From positions 14,198,001-14,262,000 of the forward strand of contig OX597820.1 of NCBI GenBank assembly GCA_951406725.2: DNA of 64,000 nt, in the 5' to 3' direction. This stretch comes from Octopus vulgaris. Taxonomy: Eukaryota. The position numbers and the translations under genes are program-made. A model generated the notes under the pieces. It saw nothing but the letters and a program-made list of their open reading frames with translations, searched no databases and was not told where the DNA came from. This document shows, piece after piece, positions 1 to 64,000 of the stretch (position 1 is the stretch's first letter; each line of letters starts with the position of its first letter).

Positions 1-135
1 GGAGCCAGTGGCTGCACCAGGCTCCAATCTGATCATATATATATATTCTTTTATTCTCTTAATTGTTTCAGTCATTTGAGTGCAGCCATGCTGGTGCACC
101 GCCTTTATATATATATATATACATATACATATATC

Positions 136-930
136 ATGGGCCAATAGCCAGATTACTACCTCCCACTTTGAAGGGTATGCATTTGCAATCCAGGAACAGG
201 AAATATCAACCAAGTACCTGATGCACAAAAGGGATTGAGATGCAGAAAAAGCAGTAAAATGTGACAACCGATGCAGACTTTATGGAGTTCACACTGAAGA
301 TATCACCTACATCGTAAGCAGTTGTCCAAAAATACCATGATGGTATCCCCTATCGATGAGACATGACATAGCTTGGACACTCTATAATGAAATCTTTTGG
401 AAGGATAATCCTAAGGACAAAGAAATAAGAACCCACAATATGGTAGAGGCCATAACCACTCTCATAATAAAAATGAATATTGGTGGAATGTACCAGTGAA
501 AATCTCAATAAAATGTAAGCACAACAGACCTGATGTAGTGATTTGGGATGGAGAAGAGGAACTGTGCAGTTGTGGAAATTAGCTGCCCAGCAGATGTTAA
601 CATAAAGCTTAAAGATCAGTGAAAAAGAGAACACTTATGCTGAACTATTGAGAAATCTACAGATACTCTACCCATATTACATGTTCAGATTTATACCTGT
701 AATTATTGGGATGCGTAACTTGCTGCCTAAATACCAATCTTGAGAAGTTAGGCTTCTCAAAACCAGAAAGAAGAAAGCTAATTCGAAGACTACGGATCCA
801 ATCCATCACTGGAACTGTAAAAATCTGTAAAACTTTCCAGAAGTTTATCATTTAAATATATATGAGCATGTCTAGATATGCAACAATATATGCATGAGAA
901 TACATACATGAAGCAAAACATCCAAATCTG
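136..930 (+). mobile_element. Decayed 5'-truncated non-LTR retrotransposon of RLE type (R4/R2-like): CCHC knuckle plus restriction-like endonuclease, with (CATA)n downstream
   Basis: Manual translation through stops and frameshifts gives EGYAFAIQEQEISTKY...CDNRCRLYGVHTEDITYIVSSCPK...MRHD...KHNRPDVVIWD...VVEISCPADVN...EKENTY...FIPVIIG...GTVKICKTFQKFII*, with the stop at 853-855. The RHD, PD and E..K..Y motifs are typical of RLE LINEs. Confidence 0.88.
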
Positions 931-2096
931 CACACACACACACACACATACATACATACATACATACATGCATGCATACATACATGCATACATGCATACA
1001 TACATACACACATACACACATACACACGTACATACATATATACATGCATGCATGCATGCTGCCAGACGAGATGGTGAAGATGCCGACGACCGCTTTGTTC
1101 AAAGCCTCCCTTGACCTCAAGTGGCCTGAACTCTTTACATGAACACCACCCTGTACTTAACTCCATGTCCCCCTACATGGCCTTGCTATTTGCTTTTGAG
1201 CCAAATTAACTAACTAACTAACTAACATACATACATACATACACACATACATACACACATACACACATACATACGTACATACATACATGCATGCATGCAT
1301 GCATACATACATACATACATGCATACATACATACATACACACACATACATACATACATACATACATACATACATACATACATACATACATACATACATAC
1401 ATACATACTCTGTTGTTGATGTTGAAATTCCAATGAAGGAGCCTTGGATCTAGGTTAGAAACCGGTTCTTTCACTATTGGCAAGAAACCTTGAAATAAAA
1501 CTGAACAATAACATCCATCCATCCATACATACATACATACACACACATACATGCATGAATACATACATACATATACAACAGGCTTCTTCTAGTTTCCTCC
1601 TACCAAATCCAGCAAGGCTTCCATTCACCCAGGACTATAATAAAAGACACTCACTTAAGGTGCCATGCCGTGAGATTGACCCCAAGACCACCTAGTTCAA
1701 TATCAATCTTCACCACAAAGCCACACCTGTATTCTTCTTGAATGGTGTTTGATTGCTCTACACACACCAACAGGTGAGTGAGTAAAATGTGTTATAAATA
1801 CGTTTATATTTAGTCACTCCATGGTATGCTGTGAAGAATTGTCTGGTTTGGAGTAAGAGATGGTTAATCTCAAGTCAATGGTATTTCTCATCGCCATTTG
1901 GATTAATGGCCACTTAAATATGGGCTGCAACACCGAGGAAGGATTTAAGGGTGTATTTATGCTATACATAATATATATATATCATACCATATCATATACT
2001 ATATATATGTGTGTGTGTGTGTATATACTATATACATGTACCTATATCTATGTATGTGTATATATATATATATATATATATACATACATACATACA

Positions 2097-2130
<34 letters not shown>

Positions 2131-2640
2131 CATACATACATATATATTATATATACGTACATATATCATATATTTGTACACACAAACACACACATATATA
2201 TATATTCATATATCATATAAATATTTGTAAACATATATATATTCACATACATATATATATTTATACACACATATATATACATATACACATATGTGTGCAT
2301 GTGTATATATAAATATATATATATAGATAGATAGATATACATATGCATACATATGTAGCTATATCTAGCCACACACACATATAATTAAATTCTGTTCATA
2401 GAGTTACCAAAGATTTCATGTATATATATGTGTGTGTGTGTGTGTAAATATACATATATATATATATATGCATATGTGTATATATGTGTGTATACATACA
2501 TACTCATATATAAACAAACAGATGTACATACATGCATACATACACAATACATACATACATACATACATACATACATACATACATACATACATACATACAT
2601 ACATACATACATACATACATGCATACATACATACAGACAT
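931..2640. repeat. Clustered (CATA)n / (TA)n / (CA)n microsatellites, interrupted
   Basis: Directly visible tandem repeats, e.g. 1226-1407, 2060-2130, 2545-2635. These produce the spurious MYVC/HTYI ORFs. Confidence 0.95.
1058..1225 (+). mobile_element. CR1/L2-type LINE 3' end with (TAAC)n tail
   Basis: Encodes LPDEMVKMPTTALFKASLDLKWPELFT*, matching the (WN)LP..VV.....FK..LD C-terminus of CR1-group ORF2. A short UTR and taactaactaac follow. Confidence 0.65.
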
Positions 2641-3069
2641 TGTATACATCATCCATCCTACATACTCCCAAGCTAAACATCATTTCATTTACATCAATTA
2701 AACTTCTCAGGAAATGCCAACAGAGAACAAGGCCGTGTCCCTTCTTGACAAACAAATAATGTCAATGCCTTTAGAAAAGAGGAAATGTTCATGGATTAGT
2801 GGTTAAAGTGTTACACTTATGATCTCTAGATTGTGGTTTCAATCCCCAAGCCGGGTGGCACATTGTGTTCCTTGAGCAAAACACTCCATTTCTTGTTCAT
2901 CCAGTCCACTGTGCCGTTAATGAGTAAGATGTAGCTTTGCAAAAGACTAGCATCCTCTCATGGGTAAATGTGATGGTCTTGACCAGTTAGTCACCATGGA
3001 AACAGGGGAACCAGCTGTGTGAGTCCTAAAACTTTAGATAGTTCTTATTTTGGTAAGAACCCTAATACA

Positions 3070-3480
3070 TGCAGGCGTGGCTGTGTGGTAAGAAGTTAGC
3101 TTTCCAACCAAATGGTTCTGGGCTCAGTCCTACTGTGTGACGCCTTCTGCAAGTATCATCTACTACATAGCCTCAGGCTGACCAAAACCTTGTGAGTGGA
3201 TTTCATAGACAGAAACTGATATAAGGTGGTGAGCTGGCAGAAACGTTAGCATGTCGGGTGAAATGCTTCGCAGTATTTCCTCTGCCGCTACGTTCTAAGT
3301 TCAAATTCTGCCAAGGTCAACTTTGCCTTTCATCCTTTCGGGGGTCGATTAAATAAGTACCAGTTACACACTGAGGTCGATATAATCGACTTAATCCGTT
3401 TCTGTCCTTGTTTGTCTCCTCTGTGTTTAGCCCCTTGTGGGCAGTAAAGAAATATGAAACTGAAAGAAGCCAGCATCCTG
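3070..3480 (+). mobile_element. tRNA-derived CORE-like SINE (OR2-like) with a second SINE family nested at gaaactga
   Basis: Head gcaggcgtggctgtgtggtaagaag...ggttctgggctcagtcc. The insert at about 3222-3455 (ggtggtgagctggcagaa...ggtcaactttgcctttcatcctttcggggg) is flanked by a duplicated gaaactga. Confidence 0.8.
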
Positions 3481-3929
3481 TCCAAAGAGGTGAAATCCTG
3501 TCCAAGCCAAAGAAATCAGTAAACTGACCCTTAAGCACCTCACGGAGACGTGTAGACTGACCGTTATTTTGCTCTGTGTCCAAGAAGAGACTGATTCTTA
3601 TCTCCGTGTCTCTCTCTATTTCTTTCTCTCTCTCTCTTACTCTTTCTCCTTTATTATTTGTCCTTCACTGTCTCTCATTCTTTCTCTTTCTCTCTCTCTT
3701 CCCTTCTCTCTCTTTCACTCCCTCTCTCTCACCCTCATTTTCTGTCTATCACTCTCTTTCATTCTTACTCTTCCCTTGCTCTATTTGTCTTTCACTATCT
3801 CTCCCTTTCCTTCCCCCTCTCTCTCTTCCTCCTTCTTCTCTCACCCTCTCTCTACGTTTTCCTGCTTATCTCTCTCTCTCTCTCTCTCTATTTTATTTCT
3901 CTGTAGTTCAGAAAGACATATAAATGCTC

Positions 3930-4238
3930 ACTTACACACACACACACACACACAAGCATAGATACACTCAAACACACACACATATGCAGACCCATACACA
4001 CACATGCCCACATGGAAACACACAACAAACACATGTACACACACAGACCTACACACATATCAACATATATATACACACACACATGCAGACCCACACACAT
4101 ACCCACACACACATGGAAACACAAATGAATGCACACACATACACACACACACACAAACAGAAACACACCCACACACAAACATACATGTACTTAAACAAAC
4201 ACACACACATGCAGACCCATCCACACATATGCCCACAT

Positions 4239-4300
<62 letters not shown>

Positions 4301-4353
4301 AGATACACCCACATATAAACATACTTGTACTCAAACACACACAAACACACGCA

Positions 4354-4392
<39 letters not shown>

Positions 4393-4540
4393 GCACACCC
4401 ACACACACAAAAACACACACACACAAACACATGCAAACACACACACACACGCACACAGATACACCCACATACAAACATACTTGTACTCAAACACACACAA
4501 ACACACGCACACCCACACACACAAAAACACACACACACAA

Positions 4541-4571
<31 letters not shown>

Positions 4572-4784
4572 CACACACACACAAACACACGCACACCCAC
4601 ACACACAAAAACACACACACACACACACACGCACACCCACACACACAAAAACACACACACACAAACACATGCACACACACAAACTCACAGATACACCCAC
4701 ATACAAACATATGTACTCAAACACACACTCACATGCAGACCCATCCATACACACATGTCCACATGCAAACACCCACCCACAAAC

Positions 4785-4825
<41 letters not shown>

Positions 4826-5130
4826 GACCCATCCAAACACATATTCCCACATACACACACACAAACACCCATCCATCCACACATGCCCACATATAAACAC
4901 ACACACACACATACCCGCACACACACACAAACAGATACACCCATGCAGACCCATCCACCCACACATGCCCACATATAGACACACACACACACATACACAC
5001 ACACACACGCACAAACACATGCACACATACACACACACAAACACATGCCCCCCCCCCCACACACACACATGCCCACATACAAACACACACACACACACAC
5101 ACACAAACAAACAAACAAACACAAACCCAC
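3930..5130. repeat. Degenerate (CA)n-rich array with internal higher-order duplications
   Basis: CA-rich for 1.2 kb. The unit acagatacacccacatacaaacatac/tgtactcaaacacac recurs at about 4300, 4456 and 4688. Confidence 0.95.
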
Positions 5131-5699
5131 ATTAAAATAAAAAAGGGCTTCCAAACAAACAAGTGTATCTCCTAAATATTTCCAAAATATTTCCAAAATA
5201 TTTCCAAAATATTTCCAAAATTTTCACACACAAGGTATCACTTCCACCAAAATATATCCCCCCACCCCCCCCACCGCACCCGTCTTCCCCACTCCCCACC
5301 CCACCCAGCTTCTCGACTTCGTTAAAATACTTTGATTTAAAACTCAGCTATTTTCTTGTCTGTCTCCTTCCTAAGTCTTCATCTGGTTCACTGCCAAATT
5401 GCAAAAACAGAGAAAAATTTCTATGAAACCAATTCCGAGAGAGAAGCTGTCACAGTTCACATTGGAATGGTTTTGATTTTATAATGAAACAATTCTTCGG
5501 AATTTGATGACTTTTTAGATTACGGCAAACCAAATTACTTCTGGTGCGTTTCCAGCAACAGCGCTTTATCTTGTTTTAGATCAAGGCCTGACGTACCATT
5601 TTGTGGAATAAATTTCTCCGGAACCATTCATGATTTATTGATGTATCAGAACAATGTACAATATGTCACTCTAATTCGCTAATGTATTTTACATGATGT

Positions 5700-5805
5700 T
5701 GCAAAAACAACAACAACAACGACAACAACAGTAATATGATAACAACAACAACAAATAATAATAATAATGATGATGATAATACTAATAATAATAATGATGA
5801 TGATG

Positions 5806-5860
<55 letters not shown>

Positions 5861-5889
5861 TAATAATAATAATAACAACAACAACAAAA

Positions 5890-5933
<44 letters not shown>

Positions 5934-6095
5934 AACAACAACAACAACAATAATAATAATAATAATGATAGTTGTTTTTGTTGCTGTTGTTGTTGTTGTA
6001 ACAGTAACAATGGCAGCTGTAGCAAAATAACAACTGCAGCAATGGAGAAGATAGTGATTATGAAGATGAGGATGATGATGATGTGGAGGATGACA

Positions 6096-6130
<35 letters not shown>

Positions 6131-6700
6131 AGTGGTGGTGGTGACGATGATAATGATAGTGATAATAGTGATGGAGATGATGGTGTCAATGACAATGATG
6201 GTAATGATGATGATGGTGATGATAATGATGACGATGATGGTAACGATGATGATGATGTTGATGATGACGATGGTAACGATGATGATAATGATGATTGCAA
6301 TTATGACAATGAAGATGAGGATAATGATTGATGACAATGCTGTTGCTGTTATTGCTGCTAATGATGGTGGTGATGATGATGATGGTGATGATGATGGTGA
6401 TGATGGTGATGACAATGATTACAACACTGATGATGACGGTGAGGAGGAGGAGGAGGAGGATGAAGAAGAGGATGTTAGTGAAGATGATGATGATGATGTT
6501 CATGATGATAATGATACTAATGATTGACAGCGATGATGACCACGACAATGATGATGTTGATGCTGATGATGATGATGAAGATGATGATGATCACGATAAC
6601 ACTGTGATGTTGATGACAATGATGATGACAACAATGATGATAATGTCAACAACGATGATGATAACGATAATGATGACAGTGAAAATGACATTGCAGCTGC
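5700..6700. repeat. (AAT)n/(AAC)n grading into (GAT)n trinucleotide array
   Basis: Directly visible. Gives poly-N/M/D/I ORFs in several frames on both strands. Confidence 0.95.
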
Positions 6701-6942
6701 TACTGCTGTAGATGATTTCTCACTTTGGCACAAAATCCCCGATCTGTTACAGCAGATTCTTTAAGGTGACCCCCATACACCTCTGCCATTCTTTGGTCCA
6801 CAACTCTGCAACCTCCACTTCCCCACCATTCCCGTATTTCTTTTGGCATAAAGTCACATTTGTAAAGCAATTAAGTGTTGTTCATTAACTTAAACAGGGT
6901 GTAATTACTGGTATTATTTATTAACACCAGAAAGTAGGGGGG

Positions 6943-7525
6943 GTAGGCATGGCTGAGTGGTAAGACACTGGCTTCCCGACCATGTGGTTCTGGGTTCAGT
7001 CCCATGGCGTGGCACCTTGAGTAATTGTCTTCTACCATAGCCTTGAACCAAAGCATTGTGAGTAGGTTTAGTGGATGGAAACTGAAAGAAGGTGGTGAGC
7101 TGGCAGAATCGTTAGCATGCCGGGCGAAATGCTTAATGGTGTTTCGTCTGCCGTTATGCTCTGAGTTCAAATTCCGCCGAGATCGACTTAGCTTCTCATC
7201 CTTTCGGGGTCAATAAATTAAGTACCAGTTACGCACTGGTATCGATGTAATCGACTTAATCCCTTTGTCTATCCTTGTTTGTCCCCTCTATGTTTAGCCC
7301 CTTGTGGGTAGTAAAGAAATAGGTATTTTGTCTGCCGTTACGTCCTGAGTTCAAATTCCACTGAGGTCGACTTTGCCTCTCATCCTTTCGGGGTCAATAA
7401 ATTAAGTACCAGTTACGCACTGGGGTCGATGTAATCAACTTAATCCATTTGTCAGTCTTTGTATGTCCCCTCTATGTTTAGCCCCTTGTGGGTAGAAACG
7501 AAATAGGAAACTGAAAGAAGCCCAT
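6943..7525 (+). mobile_element. OR2-like SINE with a nested dimeric second-family SINE
   Basis: Head gtaggcatggctgagtggtaag and CORE-like ggcaccttgagtaattgtc. The nested element at 7092-7506 carries its body twice and is flanked by duplicated ggaaactgaaagaag. Confidence 0.82.
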
Positions 7526-8392
7526 CCTGTGTGTGTGTGTGTCTTTGTTTTGTGTTCTTGACTCTGGGCTGTTTTTCCTGCTTCTTCCGAGTTAGGTCCT
7601 AGTTTTTCCAGCTCTCCCTCAGTTTCCTGCCTCCAGCTACTTTCAGTGTACCCTCTGAATATGTACCAGTCAAGAACTGGGGGAGGAGTTCAATGTAATC
7701 AACCAGACCCCTCCCCTCCAAATGTCTGGCCTTGTACCTTTAGGAGCAAGGATTATTTTAAATGTGTCACACTGGCAGAATTGTTAATGCTTTGGACAAA
7801 ATGTTCTGTGGCATTTCTTCTGGTTCGGAACATTTTGAGTTCAAATTCCACCAAAGTCATTTTTGTCTTATGTCCTTTCAGGGTCAATGAAATAAATTAC
7901 CAGTTGAGATCTAGTGGGGTGTCATCTAAAATTGCTGGTCTTGTGCCAAAATTTGAAACAATTATTTTCTTATTATTGAAGTTACCTGATATTGGTGCCA
8001 TTCAATTAAGAACCAAAGAGGGAGGCTCTATGTAGTCATTCAAACTGCCAGAAACAGCAGTTAAATCTCTCATAACTCACATTCAGCCATCTTAAAAGCA
8101 TATCAAAAGGCACCTTAGAGGATATAGATACAGAAATCTTAAAAGATATGGGATGGTCATTGTTGGAAGGCTTTGTTATCAATAACCTGAGACTAAGTAC
8201 CAACAGTCATTCAATTAAAAGACACTTACTTAAGGTGCTACATAGTGGGATTGAACCCAAGACCCCAAGGCTGGGAAGCAAGCTTCTTAACCACACAGCC
8301 ATCCCTACATCTATTGTTTTTAAGTTTCCCTTAGAAAAACGGTAAATTACATTTTTGTATTTAAACCTTTGACCTGGACTTGCAATATCTGT

Positions 8393-9085
8393 GGAGGCGC
8401 ATGGCTTAGTGGTTAGGGTGTCGGAGTTGTGATCATAAGATTGTGGTTTCAATTCCTGGACTGGGCGATGTATTGTGTTCTTTAGCAAAACACTTCATTT
8501 CACATTGCCCCAGTCCAGTCAGCTGGCAAAAGTGAGTAATCTTGAGACAGACTGGCAACCCATCCAGGTGGGGAATATGTGACCCCCTTCGGTCATGAAT
8601 GACCATAGGATTGCACCTAGAAAGTTACTCTCTGAGGAACAAGTCTGGGCAAGGTTGCTTATGGAAGGTCAGCAGTCACCCACACATACCAGCCTCTACA
8701 CCACCAATGTTATCCAAGGGAAAGTCAAAGGCCGATACAGCTTGGCACCATTGATGTCACAGCTCATTTATTAACGTGCAAGTGGCTGAGCACTCCACAG
8801 ACACGTGTACCCTTAGCGTAGTTCTCGGGGAGATTCAGTGTGACACAGAGAGTGACAAGGCCGGCCCTTTGAAATACAGGTAGAACAGAAACAAGAAGAA
8901 AGAGTGAGAGAAAGTTGTGGTGAAAGAGTACAGCAAGGTTCACCACCATCCCTGCCAGAGCCTCGTGGAGCTTTAGGTATTTTCGCTCAATAAGCACTCA
9001 CAATGCCCGGTCTGGGAATTGAAACTGCGATCCTACGACCGCGAATTCGCTGCCCTAACCACTGGGCCATTGTGCCTCCACTAGG
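8393..9085. mobile_element. Third tRNA-derived SINE family: + copy at 8393-8580 interrupted by a - copy at 8580-9082
   Basis: A-box ggcttagtgg and B-box ggtttcaattcc. aggtggggaatat is duplicated either side of the minus-strand insert. Related copies lie at about 20693-21020, 35040-35345 and 51100-51400. Confidence 0.75.
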
Positions 9086-9234
9086 TGGGGAATATACACA
9101 CCATGAAACCGGCCATTATGAGCCAGTATGACTCAAAAAGGTAACCTTTACCTTCGTATTTTACTCACAATATTTGATGACACAACAAGCCAGTTTCATA
9201 TATACGGCATTGTCACAATTGCTTTTCTTAAACC

Positions 9235-9675
9235 AATTCTTATTTCTTCATTGCCCACAAGGGGCTAAAAATAGAGAGGACAAACAAGGACAGACAAAGG
9301 GATCAAGTTGATTACATTGACCCAGTGCAGAACTGGTACTTAATTTATCGACCCCGAAAAGATGAAAGGCAAAGTCGATCTCAGAACATAGTGGCAGACG
9401 AAATACCGCTAAGTATTTCACCCGGCTGGCTTACGTTTCTTATTTCTTTATTGCCCACAAGGGATTAAAACATAGAGGGGACAAATAAGGACAGACAAGG
9501 GGATTAAGTCAATTACATCGACCCCAGTGCGTAAATGGTACCTAATTTATTGACTCTGAAAGGATGAAGGGCAAAGTCGACCTCAGTGGAATTTGAACTC
9601 AGAACGTAATGGCAGACGAAATGCCGCTAAGCATTTCACCCGGCATGCTAACATTTCTGCCAGCTCACTGCCTTA
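9235..9675 (-). mobile_element. Dimeric second-family SINE (same family as 7092-7506)
   Basis: Reverse complement of the ggtgagctggcagaa...gtcgactttgcc...ggggtcgatgtaat...ttagccccttgtgggcaat body, present twice. Confidence 0.8.
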
Positions 9676-10461
9676 AATTCTTAGACCAATTCTGTGATTT
9701 AACCTCAATTATTTGCTAATCCTCCCCAAAGCCAAACTGTTCACTACATTGGTCTTCTGAGGCATTTGTCTTTCCTCTCATCGTTCTTGCTGAGTCTCAT
9801 TCTTCAGACACCACGTGTAAGACTTTTCTCGATCCATTCTCTTCAGAGTTGTGATCTGCGCAGAATTACCCTTGGGTTATGTTTGTGCTTAAAAAGCCTC
9901 GTCAAGCCAAATGAAACCGTAGTCATGGTCATTGCCAGTGTCAGGTAAATGGCCCCTGTGATATCATATTTATGGCCGCTGCCGGTGTCATGGAAATGGC
10001 CCCTACTTTCTGGTGTGAATAAATAATACCAGTAATTACACCCTGTTTAAGTTAATGAACAGCACATAAAAAGCATCCATCACATTATTTAAAGTGGTTG
10101 ACATTAGGAAGGGCATCCAGCCGTAGAAACCATATCAAATCAGATTGGAACCTGGTTCAGTTCTCTGGCTTACCAGTTCCAGTTAAACTGTCTAACCCAT
10201 GCCAGCATGGAAAGCAGACGTTAAATGACGATGATCATCAACATCATCAACCACATCAATCATAATAGCTTGGGAGGTTGAGAGGTCCTGCAAAGGTCAT
10301 AAAATACTGCTCCCATGCTTTCTTCATGCACCCATCCACCCACCCATTCATGCACCCATCCACCCATTCATGCAACCATCCATTCATGCACTTATCAATC
10401 CAACCACCCATCCATCCATCCACCCACCCTTCCACCCACCCATCCATCCATCTAGTCAGCC

Positions 10462-10708
10462 ATTTTTGCCACCAATATTCCAGAGAGAGGAGTAGAATCC
10501 CGAGGTGCCTCCTCCCCAGAATCCTATCAGAAGCAACCATCTTTCTGGTTGGATTCCCAGGCATGACCAACTGAGGCTATGGATATTATTCAACCATCTC
10601 ATTCTTGGTCTACCTTTAAGTCTCCTGTTGTTTGGCTCAGTTTGAAGAATTTGTCTCGCAGTCTTTTCCTAGGACATTCTAATCACATGTCCATAGTACA
10701 AGAGCTGA
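10462..10708 (-). mobile_element. RTE-clade LINE ORF C-terminal remnant
   Basis: The minus strand encodes QLLYYGHVIRMS*EKTARQILQTEPNNRRLKGRPRMRWLNNI, matching the L.W.GHV.RM...R.GRP..RW.D motif of RTE elements. Confidence 0.82.
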
Positions 10709-13334
10709 GCCCTGATCGCCAAGCTACAAACCCCTTTGAATAACATCACCCCAGAGACCCATTGGTGAGGAGGAAGTAGTTCAGCAGAACATGACTTCAT
10801 TCATCATCATCATCATCGTTTAACGTCTGTTTTCCATGCTAGCATGGGTTGGACGGGTTCAACTGGTATCTGGGAAGCCAGAAGGCTGCACCAGGCTCCA
10901 GTCTGATCTGGCAGTGTTTCTACAGCTGGATGCCCTTCCTAATGCCAACCACTCTGTGAGTGTAGTGGGTGCTTTTTACATGCCACCGGCACAGGTGCCA
11001 GGCGAGGCTGGCAGCAGCCACAATCAGTTGGTGCTTTTTACGTGAAGAACATCATTATCATTGTCATCATCTTCATCATCATTGTAATTACCATCATCAT
11101 CATCATCATACTCATTTAACGTCTACTTTTCTGTACTGGCATGGGTCGGATGGTTTGCTAAGACCAGATGAACCAGAGGTTGTTCCAAGCTTCGCTGTCT
11201 GCTTTGACTTGGTTGACATGAGAGGGGGTGGGGTACTATCCTATCACATACCATTCTAATTTTTTGTTGTTGTTGTTGTTCTTCCATCAGCAGTAATTTT
11301 GTATGCCATCAACTTGTTTGTGTAAATTACAATCCATTTTAATAAGCAAGAACTTGCTGTTGTGATGTTTATATCACTACCAAGAAAGATTTCAAATTTT
11401 GGCACCAGGCCAGTAATTTTAGGAAGGAGTAAGTCAATGACATCAATCCCAGTGCATGACTGGTACTTATTTTATCGACCCTGAAAGAATGATAAGCAAA
11501 GTCACCTTCCGTGGGATTTGAATATAAAGACAGACAAAGCACCATAAGTATTTAACTTGGCATGCTAATGATTCTGCCAGCTCTTTTATGCTACTCATCA
11601 CTACCAAAAATATTGGTTTCAAATTTTAGCCCAAGGCCAGCAAGTTCAGGGCAGGTAGTAAGTCGATTACATCACCCCCAGTACACAACTGGTACTTATT
11701 TTATTGACCCTGAAAAGATGAAAGACAAAGTCAACCTCAACAAAATTTGAACTCAGAATATAAAAATAGACAAAATGCCACTAAGCATTTTTGCCTGGCA
11801 TGCTAACAACTCTGCCAGCTCTTTTATGCTACTTTTTGGTTTTGCAAGGTTCTTGGTGACCCTGTCAGTGCAGGTGCCACATAAAAGCACCTAGTTCACA
11901 CTGTAAAGTGGTTGGTGTTAGGAAGGGCATCCAGCTGTAAAAACCTCGCCAAAACTGACCTCGCTTGTGCTTGTGCCACATAAAAAGCATGAAGTCCATT
12001 TTGCTGAGTGGTTGGTGTTATGAAGGGCATCCAGCTGTAAAAATCCTGCCAAAACAGTCACAGAAGTCTGGTACAGGCTTCTGCCTGGCTGGCTCTTGTG
12101 AAACAATCACACCCATGCAAGCATGGAAGGCTGATGTTAAACGATGATGATGATAATAATGATGATGGTGATGATGGTGAACCACTGCCAAGGATACGAG
12201 TAGCATAAAAGAATTGAAATAGTTTCAACCAGGAGTCAAATCCGACACATACTTCACTGGAAAGAGACTGTTCATATTGTACAATGTCCAATCGTAGCGA
12301 GAATTATCAATCATTAAAATACTATAGAAAATTACTATGTGGAAAATATAAATTGACACATGGAATGGAATAATAAATAGTTCCTCAGAGTTGCGTGTGT
12401 GTGTGTCTACGTTTGCATCTGCATGTCTACGTTTGTGTGTCTACGTTTGTGTGTAGATGTGTTATTTGTTGGCCTAATTCAGTCTCTGCTAAATTTATGT
12501 AAAGATAACAATAGGCAACTTTCTTAAAAGTACACACCATATAAATGTATTTGTGAAATTATGTTAATGGTACTTTAGTATAAACCGCACACCAACCAGC
12601 CAGAACAAATTACTTCTCTATGCGTCTTACTTCCTTTATTTCAATGATCCATGACAATATAAAGAGCAGTGTTCAGTATAAATCTGGTTTATTTCATCTC
12701 AATATCCTGCTACAATAAAGAACACTGAAAGCTATTTGAGATTTTTGATAAAAGAAAATATTTATTTTTATCATAAACGAAAAAAATGTAGCCGTTACTA
12801 TGAACGACGAATACTGAGATAGTCCAAAGCAGATTCTTCTTGGACTACCTATGATAATAGTTACTGTTGTGGGTTCCTTCATGTTAACTGATCATTGTGT
12901 GTTGCTGTTGCTTTCCATCCATTGTTTTAGTGTTGTCACAGCACTCTGGCCTCTTGCTGGTTCTGCTACTGTCTCATGTCTACTGTCCACCATCTGTTAG
13001 TAGTGGCTAAAATGCACTGTATATAATAGTGGTGGTCTTGCTCAGAAAATTGTTGTTAGGTCCAGTTCCACACAGAGTCTTGAATGGTCAGATTTTTTTA
13101 TGATGTTAATTTTCTAGCAAATCACTATCATATTCTTGACTTTTTTTTTTGTATTTTTTTTGTATCATTTATAGGGATCCGGTTTTGATTGCTAAATATT
13201 CTTGCTACAGTCCTTACATGTCACACATTCACTATATCTTCATAAAAGCTGTAAATATCCACATAGCTTTTACAATAATTTCACACCCAGTCCCAACACA
13301 AGCATAAGATTTACAATTTCATGTTGAACACCAT

Positions 13335-13720
13335 TCTTTTATTCTTTTACTTGTTTCAGTCATTTGACTGCGACCATGCTGGAGCACCGCCTTTAGTCGA
13401 ACAAATCGACCCCAGCACTCATTCTTTGTAAGCCTAGTACTTATTCTATCAGTCTCTTTTGCTGAACCGCTAAGTTACGGGGACGTAAACACACCAACAT
13501 TGGTTGCCAAGCGATGGTGGTGGTGACAATCACCGACACACAAACACACATATATACGATGGGCTTCTTTCAGTTTCAATCTGCCAAATCCACTCACAAG
13601 GATTTGGTTGGCCTGAGGCTATAGTAGAAGACACTTGCCCAAGGTGCCACGCAGTGGGACTGAACCTGGAACCATGTGGTTGGTAAGCAAGCTTCTTACC
13701 TCACAGCCACACCTGCACCT
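13335..13720 (-). mobile_element. Near full-length OR2-like CORE SINE
   Basis: Reverse complement runs from the tRNA head (gcaggtgtggctgtgaggtaagaagc) through ggcaccttgggcaagtgtc to the 3' tail gtcaaatgactgaaacaagtaaaagaat. Other copies: 16340-16725, 23450-23775, 27115-27490, 35585-36035, 50235-50435, 58205-58355, 60880-61105. Confidence 0.85.
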
Positions 13721-13828
13721 ATATAAACCATTTTCCTTTTCTTTTTAGGATTATACATTTAAATTCACGATTTACATCAGTCCCAGAATTGATAATTTTT
13801 GTACAGACAAAAGTATACCATATCACTG

Positions 13829-13873
13829 ACAGTGACTTCGGAGTTTCAACCAGCTAAGTCATCATCAGACTAC
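13829..13873 (-). ncRNA. Type I hammerhead ribozyme motif, partly decayed
   Basis: Minus strand: GUAGU-CUGAUGA-U-GACUUAGCUGGUU-GAAA-CU(CCGA)AG-UC-ACUGU. Intact core, GUC site, 3-bp helix III, wobble-containing helices I and II. Confidence 0.65.
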
Positions 13874-14464
13874 AATGCATTGAAGTTAATCCTGGTTTTA
13901 CATCGTCCCTGTTTAGTTAAATTCTTCCTGTAGTATGTGAACAGATATATGTATGTATGTGTATATGTAAGATGTAAAAAGGTTGTGTCTGTGGAGGTAT
14001 TAAGGAATATTCATTCCCAAACCATCAAAGAATAGTATTTTGTCTCTGACATGACAAATTCTTTAGGATCTCTGACAGTCCACATTATGATCAACTGAAT
14101 GAATGTTTGAATCGTTAACAAACTCTCTAACAATTAAACATCTTATCTGATTAGTTGGTCGATCACCTCCCCCTTCATATTTCTATAGAGATTGTTTCTT
14201 TTAGAGTTTTCAATAACCTGAATTTAAGATAAGAGCAAAGATAGCAGAAGAGACAGGCTCAGGTTGAAAGAGATAGAAAGAAGCTGCAAAGGGAGACAAA
14301 TCTAGAGAGAGATATAACTCAGTCAGATAAATTGGGTTTTTTTCCTTTTTTTCTTCTTCTTGACACTCCATTGTAAAATTGTCTGTAAAATGGCAAAATT
14401 TATTCAAATTTCAAAAACGATGAATGAAAGTCAAATTTTGCCAAGATCAACTTTGCCTTTCTTT

Positions 14465-14535
14465 CTATCTATCTATCTATCTATCCAACTATCTGTCTGT
14501 CTGTCCATCCATCCATCTTTATCCATCTATCTATC

Positions 14536-14566
<31 letters not shown>

Positions 14567-14627
14567 CATCTATCTATCTTTATCTATCTATCTATCTATC
14601 TATTTTATCCTATCTATCTATCTTATC

Positions 14628-14678
<51 letters not shown>

Positions 14679-14732
14679 CCTATCTATCTTTTTCTATCTT
14701 TATCTATCTTTTTCTATCTTTATCTATCTATC
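14465..14732. repeat. (TCTA)n microsatellite between two ~140-bp direct repeats (14287-14426, 14732-14876)
   Basis: Directly visible. caaagggagac...tgaatg occurs on both sides. Confidence 0.9.
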
Positions 14733-15456
14733 AAAGGGAGACAGATCTAGAGAGAGATATAACTCAGTCAGATAAATTGGTTTTTTCCTTTTTTTCATAT
14801 TTTTTTCTCCTTGACACTTCATAGTCATATGTCTGTAAAATGGCAAAATTTATTCAAATTTCAAAATTGATGAATGTAAGTTGTAGAAGAAGAATAAAGC
14901 TACCAAATATTGGTTTCAAATTTTGGCACAAAGCCAGAAATTTCGGGAGAGGAGGGAATTCGTTACATTGACCCCAATGTTCAACTGGTACTTATTTTAT
15001 CAATCATGAAAAAATGAAAGGCAAAGTTGATCTTGGCAGAATTTGACCTTGGAATGTAACAATGGATGAAATGCTGTTAAGCACATTGTCCTGCATGGTA
15101 ACAATTCTGCCAGTTTAATGCCTTACATGTCTTAAATATTAGTACAAGGCTAGCAATTTTAAGGGAGTTGGGTGAGTTTGTTACATCCAACCCCAAAAAT
15201 GCACCAATCCGACCGTGGCTGTTGCCAGCCTCTCCTGGCACCTGTGCAGGTGGCACATAAAAAGCACCCACTACATTCACGGAGTGGTTGGCATTAGGAA
15301 AGGGCATCCAGCTGTAGAAACATTGCCAGATAAGACTGGAGCCTGGTGCAGCCCTCTGGCTTCCCAGATCCCCGGTCAAACCATCCAACCCATGCTAGCT
15401 TGGAAAACGGACGTCAAACGATGATGATGATGATGATGATGTATTTATTTTATCAA

Positions 15457-16040
15457 CCCCAGGAAAACCTGGGATGAGGTAGTGAAGCACGACCTTCGAA
15501 CATTAGGTCTCACTGAGGCAATGACTAGTGACCAAGACCTTTGGAAATATGCTGTGCGTGAGAAGATCCGGCAGGACATGTGACACCATAACCCGTGGCC
15601 TTTACCTGGGATGTAGCCAGTCCACTTATGCATACCTTTCCTTCTTGGGACACAAAACTCTGCTTGTGAAGACCTGTTGAGGCAAGTGAAATCGAAATCG
15701 ATCAAAAAATCAATGGAAATTGTAGTTGTGATACCAGTGCCGGTGGCACGTAAAAGAACCATCCGAACGTGGCTGTTGCCAGTGCCGCCTCGACTGGCCT
15801 CCATGCCGGTGGCATGTAAAAAGCATCAACTGGTTGTGGCCGTTGCCAGTACCGCCTGGCACGTAAAAAGCACCCACTACACTCACGGAGTAGTTGGCGT
15901 TAGGAAGGGCATCCAGCTGTAGAAACACTGCCAGATCAGAGTGGAGCCTGGTGCAGCCTCCTAGCTTCCCAGACCCCGTTCATACCGTCCAACCCATACT
16001 AGCATGGAAAATGGACGTAAAACGATGATGATGATGATGA
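15457..16040 (+). mobile_element. 5'-truncated RTE LINE: ORF end, 3' UTR with tandem units, (GAT)n tail
   Basis: PRKTWDEVVKHDLRTLGLTEAMTSDQDLWKYAVREKIRQDM*, then gtggcacgtaaaaagcacc units, ggaagggcatccagctgtagaaac and aaacgatgatgatg. This identifies the many short copies of the same UTR (e.g. 10800-11045, 19728-19965, 20298-20575, 21050-21478, 27765-28235, 47925-48290, 50437-50880) as RTE 3' ends. Confidence 0.85.
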
Positions 16041-17406
16041 ACCCCGAAAGGATGAAAGGCAAAATTGGCCTCGGTGGAATTTGTTTTTAAGCCAGTTTAC
16101 AATTCGTGTACTATTGGTCCGGAAACTTATTGTATCTTGTTAATTATCTCTAAAATGTGTCGTCTAATGATTCCTTGTTTTATTTTTGTGCAGTTAATGA
16201 TTCAAGTTATGAAACCATCGACAAAATTTTACGTATGGTCATTGACGGTTATCTAGGGTTGTATTTTTCAGATAGATATATTACTACTGCCTCTTTGATG
16301 TATAGATAAGGGCTATATTTTGGTGCCATTGTTTTGGGGATTGCTTACCAACCACATGGTTCTGGATTCAGTCCCACTGCGTGGTACCTTGGGCAAGTGT
16401 CTTCTACTATAGCCTCGGACCGACCAGAGCCTTGTGAGTGGATTTGGTGGACGGAAACTGAAAGAAGCCTGTCGTATATATATATATGTATATATATATA
16501 TGTGTGTGTGTGTGTTTGTGTGGCTGTGTTTATTCCCCCCAACATCGCTTGACAACCGATGCTGGTGTGTTTGCGTCCCTGTAACTTAGCGGTTCGGCAA
16601 AAGAGACTGATAGAATGAGTACTAGCCTTACAAAGAATAAGTCCTGGGGTCGATTTGCTCGACTAAAGGTGGTGCTCCAGCATGGCCGCAGTCAGATGAC
16701 TGAAACAAGTAAAAGAATAAAAGAGTAGAGAGAGATAGCAGTGTCATTCGTTAGTAGGCTGTTGTATGATTCACAGTAAATTTAATTCTTATTTTCTGTT
16801 TTTTCCTTTACAAATACATTGTATGACTCTGAGATATCTCTCAGATTTCTTGCCAGTAACTATTGGAAGGTGTGGTGAGATATTTTCTTGAATTTTTGCT
16901 TTTAATCTTTTTGAAGATATTGATTTCTAAAGGTTCAAGGAGTTCGTTGTTCGGTGGGCATTTTCTAGTTCTGAAACTGATTGTCATGTCCAGTAGCATT
17001 TTGTCATTTCCTTTGCCAAAGAAGCATCACATCTAATGCATTTCTCTTTGACAAAGTCTTCTGTGTGGAACACAGACAACTCAAGGGAAACGTTTGTGTG
17101 TTGATATTCCACTGGTTTCGATTAGAAAATCCATATAACGTAGGCGTTCACTTTCCAGATGTTATGCTTTGTGTTTAACACGTAGAGGGAACTTCTCTGA
17201 ATAAGGGTCAGTGTAATGGCATTTTAAAGCAGTTGTAGACCATGAGGGGAGTCAATGCTTGTTAATAAAGTGCTAACATAAATAAAATATATATACACAT
17301 ATAAATATATGCATATATGTGTGTGTGTGTATGCCTGTGTAAATATATACATATCTGTCTGATATCTATCTGCCTGCCTATCCATCTATCTATCCATCCA
17401 TCCATG

Positions 17407-17437
<31 letters not shown>

Positions 17438-18032
17438 TTGTCTATCTATCTAACTATCCATCCAACCTTCTATCTGTCTGTCTGTCTGTCTATCTATCCA
17501 TCTATTTATCTATCTACCACTCTATCTATCTATCTATCCATCAATTCATTCATCCATCTATCTTTCTATCTATCTATCTGTCTATCTATCTATCTTTCTA
17601 TCTATCTATCTATCCTTCTATCTATATATCTGTCTATCTTTATCTATCCTTCTTTCTATATATCTATCTATCTTTATCTATCTATCTATCTACCTACCCA
17701 TCTATCTATCTCATGCATGTGTGTATGTATTTATGTAAAAGCACTTGTGGCAATGCCACATAAAAGTACCCATGTGGTACCTTGTAAAAGCACCCTTTTC
17801 AGTACCTCGTAAAAGCAGGGTTGGTGTTAGGAAGGGAATCCAGCCATAGAAACCATGCAAAATCAGACTGGAGTCTGGTGCAGCTCCACAACTTACCAGC
17901 TCTGGTCAAGCCATCCAACCCATGGACAACAGATATTAAATGATGATGATGATGATGATGTGTGTGTATGTACTATATATATATATATATAGGCACCCAC
18001 CCATAACCCACCCACCCATCCCCACACACACC

Positions 18033-18440
18033 CAAGGCATATTCCAAAAGTAATGCAAAAGTGTTCATGTTCATGATCATTTTGTTAACTGACCAACGGT
18101 CATTGAAATTGCACATGTTGATGGAAGAACTCTTTACCTGTAAAGAATGGCTTCCAAGCAGAAGCAAAGCACAAGCTTTGAGTTCTTGATGAAGGAGGGT
18201 TGCAAGCACTAGTGTAGCTAGGGCTGGCTGGAGTAGTAGGGGCGGTCCACTCTGGGTGGCACTTTTGGGTCTGCTGTAAGCAATATGTGTTTTTTGTGGG
18301 GTCTGGGGGTGGCAAATGGAAGGGCCACCCGGGGCAGCAAACAGAAGGGCCACTCAGGGCAGAACATACTCTAGCTACACTAGTGGTTGCAGGGTGTCCG
18401 ATGTCCACTGAGGGCTACAGGTTGTTTACAAATATGATAC
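18033..18440 (+). mobile_element. Mariner-like transposon 5' relic, interrupted by a hAT MITE
   Basis: TIR-like caaggcatattccaaaagtaatgc. KQSTSFEFLMKEGC.. / ..DVH*GLQVVY resembles the mariner transposase N-terminus (QR.VI.FL..EG...IH.RL..VY). Confidence 0.55.
18207..18385. mobile_element. hAT-type MITE (179 bp)
   Basis: 15-bp perfect TIRs cactagtgtagctag / ctagctacactagtg. 8-bp TSD gttgcaag (18199-18206) / gttgcagg (18386-18393). Confidence 0.85.
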
Positions 18441-19218
18441 CATTAACAAAAGTAATGTGCACAGATGAATGGAAAAATGTTAAAAACAAAAACCAAAAAA
18501 AAAAAGAACTTTGTGTGATACAAGTGGGACTGAACCCAAAACCACATGGCCAGAAAGCAAACATCTTACCACACAGCCATGGCTGCACAAAAATAAATGA
18601 AAAAAAGCCAAACAAACAACAGAAGGTACAGCTTTCAAATCTCCACATAAATAACAAGTTCACTGATCAATCATTAACATTTAATCCTTAACATTTAATC
18701 ATTAACATTCAATCATTAAGATTCCTTGAAATGATTGATTAGAAAGTTATTACAAAGTCAGAAAGTAGATTTCTTCAAGACATCTTCACCAACTTTTCTA
18801 CAACACAATGTCTTCTCCTGAAGACTTATAAAACCAGACTTTATCAGTAAAAAGTAATTAGTGTTTGGTTTTATTTTTTTAGTATTTGTTGGTATTTTGC
18901 TCATTTTGTCTCAAATGTTTTTGGTCTTCCTTTTTTCCTTCCTCTCCTCCTTTCTCTCCACAATCTTTCTTTACATATTTCTTTATGTCTGGCTGGATAT
19001 CAAGCATTGTCTATCTGTCTGTCTGTTTCTATCACTGTCACTCTTGCTCTCTCTCTCTCTCTCTCTCTCTCTCCTCACATGCACACACAATATATATTTA
19101 CACACACACACACACACAGATCCTCATCATCCTCATCATAGTCTTGATGGATACTTTTCCATGCTTGCATAGAATGGACATACATATGTTTGTATTTGTG
19201 TGTGTGTGTGTGTGTATG

Positions 19219-19268
<50 letters not shown>

Positions 19269-20591
19269 TATATACACATATATACACATACACACACATA
19301 TATAAATATATTTATAAATACATTACATATATATATGGACAGAGAGATATATACATATATACATACATATATACACACACATTTGTATACATATATCTAT
19401 GCATACACACACGTGCGCACACACACGCACACACCACACACACACACAGATGTGCACACATAACCTGTGTATATTCTATCTATATTTATCTATCAATCAA
19501 TCTGTCTGTGGATTGCTATCAATATCTGTCTATGTTTCCATGTATATATTTGTCCAAGCATCACAGGGGATTATCTTTTCCTTATTATTTCCACTGGTTT
19601 CATTTCCATATAAATTTTCGGACATTTGAAAGTGTACGGAGCTGATTGCTGCACCTAATACAACCTTGTTAACTCTGAATTAGAAATTACATAGATACAC
19701 ACAAGTATATATATATATATATATATATCATCATCATCATCATCATCGTTTAACGTCCGTTTTCCGCGCTAGCACGGGTTGGACGGTTTCGACCGGGGTC
19801 TGGGGAGCTCGGGACTGCCCCAGGCTCCAGTCTAGTCTGGCAGTGTTTCTACAGCTGGATGCCCTTCCTAACGCCAACCACTCCGCGAGTGTAGTGGGTG
19901 TTTTTACGTGCCACCTGCACAGGTGCCAGAGGGGTCTGGCATCGGCCCCGTTCGGATGGTGCTTTTTTTTTTTTTTTATGTGGGGGGGTGCAGAAATATA
20001 GGGGAGCACCAGTGGGGAGGGGTGGTTCAGAGAAATGATGACAGGTTCTAGGCAAGTAGAACGTAGGATATCGAGAGAGGGGTAATGCATGGTGAAATAG
20101 CGTATTGAAGAGGGGGTTCGAAGAGTAGACACCTATAATGGTGGTGGGAGAAGCGACATCCGGTATAGATGGAGCAAAATATAGAGATATCCGGTATTGG
20201 TGGTGGTGGTGGTGGGGGTGGGCAGGGCGGGTGCACCGCGAAGATACAAAGTTTGATTTTAGACGAATGAAGATAGATATATATATATATATATATATCA
20301 TCATCATCATTTAACGTCCGCTTTCCATGCTAGCATGGGTTGGACGATGTGACTGCGGTCTGGCGAACCAGACTCCACTCTGATCTGGCAGAGTTTCTAC
20401 AGCTGGATGCTCTTCCTAATGCCAACCACTCCGAGAGTGTAGTGGGTGCTTTTACATGCTACCAGCACGAGGGCCAGTTTGACGGTACTGGCAACGGTTA
20501 CGCCCAAATTGTGCTTTTTATGTGCCACCTGCACAGGAGCCAGTCTAGCGGCACTAGCGACGACCTCGCTCGAATATTTAAAGTTATATTG

Positions 20592-20673
20592 TGGCAGCGG
20601 TGGGATTCGAACCCACTCCTCCGAAGAGACTGGTGCCTAAAACCAGCGCCTTAGACCACTCGGCCACACTGTA
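20592..20673 (-). tRNA. tRNA-Leu(TAG), probably a pseudogene (first two acceptor-stem bases altered)
   Basis: Minus strand taCAGTGTGGCCGAGTGGTCTAAGGCGCTGGTTTTAGGCACCAGTCTCTTCGGAGGAGTGGGTTCGAATCCCACCGCTGCCA: 82 nt, anticodon TAG, long variable arm, intact A and B boxes. The 5' end reads TA where GG is needed to pair with the 3' CC. Confidence 0.88.
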
Positions 20674-21483
20674 TGTATGTATGTATGTATGGTGAAGGCA
20701 CATGGCTCAGTGGTTAGAGTGTCGAGCTTACGATTGTAAGGTTGTGAGTTCAATTCCCAGACTGGGCTGTGTGTTGTGTTCTTGAGCAAGACACTTTATT
20801 TCTCATTGCTCCAGTTCACTCAGCTGTAGAAATGAGTTGCGACGTCACAGGTGCCAAGCTGTATTGGCCCCTTTGCCTTTCCTTTGTATAACACTGGTGG
20901 TGTGGAGAGGGGAGGCTGGTATGCATGGGTGACTGCTGGTCTTCTATAAACAACCTTGCCCGAACTTGTGCCTCAGAGGGTAACGTTTTAGGTGCAATCC
21001 CATGGTCATTCATGACCAAAGTGGGTTTCCCATATATATATATATATATGACCGATGCCAACCCCACCTCGAATGGCTTCTGTGCCGGTGGCACATAAAA
21101 AGCACCATCCGAACATGGCTGATGCCAGCACCGCCTCGACTGGCTTCTGTGCCGGTGGCACATAAAAAGCACCATCCGAACGTGGCCGATGCCAGCACCG
21201 CCTCGAATGGCTTCTGTGCCGGTGGCACATAAAAAGCACCAACTGAAGGTGGCCCATGCCAGACCCCTCTGGCACCTGTGCAGGTGGCACGTAAAAAGCA
21301 CCCAGTACACTCGTGGAGTGGTTGGTGTTAGGAAGGGCATCCAGCTGTAGAAACACTGCCAGATCAGACTGGAGCCTGGAGCAGCCCCTGACTCCCCAGA
21401 CACCGGTCGAACCGTCCAACCCTTGCTAGCGCGGAAAACGGACGTTAAACAATGATGATGATGATGATGATGATGATATATAT

Positions 21484-21660
21484 CCCCAAATAAAAACGAA
21501 GAAGAAACGCAAAAAACAATGCGAGGATGTGGTACATGTAAAGTATTAACAGACGCTCAGGGAAGGAAAGAAAGGTAGTTTTACGTTTCGAGCAAAGCTC
21601 TTCTTCAGAAACAGGAGACAGAGGGGAAAAATCGCCAACAATTCACATGTGGTTACATTT
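21484..21660 (-). mobile_element. Short Penelope-like-derived element carrying a minimal hammerhead (21578-21612)
   Basis: GUUU-CUGAAGA-A-GAGC(UUU)GCUC-GAAA-CG-UA-AAAC. Same family as 42727-42930 (+) and a decayed copy at 51715-51830. Confidence 0.8.
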
Positions 21661-21936
21661 TGTGGCACTATGTCGGTTACGATGACGAGGGTTTCAGTTG
21701 ATCCAATCAACGGAACAGCCTGCTCATGAAATTAATGTGCAAACACAAATTTTAGGTGCCTTACTCAAAAACACTGTACAAAGCTAGTGTAAGATTTGAA
21801 CTTATGACTTGGTGGTTTGCCATACAGCTCCTTACCTCTCAACCATGGTATATTGGAAAAAATATAATGACTTTTCAATTAGAAAATTACTATTTGTAAA
21901 TCTCACAATGAGAGATATTCAGCAACAGTACTTTGT

Positions 21937-22191
21937 AGTAAAGATTGTTTGCCAACATAACATGGCAGTCCTGGTTTAGGACAAATTTAGCTCCAGGAAA
22001 CATTGTCTTCAGCTGGCTATACGACACGATCTGTGTCCTTATATTTTCAAACAAGGGAATCTAGCATCCCCACTCAGCTCAAAACAATATCTGTGTATCC
22101 CGATTTCTGAGTTATTTCTCTTCATCAGCACATTTAGCAACATTCGTTGTAAACCAGGACTGCCATGTTATGTTGGCAAATAATCTTGACT
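21937..22191. mobile_element. Foldback/MITE-like element with ~40-bp TIRs and an internal hammerhead (22092-22132, minus strand)
   Basis: TIRs aagattgtttgccaacataacatggcagtcctggttta / taaaccaggactgccatgttatgttggcaaataatctt. HHR: UGUG-CUGAUGA-AGAG(AAAUAA)CUCA-GAAA-UC(GG)GA-UA-CACA. Confidence 0.8.
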
Positions 22192-23062
22192 TTTCAGATG
22201 TTGTACGCCATCCAGTAACTGTATCTGATTGCTCATAAAATATACTTTTTTTACCAAAAAAAAAAAATCTCAAAAAATCTCCCCAGGTTTTCTAAGTGAA
22301 GTTGGGTCTCCCATAAAATTTAATGCATTAAGATCTTTTAACTTGAACATGCGTGGCCAACATCACAACAGAAAGCATGTGTGCTAGGGCCATGGAGATA
22401 GCTCCCGTACTGACACCACTTAAAGATCCCCTCCGCTGGTGCCATGTAAAAGAACACCTGTGCCAGTGCCACATGAAAGGGTACCCATGCTGGTGGCACA
22501 TAAAAAACACCCAATACACCCTGTAAAGTGGCTGGTCTTAGGAAGGGCATCAAGCCATAGAAAGCAAGCCAAAACAGATGACTGGGGCCTGGTGCAGCCC
22601 TCTTGTTTGCCAGCTCCTGTCAAACTGTCCAACCCATGCCAGCTTCGAAAATGGACGTTAAATCATGATGATGATGGTGGTGGTGGTGATGACGATGATG
22701 ATGATGATGATGATGGTAGTGGTGGTGGTGGTGGTGATGATGATGATGATGAAATCGAGGTGCATCTAATATGCCCCTGTGTCATTTATGCTACGGAAAT
22801 ACATCTTTTATACATTGCTTAATTCATTTCGGTAAAAGTAGGAATGGAATTAGCTTTGGGTTAAGACAGCCGCAATCTTTGGTTCTTCTGGCATTTGAAG
22901 ATGGACTACCTACCAGAACTTTCATGGGAAATTACAAATTTCTGTGAAATGCCAATTTTTGAATTGAACAAATGGAAGAATACCAACAAAAGCTTAGAAA
23001 CTCAATTTTAAAGAAATTTCTCTGCTATGTCCCTTTGCACACATGACCCAACTCTATCTGTC

Positions 23063-23184
<122 letters not shown>

Positions 23185-23851
23185 ATCTATCTATTTATCT
23201 ATCTGTCTGTCTTTTCTCTCTCCCCATACATATATATATATGTATACATTTTTTTTATTGTTTTATTTGTTTCAGTCATTTGACTGTGGCCATACGGGAG
23301 CACTGCATTTAGTCGACCAAATTACCCCCATGACTTATTCTTTGTAAGCCCAGTCTGTATTGCCGAACTGCTAAGTTACGGGTCATAAACACACCAACAT
23401 CGGTTGTCAAGCAATGGTGCAGGGACAAACACAGACACACAAATATATACATTGTGGCAAGAAGATTGCTTCCTAACCAGTCCCACCTTGGGCAAGTGTC
23501 TGCTGCTATAGCCTCAGGTTGACCAAAACTTTATGAGTGGATTTGGTAGATGGAAACTGAAAGAAGCCTGCTGTATATATATATATATTTGTCCCCCGAC
23601 CATCGCTTGACAAGCGATGCTGGCATGTTTTCATCCCCGTAACTTAGCAGATTGGCAAGAGAGACCGACAGAATAAGTACTAGGCTTACAAAGAATAAGT
23701 CCTGGGGTCGATTTGTTCGACTAAACGTGGTGCTCCAGCATGGCCACAGTCAAATGACTGAAACAAGTAAAAGAATATATATATATATATATAACCCTTA
23801 TATGACTATCTTTGTTTCTCTCTCTCTTTCTCTGTCTATTTATCTATCTGT

Positions 23852-23885
<34 letters not shown>

Positions 23886-24079
23886 CTGTTTATTTCTTTG
23901 TCTGTCTATCTGTTTGTTTCCTTCTCTCTCTCTTTATCTATCTATCAGTCTATCTCCAATTCAGATATTTTTCTGGCCCCTTTCACGTTCCCTCTCATGA
24001 TTTTTAATGCTCATCTCCATTTTTTGCTCATCATTTACTAATGAGAAAAATATTGTTATTGGCTTATTATACAACCACC

Positions 24080-24304
24080 ACTATGACCAACACCACCACC
24101 AACAACAACAACCGCCAACTACCACCACCACCACCACTACCACCACCCTCATAACTTTCACCATCACCACCCTCTCCATCTTTATTAGCATCACTACAAG
24201 TCCCCTTATTATTATGAAACAAATGTTATGATTATTTATCAGCGTCATCGTCATCATCATCATCAGTGTCAAAATTACTTTTATTATTATCAGTATTATT
24301 ATTG

Positions 24305-24341
<37 letters not shown>

Positions 24342-24343
24342 TA

Positions 24344-24401
<58 letters not shown>

Positions 24402-24665
24402 TAACATTATTATTAATACTATTACTATTATTACTTTCAGTGTTACCATTAATATTATTATTACAATTATCATTACAACTATTATCATTACTATTATTAT
24501 TATTGTTATTATTATTGTTGTTGTTATTATTATTACTATTATTATTATTAATCTTACTATCGCTATCATCATTTCCTGAATATGAGTGAGATAACAAATC
24601 GTCTTAGTTCCAGGAGGTGGGGGTCTACCAGTTTTTGGGGGTTTGTTTTTGCATATATATGCATA

Positions 24666-24748
<83 letters not shown>

Positions 24749-25503
24749 GTATACATATACATACACATATACATCTTTACAAATATATATGTAAACACAC
24801 ATACTCACACACACACACACATATATATACACACATACACACGTGTGTGTGTATGTGTGTGTAGGCACCTTGACTCTATCTATTTGAAAATAAGACACAT
24901 ACAATGGTTTTGTTATTGTGTTGTTATTGTTTGACATTATTGATGTTATATTCATTTTCTGGTCCTCCTTTGACTTTGTTATGTTTTGTAATATTCTTAT
25001 CTGATTAATTAAACGATGCAACTCACTCAAATATTAAAACACATACCAAAAAAAACACACACACACACAGTTATATACATATATATATATACATTCATAT
25101 ACACATACAAATATGCATATATGTTTATACATATGTATATATGGATATTTGCGTATATACATATATATAAATATATATATATGTATGTGTGTGTGTATAT
25201 ATATACATATATGTACCTGTAAATGTAGTAGCACATACACACATATATATGTATGTATATATACATATATATGTACATATGTATATATATATAATGTATA
25301 TATACATGCATAAGCACACACACTCACATACTCTACACGCACACACACACATATATATAGACAGACAAAAATATATAATTGCATGTGTGCACATGAATAT
25401 GCAAGTGTGTGCGTTATAAGTGCCTTTATACACACACACATGTATATACATATATATATACATATTTATACATATACATACATATATATTTATATATATA
25501 CAC

Positions 25504-25546
<43 letters not shown>

Positions 25547-26470
25547 TATATGCATATATACATATATATATACACATATATACATAAATACATATATATA
25601 TATATATACACATATATGTATATATACATATGTATATACACATATATATGTATATATACATACATATATACACACATAAATATATATACATATGCATATA
25701 TATATACATATGAATATATATATATTTATATACATATGCACATATATATATATATATATACATATGCATATATATGTGTTTGGGTGTGTAGTTTTTAATT
25801 TGAACATGAAGAAACACAACATGTCACCTAATAAGGCTAGTTTGATCAGCAGCTTTGATAACATTTAGAAATACGCTCAGAATGGTGACTAGTTGTTCCA
25901 AAAGAGATGCTGTCTATAGAGACGCTCGCCTGGGTTGGTGGCTGTGGTACAGCAGATTCGGATAGCAATGGATTGGGTTTGGGATGATAGCGGTACTGAT
26001 AATTTTCATTGGTGAGAGATTAGGTTTATTGGTGTGGGGTGGCAGGTGTGGGCTGTTCGGGTGGAGTGGCGGTGTTGTTGGTGGTCAATGGTTGTTTTTG
26101 AGATTCTGTTAAATATTGGTGGTGGTGGTGATGGTGGTGGTGGTGGTGATAGTGGCAGCAGTGTTGATGATGATAGTGATGACTGTGATGATGATGATGA
26201 TTGTAGTAGTGGTGGCAATGACGATGATATTGATGAAGGTGATGGCAGCGGTAATGGTGGTGATGATGATGATTGCAGTAGTTGTGGTGTTGACGTTGGT
26301 GATGTTGGTGACAATGGTAGTGATGAGGATGATGATGATGGTGGTGGTGGTGGTGCTGGTGCTGGCAGTGCTAGTGGCAGTGACAATGATGATGATGGTG
26401 GTGGTGGTGGTGGTGATCTCTATGATGGTGATGGTGTTGATAACAATGATAATGTTGGTGGTGGTGATGT
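24080..26470. repeat. Cluster of (ACC)n, (ATT)n, (TA)n, (TA/CA) and (GGT/GAT)n simple repeats
   Basis: Directly visible, e.g. 24285-24550 (ATT)n, 24655-24750 (TA)n, 25430-25780, 26115-26470. Confidence 0.93.
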
Positions 26471-27725
26471 TAGAGTGCTCCCACTGCCTACCGTGGCGAA
26501 CTCTATCCCATCGCCAGTGATAAATTGTCCAAGTTGTGAGAGTGTTGTCGAGAATGTTTCCATGGTATTGATTCTGACACTCGATGCTTTGATCTCAAAT
26601 CCTGCTGCGGTCATCTTTAACTTTCATCCTCTCAAGGTCAATAAAAAGCTCCCAATCTAAGAGACTGAATTGGCAGAACTGCAAGAAGATTGAACAAGGT
26701 GCCTTGTGGCATTTGTTCCAGCCCTTTGCATTCTGAGTTGAAATCCAGCCATGGCCTACCTGGGTGGTAGATTTAATATGTATTCTGGTTTAACACCTCC
26801 ACCTCGAATTTTGGGTCCTTGGAGCATTTTGAGCATCTTGCGCAGGGATCACTCGATTACAACCATTCAGGCCAGTTCTCTGGTTTTAGGATCCCTTCCT
26901 TCTTTCTTTCCAATCAGTCAAACCTTGCATTCCTGCCTGAGGTGTATCTTCACTTTAGACAGAACAACAATGTCAATGCCTTATACCAATTCCAAGCTTT
27001 ATACCAAACAAGTTTTCCAATCAACCCTTGCCAACCCTCTTGCATGACAATGATGTTCATTTACAAGGGTCCACATACAAACACACATACACATGCATAA
27101 ATACATATATGCATAGGTGTAGGAGTGGCTGTGTGGTAAGTAGCTTACTTATGAACTACATTATTCCGGGTTCAGTCCCACAGTGTAGCACCTTGGCCAA
27201 GTGTCTTCTACTATAGCCTCGGGCCAACCAAAGCCTTGTGAGTGGATTTGGTATACAGAAACTGAAAGAAGCCCATTGTATATATATATATATATACATA
27301 TACGTATGCATGTATATGTTTATGTGTCTGTGTTTGTTCCCCCAACATTGCCTGACAACCGATGCTGGTGTGTTTGGCAAAAGAGACCAATAGAATAAGT
27401 ACTAGGCTTACAAAGATTAAGTCCTGGGATCGAAGTGCTCGACTAAAGGCAGTGCTCCGGCATGGCCACAGTCAAATGACTGAAACAAGTCAAAAGATTA
27501 TATATATATATATATATATATGAACAATATGTATATATATATAAATATAGAAATTGGACCGATCCAGAGGTAACTTAATATTTTGAATTTCTGTTGACTT
27601 GCTTCCACGTGTGTAATAATAATAACGAAAATATTTAAAGTGGTTCAACAAGTTAGCGTCTCTTTTCAGCATATAGGCAAAGAAAAATAAATTTTCTTTT
27701 CTATGCCTTTATTTATAATTGTATT

Positions 27726-27769
<44 letters not shown>

Positions 27770-28232
27770 GCACCTTTCAAGCGTTGGGCCGCGTAGAAGC
27801 AATGACAAATGACTGAAACCTTTAGCAATATGCAGTGCTTGAAAAGAAAACCCATCAAACCAAGTGAAATCACAGTTGTGGAAGAAGCTGGTGCCATGCA
27901 AATGGCACCTGTGCTGGTGGCATGTAAAAGCACCCATTGCACTCTTGGAGTGGTTGGCATTAGGAAGGATATTAGGAAGGCTCCTGTGCAGGTGGCATGT
28001 AAAAAGCACCATTTGAGCGTGGCCGTTGCCAATACCGCCTGACTGGCCCTTGTACCAGTGGCACGTAAAAGCACCCACTACACTCTTGGAGTGGTTGGCA
28101 TTAGGAAGGGCATCCAGATGTAGAAATTCTGCCAGATCAGATTGGAGCCTGGTGCAGCCATCTGGTTCGCCAGACCTCAGTCAAATCGTCCAACCCATGC
28201 TAGCATGGAAAGCGGACATTAAACGATGATGA

Positions 28233-28275
<43 letters not shown>

Positions 28276-28789
28276 TGTGTATGTGTGTTTGTGTGTGAAC
28301 CCTTGTAAATGACCTTCATGATCATGCAAGCAAGGGGTTGCTTCTTTCCATTCTTCTGTGAGAAGCACACCTGTTACAGTCTGCATGTGTGTGTGTGTGC
28401 TTGACAATTGGTGTTGGTTTGTTTATATTTCCATAACTTAGCAGTTTGGCAAAAGAGACTGATAGAATAGGACCAGATTTAAAGACATAATATATACTCA
28501 GTTTGATTCGTTCAACCAAAACCCTTCAAACCAGTGCTCCAACATGGCCACGGTCCAATGACAAAACAAGTAAAAGAAGAACAGGAGAGTAAATGAAGAG
28601 TTTAGATAATTGGATAAATGCCATTGTTGATACTCCTAAAGAGATGGGATAGCCATGGTTGGAATGACTTTGACAATATAGCTGCTCAGTCAAGACTGAC
28701 CTGAAGCAACACAATGACAACAGCAGCATTGGAAGATTATAGTTGAAAGGTGTTAATAACAACACACAGGTTGTTCAATTAACATGATG

Positions 28790-30160
28790 TGTAATAACCC
28801 TCATCACATATGAGGTGGAGAGGGGCAGGTCCCTAATGTGGGATGTGACATGCAGCGCCACATTCTCTGGCACCAAACATGCTGCACTGACTGCAAAACC
28901 AAATATTCATCATCATTATCATCTAACCATCAGATTTCCAGGCTGGCATGGGTTAGACCAGTGTTTCCCAAAGTGGGCAGTATTGCCCCACTGGGGGGGG
29001 CAATGGAAAATTCCAAGGGTCATTGAAGAAAAGTGGGGCAATAATGCAGTAGCGATTCATGTAAAAAACAACAAAATAATGGGTTCTTTAGGTTGTGTCA
29101 CTAGCACAGGTACCCTCTATGTGTCACAGGCACGGGTGCCCTTCACGTATCACTGGTACAAGTGCCTTTTACATGTCACTGGCAGGATTCATCATCATCA
29201 TTATCTAACATCTGTTTTCCAGGTTGGCATGGGTTAGACCAGTGGTTCCCAAAGTGGGCAGTATTACCCCACCCCAGGGGCAGTGGAAAGCTCCAAGGAA
29301 GCATTGAAGAAAAGTGAGGCAATAATAGGGTAGTGATTCATGTAAAAATTGGGGTGCTAATAGGGTGGCAATATATGTAAAAACAAAATAATGGGTTCAT
29401 TAGGTTAAATTTTATTTGTGAAATACAGTTGCTTTGAATTTGCTTCAGAAAGAGGTCTATGTGATGGTTAGTTGGGGTGGAGGCACTGGGAATGTGGCCT
29501 GGGTGACAAGGGGGCAGCAGCCCGAAATAGTTTGGGAACCACTGGGTTAGACAGTTTGATTGGAGATAGTAAACCAAGAGCTGCATCTCGCTCCTGTCTG
29601 ATTTAGCTTGGTTTTTATGACTTGATGCCCTTCCTAATGCCAACCACTCCATAGAGTGTACTAGGTTCCTTTCGTGTCACTGGCATGAGTGCCTCTTACA
29701 TGTCACAGGTACAGGTGCCCTTCATGCGTCACTGGCACAGGTACCTTATATGTGTCACTGGCACGAGTGCCCCTTATGTGTCACAGACATGGGCGCTCTT
29801 CACGTGTCACAGGCACGGGTGCCCTCCATGTGTCACAGGCACGGGTGCCCTCCATGTGTCACAGGCACGGGTGTCCTTCATGCGTCACTGGCACAGATGC
29901 CATTCACATGTCACCTGCACTAGGCCACAACTGCCACTGTAATGCAGAAGAGTGAAGAATAAATAAATACAAGGGCCTGACCAGCCACTATCAGTTTGTG
30001 TCAGTCGTCGTTGAAACCTTAGGTGTTCTCAAATCCCTTGCTAGCAATTTCCTCCACAAAATCAGGATAACAGTGGCCCATCCAGGAAATGAGCCCTGCA
30101 TGGTAGAGTGGCTGCTGTAGCAAGAGCCTCTGGCCATTTTCTGTAGCAACACCATTGCAG
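28790..30160 (+). mobile_element. CRE-clade-like RLE retrotransposon relic split by later insertions (28790-28900 and 29930-30160)
   Basis: ITLITYEVERGRSLMWDVTCSATFSGTKHAALTAKP ... CNAEE*RINKYKGLTSHYQFVSVVVETLGVLKSLASNFLHKIR...GNEP..VEWLL*Q..LAIFCSN matches the CRE C-terminus (G+.LVWD.TC..., K..KY..L...Y.F.P.A.ET.G, GDP...FL.QR.S.AI..GN). Confidence 0.75.
29240..29544. mobile_element. hAT (Charlie-like) MITE
   Basis: TIRs cagtggttcccaaa / tttgggaaccactg with a perfect 8-bp TSD ggttagac on both sides. Its left junction is partially duplicated at 28905-29095. Confidence 0.88.
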
Positions 30161-30980
30161 CCACGACTCTGGGTTGCGTCTGAACATGCCATCTGTTTTG
30201 GGGTGTGCAACCCGTTGCTCACCATTCACCATCTTCGAACGCTTACCACTTAAACACCACCATTTTCCTTTTTCCTTTTTTTTTGTGTTTTCTTGTTTCC
30301 TTGTAATTAAATTGTGATTTAATAAAGGCCTGATATTGTAGTTTGAATGAAAACCACAATCTCTACTCGTAACAAGAAGACAATTTTGTCCGTCTACTCT
30401 GTAGAATATTGATTCCTCCGACAGGAGTCTTCAGCATGCCACAAATGGAACAACAGTGTACTTGTTAAACAAACAAACGGCCAAGTTAAGTTAGCTCATC
30501 TCAGAGAATTAACGTTCGTCTTCATCACCAGATAATGGAGCAGGAAGGAGATGGGCTGTAAACTTATTGGGGAAAAATAGAACAAGTTGCAGAGAATTCT
30601 TCTATTGATTCTGTTTTCATTTCTCTATTTGCTCAAAGAAACTGTCACATGATAAGATTATGTACCATTCACTTCTATTGTTCTTGGATATATTAATGAG
30701 GTAACAGCTACTTGGTGGTTTAGCATGCTAGAAATAGCAGTCAAATCTCTCTCTCTCTTTCTCTCAGATAATGGGGAAAATACATTCATTAGATAATGTA
30801 ATTCTAGATATAGATGCAGGGGCTGTATGGTTAAGAAGCTTGCTTTACAATCATGCGGTTTCCGGTTCATTCCCACTGTACAGCACCTTGGACAAGTATC
30901 TATGCTATAGCCTTGGGCAGATTAATGCCCAATGACTGAATTTGGTATGTGGAAACTGTATGGAAGCCTGTTGTGTGTGA

Positions 30981-31016
<36 letters not shown>

Positions 31017-31063
31017 TTGCATGTGTTTGTGTGAGTGTGTATATGTGCGTGTTTGCGTGAGTA

Positions 31064-31325
31064 CGAATATGGCGTAGTGGTTAAGAGCGCGGGCTACTAA
31101 CCCCAAGATTCCGAGTTTGATTCCAGGTAGTGACCTGAATAGTAATGATGATGATGATGATGATAATAACAACAACAACAACATCGAAAAATACCTCAGA
31201 AATTAGAACCCAGGTTCGAAATTTCCCCAAGACACCTGATGAAGGCTGGAGGGTATATCAGCTGAAACATTGTGTTAACAACAAACAAGATGAGGACAAA
31301 TATCCATTAAATGTAAATAATGTGG
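31064..31325 (+). mobile_element. tRNA-headed SINE-like element with a 3' hammerhead (31231-31276)
   Basis: A-box tggcgtagtgg, B-box-like gagtttgattcc, internal (GAT/AAC)n, then GACAC-CUGAUGA-A-GGCUG(GAGGGUAUAU)CAGCU-GAAA-CA-UU-GUGUU and an (aatgtaaat)n tail. Confidence 0.8.
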
Positions 31326-31397
31326 AAATAATAAATTTCTAAATCTCTCAGAGAGATATAAGCAGTAGTGATACAACAAAATAGTTGTATGCTGTCA

Positions 31398-31834
31398 ACT
31401 TAATGTGACAGTCCCATGAAGGGAATAATACTACTGCTATTTAGCCCTAGGAAACAGCACCGCTTCCTGTTGGCCTTGATACATTCCCTGTGTCCTTATG
31501 TTTACAAGGAGGAAATAAGCACCTCCACCTAGAGAGATTTAGAAATGTATTATTTGTATTTTTGAAATCAGTGAATGTATTTCACAAGAATAATTATAAG
31601 TTTACAAGGCCTAGACAAGCATCTTCAGCTAGCATGCCATGCTACTCCAGACTGATGATGAGCAATGACTCAGAAACTAGTCTCTGGATGCAGGCTTAGC
31701 TGGGTGGGGGTGTTTATCTCCCCCTTGTAAACATAAGGAGACAGGAAATGTGTCAAGGCTGACAGGATGTGGTGCTGCTTCCTAGGGTTAAATAGCAGTA
31801 GTATTATTCCCTTCATGGGACTTTCACATTAAGT
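31398..31834. mobile_element. Foldback element with ~135-bp inverted arms
   Basis: 31398-31532 (acttaatgtgacagtcccatgaagggaataatactactgctattt...) is the imperfect reverse complement of 31700-31834. The arms are related to the 21937-22191 element. Confidence 0.88.
31646..31688 (+). ncRNA. Intact minimal type I hammerhead ribozyme motif
   Basis: UCCAGA-CUGAUGA-UGAG(CAAUGA)CUCA-GAAA-CUAG-UC-UCUGGA: 6-bp helix I, canonical core, 4-bp helix II, palindromic helix III (ACUAGU), GUC site with predicted cleavage after 31682. Confidence 0.85.
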
Positions 31835-31879
31835 AAATAATGTAAATAATTAGATAAATAGATGATGATACTAATGATA

Positions 31880-31915
<36 letters not shown>

Positions 31916-32439
31916 GTGGTGAATGGGTTTATGATTTGAGGATAATTTTGTTGCTATTTCTAATACCTACACCAAGTGGATGGAAGAATATTTTCTGTTG
32001 CTTTCAGCATTTTTGCTTGTTGGCTTCACTGGAAATCAGGTTTGATCTCTCCCTCCCTCACACACACACACACACACACACACACGCATACACACACACA
32101 CACATGCACACTAACACATACACACTCAAGCACATAAACACCCACATGTACATATATGCACAAACACATCCCACTAACACATGCACATACATACACACAC
32201 AAAACACATACACACTCAAACACCCATACACACACCAACAAACACACACATGCAGATACACAAACACACGCATACATGTACATATACACAAAAACACATC
32301 CACACCCACACACACATACATACATACACACATGCATATATACAAACACAAACACACATGTACATACACACACACAAGCATACACACAACACATACAATT
32401 ACACACACAATACATACACACAGTTACATATACAAATAG

Positions 32440-32481
<42 letters not shown>

Positions 32482-32624
32482 CAAGGTTTTTGACCCCACC
32501 ACCACAATTCACACCCCAAAATATCACACCCACACACAACACAAAAAGCAAACTGCAATTCTAAGAATATAAATTCCTTTACAGCATTTGATTTCATTAA
32601 AAGTTGTTTAATGCATACTTTTAC

Positions 32625-32706
32625 CTTTTGTGGAGACCCAAAACCCCGACCCTGGACAACCAGGCGCTCCCCCAGTGCCGTGCAACCAGACACCGAATAT
32701 GTCTAT
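32625..32706 (-). other. Candidate small internal exon of an unidentified host gene
   Basis: Non-repetitive GC-rich island. The minus strand has a polypyrimidine tract ttgttttctctctatag, then 82 nt (78 nt with the next AG), then aag|gtaaaa. The product is not recognised. Confidence 0.4.
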
Positions 32707-33781
32707 CTATAGAGAGAAAACAAGTAAATAGACTATTTTGTTTGGGTGTTTTTTTCTTTTTTCCATGTCACCTACATTTTTTTATGGACTTTCATTTTTA
32801 AATTTGTGTTTTTCTTTCTTTTATTTTTACTTTCTTTATATTTGTGTGTATATGTATTATGTATATATATATATGTATAGATATATATATTTGTATGTGC
32901 GAGCACGCATGGGTGTGTTTGTGAGTATATACAGACAAAGAGCGGAAGAGAGACAATGTGGTAAACGATGGCTAGAGAGATAGATAGATAGATAAAGAGA
33001 GACAGACAGATATATATATATATATATATATATAGATATATAGATAGATAGATAGATAGATATACAGACAAGCAGACAGATAGATAGACAGACAGACAGA
33101 TAGATGAATAGATAGAGATAAATAGGTAGACAGACAGATAGATAGATAGACAGATGGATAGATAGATGCATGAATGTATCTATACATATATATATAAATA
33201 TATGTATTTATATAGATATATGCATTCATGTATGCATAATGTACGTATGTATATATGTATGTATATATGAATATATATATATATATATGTATGTATATAT
33301 ATATATATATACACACACATATATATATGATATATACATATATATGATATATATACATATATACACACATACATATATATATACATATATATATGTGTGT
33401 GTGTGATATATACATAGATATGATATATATATATATATATATATGATATATATATATGATGTGAAAGATATATATATAAATTTATATACATACATACATA
33501 CTCGTATATGTATGTATGTATTTTGGTATTTTGTGGTGTGTGTAGTGACTGTGATGGTTAATAGATAGAATTGGTGACCTTATTGAAACTTAGTCTTCCA
33601 ATATACTTCTTTGTACCATCAAAACCCCAGATAAAACAACTGACAAGCAAAATAATTTTGCTTTATAAGGAGAAGTCAGAGTATCCAGGTATGTAGGTCA
33701 CCTTTTAATAAAAGTGGTGTGTGGGTGGATGGGTGTGTGTATGTGTGCATTTATACACATGCACACATAAACACATATGGA

Positions 33782-33846
<65 letters not shown>

Positions 33847-33922
33847 CTATATGTAATATTGTCTGTTCCCTGTTTTCTTTTTGTGATCATTGCCTTATAC
33901 ACACACGCACACACATATCATA

Positions 33923-34750
33923 TCTCTTATATAAAATCCGTTCTGTCTGTCTGTCTGTGTGTGTGGCTTCTAGGATCTTGGGCATCCTCCATACGATTAA
34001 ATTTGATATGTAGATACCGACGGTATCAGGGCGTGTATGAGTCTTGAAAAAATTGCAAAAATCAATTCCAGGTGAGAATGCAATCGATAAAGCTGGGGGA
34101 ACGTGCATTTGAACACGCAAGTACATCAGCTGTTGCGATTGATACTACGCGTACGCGAGAAAAATGCAGGTGCAGTTTGTGCAAAAAAGGCCTACTGGCT
34201 TGAAATAATGCCACAAAATGCAGTATATTTAATTTTCATCAAAAATCGTCCCATGTTGATTTCCTACATGTTTTATTGGATAAACTAATTATTGTCCCAG
34301 GTACGTTCTCATCACTTCATCATGCTTTTCCATCTAGATTTACCTCCAGCTAACCTATTTGCATGCATTGTTTTTGTCCTACTTTTCTTCCGTCGACCTG
34401 TACATAACTGCACCTTCCATTTTTTGTTGTTTTTGTACTGCTTAAAGGCACGTTTCTTTCCTGCCAAGCTTACTGTTTAAACCATATTTGTGTTCTCCCA
34501 GTCAACAGCCTTATCATTACTGGTACTTTAAACTCTTCGGTTGCATATTTGTGTGAATAAAATCGTTTTTCTTTGGAATAGAAAAAAAGTCTATCTTTAT
34601 TTCTTCTTTTGCTGGTGTCTCAAATTTAGGTTAAATCAGTGTTTCTCAAAGGGGAGGCCTATGGGACTGTCGGACAAGTTATTTTGAGAAAATTTGGTTT
34701 AAATGTTTGACAACTCAGCAATGTCTGTTGGACGGGGAGCATTTTGCTCG
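33923..34750 (+). mobile_element. Probable non-autonomous Helitron
   Basis: Starts A|TCTCTTATATAAAA followed by (GTCT)n and ends ...ttttgCTCG|T in an AT context. The 3' end is CTCG rather than CTAG and the terminal hairpin is weak. Confidence 0.55.
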
Positions 34751-35747
34751 TATATATATATATATATATAATGTACATATAAAAAACACACACATACATA
34801 TACATATCAAATCAAATCACAATAAAATGGAAATTGTAGTTGTGGCTGATGTCAGTGCCGCCTAACTGGCTCCTGTGCTGGTGGCACGCAATAAGCACCA
34901 TTCGTGCATGGGTTATTGCCATTGCCCGTACCAATGGCATGTAAAAAGCACCATCCGAACATGGCTGATGCCAAGTCTGCCTGACTGGCTCCTGTGCTGG
35001 TGACATGTAAAAAGCACCCATTCAAAGACTCCGCCGGTTACGACGACGAGGGTCCCAGCTGATACGATCAACGGAACAGCTTGCTCGTGAAATTAACGTG
35101 CAAATGGCTGAGCATTCCACAGACACGTGTACCCTTAACGTAGTTCTCGGGGATAATCAGCGTGACACAGAGAGTGACAAGGCTGACCCTTTGAAGTACA
35201 AGTACAACTCATTTTTGCCAGCTGAGTGGACTGGAGCAACGTGAAATAAAGTGTCTTGCTCAAGGACACAACGCGTCGCCGGGAATCGAACTCACAACCT
35301 TACGATCATGAGCCGAATGCCCTAACCACTAAGCCACGCGCCCTCACTGGAGTAGTTGGCATTAGGAAGGGCATTCAGCTGTAGAAACATTGCCAGATTT
35401 GATTGGAGCCTGGTGTGGCCTCCTGGTTTGTCAGTCCCCAGTCAAACCATCCAATCCTTGCCAGCATGGAAAACAGACGTTAAGCAATGATGATATACAC
35501 ACACATATATACATATATATAAATATATATACATATATACACACATGCATATGTCCATACATATATACATAAATATATATATATAGGCACAGCAGTGGCT
35601 GTGTGGTAAGTAGCTTGCTTACCAACCACATGGTTCCAGGTTTAGTCCCACTGTGTGACACCTTGAGCAAGTATCTTCTACTATAGCCTCGGGCCGACCA
35701 AAGCCTTGTGAGTGGATTTGGTAGGCAGAAACTGAAAGAAGCCTGTC

Positions 35748-35794
<47 letters not shown>

Positions 35795-36627
35795 CATACA
35801 CACATATATATGGGTGTGTGTATGTTTGTGTGCCTGTTTTTGTCCCCACACACACACACACCATCGCTTGACAATCGATGTTGGTGTGTTCAAGTCCCCA
35901 TAATCCAGCGGTTCGGCAAAAGACACTGATAGAATAAGTACTAGGCTTACAAAGAGTAAGTCCTGGGGTCGATTTGTTCGACTAAAGGCAGTGCTCCAGC
36001 ATGGCTGCAGTCAAATGACTGAAAAGAATAAAAGAATATATATACATATATATATCATCGTCATCATCATTTAACATCCACTTTCCATGCTAGCATGGCT
36101 TGGACATATACACACACACACATATATATATATATACACACACACATATATATATATATATTCACATACATACTTATATATATTTAATATACTCATACGG
36201 ACACTCATACATTCCTTACCCCACCATTGAAGCACACCTGTGTGAAATCATTGTAACGGATGCAATTACATGGTTCCCTGCACACACTCACATGACAGAG
36301 ACTCTACCACACTTCCCTACAACCATCCATTGAGCACTTAATGTTCACACATGTAAAAACGCAGCACATAAAGCATCGTCAGGCCTTGCTAGGACCATGT
36401 GGCTCTAGGTTCAATCCTCTTCTGCAGCACCTTGGGCCAGTATCTTCTTCTGGTGCTTCAGGTCGTTAAATTAATAAATATGGCATCAAATAACTCTTCC
36501 AAAGTTTGTCATGTTTTAGGACTTGTAATTCTTGACCTGGTCAATGAAAGTATGTTTCTTGGGCTGCGTGAGGGAGTAAATGAACAATAAATGGCAGATA
36601 AAACAGTTCTATATTTAAGAGATGAGG

Positions 36628-36895
36628 AATTATTTACATTATTTACAGTATTTACATTTGATGGATATTTGTCCTCATCTTGTTTGTTGTTAACACAACA
36701 TTTCAGCTGACATACCCTCCAACCTTCATCAGGTGTCTTGGGGAAATTTCAAACCCGGGTTCTCATTCTTAAGGTATCTTTCGATGTTATTATTATTATT
36801 ATTATCATTATTATTATTATTATTATTATTATCATTATTATTATTGTTATTATCATTATTATTATTATTGTTCAGGTCACTGCTTGGAATTGAAC
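36628..36895 (-). mobile_element. 5'-truncated inverted copy of the tRNA-hammerhead SINE (HHR 36692-36737)
   Basis: Reverse complement of 36950-37235, beginning at the B box. HHR gacac-ctgatga-a-ggttg...cagct-gaaa-tgtt-gtgtt. Confidence 0.85.
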
Positions 36896-36901
36896 CCCCC
36901 A

Positions 36902-37017
36902 GGCATATGGCGTAGTGGTTAAGAGTGCGAGCTAATAACCCCAAGGTTCTGAATTCGATTCCAAGCAGTGACCCGAACAATAATAATAACAACAACAGCA
37001 GCAGCAGCAGCAGCAGC

Positions 37018-37051
<34 letters not shown>

Positions 37052-37059
37052 GCAACAGC

Positions 37060-37090
<31 letters not shown>

Positions 37091-37235
37091 TAGAAAAATA
37101 CCTTAGGAATGAGAACTCAGGTTTGAAATTTCCCCAAGACACCTGATGAAGGCTGGAGGGTATATCAGCTGAAATGTTGTGTTAACAACAAACAAGATGA
37201 GGACAAATATCCATCAAATGTAAATAATGTAAATA
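36902..37235 (+). mobile_element. tRNA-headed SINE-like element with a 3' hammerhead (37138-37183)
   Basis: tggcgtagtgg A box, gaattcgattcc B box, (AAT/AGC/AAC)n spacer, HHR, tail aatgtaaataatgtaaata. Confidence 0.85.
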
Positions 37236-37369
37236 GCATCAATAAAATGGCAGATATTTAGTGGAAGAATTTATTATTGCACATTAAAAACAAACTGTGT
37301 TGGCTTTTACAGTTAACAGCAGCAATAATTACGGACCGGGGAAGAGACACTACTCTGACGATGGTGGTG

Positions 37370-38720
37370 AGGTTATTGATGATAATGATGATGGTGCTGA
37401 TGGTGATGGTGGTGTTGATGTTTCTAATGATGATGGTGATGATGATAATGATGGTGGTGGCAGCGGTGGTATTGGTGGCAGCAGTGGTAGTGGTGGCAGG
37501 TGTGGTAGTGGTGGCAGGTGTGGTAGTGGTGGCAGGTGTGGTGGTGGTGTTGATGATCATGATCAAGATGATGGCAATGATGGTGGCAGCGGTGGTATTG
37601 GTGGCAGCGGTGGTAGTGGTGGCAGCGGTGGTAGTGGTGGCAGCGGTGGTAGTGGTGGCAGCGGTGGTGGTGGTGGTGGTGGTGGTGGTGGTGGTGGTGG
37701 TGGTGGTGGTGATGATCATGATCAAGATGATGGCAATGATGGTGGCAGCGGTGGTATTGGTGGCAGCAGTGGTAGTGGTGGCAGCGGTGGTAGTGGTGGC
37801 AGCGGTGGTAGTGGTGGCAGCGGTGGTAGTGGCGGCAGCGGTGGTAGTGGTGGCAGCGGTGGTGGTGGTGGTGGTGGTGGTGATGATCATGATCAAGATG
37901 ATGGCAATGATGGTGGCAGCGGTGGTATTGGTGGCAGCAGTGGTAGTGGTGGCAGCGGTGGTAGTGGTGGCAGCGGTGGTAGTGGTGGCAGCGGTGGTGG
38001 TGGTGGTGGTGGTGGTGGTGGTGATGATCATGATCAAGATGATGGCAATGATGGTGGCAGCGGTGGTATTGGTGGCAGCGGTGGTAGTGGTGGCAGCGGT
38101 GGTAGTGGTGGCAGCGGTGGTAGTGGTGGCAGCGGTGGTGGTGGTGGTGGTGGTGGTGATGATCATGATCAAGATGATGGCAATGATGGTGGCAGCGGTG
38201 GTATTGGTGGCAGCAGTGGTAGTGGTGGCAGCGGTGGTAGTGGTGGCAGCGGTGGTAGTGGTGGCAGCGGTGGTAGTGGTGGCAGTGGTGGTAGTGGTGG
38301 CAGCGGTGGTAGTGGTGGCAGCGGTGGTAGTGGTGGCAGCAGTGGTAGTGGTGGCAGCGGTGGTGGTGGTGGTGGTGGTGGTGGTGGTGGTGGTGGTGGT
38401 GGTGGTGGTGGTGGTGGTGATGATCATGATCAAGATGATGGCAATGATGGTGGCAGCAGTGGTAGTGGTGGCAGCGGTGGTAGTGGTGGCGGCGGTGGTG
38501 GTGGTGGTGGTGATGATCATGATCAAGATGATGCAATGATGGTGGTGGTGGTGATAGTGATGATGATGATGATTACGATGATGATGATGATGATGATGAT
38601 GACGGTGAAGATGATGACAACAACAGTGATGATAAAAACGACCAGGATGACAATAAAAATGACAACGATAATGATGATGATAATGATGATGATGATGATG
38701 ATGAAGACGTTGATGATATT
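37370..38720. repeat. Higher-order minisatellite built from GGT/GGC/GAT triplets
   Basis: The anchor gatgatcatgatcaagatgatg recurs at about 37552, 37711, 37882, 38023, 38158, 38419 and 38512, separated by variable 18-nt ggcagcggtggtagtggt units and (GGT)n. Confidence 0.95.
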
Positions 38721-39505
38721 GATAATGACTCTAACTTCATCTCTCTCTTCCTTTTTGTTTTTTTTTTATTCAGCATATTTATCTCACATTTCCTTATGAA
38801 TTCTTCACAGTTCTTCACAATCTTTTGCTTGTTCTTTTTGTTTTTTGTTACCTTTTTTTTTTTAAATCTTTTTTTTTTTTGGCATTTGTTACTTCCAATC
38901 TATAACAACCAAGAACAATAGGATTGGTGCTTCGTTTGTAGTGTCATTACTTCAGAGTCTCAAGTTTTGACTTATAAACCATTTCTTCTTAGCACTTAGG
39001 GAGTGGGTTATTTTATTTTTTTTTTTTCTTCTTTCCCTCTTTGTGGTTCTTATACATTAGCAGTATATTGATTGTAGCACCGTACTGCACTATTAGTACC
39101 ATTTTCCATCATCATCAACCATCAACTTTTGTAGGAAATTCTCTATAAAATGGCCATGTTTACTAATGTTTCCTTTATTAAGTTTTGGCTTCGTGTTGTG
39201 TGATGTTCTACACTGGAAATTCTTCTTTGTTGTAAATTTGCCACAAAACTTGACTATTAATTATGGAAACCGTTCTAAGAGCACAGCACAAGGTAAGAGA
39301 ATCAATGCACACACACACATGCGAGTGCATACATGCGTGTTTATGTGTGTGTGTGTATATGTACATGTGTATGTGTATGTGTGTGCGCACACACACATAT
39401 ATATATATATATATTCTTATACATGTGAACATATACATATTTATATTTATATAAATATATATACATAAATTATATATATGTGTATGTATATATATATATA
39501 TGTAA

Positions 39506-39537
<32 letters not shown>

Positions 39538-39538
<1 letters not shown>

Positions 39539-39729
39539 GTTGGAATTTTACAAAATAACAAAAGACGAAGACAGGTGTGTAAACAACAAACAGGTGTATC
39601 AGTTTAATGCTTGGGGAGGTGAGAAAGTTCTTTACATTTCAAGCCTACGCTCTTCAACAGAAAGATAGATGAGAAAAAATAAACAGAGAGAGTATAAAAA
39701 AAGGCTTAGTGGCTAGCAGTCGATCATGG

Positions 39730-39732
<3 letters not shown>
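39538..39732 (-). mobile_element. Short Penelope-like-derived element in (TA)n with an A6U hammerhead (39629-39665)
   Basis: Minus strand ucuuu-CUGUUGA-A-gagc(guag)gcuu-GAAA-ugua-aagaa. Flanked by (TA)n. Confidence 0.75.
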
Positions 39733-39782
<50 letters not shown>

Positions 39783-39867
39783 TATATATTACATATATGC
39801 ATATATATATATACATCTATATGTACATATATACTATATATATGTGTGTGTGTATATATATATATAC

Positions 39868-40081
39868 AGATCACCATGTTGATTCGCTAGCCTCTGCACG
39901 CATTTTTTTTTTCTCCTTGTTTCTTTCTGTGTTTCTTTTCTGTGTATCTTTCTGTTGAAGAGTGTAGGCTCGAAACGTAAAAGACTTGTTTTATTTATAT
40001 TCCTGAGTGCCATACTAATACAATTGTTTGTTTGTATTCCACCTGCCTTCGTCTTTTGTTTATTTTCATAAAGCTTCCCGT

Positions 40082-40082
<1 letters not shown>
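39868..40082 (+). mobile_element. Same family in the opposite orientation, hammerhead 39947-39984
   Basis: UCUUU-CUGUUGA-A-GAGU(GUAG)GCUC-GAAA-CG-UA-AAAGA. Flanked by (TA)n. Confidence 0.8.
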
Positions 40083-40130
<48 letters not shown>

Positions 40131-40198
40131 TGTCCAACCCGTGCTAGCGCGGAAAACGGATGTTAAACGATGATGATGATGATACACACACACACATA

Positions 40199-40245
<47 letters not shown>

Positions 40246-40886
40246 GAAATGGATGTATGGCATTCAATCAAATAATATAAATAATATATATATATATATA
40301 TATACATACACATATGCATATATGGGTACAGGACATCACCAACAGTAAACAACATGAAATACGAAAACAAATGGCTTCAATACGCAAACAAATGGAGAAC
40401 AGGACAAGTAACACAAAGAACGACCCTTCATGAGTTGTCAGCTGTCTATCTACTCCTCATTTCAAGCACTGAACAACAATACGAGTCTTTGAAGACAGTT
40501 GCTCCCTTAAATACTGAAATAAAATTTTGGATTTATGGAGGGTCAAAGTTGGGAACAAAAACAGGACAGTGGAGACACGCAAGCAAACCAAACTGACCAC
40601 AGCTACGATATTGGTTTTATTTGACTCAACAGGTCTTCTCAAGCACATCATATTGTCCGATGCATCGATGCATCAGCATGGTGGTATCTGTCTTTCTTCT
40701 CCTCCTCTCAAATGGGTCGGACATGCATCATAAGCCAGCCCCATGCTCAATTCGTCCTGTCGAAAGACCCTTGTCCTACGTCCTGGTTTTGTTTTGTTGT
40801 TTATTTTTTATACTTTATTTTTACCGTTATTGTTTTTACGTTTTTGTATTCTGTGATCTCATGTCTGTAATTATTTTTACTGTTTA

Positions 40887-40968
<82 letters not shown>

Positions 40969-42726
40969 AATATTCTATAATTACAGACATAATTATAATT
41001 GGGCTCAGCTAATTGCTTCACCACATACCGAATTTAGAAATAGGAGTTAAAAATTCCTTTTCTACTACTGTAAGAATCTCCACGACAGTAACACAGCTTT
41101 TTTTTACTTATAAAGGTTATTTTAATGTAACAACTACTTGATAAAATTATTAATTAATTGATTAATTAATTTAATTAATTTTACCTTTTTATTATTAAAT
41201 CGAATATATATATATATATATATCAAAAGGATGTGTTATAATACTATTCTACAGCCATACTAACAATCCAACATATCTCCATCATCAGCTGCCCCACGGA
41301 TATCACTATGGTTTCGACACCTAGACAGAACCATTCAATCCGTCGGTGTCATCAGTATTAAAATAAGTGTTGTTTGAGAACAAACACACCAAAGAAACCA
41401 CAACTTTCAAACACATTTACCCAATGTTCAACCATATCGATAAATAAATTCCATAAGTAAATTACTCCTAAATACGTAACTAAACAGCGACAAAGTCATA
41501 GAAAATTATAATCCCTACCGTCTTCCGTAATGTTATATAAACGTAAATAACCACATTATTTCAATCAATCAATATATAGGTAGGATTAAACACTAACCCT
41601 ACTAAAACTATAACAAGAGACATTTAAACCAATGTACATTGTATCGGTATTAATAGTAAACTACAATAACTAAATTATATGCTAAATTGCGATCCATCTT
41701 TAAGTCCATATAAATAATAATCCCACCGGTCTTCCATAGATACTACTATAATGAAAGTTCAATATACATTTTTTTCCAAAGCAAAACACGATTGAAATTA
41801 ATTTAACTAAGATTTTTTTGAGTGAAATAAATTATTTCATCCTTCAAAAGTTAATAATAAAACACTTCACCACTACAAGTTATAATATTAAATTACCAGT
41901 GACTAATATACACTTAAATTTCATTAAATAGGAACTAATAAAATTACTTGTAATAAACTAATATTATAAATCTTGCTATGATTGCAGCTAATCACTGTTT
42001 AAAAGACTATAAGCATTAACTATAAGCATTAACACTTACATGCTTAATCAAGTGCGGTTCCCTTACCAAGAATTTAAAGAGCAACTATATTGATGACGTA
42101 GTGCGTAATTACCATTCCCTCAATTGTCTCAATACCAGTGACGTTGTATGCAAATAGCTCGAATCGTGAACCTTCATTGTACACGTACACCAAATGAACC
42201 CACACCATGGCACGAGGTACAAAGAAGAGCGTCTCTGTTCAGCTCTGGCACGATTGCTGCGAGTGAGAGTGGCCATATGAGCACGCTATGAGTTAGCTGC
42301 AGAGTTTCAGTGGGAAAAGCAGGGCTCGTGGGGTCGGCAATCCTGGTGTTCCCACTTCATGTGTTATTTTATGTTTGTGTTGTAAAAATTTGTATATCAT
42401 CCGATTTCTTCGATTTTATGTAAAATTCTTAAAGATCATATTTATGTAATTTCCATCCGTTTCTCATGACCCCAAATCATGATGTATTGTCCCCCTCTAC
42501 GTCGGCCCCTTTTGGGTAATAAAGAAATACATCTCTGTTCAGCTCTCTGCTTCACCAGAAACTGTACAGAAAAGAAACCTAACAACACGGAAATGCAGTA
42601 GCTCCAGCATGGTCTCAACTTCTGGCTGAAACCAGTAAAACAGAAGGTAAGAGATAAAGATACACACAAATATATATATATATATATATGTGTGTGTTTC
42701 ATTTCTGGTCATTTCAAAAAGTATCC

Positions 42727-42930
42727 TTATGTGAATCGTTGGCGATTTTTTCCCCTCCATCTTCCTTTTCTATTGGACTTTCCTCTGTCTCCTGTTTCTG
42801 AAGAAGAGCTTTGCTTGAAATGTGAAACCACCTTTCTTTCCTTCCATGAGTGTCTTATTAATACTTTGCATGTACCACGTCCTCGCGTTGTTGTTTTTTT
42901 GTTTGTTCTTAGTTTTTTTTTATTTACTAA
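42727..42930 (+). mobile_element. Copy of the 21484-21660 hammerhead element (HHR 42794-42828, decayed)
   Basis: gttt-ctgaaga-a-gagctttgctt-gaaa-tgtg-aaac. CpG-type changes and a GUG site predict inactivity. Ends in (TA)n. Confidence 0.75.
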
Positions 42931-42971
<41 letters not shown>

Positions 42972-43113
42972 GCAAGATTTTTTATGTGAAGTCGTGTGTT
43001 GAAACAGATATTGTTATATTTCGGAATGGTCATTTTGCCAGTTTAGCCAATAAAAAGCACACGCACTATATATTTGGTGTTATTTATTTTTTACATTAAT
43101 CTTGATTTTATTT

Positions 43114-43159
43114 GGGCCAGAGTTCTTTCGTCACACTCCTGTGATTGCATCAGTGGTCC
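43114..43159 (-). ncRNA. Degenerate hammerhead motif in a (TA)n-flanked repeat (42965-43215)
   Basis: GGACCA-CUGAUGC-AAUCAC(AGGAGU)GUGAC-GAAA-G(AA)C-UC-UGGCCC. A9 is substituted and helix I has one mismatch. Confidence 0.5.
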
Positions 43160-43467
43160 TTTGTTTTCTTCTTTCTTATTTGTGTCTCTCCTTACTAACC
43201 GTCAGCCATTTTGTGTGTATATATATATATAATTAAAATTAATCAAAAGACATACTAAAGACATACTACTACCTGCTTGAAATAACAATAAAAACTCTTA
43301 TTAAATCGCCAAAAATACACTGATGAAAACTACAGAAATCAAACGAAGGCAAAATCAGATTAAGACACTCTACTAACATACATTTAAGTATCTGGACTCA
43401 CGTGGACTGGTTTCTGCACTGGCAAAATAAGCCTTAGCTTCTTCAGCACGCGTTACCATGATTAGAG

Positions 43468-43515
<48 letters not shown>

Positions 43516-44615
43516 GAGAGTATTGTTAATAATAAAATAAAAAACAAAAGCCGTTAGAAAACCGATTATAGCAGCGACTCCATCTAAGAATATGTGAAGA
43601 AGGAATATTATTCCGAAATGTCATATCAGACTATGGATGACTGAATTACAACAGGTATATAGCCAATTGTCTGTATTATAGTGCATTGTTGTACTATTCA
43701 AAACTTTTTGTTCTTTACAAGTGTATGTGTATTTTTTCAATATGTAAATATAACACGGAAAAAATAGATAAATAGTTACCAGGGTAGCAAAAATTGCCAA
43801 GGATGTAACAGCCTACCTGTAAAGTTAGAAATTCCAGGATTTATTGAAATGTTTTAATAAAACATACGTAAATTAAGAAATGGGGTTAAAACGCAGGTGT
43901 TATTCAAATCTTTATACTTCCAACATATGTTTCAAATAAAACAGTGGTAATATTCTTGAGGGAATAAAATGGTGTAAAACAATGTAATCATCTCATCAAG
44001 GTAAAAAAAGAGTAACAAAACACATCAATAAGCCATTTTAACCGAATGTGATTACCATATATATGTAGCGGACTTTCTCTCTCTCTCTTATATATACATG
44101 AGTATGGACGTAGTGGATAACAGCTAGCCTTCGGCTGCTTGAACCCTGTTGTGTCCACTACCCTTATTGGTTGGTATTGGCGCAGTTTGTCTCTATTATG
44201 CACCAATGTGCAACCCAACCAATCGCAGCCTTCTGATAAGGTCATGAAAAACAGCCTTTTCCAGTCTTCCTATGAGCCAATAGATTGCTATAATATGCTA
44301 GCTTCAACACCAAGTCGAAGTCGGTCGGTTCCAGACCTTTTTAGGTCTGGCCGCTGACCACAGAGCACACACCCAGTTCCAGCGACAACACCAGCAGCCA
44401 CATGGGCAAACAGCAACACTTCGTCCAGCAGCATTCAGGACCTCCATCTCTGTCGCCTCCGTCTTAATGTTGTCAACAACATCTCTCTACATGCACTCAG
44501 GTTCTATCTCATCACTGTTCGTGAATTACTTCACCATGGTTAACAGCAAATACAACCTGCGAGAACTGCAGGAAGGGTCAAAATGATAATTTCTTTTACC
44601 AATTATGTATATATA

Positions 44616-45010
44616 TTTATATATAAAGCTGAAGTTGTCTGTGTGTGGCAGGTTTGGTAGCCTTCAACTAACACTATCTCCTCCGAGATCCTGCGGCGCA
44701 AGTTGACCAAAATTGAGAGTATGATAGAAGGCTTGCTCTTCATTCTGTAGAAGAAAAAAAATTCAAATTGGATCATGTTAAGACCAAAAATTATTTACAT
44801 CAAAAAAGTGCTTTTTTTTTCTATGAAAATCCCTATTTTTTACGATTGTTTGACTGCTTTGTCGCCATTTTTCGGTGTATTTCAACCAGTAAAATGTTCA
44901 CTTAAAGAGTATAACAAGCTACAGAATGCAAAATTTTTACTTTTCAAAAATTCCAATTCTAAAGAGTCGAAAAGAAAACAAACCCGAGCAACACTGGGTG
45001 ATACTGCTAG
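44616..45010 (+). mobile_element. Non-autonomous Helitron
   Basis: 5' A|TTTATATATAAAGCTG (a TC-start variant), subterminal hairpin acccgagcaacactgggt, 3' CTAG|T, no TSD. Confidence 0.8.
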
Positions 45011-45024
45011 TATATATATATACA

Positions 45025-45748
45025 CTCTCTCTTTTTATTTTCTCTCTCTGTTTATTTCTGTGTTCCTTTCTGTTGAAGAGCGTAGGCTCGAAACATAAAA
45101 GACTTTCTCACTTCCTGAGTGTTAAACTAATACATATGTTTGTTGTTTACACACCTATCTTCGTCTTTTGTTTTCTTGTAAATTCTCACTATATATTACA
45201 CGCTCATGTGGTTGCACCACTTTTATCATGTCTCCACCTCCACTTCAAATTTTTCTTGGACTATTCTACCTGGATTTTCTTCTACACTCGGACTCCTACA
45301 CTTTGGCTGCACCTCTCCTAATCATGGATTACATTGGACTTTTCCTTTGATGAGAAATTGCACCAATACACCACGATGTTTGAACCTCTTGAACTTTTCT
45401 AAATTTTTTTGTACTTTCTGCTTTTTCCTATTGTCATTTCTCTCAATCCACACTTGTTACCTTGCCTCTCTCTCCCTCTCTTTCTTTTTCCCTTTTGTCT
45501 ATCTCCCCTTCTTTCCAGCTCTTCCGTGTGACCCCTCTGTCCGGCATTTGCCATGATAGATTGCTAGCCACTAAACCCTTTTCTATTTTCTCTCCCAGTT
45601 TATTTCTGTGTTCCTTTCTGTCGAAGAGCGTAGGCTCGAAACGTAAAAGAACTTCTCACTTCCTGAGCTTTAAGCTAATATGTCTGTTCATTGTTTACAC
45701 ACCGATCTTCATCTTTTATTTTGTTTGTTTTCTTTAAAATTCTAACTA
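45025..45748 (+). mobile_element. Penelope-like element remnant in partial-tandem (pseudo-LTR) form with two hammerheads (45066-45101, 45614-45649)
   Basis: Direct repeats at about 45025-45192 and 45575-45748 flank a segment encoding (HVV)..HHFYHVSTSTSNFSWTIL...NTPRCLN, which resembles the VA.HF...H...F...IL...T..P.GLN end of a PLE GIY-YIG endonuclease. Confidence 0.72.
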
Positions 45749-46474
45749 CACACACAGTAGACATATAAACCTGACAAATTTTAACTATTTTCCCCACATA
45801 TTGAAGAAACCAAACAACCTTGATTGATTTTCAAACCTTATCGAGTCCTCAGAGAGGCCCACATCTATTTAACTGATTCCATAGAAATAAGCAACCAATC
45901 TCTTTATATACTCAGCAAAATCCAGAATCTACACTAAATTGGAGCAACTAATTTGCATACCATTAGAGCTTAATTTATTTGATATGTCACCAGGGATCTC
46001 AGTCCATGCAACATCAAGGTATGATATATGTAACCTGTGAAGCAGAGATACAAATGAATTTAAACTTTTTATTTGTAGACTAGCTGCAATTTTTGTGTTA
46101 TGCATAGATAGATCATCATGGTGTGTGTGTGTTTGTGTGTGATTATATAAAATGAGTATTTTGATATTTTGATATTAATACCAAATGCATAATGAAACTG
46201 CTGATAATATTAGCCATGCCTTCTGTATGGAATTGAATGGTTGTCTAAATTCGACAATGTTTCATTCTTGGGCTTGGCCAATTGTATGAAAAACGATAAG
46301 AAATGCTAAAATACAATATATCAATACGTATATATAAGTTTGTGTGTGTGTGAGTGTGGACATGTATGTGTGTAACTGTACTGTTTGTACAAGTATTCCT
46401 ATGTATGGAAAAAGTATTTGTTGATTGGGGAGACACAGAAAGAATGTGTGTGTGGCTATAAGTATAAAATTTCC

Positions 46475-46520
<46 letters not shown>

Positions 46521-48329
46521 CAGGACAAGAAGAAAATGGAGGGGATCCAGAGGTAGTATGCATCAACTGTTAGACATTATACTATGTCTATTTATCTTAA
46601 ACAATTATGAGAATATATATATACATATGTAAAGATTGTATTTTACATACATAAGTACCATTCTGCTTGTCTGTCTGTCTGTCTATCTATCTACCTACCT
46701 ACCTGCCTCCCTGTCTGTCTGTTTGCCCATCTATCTATTAATCAATTTACCTATTTATCTTTCCATGTTTATCTACCTATTGATCTAGCTAGCTGCCTGT
46801 CTATCTGTCTGTCTGTCTGTCTATCTATCTGTCTGTTTGTCCATCTATCTATTAATCAATCTACCTATTTAGCTTTTCATGTTTATCTATTGATCTAGTT
46901 AGCTACCTGTCTATCAGTCTGTCCATCCATTTTACCTATCTATCTGTCTATCTTTCTCTCTCTATCTATCTATCCATGTACCTCTGTATGTGTATACATG
47001 CAGACATGGACACAGTCTTACACTCTGTATATACATGCACTCTTATCTTTCCATTGAAGAAAGCGTTCATGGTTAAGGTGACCAAAAAGAAAGAAAAAAA
47101 AAAACAGGAACAAATAAATAAAAATAAAATAAAATTAAATAAAAAAAAGATAAATAAAATGAATGAAAAAAAAAAATTAAGCATTTTCTGGCAAGTTGGC
47201 TACAGCTATATAATAAGTGGAGATCTAAAGTAATATTGATAAATTGTCTTGAATAATATGTATAGAATCCGAAGCATAATAGATGGTGCTGGAGTTTGAA
47301 CAAAAAAACAAAATGGCCCTGTGACCAATTCAATTAATCAGCTCTGATAGATTTAGCAGATAGATTCCTATGACAGTTCCCTAGAGCAGCAAGCTTCAAT
47401 ACACTTTTCAAAATCCTTGAACAAAACTTGCAATGAAAACATTCTCTTTGATTATATATGTTAGTCGGATACTGTTAGCGGTAGTTAACATTCCTCTGTC
47501 TTCCTTTGATTATTTTAGCTGCGGTTGTCTTTAGAATTTGTCATGAAGATCTTTAGTAAGTAGAAGGAAAAATTCTGCCTGACTTGAGTAATTCGGCTGT
47601 CCAAACGGCTTGCACAGATAAACCAATTATCTTGCCAATCTAAGTATAGGAGATTATGTCGTGTTGCTTGTTCAAGTTGGTGGATATGTTTTTGGTGGCA
47701 TTTTCTGTCGAAGACAAATCAATGGACTTGTGTCTCATACACCATGCAGTAATTGCTGTTCATTTGTGCTAGTGCTAGCCATTTCTTAAGAAATTGCATT
47801 ATTTTCGAGGAATTATTATTGTTGTTGTATAGCGTAATTATGCTTGTAAGTATATCTGTGACACGTGTGTGGTGTGCATGACTATATTTATGCATAGATA
47901 TGTATTTGTGTGTGTGTGTGTGTGTGTCATTGTCCTCGTTGCTTAATGTCTGCTTTCCATGATGGCATGGGTTGGCTGGTTTGACTGAGGACCGGCAAGC
48001 CGGGAGGCTGCACCAGGCTCCAATCTGATCTGGCAAGGTTTCTACAGCTGGATGCTCTTTTTAACGCCAATCACTCCAAGAGTGTAGTGGGTGCTTCTTA
48101 CATGCCGCTGGCACAGGAGCCAGTCAGGTGTCACTGGCATCAGCCACACTTGAATGATGCTTTTTACATGCCAGTCAGTCAGCACTGGCATCAATCATGC
48201 TCAAATGGTGCTTTTTACATGCCACTGGTACAGGTGTCAGTTAGGCAGTACTTGCATTGGCCATGCTTGAGTGGGGCATTTTAGGTGCCAGGTATATTTT
48301 TGTATATGAGTATATATGTGTATGTATAT

Positions 48330-48510
48330 AGGGGGAGAGTTCATGAAGAAAACAAGACGAAGATAGGGGGTGTACAAAACAAACAGATGTATTAGTATAA
48401 CGCTCATGAATTGTAAAAGTCTTTTATGTTTCGAGCCTACACTCTTCTACAGAAAGGGACACAGAAAAAAACAAGGAGAGAAAAAAATGCGTGTAGTGGC
48501 TATCGATTTA
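48330..48510 (-). mobile_element. Further copy of the A6U hammerhead element (HHR 48421-48456)
   Basis: Minus strand cuuu-CUGUAGA-A-gagu(guag)gcuc-GAAA-caua-aaag. Flanked by TA-rich tracts. Confidence 0.75.
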
Positions 48511-48514
48511 TATA

Positions 48515-48546
<32 letters not shown>

Positions 48547-51500
48547 CACACAATTGTTAAAGAGGACAACAAGCATTAAGCCAAGTCGTATACGATATTA
48601 TTATTTTTTTCCAGTAATAATATTGTATATGCTGCATTGGAAATCTGCAATGGCTCCATAACTATTGTCTCGGCTATAACCTTGGAGCCCCAGTAATGTT
48701 ACAGGACTTACCTAGCATACCTAATCTTTTAGATCACCTGTGAATGAAACCCCATACTTTATATATATATATAGATATATATAGTAAAATGTGTACTTAC
48801 GCCGTAAGGCTTCATTTCCACACATGCCAGCTGAATTCAATTTGTCCCCAGTCGAAAGACACCTGTTGTTATGTCCTGTTATTATTATTATTATTTTTAT
48901 TGTATTTTGTATTTATATTCATGTAACATTGTCTGTTTTTCCGTCCTTGTTTTCGTATACATTCAATGCTTTCTTCCAAGGAATCTAATGCTCTTAGCTT
49001 AGTTTTTCCTTGGGGCTGACCAGATTGGAGCAATCTCAAGATTAATCAGCTGAAATAACGAGGATGATCCAGTTCTTGACTGAGGTTAGAAAGCTTCGAA
49101 TGACCCGTCCTTGTTTTTTTTGTATCGTCTATCTGGATGTTTTGTTGTCCCCTTTTGTATATCTTAGTTGTCCGGATGTTTTGCGTTCTTGTCCTATTTT
49201 GTATTTTATATATATATATATATATATCTGTCAAGCCAAGTGAGATTGTAGTCATGGTTGATGTCGGTGTTTCATAACTGGCACCCATGCCGGTGGCATG
49301 TAAAAATCACCCACTACACTCTTGAAGTGGTTGACCTTAGGAAGGGCATCCAGCAGTAGAAACTATGCCAAATCATGTTGGAACACAACGCATCACCCGG
49401 TCCAGGAATCGAAACCACAATCTGATGATCATGAGTGCAACAGCTTAATCACTAAGCCACGTGTCTCCACAAATTTCTAAATACTATTAGAAGCTGTGTA
49501 AAAACACTATTAAAATATTTTGTGTGTTGTAGAAGTACAAACCAATTTATTGTGCATAAATATTATAACAACAAAATCTTATACGGATCCCCCAGGGCCA
49601 TATGCACTCCCAAGTGCCAGATGGACCCTGGTTAAGAACTTGAGAACTACTAGCGTAAATGATACAGAGAGATAGATATTGAAAGGGATAGAGGATGAGA
49701 GATCGAGAGAGGGTGAAAACAAGGAAAGAAGCCAATAGAGAGATAAAGAAGAGGAGCCGAAGAAGACATGACAAGGCTTTTGATCTTTGCCATGAAAGGA
49801 AGATCAGAGGTTTCTTTGAAATGAACCTGAGAAGTGTAAAGTGACATCTAGAACTTAGAATGTAAGATTCTGAATTTAGCATAGATTGGTTTATTGAGAG
49901 GGATATTTTTGTGGTCACTCTAATGGAATTTTTTAATTGTCATGTTAATTCAGTTAATGAGAATATTAATTTTGTGCTATGAAATAAACAATTGCCATTT
50001 ATTTCATGTCCACTTTTTTTTTTTCTTTTTCATAAAACGAGGGGATTCTGTGTTGCCATTTTGGGGGCTGGTGGTTTTGCTTAGCTAACTGGGGATTCTG
50101 CCTGTTTTTGGCAACATTGCTCTTTTGGTGCTGGAGGCAAATGCATGCACACACACACATGCATGTATGCACATACAGAAATATGTGCATACATACAAAG
50201 AAAGTGAGAGAGAGATATATATATATTGCACATTCTTTTACTCTTTTATTTGTTTCAGTCATTTGACTGTGGCCTTACTGGAGCACTGCTTTTAGTTGAA
50301 CAAACCAACACCAGAACTTATTCTTTGTAAGCCTAGTACTTATTCTATCGGTGTCTTTTGTCAAACCGCTAAGTTATGTAAACACACTGACATTGGTTGT
50401 CAAGCGATGGTGGGGAGAACAAACACAGACACACAAATCATCATCATCATCGTTTAATGTCTGTTTTCCATGCTGGCATGGGTTGGCCGGTTTGACTGAG
50501 GTCTGGAGTCAGTGGCTGCACCAGGCACCAATCTGATCTGGCAAGGTTTCTACAGCTGGATGCCCTTCCTAATGCCAACCACTCTGAGAGTGTAGTGGGT
50601 GCTTTTTACATTCCTCCAGTACAGGAGCTAGTCAGGTGGGCCTGGCATCGATCATGTTCGGATAGTGCTTTTTACATGTCAACGGTATAGGGGCCAGTTA
50701 GGTGGTACTGGCATCAGCCACATTTGGATGGGGCTTTTTCCATGCCACCAGCACAGGAGCCAGTCAGGCGGACCTGGTAATCGACTACATTCAGATGGTG
50801 CTTTTTATGTGTCACCAGTACGGGAACCAGTCAGGGAGCACTGGCCACAGCTACAATATTGGTTCTACTTGACTGAATAGGTTTTTTCATGCATATCAAA
50901 TCATATATATACTTTGGGCTTCTTTCAGTTTCCATCTACCAAATCCACTCACAAGGCTTTGGCTGGCCCGAGGCTACAGTAGAAGACACTTGCTCAAGAT
51001 GCCACACAGTAGGACTGAACCCGGAACCATGTGGTTGGGAAGCAAGCTTCTTACCACACAGCCACAAAAATTATCCACATAAATTTGTGAAAGTGCATAG
51101 CTAGGTGGTTAGGGTATTCAGCTTACAATCATAAGGTCGTGGGTTCAATATCTGGAGGTGTATTGTGTCCTTGAGCAAGACACTTTATTTCATGTTGTTT
51201 CAATGTACTCAGCTGGCAAAAATGAGGGATATAATTCAAAGGGTCAGCCTTGTCACATTCTGTGTCACGCTGAATCTTCTTGAGAGCAATGTTAAGGGTA
51301 CACGTGTCTGTGGAGTACTCAGCCACTTGCATGCTAATTTCCCGAGCAGGCTGTTCCAGTGATCAAATCAACTGGAACGCTTGTCATCATATCTGACAGA
51401 GTTCCAGGGTTATAAACATAAGTAGATGCTCATACACATAAAGAGAGAGAGAGAGAGAGATAAAGAGAGACAGAGACTCAGAGAGAGACAAAGAGAGACA

Positions 51501-52029
51501 GACAGAGAACATTAGAATTTATGGGCTGAGCATAATTGACATACATATAAAGAGAAATATGCTTACACAGAAAGAGAGAGGGGGAAGAGAAGGAGAGAAA
51601 GAGAGAAATGTTAAAACGTCTGATGTCAAATAAGTCAGCATTGAATTAGCTATGCCAACTCGGCAACGCCAAAACAGCTGTGCCAAAATGTCTCATGTCT
51701 ACCTTTTGCTTGTGTGCCGTTGGCGATTTCTTTTCCATCTTTGGACTTTCCCCTTCCTCCTTTCCAACAAAGAGCTATGCGTGAAACGTCAAACTTTCTC
51801 CTTTCAATGAGCATTGCTTTTTTTATTTCTTTTTTGTTTTTTTTTATTCATTTATTTGAATTGATTATATGTGTGTGTGTGTGTTCTGTGTATAGGGTGC
51901 ATAGTAACTTTCTGAAGCCCTTGAGCTCATATACGTGAACCCTTTTTTGTTCTGTTTCGGGTGTAAGAGTCCAGCTCTCAGTCATACAGAAGTTTCAGAG
52001 TCACCAGGGACTCATAGAACACTTTGAGT

Positions 52030-53018
52030 GGTGGTGGTTGTTGCTTGTGGTGGTGCTAGTGGTGGTGGTGGTGGTGATGGTGATGCTTGTGGTGGTGCTG
52101 ATGGTGGTAGTGGTTGTGGTGGTGGTGGTGGTGGTATCGGTGGTGACGGCGGCGGTGGTGGTGGTGATGATGCTTGTGGTGGTACTGGTAGTGGAGGTGG
52201 TGGAGGATGGTGGTAGTGGTGGGGTTTTTGTTAGTGTTTGTTGCAGTGGTGGTTGTAGTGTTAGCAATCCTAGTGATAGTAGTGGCGGTTGTGGTGCTGG
52301 TGTTAGTGGTATTTGTGGTGGTAGTAGTGCAGGTGGCAATGGTGGTATAAGAAGCAGCAATGGGATGGTCATGACGGTAGTAGTAATGGCGGTGTAAGGG
52401 TAGTACTATTAGTGTGTGATGGTGGTGATAGATAGAAATGGTAGTACTGATAGTGATATTGGTGTTGTTGCTGTTGGTGGTGGTGGTGGTGATGTTAGTG
52501 ATGGTGGTAGTGATGGTAGTGATGGTGGTGATGGTGGTATTGGTAGCAGTGGAGTTGTTGTTGGTTGTTGTCGTCACCATCATTATCATCCTCATCCCCA
52601 TCGTCATTGTTGCTGTCTTTGTTATCTTCATCATCATCATAATTATCATCATGATCATCATCCTCATCGTCATCATCATCATCTTCATCTCCATCATTAT
52701 CATCCTTATCATCATCATCATCATCATTATCCTTATCATCATCATCATTATCCTTATCATCATCATCACCATCATCATCATAATCAGCGTCATCATCATG
52801 ATCATCATTATCGTCATCATCGTCATGAGAATCCTCATCATCGATATGATCATCATGATCATTATCATCATCATCATCATCTCGATCATCATCATCATCA
52901 CAATCATCATCCTCATCGTCATCACCGTAATCATCATAATCATTTACCACAATCATCAACTATCATCATGATCATCGTCATCATTCAATATATTCGGCGA
53001 TACCAATAACATTCGATA

Positions 53019-53096
<78 letters not shown>

Positions 53097-53660
53097 CCTC
53101 ATTTTAATTGCTCTTACAAAGCTGTAAGTCAACTCAGAAAGAAAACCAACTTCCAGAAAAACCAGACAACTTCAACAGACTCTAAATTGCTTTTCTTATT
53201 CTTCGTTATCAACTTTTGATTATTATTTCCCTTCTTCTTCTCCTTCTTCGTCTTCTCCTTTTGATTGTCCATCATGGAGAAATGGCGATCTTTTGCTTTC
53301 CATTTGTGTCCAGTGGAAAGACACCAAATTGTATTCCAAGAAGCGAGATATGGATGAAGGCCATATTCTCTAAGTGTTTATCATCATCGTTATCGTCGCC
53401 ATCATCATCATCATCATTGTTTTCATCATCATCGTTGTTGTTATTATGACCACCATCATAATCATCATTGTTGTCATCACCATCATGATCATCATCATCA
53501 TCCTTATCATCATCCTCATCATCATCATTGCCACCACCAACACCATCATTATCATTATTGTTGTCACCATCAACATCATCATCATCACCATCCCCACCAC
53601 CAACATCGTCATCATCATCATAGTCATCATCATTGTCGTCATGATCATCATCAACATCAT
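52030..53660. repeat. (GGT)n, (CAT)n and (CA)n arrays
   Basis: Directly visible. The array switches from GGT/GAT to CAT at about 52570, with pure (CA)n at 53020-53094. Confidence 0.95.
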
Positions 53661-54197
53661 CATCGTTATCACCTTCGTTGTAACGTTCATGCTTTTCACG
53701 TTAGCATGTGACAAAAGGAATTTGTTGAAGCACAATTTTGTACAAACTGGATGCCCTTCCTGTCACCAACCCTCACCTGTTAGCAAGCAAGGTAAGATTT
53801 CCTTGTGACTGAGAATGTTTTCATGGAAGATTGGAAACAAAGGACACTGCTTGTATGACAGTGACACTCATTTACAACAGTCACATGCACACAGACACAC
53901 ATATGTGCAAACACACACACACATGCAAACACACACACACACACACACTATTATTTTTAAAACATGTGGGAACATACTGTAACATGTAAATCTTAGTAGA
54001 GGGTCCACTACAAAAGAAATAGGACAGCTAATTATGGGACAGTGTGATGCTTGGCGGCATTTCTTCTGTCTTCAAGTTCTGAGTTCAAATTCTGCCGAGG
54101 TTGACTTTGCCTTTCATTGTTTCAGCGTCAACAAATTAAGTACCAGTGAAACACTGGGATCAATGTAATCGACTAGATTATTATTATCATTATCATC

Positions 54198-56080
54198 TTT
54201 CAATCCTGTTTCCATTTCTTTCCGAGTGTCTTCCTGACACCTAGAGCAGAGAAACTCACTGTAAACATTGCTAGGCCATTGAAATGGACATACCAGATTG
54301 TTCATGTACAAAGTCATGTGATAGGGCAAAAGGAAAAAAATTAAAAATTAAAATAGTAAACAAAAAAAATGAAGGGGAAAAAGAGAGAGAAAATTCACAG
54401 CAACAATGCTCTTCTCAATATGTGTGACGTACCAGTTAAGGCAATCTTTTGCACTTCCTGCATGGGTGGTAAGCCAGAAATCATTCTTAAATAATTCTCA
54501 GTTCCTTTTTTGATCATTCCAAGTGCTCCTACAATCACTGGTATTGTAACAGTCTTGAGATGCCACATCTTTTTGATTTCAAATAGCAAATCTTTATACT
54601 TTCTGAGCTTACCAAATTCTTTTGCTGAGAAATTATGGTCATAGAGTATGCTCATATCAATCAACAAACAGACTTCACTGTTTTGGTCTTTCACAACAAT
54701 ATCTGGTTTGTTTGCTTTGATGGTCTGGTCTGTACATACTGCGAAGTCCCAAAGAATAGTTACATTTTCTCCTTCAGTTACAGCCTCAGGGTAGTGCTTG
54801 TACCATTTGTCAGCAGTTTTGATTTTATAATGTCGATACATTATCCAGTGTAGATATTGGCCAACTCTGTCATGTCTTGATTTATTATACTCTACAAGTG
54901 CTAATACCTTACACCCAGAGATTAGGTGGTCCACTGTTTCTATCCCATTGTTGCTGTATCAGGACTCTGAGTCTACACCATTTTTCGTCACATTGGCTTG
55001 ATAGGTCAATAAGCTCTGATCTTGAGCAGCTACTCTCTGCCTTTAACCCTGAGCTCCATAGCCACTGATGGGTGTACTTCTGGTCTACATCAGATTGTTT
55101 GCTACAGCCCACATATTTGTTATGCGGAGGTTTTTGTTCCCATCTGTCAGACAATTGTTCAAATACATTTTGCTTTGCTATTGATTTAACCTTCTTTGCA
55201 ACCACAGTTGCTGCACTTCCATCATGCTGTTCAACCTGGGTATCATGCATAAGCTCTCCTTCATAACAGAATGTAGCTTCTTACATCTTTCATGGTTTTC
55301 AATGAACCTCAACATTCATTCATTAAATGTTTCAAGATATTTTGCCAATCCAATTGTGGTGGTTTTGTAGGAGATTTCAAATTGGATCAAGCTTCGAACT
55401 CCTTGAGCTCTGGGTAGGTAAAAACGACCTGTGTCTGCCTTTGGATGGTGCATCTTATTAAAAATCAGAAGCTTATGGATTTTCTTGTCAATCTTTCATA
55501 TTTCGCTCATATTCCAGTTCAACACATTGAAACTGTAAATAACAGCCAGAACTGCTAAGGAATTTATAGATAACATCTTGTTACTTGCATTTAACTCAGA
55601 TTTTAGGACTGCCTGAACTCTCCTGTAACACACCTTCCCGATCTTCTCTTTCATACTTGCATGCTGAGTGCCAGAGCCCTCATTTATTCTAAGGTCTTTG
55701 TAAGTTTGTTACTGCTCGAGTTCTTTTATGACTGTGTCAACATCCAGCTCCACTGAATGTGAGGTGTTCAGTTTCCCTTTCTAGAAAGTGGCCTTGGCAT
55801 TTTTATCAAGACCAAATTTCATCACAATGTCATCACTGAATGCTTTCACAGTACATAGTAGTCCCTCAAGCTCATTATGATCTTTGTCATAGAGCTTTAA
55901 GTCATCCATATAAAAGAGATGCCTCATTTTTTGTCACCAATTTTATATCCATACCCTGTTCTGTTAAGTTAACTTGTAAGGGGTATTAGGACTATGCAGA
56001 GAATTAAAGGTGAAAGTGAGTCACCTTGGAAAATGCTGCAGTTGATATTTATATTTTTTGTGGTCAGTACTCCATTAGAG
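54198..56080 (-). mobile_element. Decayed 5'-truncated R4/Dong-clade retrotransposon: reverse transcriptase, CCHC and RLE endonuclease
   Basis: IFQGDSLSPL (about 56030), LFYMDDLKLY (about 55910), and ORF 54395-54934 HLISGC..RHDRVG..ILWD..ANKPDIVV..LLIDMS..KY.DL..PVIVGALG..QKIALTGTSHILR. Frameshifted, with (TAA)-like repeats at both ends. Confidence 0.93.
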
Positions 56081-56996
56081 TGGTATTATTATTATTGTTG
56101 TTGTTGTTGGTGTATATATACACATATATATAATAATATAATATATGCATATATATGTATATGTACATGTGCCAAACAGCAGGACTGAACCCGGAACCAT
56201 GTGGTTAGGAAGCAAGCTCCTTACCACACAGCCACCAAATTTGGTCTTCCACAAAATATTCTTGTAAAATAAGGTATATTTTTTTGCAAGAGTGTGTCTT
56301 AAACCCTGGCAAATATGGTAATTGGGGGACGAGACAGGAAAATAGTCAATTATCACTCCTATTAAGGACAGATTAATCTCTCACCTGTTTATTGTTGCTG
56401 AAAGCAGGTGAGGCATTAAACATGAACACCTGTGAGATTATTGTTGTTGTTGCTTAACTCTGAGTCAGTTCCGAATGTGCAGACCCATGACCAAAAGCAT
56501 CTCAACCATGACCTCATCTAATTTTCAAGGTGTGACTGGGTGGTAAGTTGTTTGCTTTCTAATGACATGATTTCGGGTTCAGTTCCACAGCATGTCACCT
56601 TGGGCAAGTTTCTTGTAGCTGTAGCTGTAGGCTGACTACAACCTTGCAAATGGATATAGTTTGATACAGAAAGATGCTTATCATGCACACACACACACAC
56701 ACTTGCACACACATGCACGCATGCACACACACACATGCACGTACACACACATACGCACACACACTAATTGTGAGTTAATAAGGCTACCAATGGTTTCATG
56801 TAGGAGAAATTTCTCAACAATTATCTAACCTGCCACATAGGCTTGATATGTGTGTGCATATCATCATCATCATCATCATCGTTTAACGTCCGCTTTCCAT
56901 GCTAGCATGGGTTGGACGGTTCAACTGGGGTCTGGGAAGCCCGAAGACTGCACCAGGCCAGTGGCAGTGTTTCTACAGCTGGATGCCCTTCCTAAC

Positions 56997-57036
<40 letters not shown>

Positions 57037-57124
57037 TATATTTGTGTGTATGTGTGTGTGTGTATGCATGCGTGTGTTATGCTCTCCTTGCCTTGGCATC
57101 ACATGACAGTTGTAAACTGTAAAA

Positions 57125-57390
57125 TTGGATAATATATCGGCATTATAAAATCAAAACTGCTGACAAATGGTACAAGCACCACCCTGAGGCTGTAACTGAA
57201 GGAGAAAATATAACTATTCTTTGGGACTTCACAGTAAGTACAGATCAGACCATCAAAGCAAATAAAGCAGACATTGTTGTGAAAGACCAAAACAATAAAG
57301 TCTGTTTATTAATTGACATGAGCATTCTCTGTGACCATAATATTTTGGCAAAAGAATTTGGTAAGCTCAGAAAATATAAAGATTTGCTAA
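57125..57390 (+). mobile_element. Internal fragment of the same R4/Dong element, inverted
   Basis: Near-identical reverse complement of about 54587-54848 (KTADKWYKH.PEAVTEGEN.TILWDF...KEFGKLRKYKDLL). Confidence 0.9.
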
Positions 57391-58439
57391 TCTGGCCATA
57401 GAAAAAAAAACCTGCCCCAGCAAATTTCGGCCAACCCATACAAACATAGGAAACTAGACATTAAAACTATGATGATAATGGCAATGATAAGACAAGGTTT
57501 GAGTGAGATCTGCTTGTTGTTTCTAGCAGATCAGACAACCACTTAGAGGATCATTTAGGAAGACAGAGGTCACTCTTTATGATGCACTCTTGCTCGGCTT
57601 TCTTAATTTGCATTTAACCAGTTCCTAATCAATCTGTTGAATGGAGTCTACAGAATTGATATATCGACATTTTAGGTTGGATTACAGAAGAGAAGAGACG
57701 AGAATTTATTAATTGTTGTGTGTGGTTGCATGAGACATACATTGAAATTTGTCTTGATAAAGCTCAAGAAATTAAATACTGTAGAGAAAATAGATAGCAC
57801 ACATAACGTTGATAAGCAATGAAACATAACAGAATCTAGTGTTAAGAATTACAGAATTTCATATAGATTATCTCGGTGGTTATCTGGTCAATCATTCATT
57901 TAGGATTAGCTGGCCATCATAGTTCTGTGTTTTATTTTGTTCTGTTTTCGTTTTTTCTTTGTTTCTTTTCTTTTTAGTTACATTGTAGGCGTTGTCATGG
58001 CTGCATGGTTTAGAATCTTGCTTTCCAACAGTGAGGTCTTGGGTTCAGTCCCACTGTGTGTGACATCATGGGCAAGTATCTTCTATCTTCTACAATAAGC
58101 CCCAGGTCAAGGAATGGCCTTGTCAGTGAAGTTAGTTGACCGAAAATCTGAGAGGGAAATATATATTTGAGGGAGCATCTCAAATATATACTTTTTTTTT
58201 TATTCTTATATTTTTTAACTTGTTTCAGTCATTTGACTGCGGCCATGCTGGAGCATTGCCTTTAGTTGAACAAATTGACCCAAGGACTGATTCTTTTGTA
58301 AGCCTAGTTCTTATTGTATCAGTCTCTTTTGCCAAACCACTAAGTTACGGGGACATTAAGCATTTAAGACTCCAGGAGCTCTAACAAAATCTGTAATGAG
58401 GAGATTATAATAATAATAATGATAATAATAATAATAATT

Positions 58440-58612
58440 GATACAAGTGCGAAGGTAGAACACCAACAAAAATCAGCATCACTTGAAACTGCAAGACTTC
58501 TCTGCATGATTCTTGAAGCATGACTCATGAACAAGTGTCACCTTAGTCTGTTGGCTGTGGACAGCTGATGCTTTTCATCATACCCAGCAAAATAAATGGT
58601 GAGTTTTCATAT
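58440..58612 (+). mobile_element. Short 3' end of a second R4/Dong-type element inside (TAA)n
   Basis: VEHQQKSASLETARLLCMILEA* matches the QK.ALLGTARILR.VL terminus. (TAA)n lies on both sides. Confidence 0.7.
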
Positions 58613-58640
58613 AACAATAATACTAATGATGATGATCATG

Positions 58641-58692
<52 letters not shown>

Positions 58693-59081
58693 TAACTTTT
58701 TTCTTTTATTGGTCACAAGGGCTCACATACAATACATTAAAAGACATGCAACAACATAAAAGACAAAAACAGGATGATACAATGGGTCTTCGCATGTACA
58801 AATATAAAAAAACAGTTAAAAATTAAACAAATTAAACTCCCAATAGGGGAGGCACTTTAAGTTCCTCGTGGAAAAAGCCACAGGTTCCTGAACAACAGCA
58901 CCATCACCACCATCACCATCACTTGTAACAAACAGCAGCATCTATAAAATTTTACTTATCTGGCATTGGTCAACCCCTAGCCTGTTTAAAGGGACTTGCC
59001 CAAGGGACTATGCAGTGAGATTGAACCCAAAGCCATATGTTTGCAAAGCCAAACTTCTTAACCTCACAGCCACGCTCACAC

Positions 59082-59124
<43 letters not shown>

Positions 59125-59614
59125 GCACACAAAGAAATACATCTATAAATGTTTTCAAGTTTATGAAAAGAAAACAGAAAAGAAAAACTCAAAAAAAAAA
59201 TCAATCAATAACAAGATAAGAAATAAATAGAATGTTAAAATGTGTAAATAAAGTGAGAAATTATAATAATATTCCTGTTTGATTTCCAGATTATAAGTTT
59301 TTATGGCAAAAATAAAAATAAAACTTAAAGTCTTGACAGATATGCTTAATGGGGTCAGTTTTAAAAGTGTCTGTCTTGTCTAAGTTATCTGAACAAAAGA
59401 AGTTACCAAGAAGCACAGAGAATGAGGTCTGTGCATAGAGTACAAATATATATATGTTATTGGGTACCTGTACCATCCCTTTTGTTTGTTGTTTGGGTAG
59501 CATTGTATACAGGTGTCTTTGTTGTAGCTGTTGTCGTTGTTGGTGGTGTTGTTGTTGCCATGACCAATACTGTCTCTGGTAAGCACAACCACTGCCTTTT
59601 CTGCCAGCAGGAAC

Positions 59615-61761
59615 AGAACCACAACAACCATCACCACCACCACAACCACTTCAACCATCACCACCACTATCACAACCACCACCACCACTATCACAACCAC
59701 CACTACCTCAACCATCACTGCCACTACTGCAACCACCACTGCCACCACAACTACCACTATTACAACCATCACCACCACTGTTACAACCACCGCCACCACC
59801 ATAACCACCACCACTTCAACCATAACTACAACAATCACAACCACCACTGCTTCAATCATCACAACCACCAGCACCACCACCACTACCTCAATCATCACTG
59901 CCACTACCATAACCACCACTACCACTACAACCACTGCCATTACCACAACCACCACCACCTCCACAGCTACCACAATCAACACTACTACCACTATAACCAG
60001 TACTATCACCACTGCTACCAGAACCACCACAGTCACCTTCACCACCAACACCATTACCATCATCATTGCCGTCATCTTCTCCACCACCACTATCATTGTC
60101 AGTGTGGTTGTTATTGTTGTCAGTACTACAGCATCAACAGCAACAACAACAATGATATCTATGGTGCCCCTTTATAATGGTAGTTAATACAAGGGAAACA
60201 ATTATCCTCTCATGAAATAAGGCTGGATTACAAATTTGAATCTGAAATTAAGAAATATGAGGAAAAAGATACATCAGTTATATGTTTAATTTGTTTTTTA
60301 TTTTCTTTTATCTATCATGAAGTTCTTATAGTTTCTAATTGTTGGTAATCGTATATAGCATATTTCATTCTTTTTAGAAATCTTCAGCATGATTTTACCT
60401 GGAACTCATAATAGTCCTTTCGCCTACAGGTGCGAGACACCATTCAGTAATTGGTGTGCATTCAAAGCAATGATTAGTAATTTTACGAAACCGGTATGCT
60501 TTTAAATTTTTTTTAACAATTCACAATAATGACTTTTATTACTTTTATTCCTACCTCAGTTCATCTAATTGTATATATCCATCGTTACTTTTCATAGAAA
60601 GCCTTTACTTTTTTTTGATTTCCAATGTGCATTTTCGCTTATTTTTCTTCTTACTTTCCCCTTACATTTCCACGTGTAGTTTCTATTTTCTTTTTGTAAC
60701 ATAAGTACTGAAAATTGTTCATTGTTTGAAAAATATTGTTCAAGCTTAATAAAATTTAATTTGTACTCAATGCAAGAAATGAAGTGTCATTGCTGGGCCC
60801 AGGGCTTAATGAAGAGACCTCCACGGGAGCTAGTTTAAAAGCCACCCAATAGGGCAGCTTTTAAACTAGTCCATATATGTGTGTGTTTTTGTGTCTGTTT
60901 GCATCCCACTGCCTCATGAAAACTAGTGTTGGTGTGTTTACATCCCCATAGCTTGGTCGTCCAGCAAAAGAGAACGTCAGAATGAATATCAGGCTTTAAA
61001 AGAAATATAATTAATTATCGGGGTCAGTTCATTCAAATACAATTTTCCAAAGCAGTGCCCCAGCATGGCCAGTGTCTAATGACTGAAACAAGTAAAAGAT
61101 AAAAGATATATATGTATATGTATATATATACACTGATATATTCAGGTATGCAGTATACATACTCATATGTATAGTTATTCACATCTGAGCTGAGCTTTTG
61201 TTCTCATCATGGCTGCTTGTTCATTCATTTTGGGGAGACAACAATGACTTCTAAATCCACAGAAAATGAGGGCAGAAAATGTGTAACAAATCTTACAAGG
61301 GAGAACAAGGGACGGAAAGAGAAACTGCTGAGGGGTAAAGTTATGTGTGTGTGTGTACGCATGTATATATTATATATATATGTATATATGTATATAAATA
61401 TGTATGTGTATATATATATGTATATGTATGTATGTGTATATATATATGTATGTATGTGTATATATATATATATGTATGTGTATATATATATGTATGTATA
61501 TGTATGTATGTATATATATATATGTATGTATATGTATGTATGTGTATATATATGTATATAGTATATATATGTATGTATTTGTATATATATGTATATGTAT
61601 GTATGTATATATGTATGTGTGTGTTTGTGTTCATGTATATATTATATACATACATGTATGTATATTATATATAAGTATATATGATATTTACGTATGTGTG
61701 TGTGTGCATATTATATAAACTTATATATGAATGTATGTATATATATGTATATATATTATAT

Positions 61762-61827
<66 letters not shown>

Positions 61828-62630
61828 CGTAGATGGTGGGGTTAGGGCAAGGTGGATAAGCAGAGCATGGCAGCAAAGGAGCTGAAGTAGAAAGAAATTG
61901 TTGAGCTCTGGTTTGAATTAATTAATTTCCGTCACACTCCACTGCTTGCCCCAGAAATGTGGCTCTTTTGTGGAGCAACAATGTCTTGTAAGGCTATACA
62001 AATTATCTACAAATTGACACACCTTCTGTCCCTCTAGTACACACCCATCAACGAACACACACACACACAGTGAACACTTGTACATATACATGAAAACAAT
62101 TACACATTTAGCTGACACACTCACTAAAACGCCCTCACCTATATACACACTCCCACACAGTATATCAGTGATCTTTGTCAAGTATTCAATAATGGGTTAT
62201 GATGAATTGGGCTGGCAGTTATGGTGGTGGGGGATGATGGCTGTGGTGGTGGTAGTGTTGGTGCTGTTGGTGGCAGTGGTGGTTGTGATGGTGGTGGTGG
62301 TGGCTGTGGTGGTGGTAGAGCGGTGGTGGTGGTGGTGGTGGTGGTAGTGGTGGTGGAGTAGTGACTCTGGTAGGAGTGTAGGTAGTTGTGGTGGTGGTGG
62401 TGGTGGGGGTAGTGACTCTGGTGGCAGTGTAGGTGGTAGGAGCGGTTGTGTAATATTAGGGTTATGGTGGAAGTGGTGGTGGTGGTAGTGATGGTGTTGG
62501 GGGATGGTAGCATAGATGATGGTGGTAGTGACAGTGGTGGTTGTGATAGTGTTGAAAACAGCAGTAGCAGTGGCAACAGTAGTGGTGGTGGTGGTGACGG
62601 CGGTGATGGTGGTGATAGTAATGGCAATGA
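59615..62630. repeat. (ACC/CAA)n at 59615-60150, (TA/TG)n at 61340-61825 and (GGT)n at 62215-62630
   Basis: Directly visible simple-repeat tracts separated by AT-rich DNA. Confidence 0.9.
60464..60502 (+). ncRNA. Minimal hammerhead motif with an A3:U8 core variant
   Basis: AAAGCA-AUGAUUA-GUAA(UU)UUAC-GAAA-CCGG-UA-UGCUUU: perfect 6-bp helix I, palindromic helix III (ACCGGU), GUA site. Confidence 0.7.
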
Positions 62631-64000
62631 TTAATAGGAAAGTGATGGCCATGATAAAAATAGTCACCTAGATGATGATGATGGTTAATGTTGGGGTAAA
62701 GCATAGCAAATTTTTTGTGGTCATCGGTGAGAGAGGTAATCATGGTGGTTGTGCAGCCCTGGTAATGATAGCAGTGATGGAGGATTTCTTGGCAATAGTG
62801 TGGACCCAGTGATGAAGACCATGGTCTTGTTTTAATAAAGAGTATGTTATTCCCCTGTGGTCCACAACTGGAGACACATTACAAAGATGAATTATACATA
62901 AGTGGGGATTTTTCATCGAGCATGTAAAGAAATCCCAGTACTCAACTGGTACTTTGGTTTTTTTTTTTACCCCAAAAGGATGAAAGACAAAGTTGACCTC
63001 AGGGGTATTTGAACTCAATATAAAGCTGGAAGGCTTTGTTTCCAACACTCTAATGATGTTGTTAACCTGCTGTATTTTTCTAGCATGCCACTTCTAATAA
63101 GAATTGGTAATAATTATAATGATGATAATTAACAATAACCTCATTACTCTAATCATCATCAGCATTATCATCATCATCATCACCGTTTCAAATGTCCAGT
63201 TTTTCAACCTCATATGGGTTGGACAGAATTTGTCAAAGATTTTCCGACTGCTGGATGCCTTTCCTGTTGCCAGTGCTCACCTGTTTCCAAATGGGGTAAT
63301 ATTCCCCTTGGCCGGACATGTTCTTGCAGAATTCTGGAAATGAATGACACTGCATGTATGACAGTAACAATCATTTGTAAATGTCACACGATATGGCAAG
63401 GGGACAGTAAGAAACTGACAACATACACATATACATACACACAGACACTGACACATACACACACACAAATACATGCATGCACACTCATACACACACACAT
63501 ATATATATTTTGGCCTGAGGCTATAATAAAAGATGTTTGCGCAAGGTGCCACATGGTGGGACTGAACCCAGAACCATATGCTTGGGAAATAAGCTTCTTA
63601 CCACACAACCATACCTGCACCTATACATAGATATATATATCAGGGACGTGCCGCCTGGGTAAGCTAGGTAAGCAATGCCGACCCTGAATAAGATAGATCG
63701 ATGGTAACATTTTCCTTTTATGGCAAAATATGCACCTAATTCAATAAAATTATGAAGGCTACTCAGATTACTCTGCATAGGCATAATTCACCCCTGCTTT
63801 TCAATCTCAGTGGTTAAGCTATGCATAGAACTGCTGTAGTACACGTGCTGCGTACACTCCTACAACAACATTTTCTTTACGCACTACAAAAGCAGAAGTA
63901 AATCTGCCTCCAACTCAGTCGTGCGCCTGTGTTTCGCTTATGTTTTTGTGTGTTTTTCTACATAAATGTCACCAACTGTCTACCCTGAGCAATTACTGAT

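Follow-up and report, generated by a model that had tools for sequence, protein, structure and literature searches.

Non-LTR retrozymes of mussels are 350-390-bp repeats for which circular RNA and cleavage have been demonstrated (Cervera and de la Pena 2020, PMC7229834), and a link between retrozymes and Penelope-like elements (PLEs) was argued from their co-occurrence and from the similarity of retrozymes to pLTRs, the terminal repeats of PLEs (Li, Clavereau and Pollet 2026, 10.64898/2026.07.22.740005). PLE insertions are described as partial tandems that are truncated on the 5' side, often carrying in addition an inverted copy, likewise 5'-truncated, and a tail of 30-40 bp on one side (Craig et al. 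2021, PMC8557442). A PLE protein is reported to nick both strands of AT-rich DNA and to begin reverse transcription at two sites within the RNA, the distance between them corresponding to the tail, insertion proceeding in that account without a requirement for hammerhead cleavage (Frangieh et al. 2024, PMC11167929). Among cephalopods, 235 Rfam hammerhead matches are given in a squid genome paper (PMC6962438).

The locus described here lies in a stretch of 64,000 nucleotides of Octopus vulgaris DNA (the window) and very probably represents a non-LTR retrozyme of 351 bp, as predicted from its sequence, that was inserted by a PLE enzyme and whose inverted arms are a by-product of that insertion. 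It is one decayed insertion of an abundant, protein-free 351-bp repeat and not a MITE. The original prediction had delimited an element at 31398..31834 with inverted arms of about 135 bp. The arms are real (31398-31532 pairs with 31700-31834 at 120/135 positions), and the 521-nt region around the copy folds with a z-score of -22 against 100 shuffles; the left edge, in contrast, had to be moved 73 bp outwards, to about 31325. Mapping of 30 loci showed that the 73 bp to the left of the left arm are part of the element and have no partner on the right side, and that other copies extend beyond the right arm, first with the reverse complement of these 73 bp and then back into the beginning of the central part. 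The monomer is circularly permuted, and the copy at about 31325-31834 consists of an inverted 5'-truncated piece followed by a forward piece. The features of this copy and its host site are as follows.

31060..31323, plus strand: SINE-like repeat forming the host site, a separate element whose head is tRNA-like and whose tail is itself hammerhead-like (core 31236)
31313..31323, plus strand: left copy of the probable target-site duplication GTAAATAATGT, inside the tail of the neighbouring SINE
31325..31532, minus strand: family A inverted 5'-truncated piece, monomer positions 18 to 225 counted from the ribozyme cut, its outer end being the '228' end
31532..31834, plus strand: family A forward piece, from monomer position 201 through 351/1 to 152
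31646..31688, plus strand: minimal type I hammerhead motif of family A, the sole one in this insertion, with its predicted cut at 31682/31683
31833..31843, plus strand: right copy of the probable target-site duplication GTAAATAATGT, its first two bases common with the element end

The inverted piece thus comprises the left arm (31398-31532) and the 73 unpaired bases, and the forward piece ends at position 152, 22 nt short of the usual '174' end. The putative target-site duplication is 11 bp long and is regarded as probable only, because the SINE tail naturally repeats the same unit. No stop-free frame of at least 120 aa overlaps 31325-31834, and the reverse transcriptase (RT) plus GIY-YIG frame of an autonomous PLE is absent from the copy.

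The hammerhead, called by hand, stands as it was originally described. It reads UCCAGA-CUGAUGA-U-GAG-caauga-CUC-A-GAAA-CUAG-UC-UCUGGA, with helix I formed by UCCAGA (31646-51) and UCUGGA (31683-88), CUGAUGA at 31652-58, stem II GAG/CUC, GAAA at 31673-76 and the palindrome CUAG at 31677-80. Rfam scans of the whole window and of 31000-31900 gave no hammerhead match for this motif or for that of its relative near 22 kb, and for the family A copy none even at E <= 10. With its single hammerhead, the copy would not release a monomer alone. Among motif-spanning segments of the three families introduced below, the core is intact in 53/56 of A, 25/31 of B and 15/21 of C; a strict structure filter was passed by 39/56, 2/31 and 5/21 motifs, respectively, and stem II is mismatched in most family B copies. 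Two copies of each family's motif are predicted to cofold into a dimeric hammerhead with an extended helix III, a form proposed for the minimal hammerheads of PLEs (Cervera and de la Pena 2014, PMC4209133). With the PLE motifs described in the latter paper, those of octopus share the extra nucleotide after CUGANGA, the G10.1-C11.1 pair and the helix III palindrome; compared with the schistosome minimal hammerheads reported there, whose stem II has 7-8 bp, they have a stem II of only 3 bp and an extra A before GAAA.

A genome search with 31320-31860 returned 3668 first-look candidates, of which 40 were scored, a figure that is not to be read as a copy number. Self-comparison of individual loci (L047, L072) revealed direct repeats with a period of 350-352 bp in family A (up to 2.6 units) and 353 bp in family B (up to 2.2 units). 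Short non-coding monomers arranged head to tail, as expected of non-LTR retrozymes (about 150-400 bp), are therefore present, with periods of 351, 353 and about 355 bp. The insertions were analysed in 78 distinct copies (48 A and 30 B), which are the top matches of each search rather than a random sample, two of the queries favouring inverted copies. An independent family A set of 21 new loci, likewise made up of top matches, was collected with a query devoid of the ribozyme and of the 228 end. Two loci with internal deletions (L049, L078) were excluded from the family A alignment (A1). The forward piece is longer than one monomer in 29/48 A and 14/30 B copies. Four loci (L173, L174, L184 and L185; G000:C14, C21) carry the same family A insertion with the same flanks, indicating that it was multiplied afterwards as part of a larger duplication or repeat.

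The termini and target-site duplications, whose determination had been proposed as a check, turned out to comprise two fixed 3' points and duplications of variable length. Forward 3' ends fall at positions 166-178 or 222-240 in 71/78 copies, around fixed points some 174 and 228 nt past the ribozyme cut and 54 nt apart. An inverted piece, 22-382 bp long, is present in 51/78 copies and absent from 27; with a query free of arm sequence, it was found in 16 of 29 copies and not in the other 13. Arm length and breakpoint vary from copy to copy, no two being alike. Both ends could be classified in 33 of the 51 inverted copies: 31 use opposite points, two use 174 twice and none uses 228 twice. The 21-locus set gave a similar picture: the forward piece ends within 220-236 at 18 loci, and the outer end falls within 168-177 in 9/12 inverted pieces; in family C forward ends lie at the homologous point (about 218-227) while inverted pieces end at 171-177 in 3/4. 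Non-simple junction repeats of at least 7 bp flank 25/78 copies, compared with 1.05% of 2000 swapped-flank controls; duplications measure 7-15 bp, besides one 19-bp microsatellite match, and many other copies sit in TA repeats where a duplication is unreadable. Variable 5' truncation, fixed 3' ends, an inverted truncated copy, a one-sided tail and a duplication of variable length, all to be expected of insertions mobilised by a PLE, were thus found together.

The original prediction had also pointed to a diverged relative at 21937-22191 with shared arm motifs and a hammerhead at the homologous position and orientation. This element belongs to family B:

21868..21877, plus strand: target-site duplication TGACTTTTCA, second copy at 22187-22196
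21879..22132, minus strand: family B forward piece (353-bp monomer), which starts at position 317, crosses the cut and stops at the '228' end
22092..22132, minus strand: family B hammerhead motif, AUA triplet, predicted cut at 22096/22095
22136..22191, plus strand: family B inverted piece of 56 bp, positions 115-170, its outer end at the '174' end

The TGACTTTTCA duplication was missed by the junction-repeat script and found by hand. The hammerhead (UGUG-CUGAUGA-A-GAG..CUC-A-GAAA-UCGGGA-UA-CACA) is placed as stated, on the minus strand from 22132 to 22092, and sits alike relative to the homologous sequence. The inverted arms exist, but cover 56 bp only (21937-21992 and 22136-22191, 49/56 matching), and most of the listed motifs lie in the single forward piece rather than in arms. 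Likewise, helices I and III are replaced yet still pair and CUGAUGA and GAAA are kept, as had been noted, but the retained GAG/CUC is atypical of family B, in which GAG/CCC or GGG/CCY is commoner.

Three sister families were distinguished, with units of 351 bp (A), 353 bp (B) and about 354-355 bp (C), the last of which was first met beside a PLE (L127:5110-5375), yielded 2395 first-look candidates and mostly ends in TA repeats. Pairwise identity between the families is 55-59%, and 142/362 columns are identical in all three. All three families have identical bases at the 11 core positions of the hammerhead, an agreement with a chance probability of about 3e-5 given a three-way identity of 39%. 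The inner pairs of helix I, by contrast, are CAGA/UCUG in A, UGUG/CACA in B and CACG/CGUG in C, and each family has its own helix III palindrome (CUAG, UCGCGA and CUCGAG, respectively). The proposal of an RNA-mediated element whose hammerhead is kept across lineages is borne out by this pattern of an identical core and of helices I and III that are replaced but pair. Families A-C are likely to constitute a new clade of non-LTR retrozymes, likely mobilised by a PLE.

The insertion pattern of the octopus copies is the published PLE pattern, and it is shown as well by a coding PLE of the same genome. A GIY-YIG scan of the genome gave 6136 candidates, 150 of which were scored, and recovered elements with RT and GIY-YIG in one ORF. 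One of these (L127:1290-4483) carries a 100% identical inverted piece of 766 bp, has about 29 bp of tail restricted to that side and is flanked by TA repeats; its hammerhead-like motif has the same layout, with the core CCGAAGA, compared with CUGAAGA in another locus (L125). No partner PLE with the terminal sequence of A, B or C was found among 46 GIY-YIG loci (30 loci and 16 longer stretches; 150/6136 candidates scored), the sole related sequence at these loci being the separate family C copy 1.3 kb past the ORF of L127. The same scan brought up a young PLE family with an intact 781-aa RT plus GIY-YIG frame at many loci (for example, L121:1664-4006 and L122:1745-4087), the 3' region of which has a variant hammerhead-like core, UUGAUAA. 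With the PLEs described in PMC8557442, PMC11167929 and PMC4209133, the octopus families share 5' truncation, partial tandems, the inverted 5'-truncated copy and the one-end tail, as well as two internal RT start points downstream of the hammerhead and insertion at AT-rich and TA-repeat sites. They differ from the endonuclease-positive PLEs in these papers in having no ORF and a tail of 54 bp rather than 30-40 bp, and from the PLE termini sampled in this genome in sequence.

The monomers themselves are strongly self-paired, as expected of retrozymes (fold z-scores of -8.0, -6.8 and -7.3 in the three families, against 40 shuffles each), and each is predicted to form a rod of 42-49 pairs that continues helix I and a branched head, with the 174 end falling in or beside a small hairpin loop of this head in all three families. 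In an alignment of 28 copies, both partners have changed in 10/28 pairs of the head region, and 95.6% of cells are paired; covariation exceeded all 500 shuffles in three of five measures and not in the other two, and is to be read with the provision that the structure was derived from the same alignment and from three related lineages. RNAalifold, run on these 28 copies, misaligned the hammerhead, since helix III is 4 nt long in A but 6 nt in the other two families; of its 40 pairs, 12 (the hammerhead region, one long-range helix and a hairpin within the rod strand) were removed ahead of the shuffle test. As for the earlier picture of a transcript folding into a long rod with a self-cleaving loop, the 135-bp rod stems from the insertion, and the conserved RNA structure lies inside the monomer.

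Of the claim that the ribozyme is under selection, the part that concerns source lineages holds, with a core kept among them, whereas selection after insertion found no support. An origin identical to the one favoured here, combined with host selection on the ribozyme or foldback RNA of inserted copies, would account for the rarity of core changes in the first family A set (2/631 bases) and for the 8/232 core versus 688/9905 other differences seen within insertions (p = 0.035). That set was, however, found with ribozyme-containing queries, and in sets collected with ribozyme-free queries private core changes match expectation (A, 2 observed versus 4.4 expected, p = 0.19; C, 6 versus 6.0), with 3 versus 6.5 in family B (p = 0.11). 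An apparently strong protection of the core in family A (p = 0.006) weakened after correction for subfamily variants, repeated loci and query bias. Because private core mutations occur at about the background rate in the sets collected with ribozyme-free queries, core conservation belongs to the source lineages and not clearly to inserted copies, and we consider host selection very unlikely. Still harder to credit is a DNA-transposon origin, in which a MITE or foldback element would carry terminal inverted repeats around a central hammerhead. MITEs and foldback DNA transposons are, like the octopus families, short, non-coding and of high copy number, and the hairpin shape is also that of many octopus copies; the 135-bp arms of the family A copy are complementary at 89%, and a second armed element lies in the same window. 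Yet neither the same terminal inverted repeat at both ends nor a duplication of fixed length was found: arms range over 22-382 bp, the inverted piece is missing from 27/78 copies (13/29 with the arm-free query), the two termini are different points of a tandem, circularly permuted unit, duplications vary between 7 and 15 bp, and copies occur in head-to-tail arrays. The MITE architecture of the original prediction is therefore given up.

More credible, and nonetheless improbable in our view, is the explanation that the repeats are pLTR stubs, terminal repeats cut off from a long coding PLE that is lost or unsampled, and that they never moved as independent small RNAs. PLE insertions are reported to be heavily 5'-truncated and often inverted (PMC8557442), the footprint is identical, and Xenopus retrozymes are described as resembling pLTRs (10.64898/2026.07.22.740005). 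Copies longer than one unit, however, run back into the same 351-354-bp unit and not into coding sequence (43/78 forward pieces exceed a monomer), and the sequences flanking the hammerhead are predicted to pair into a rod of 42-49 pairs in three families, as expected of a self-contained small RNA. Mobilisation of a retrozyme by a PLE enzyme, the reading that we favour, has to accommodate a 54-bp tail longer than the 30-40 bp reported, the forward end of the window copy off the usual point (152), and the lack of a terminal-sequence match to A, B or C in the 46 GIY-YIG loci drawn from 150 of 6136 scored candidates, besides the separate family C copy. It also has to accommodate the imperfect stem II of most B copies, the few B (2/31) and C (5/21) motifs passing the strict filter, a motif unrecognised by Rfam, and the poor in vitro cleavage reported for minimal hammerheads (PMC4209133), eight of nine Xenopus dimers being described as uncleaved (10.64898/2026.07.22.740005).

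As for the template, 12 forward pieces of the 21-locus set pass through the cut site, nine stop at positions 18-72 and none stops at the cut, which points to a circle or an uncut multimer. A linear self-cleaved monomer was rejected as template, there being no pile-up of 5' ends at the cut, as was L1-type twin priming on one linear monomer, in that the forward 5' end does not abut the inverted start point and the pieces often overlap in positions. The two pieces of one insertion often cover the same positions and have non-consensus variants in common more frequently than separate copies do (A, 100/298 versus 39 expected; B, 31/207 versus 19; C, 16/59 versus 4). Either a circle or an uncut multimer fits copies as old as these, most of them differing by 3-12% from the family majority sequence. 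Contigs of four sequencing runs guessed to be RNA cover 26-30 of the 30 bins of one monomer, a coverage given no weight here, contigs being devoid of information on strand, ends or circles and the comparison having no silent control.

Insertion by a PLE enzyme might proceed as follows. A tandem source locus would be transcribed, two hammerheads would dimerise by way of the palindromic helix III and excise monomers, and these would possibly be ligated into circles. The RT/GIY-YIG protein of a PLE would bind the branched part of the RNA, 60-230 nt beyond the cut, and open the DNA in a staggered break, each end of which would prime reverse transcription inside the RNA, one at 174 and the other at 228. 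Both cDNAs would extend toward the 5' side of the RNA, through the ribozyme site if long enough, and stop at variable points; their joining would leave an inverted piece next to a forward one, and a tail at just one of the two ends. A bolder version, which we put forward tentatively and rate somewhat below even chances, is that the one RNA architecture kept by three long-separated families is a two-port loading site, on which a dimeric Penelope enzyme primes one strand at the 174 loop and the other 54 nt further on (228), on the same circular RNA. If so, retrozyme circles would be copied from both ends of a break at once, the inversions and tails of PLEs would be explained generally, and a 350-nt minimal test substrate would be at hand.

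Set against the metazoan non-LTR retrozymes described in PMC7229834 and 10.64898/2026.07.22.740005, the octopus families have in common a monomer that is non-coding, measures about 350 bp and contains one type I hammerhead, as well as head-to-tail copies, a strongly self-paired fold and a short palindromic helix III. They differ in that most of the octopus copies sampled occur as scattered insertions one to two units long, which have inverted pieces and end at two fixed points; in the main text of the same two papers, 'inverted' and 'tail' are not applied to retrozymes. The octopus families are known from sequence and predicted folds, whereas circular RNA and cleavage data are reported for the mussel retrozymes (PMC7229834). 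We found no description of cephalopod retrozymes or of their inverted insertions in a literature search whose scope excluded subscription papers and repeat databases, and families A-C may be catalogued already. The architecture had been thought undescribed, but inverted 5'-truncated copies with a one-end tail are already published for PLEs (PMC8557442); with both the element class and the inverted insertion shape in print, the foldback itself is no surprise. What the octopus families add is the PLE footprint at single-base scale, compared with the earlier argument from co-occurrence and pLTR similarity, together with a near-strict rule that one end of an insertion starts from one point and the other end from the other (31/33), at the same positions in families only 55-59% identical. 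They supply exact predictions for an in vitro priming assay, and a warning that such repeats can be misfiled as MITEs.

The window contains other repeats with related features, a repeat finder run over its whole length having given output dominated by microsatellites. Further copies of the SINE-like repeat, for which the A and B boxes of the tRNA-like head were read by eye and 1570 first-look candidates were obtained, lie at 36620-36870 (minus strand) and 36906-37240 (plus strand) in an inverted arrangement, with hammerhead-like cores at 36732 and 37143. Another repeat with a hammerhead-like core (CUGAAGA-A-GAG..CUC-GAAA-CG) has two copies, at 21572-21608 and 42798-42834. Finally, broken reading frames at 54395-55280 (minus strand), which we take to resemble the C-terminal part, with zinc knuckle and endonuclease, of a non-LTR retrotransposon, are found between inverted arms at 54584-54847 and 57126-57389, in a partly inverted arrangement.
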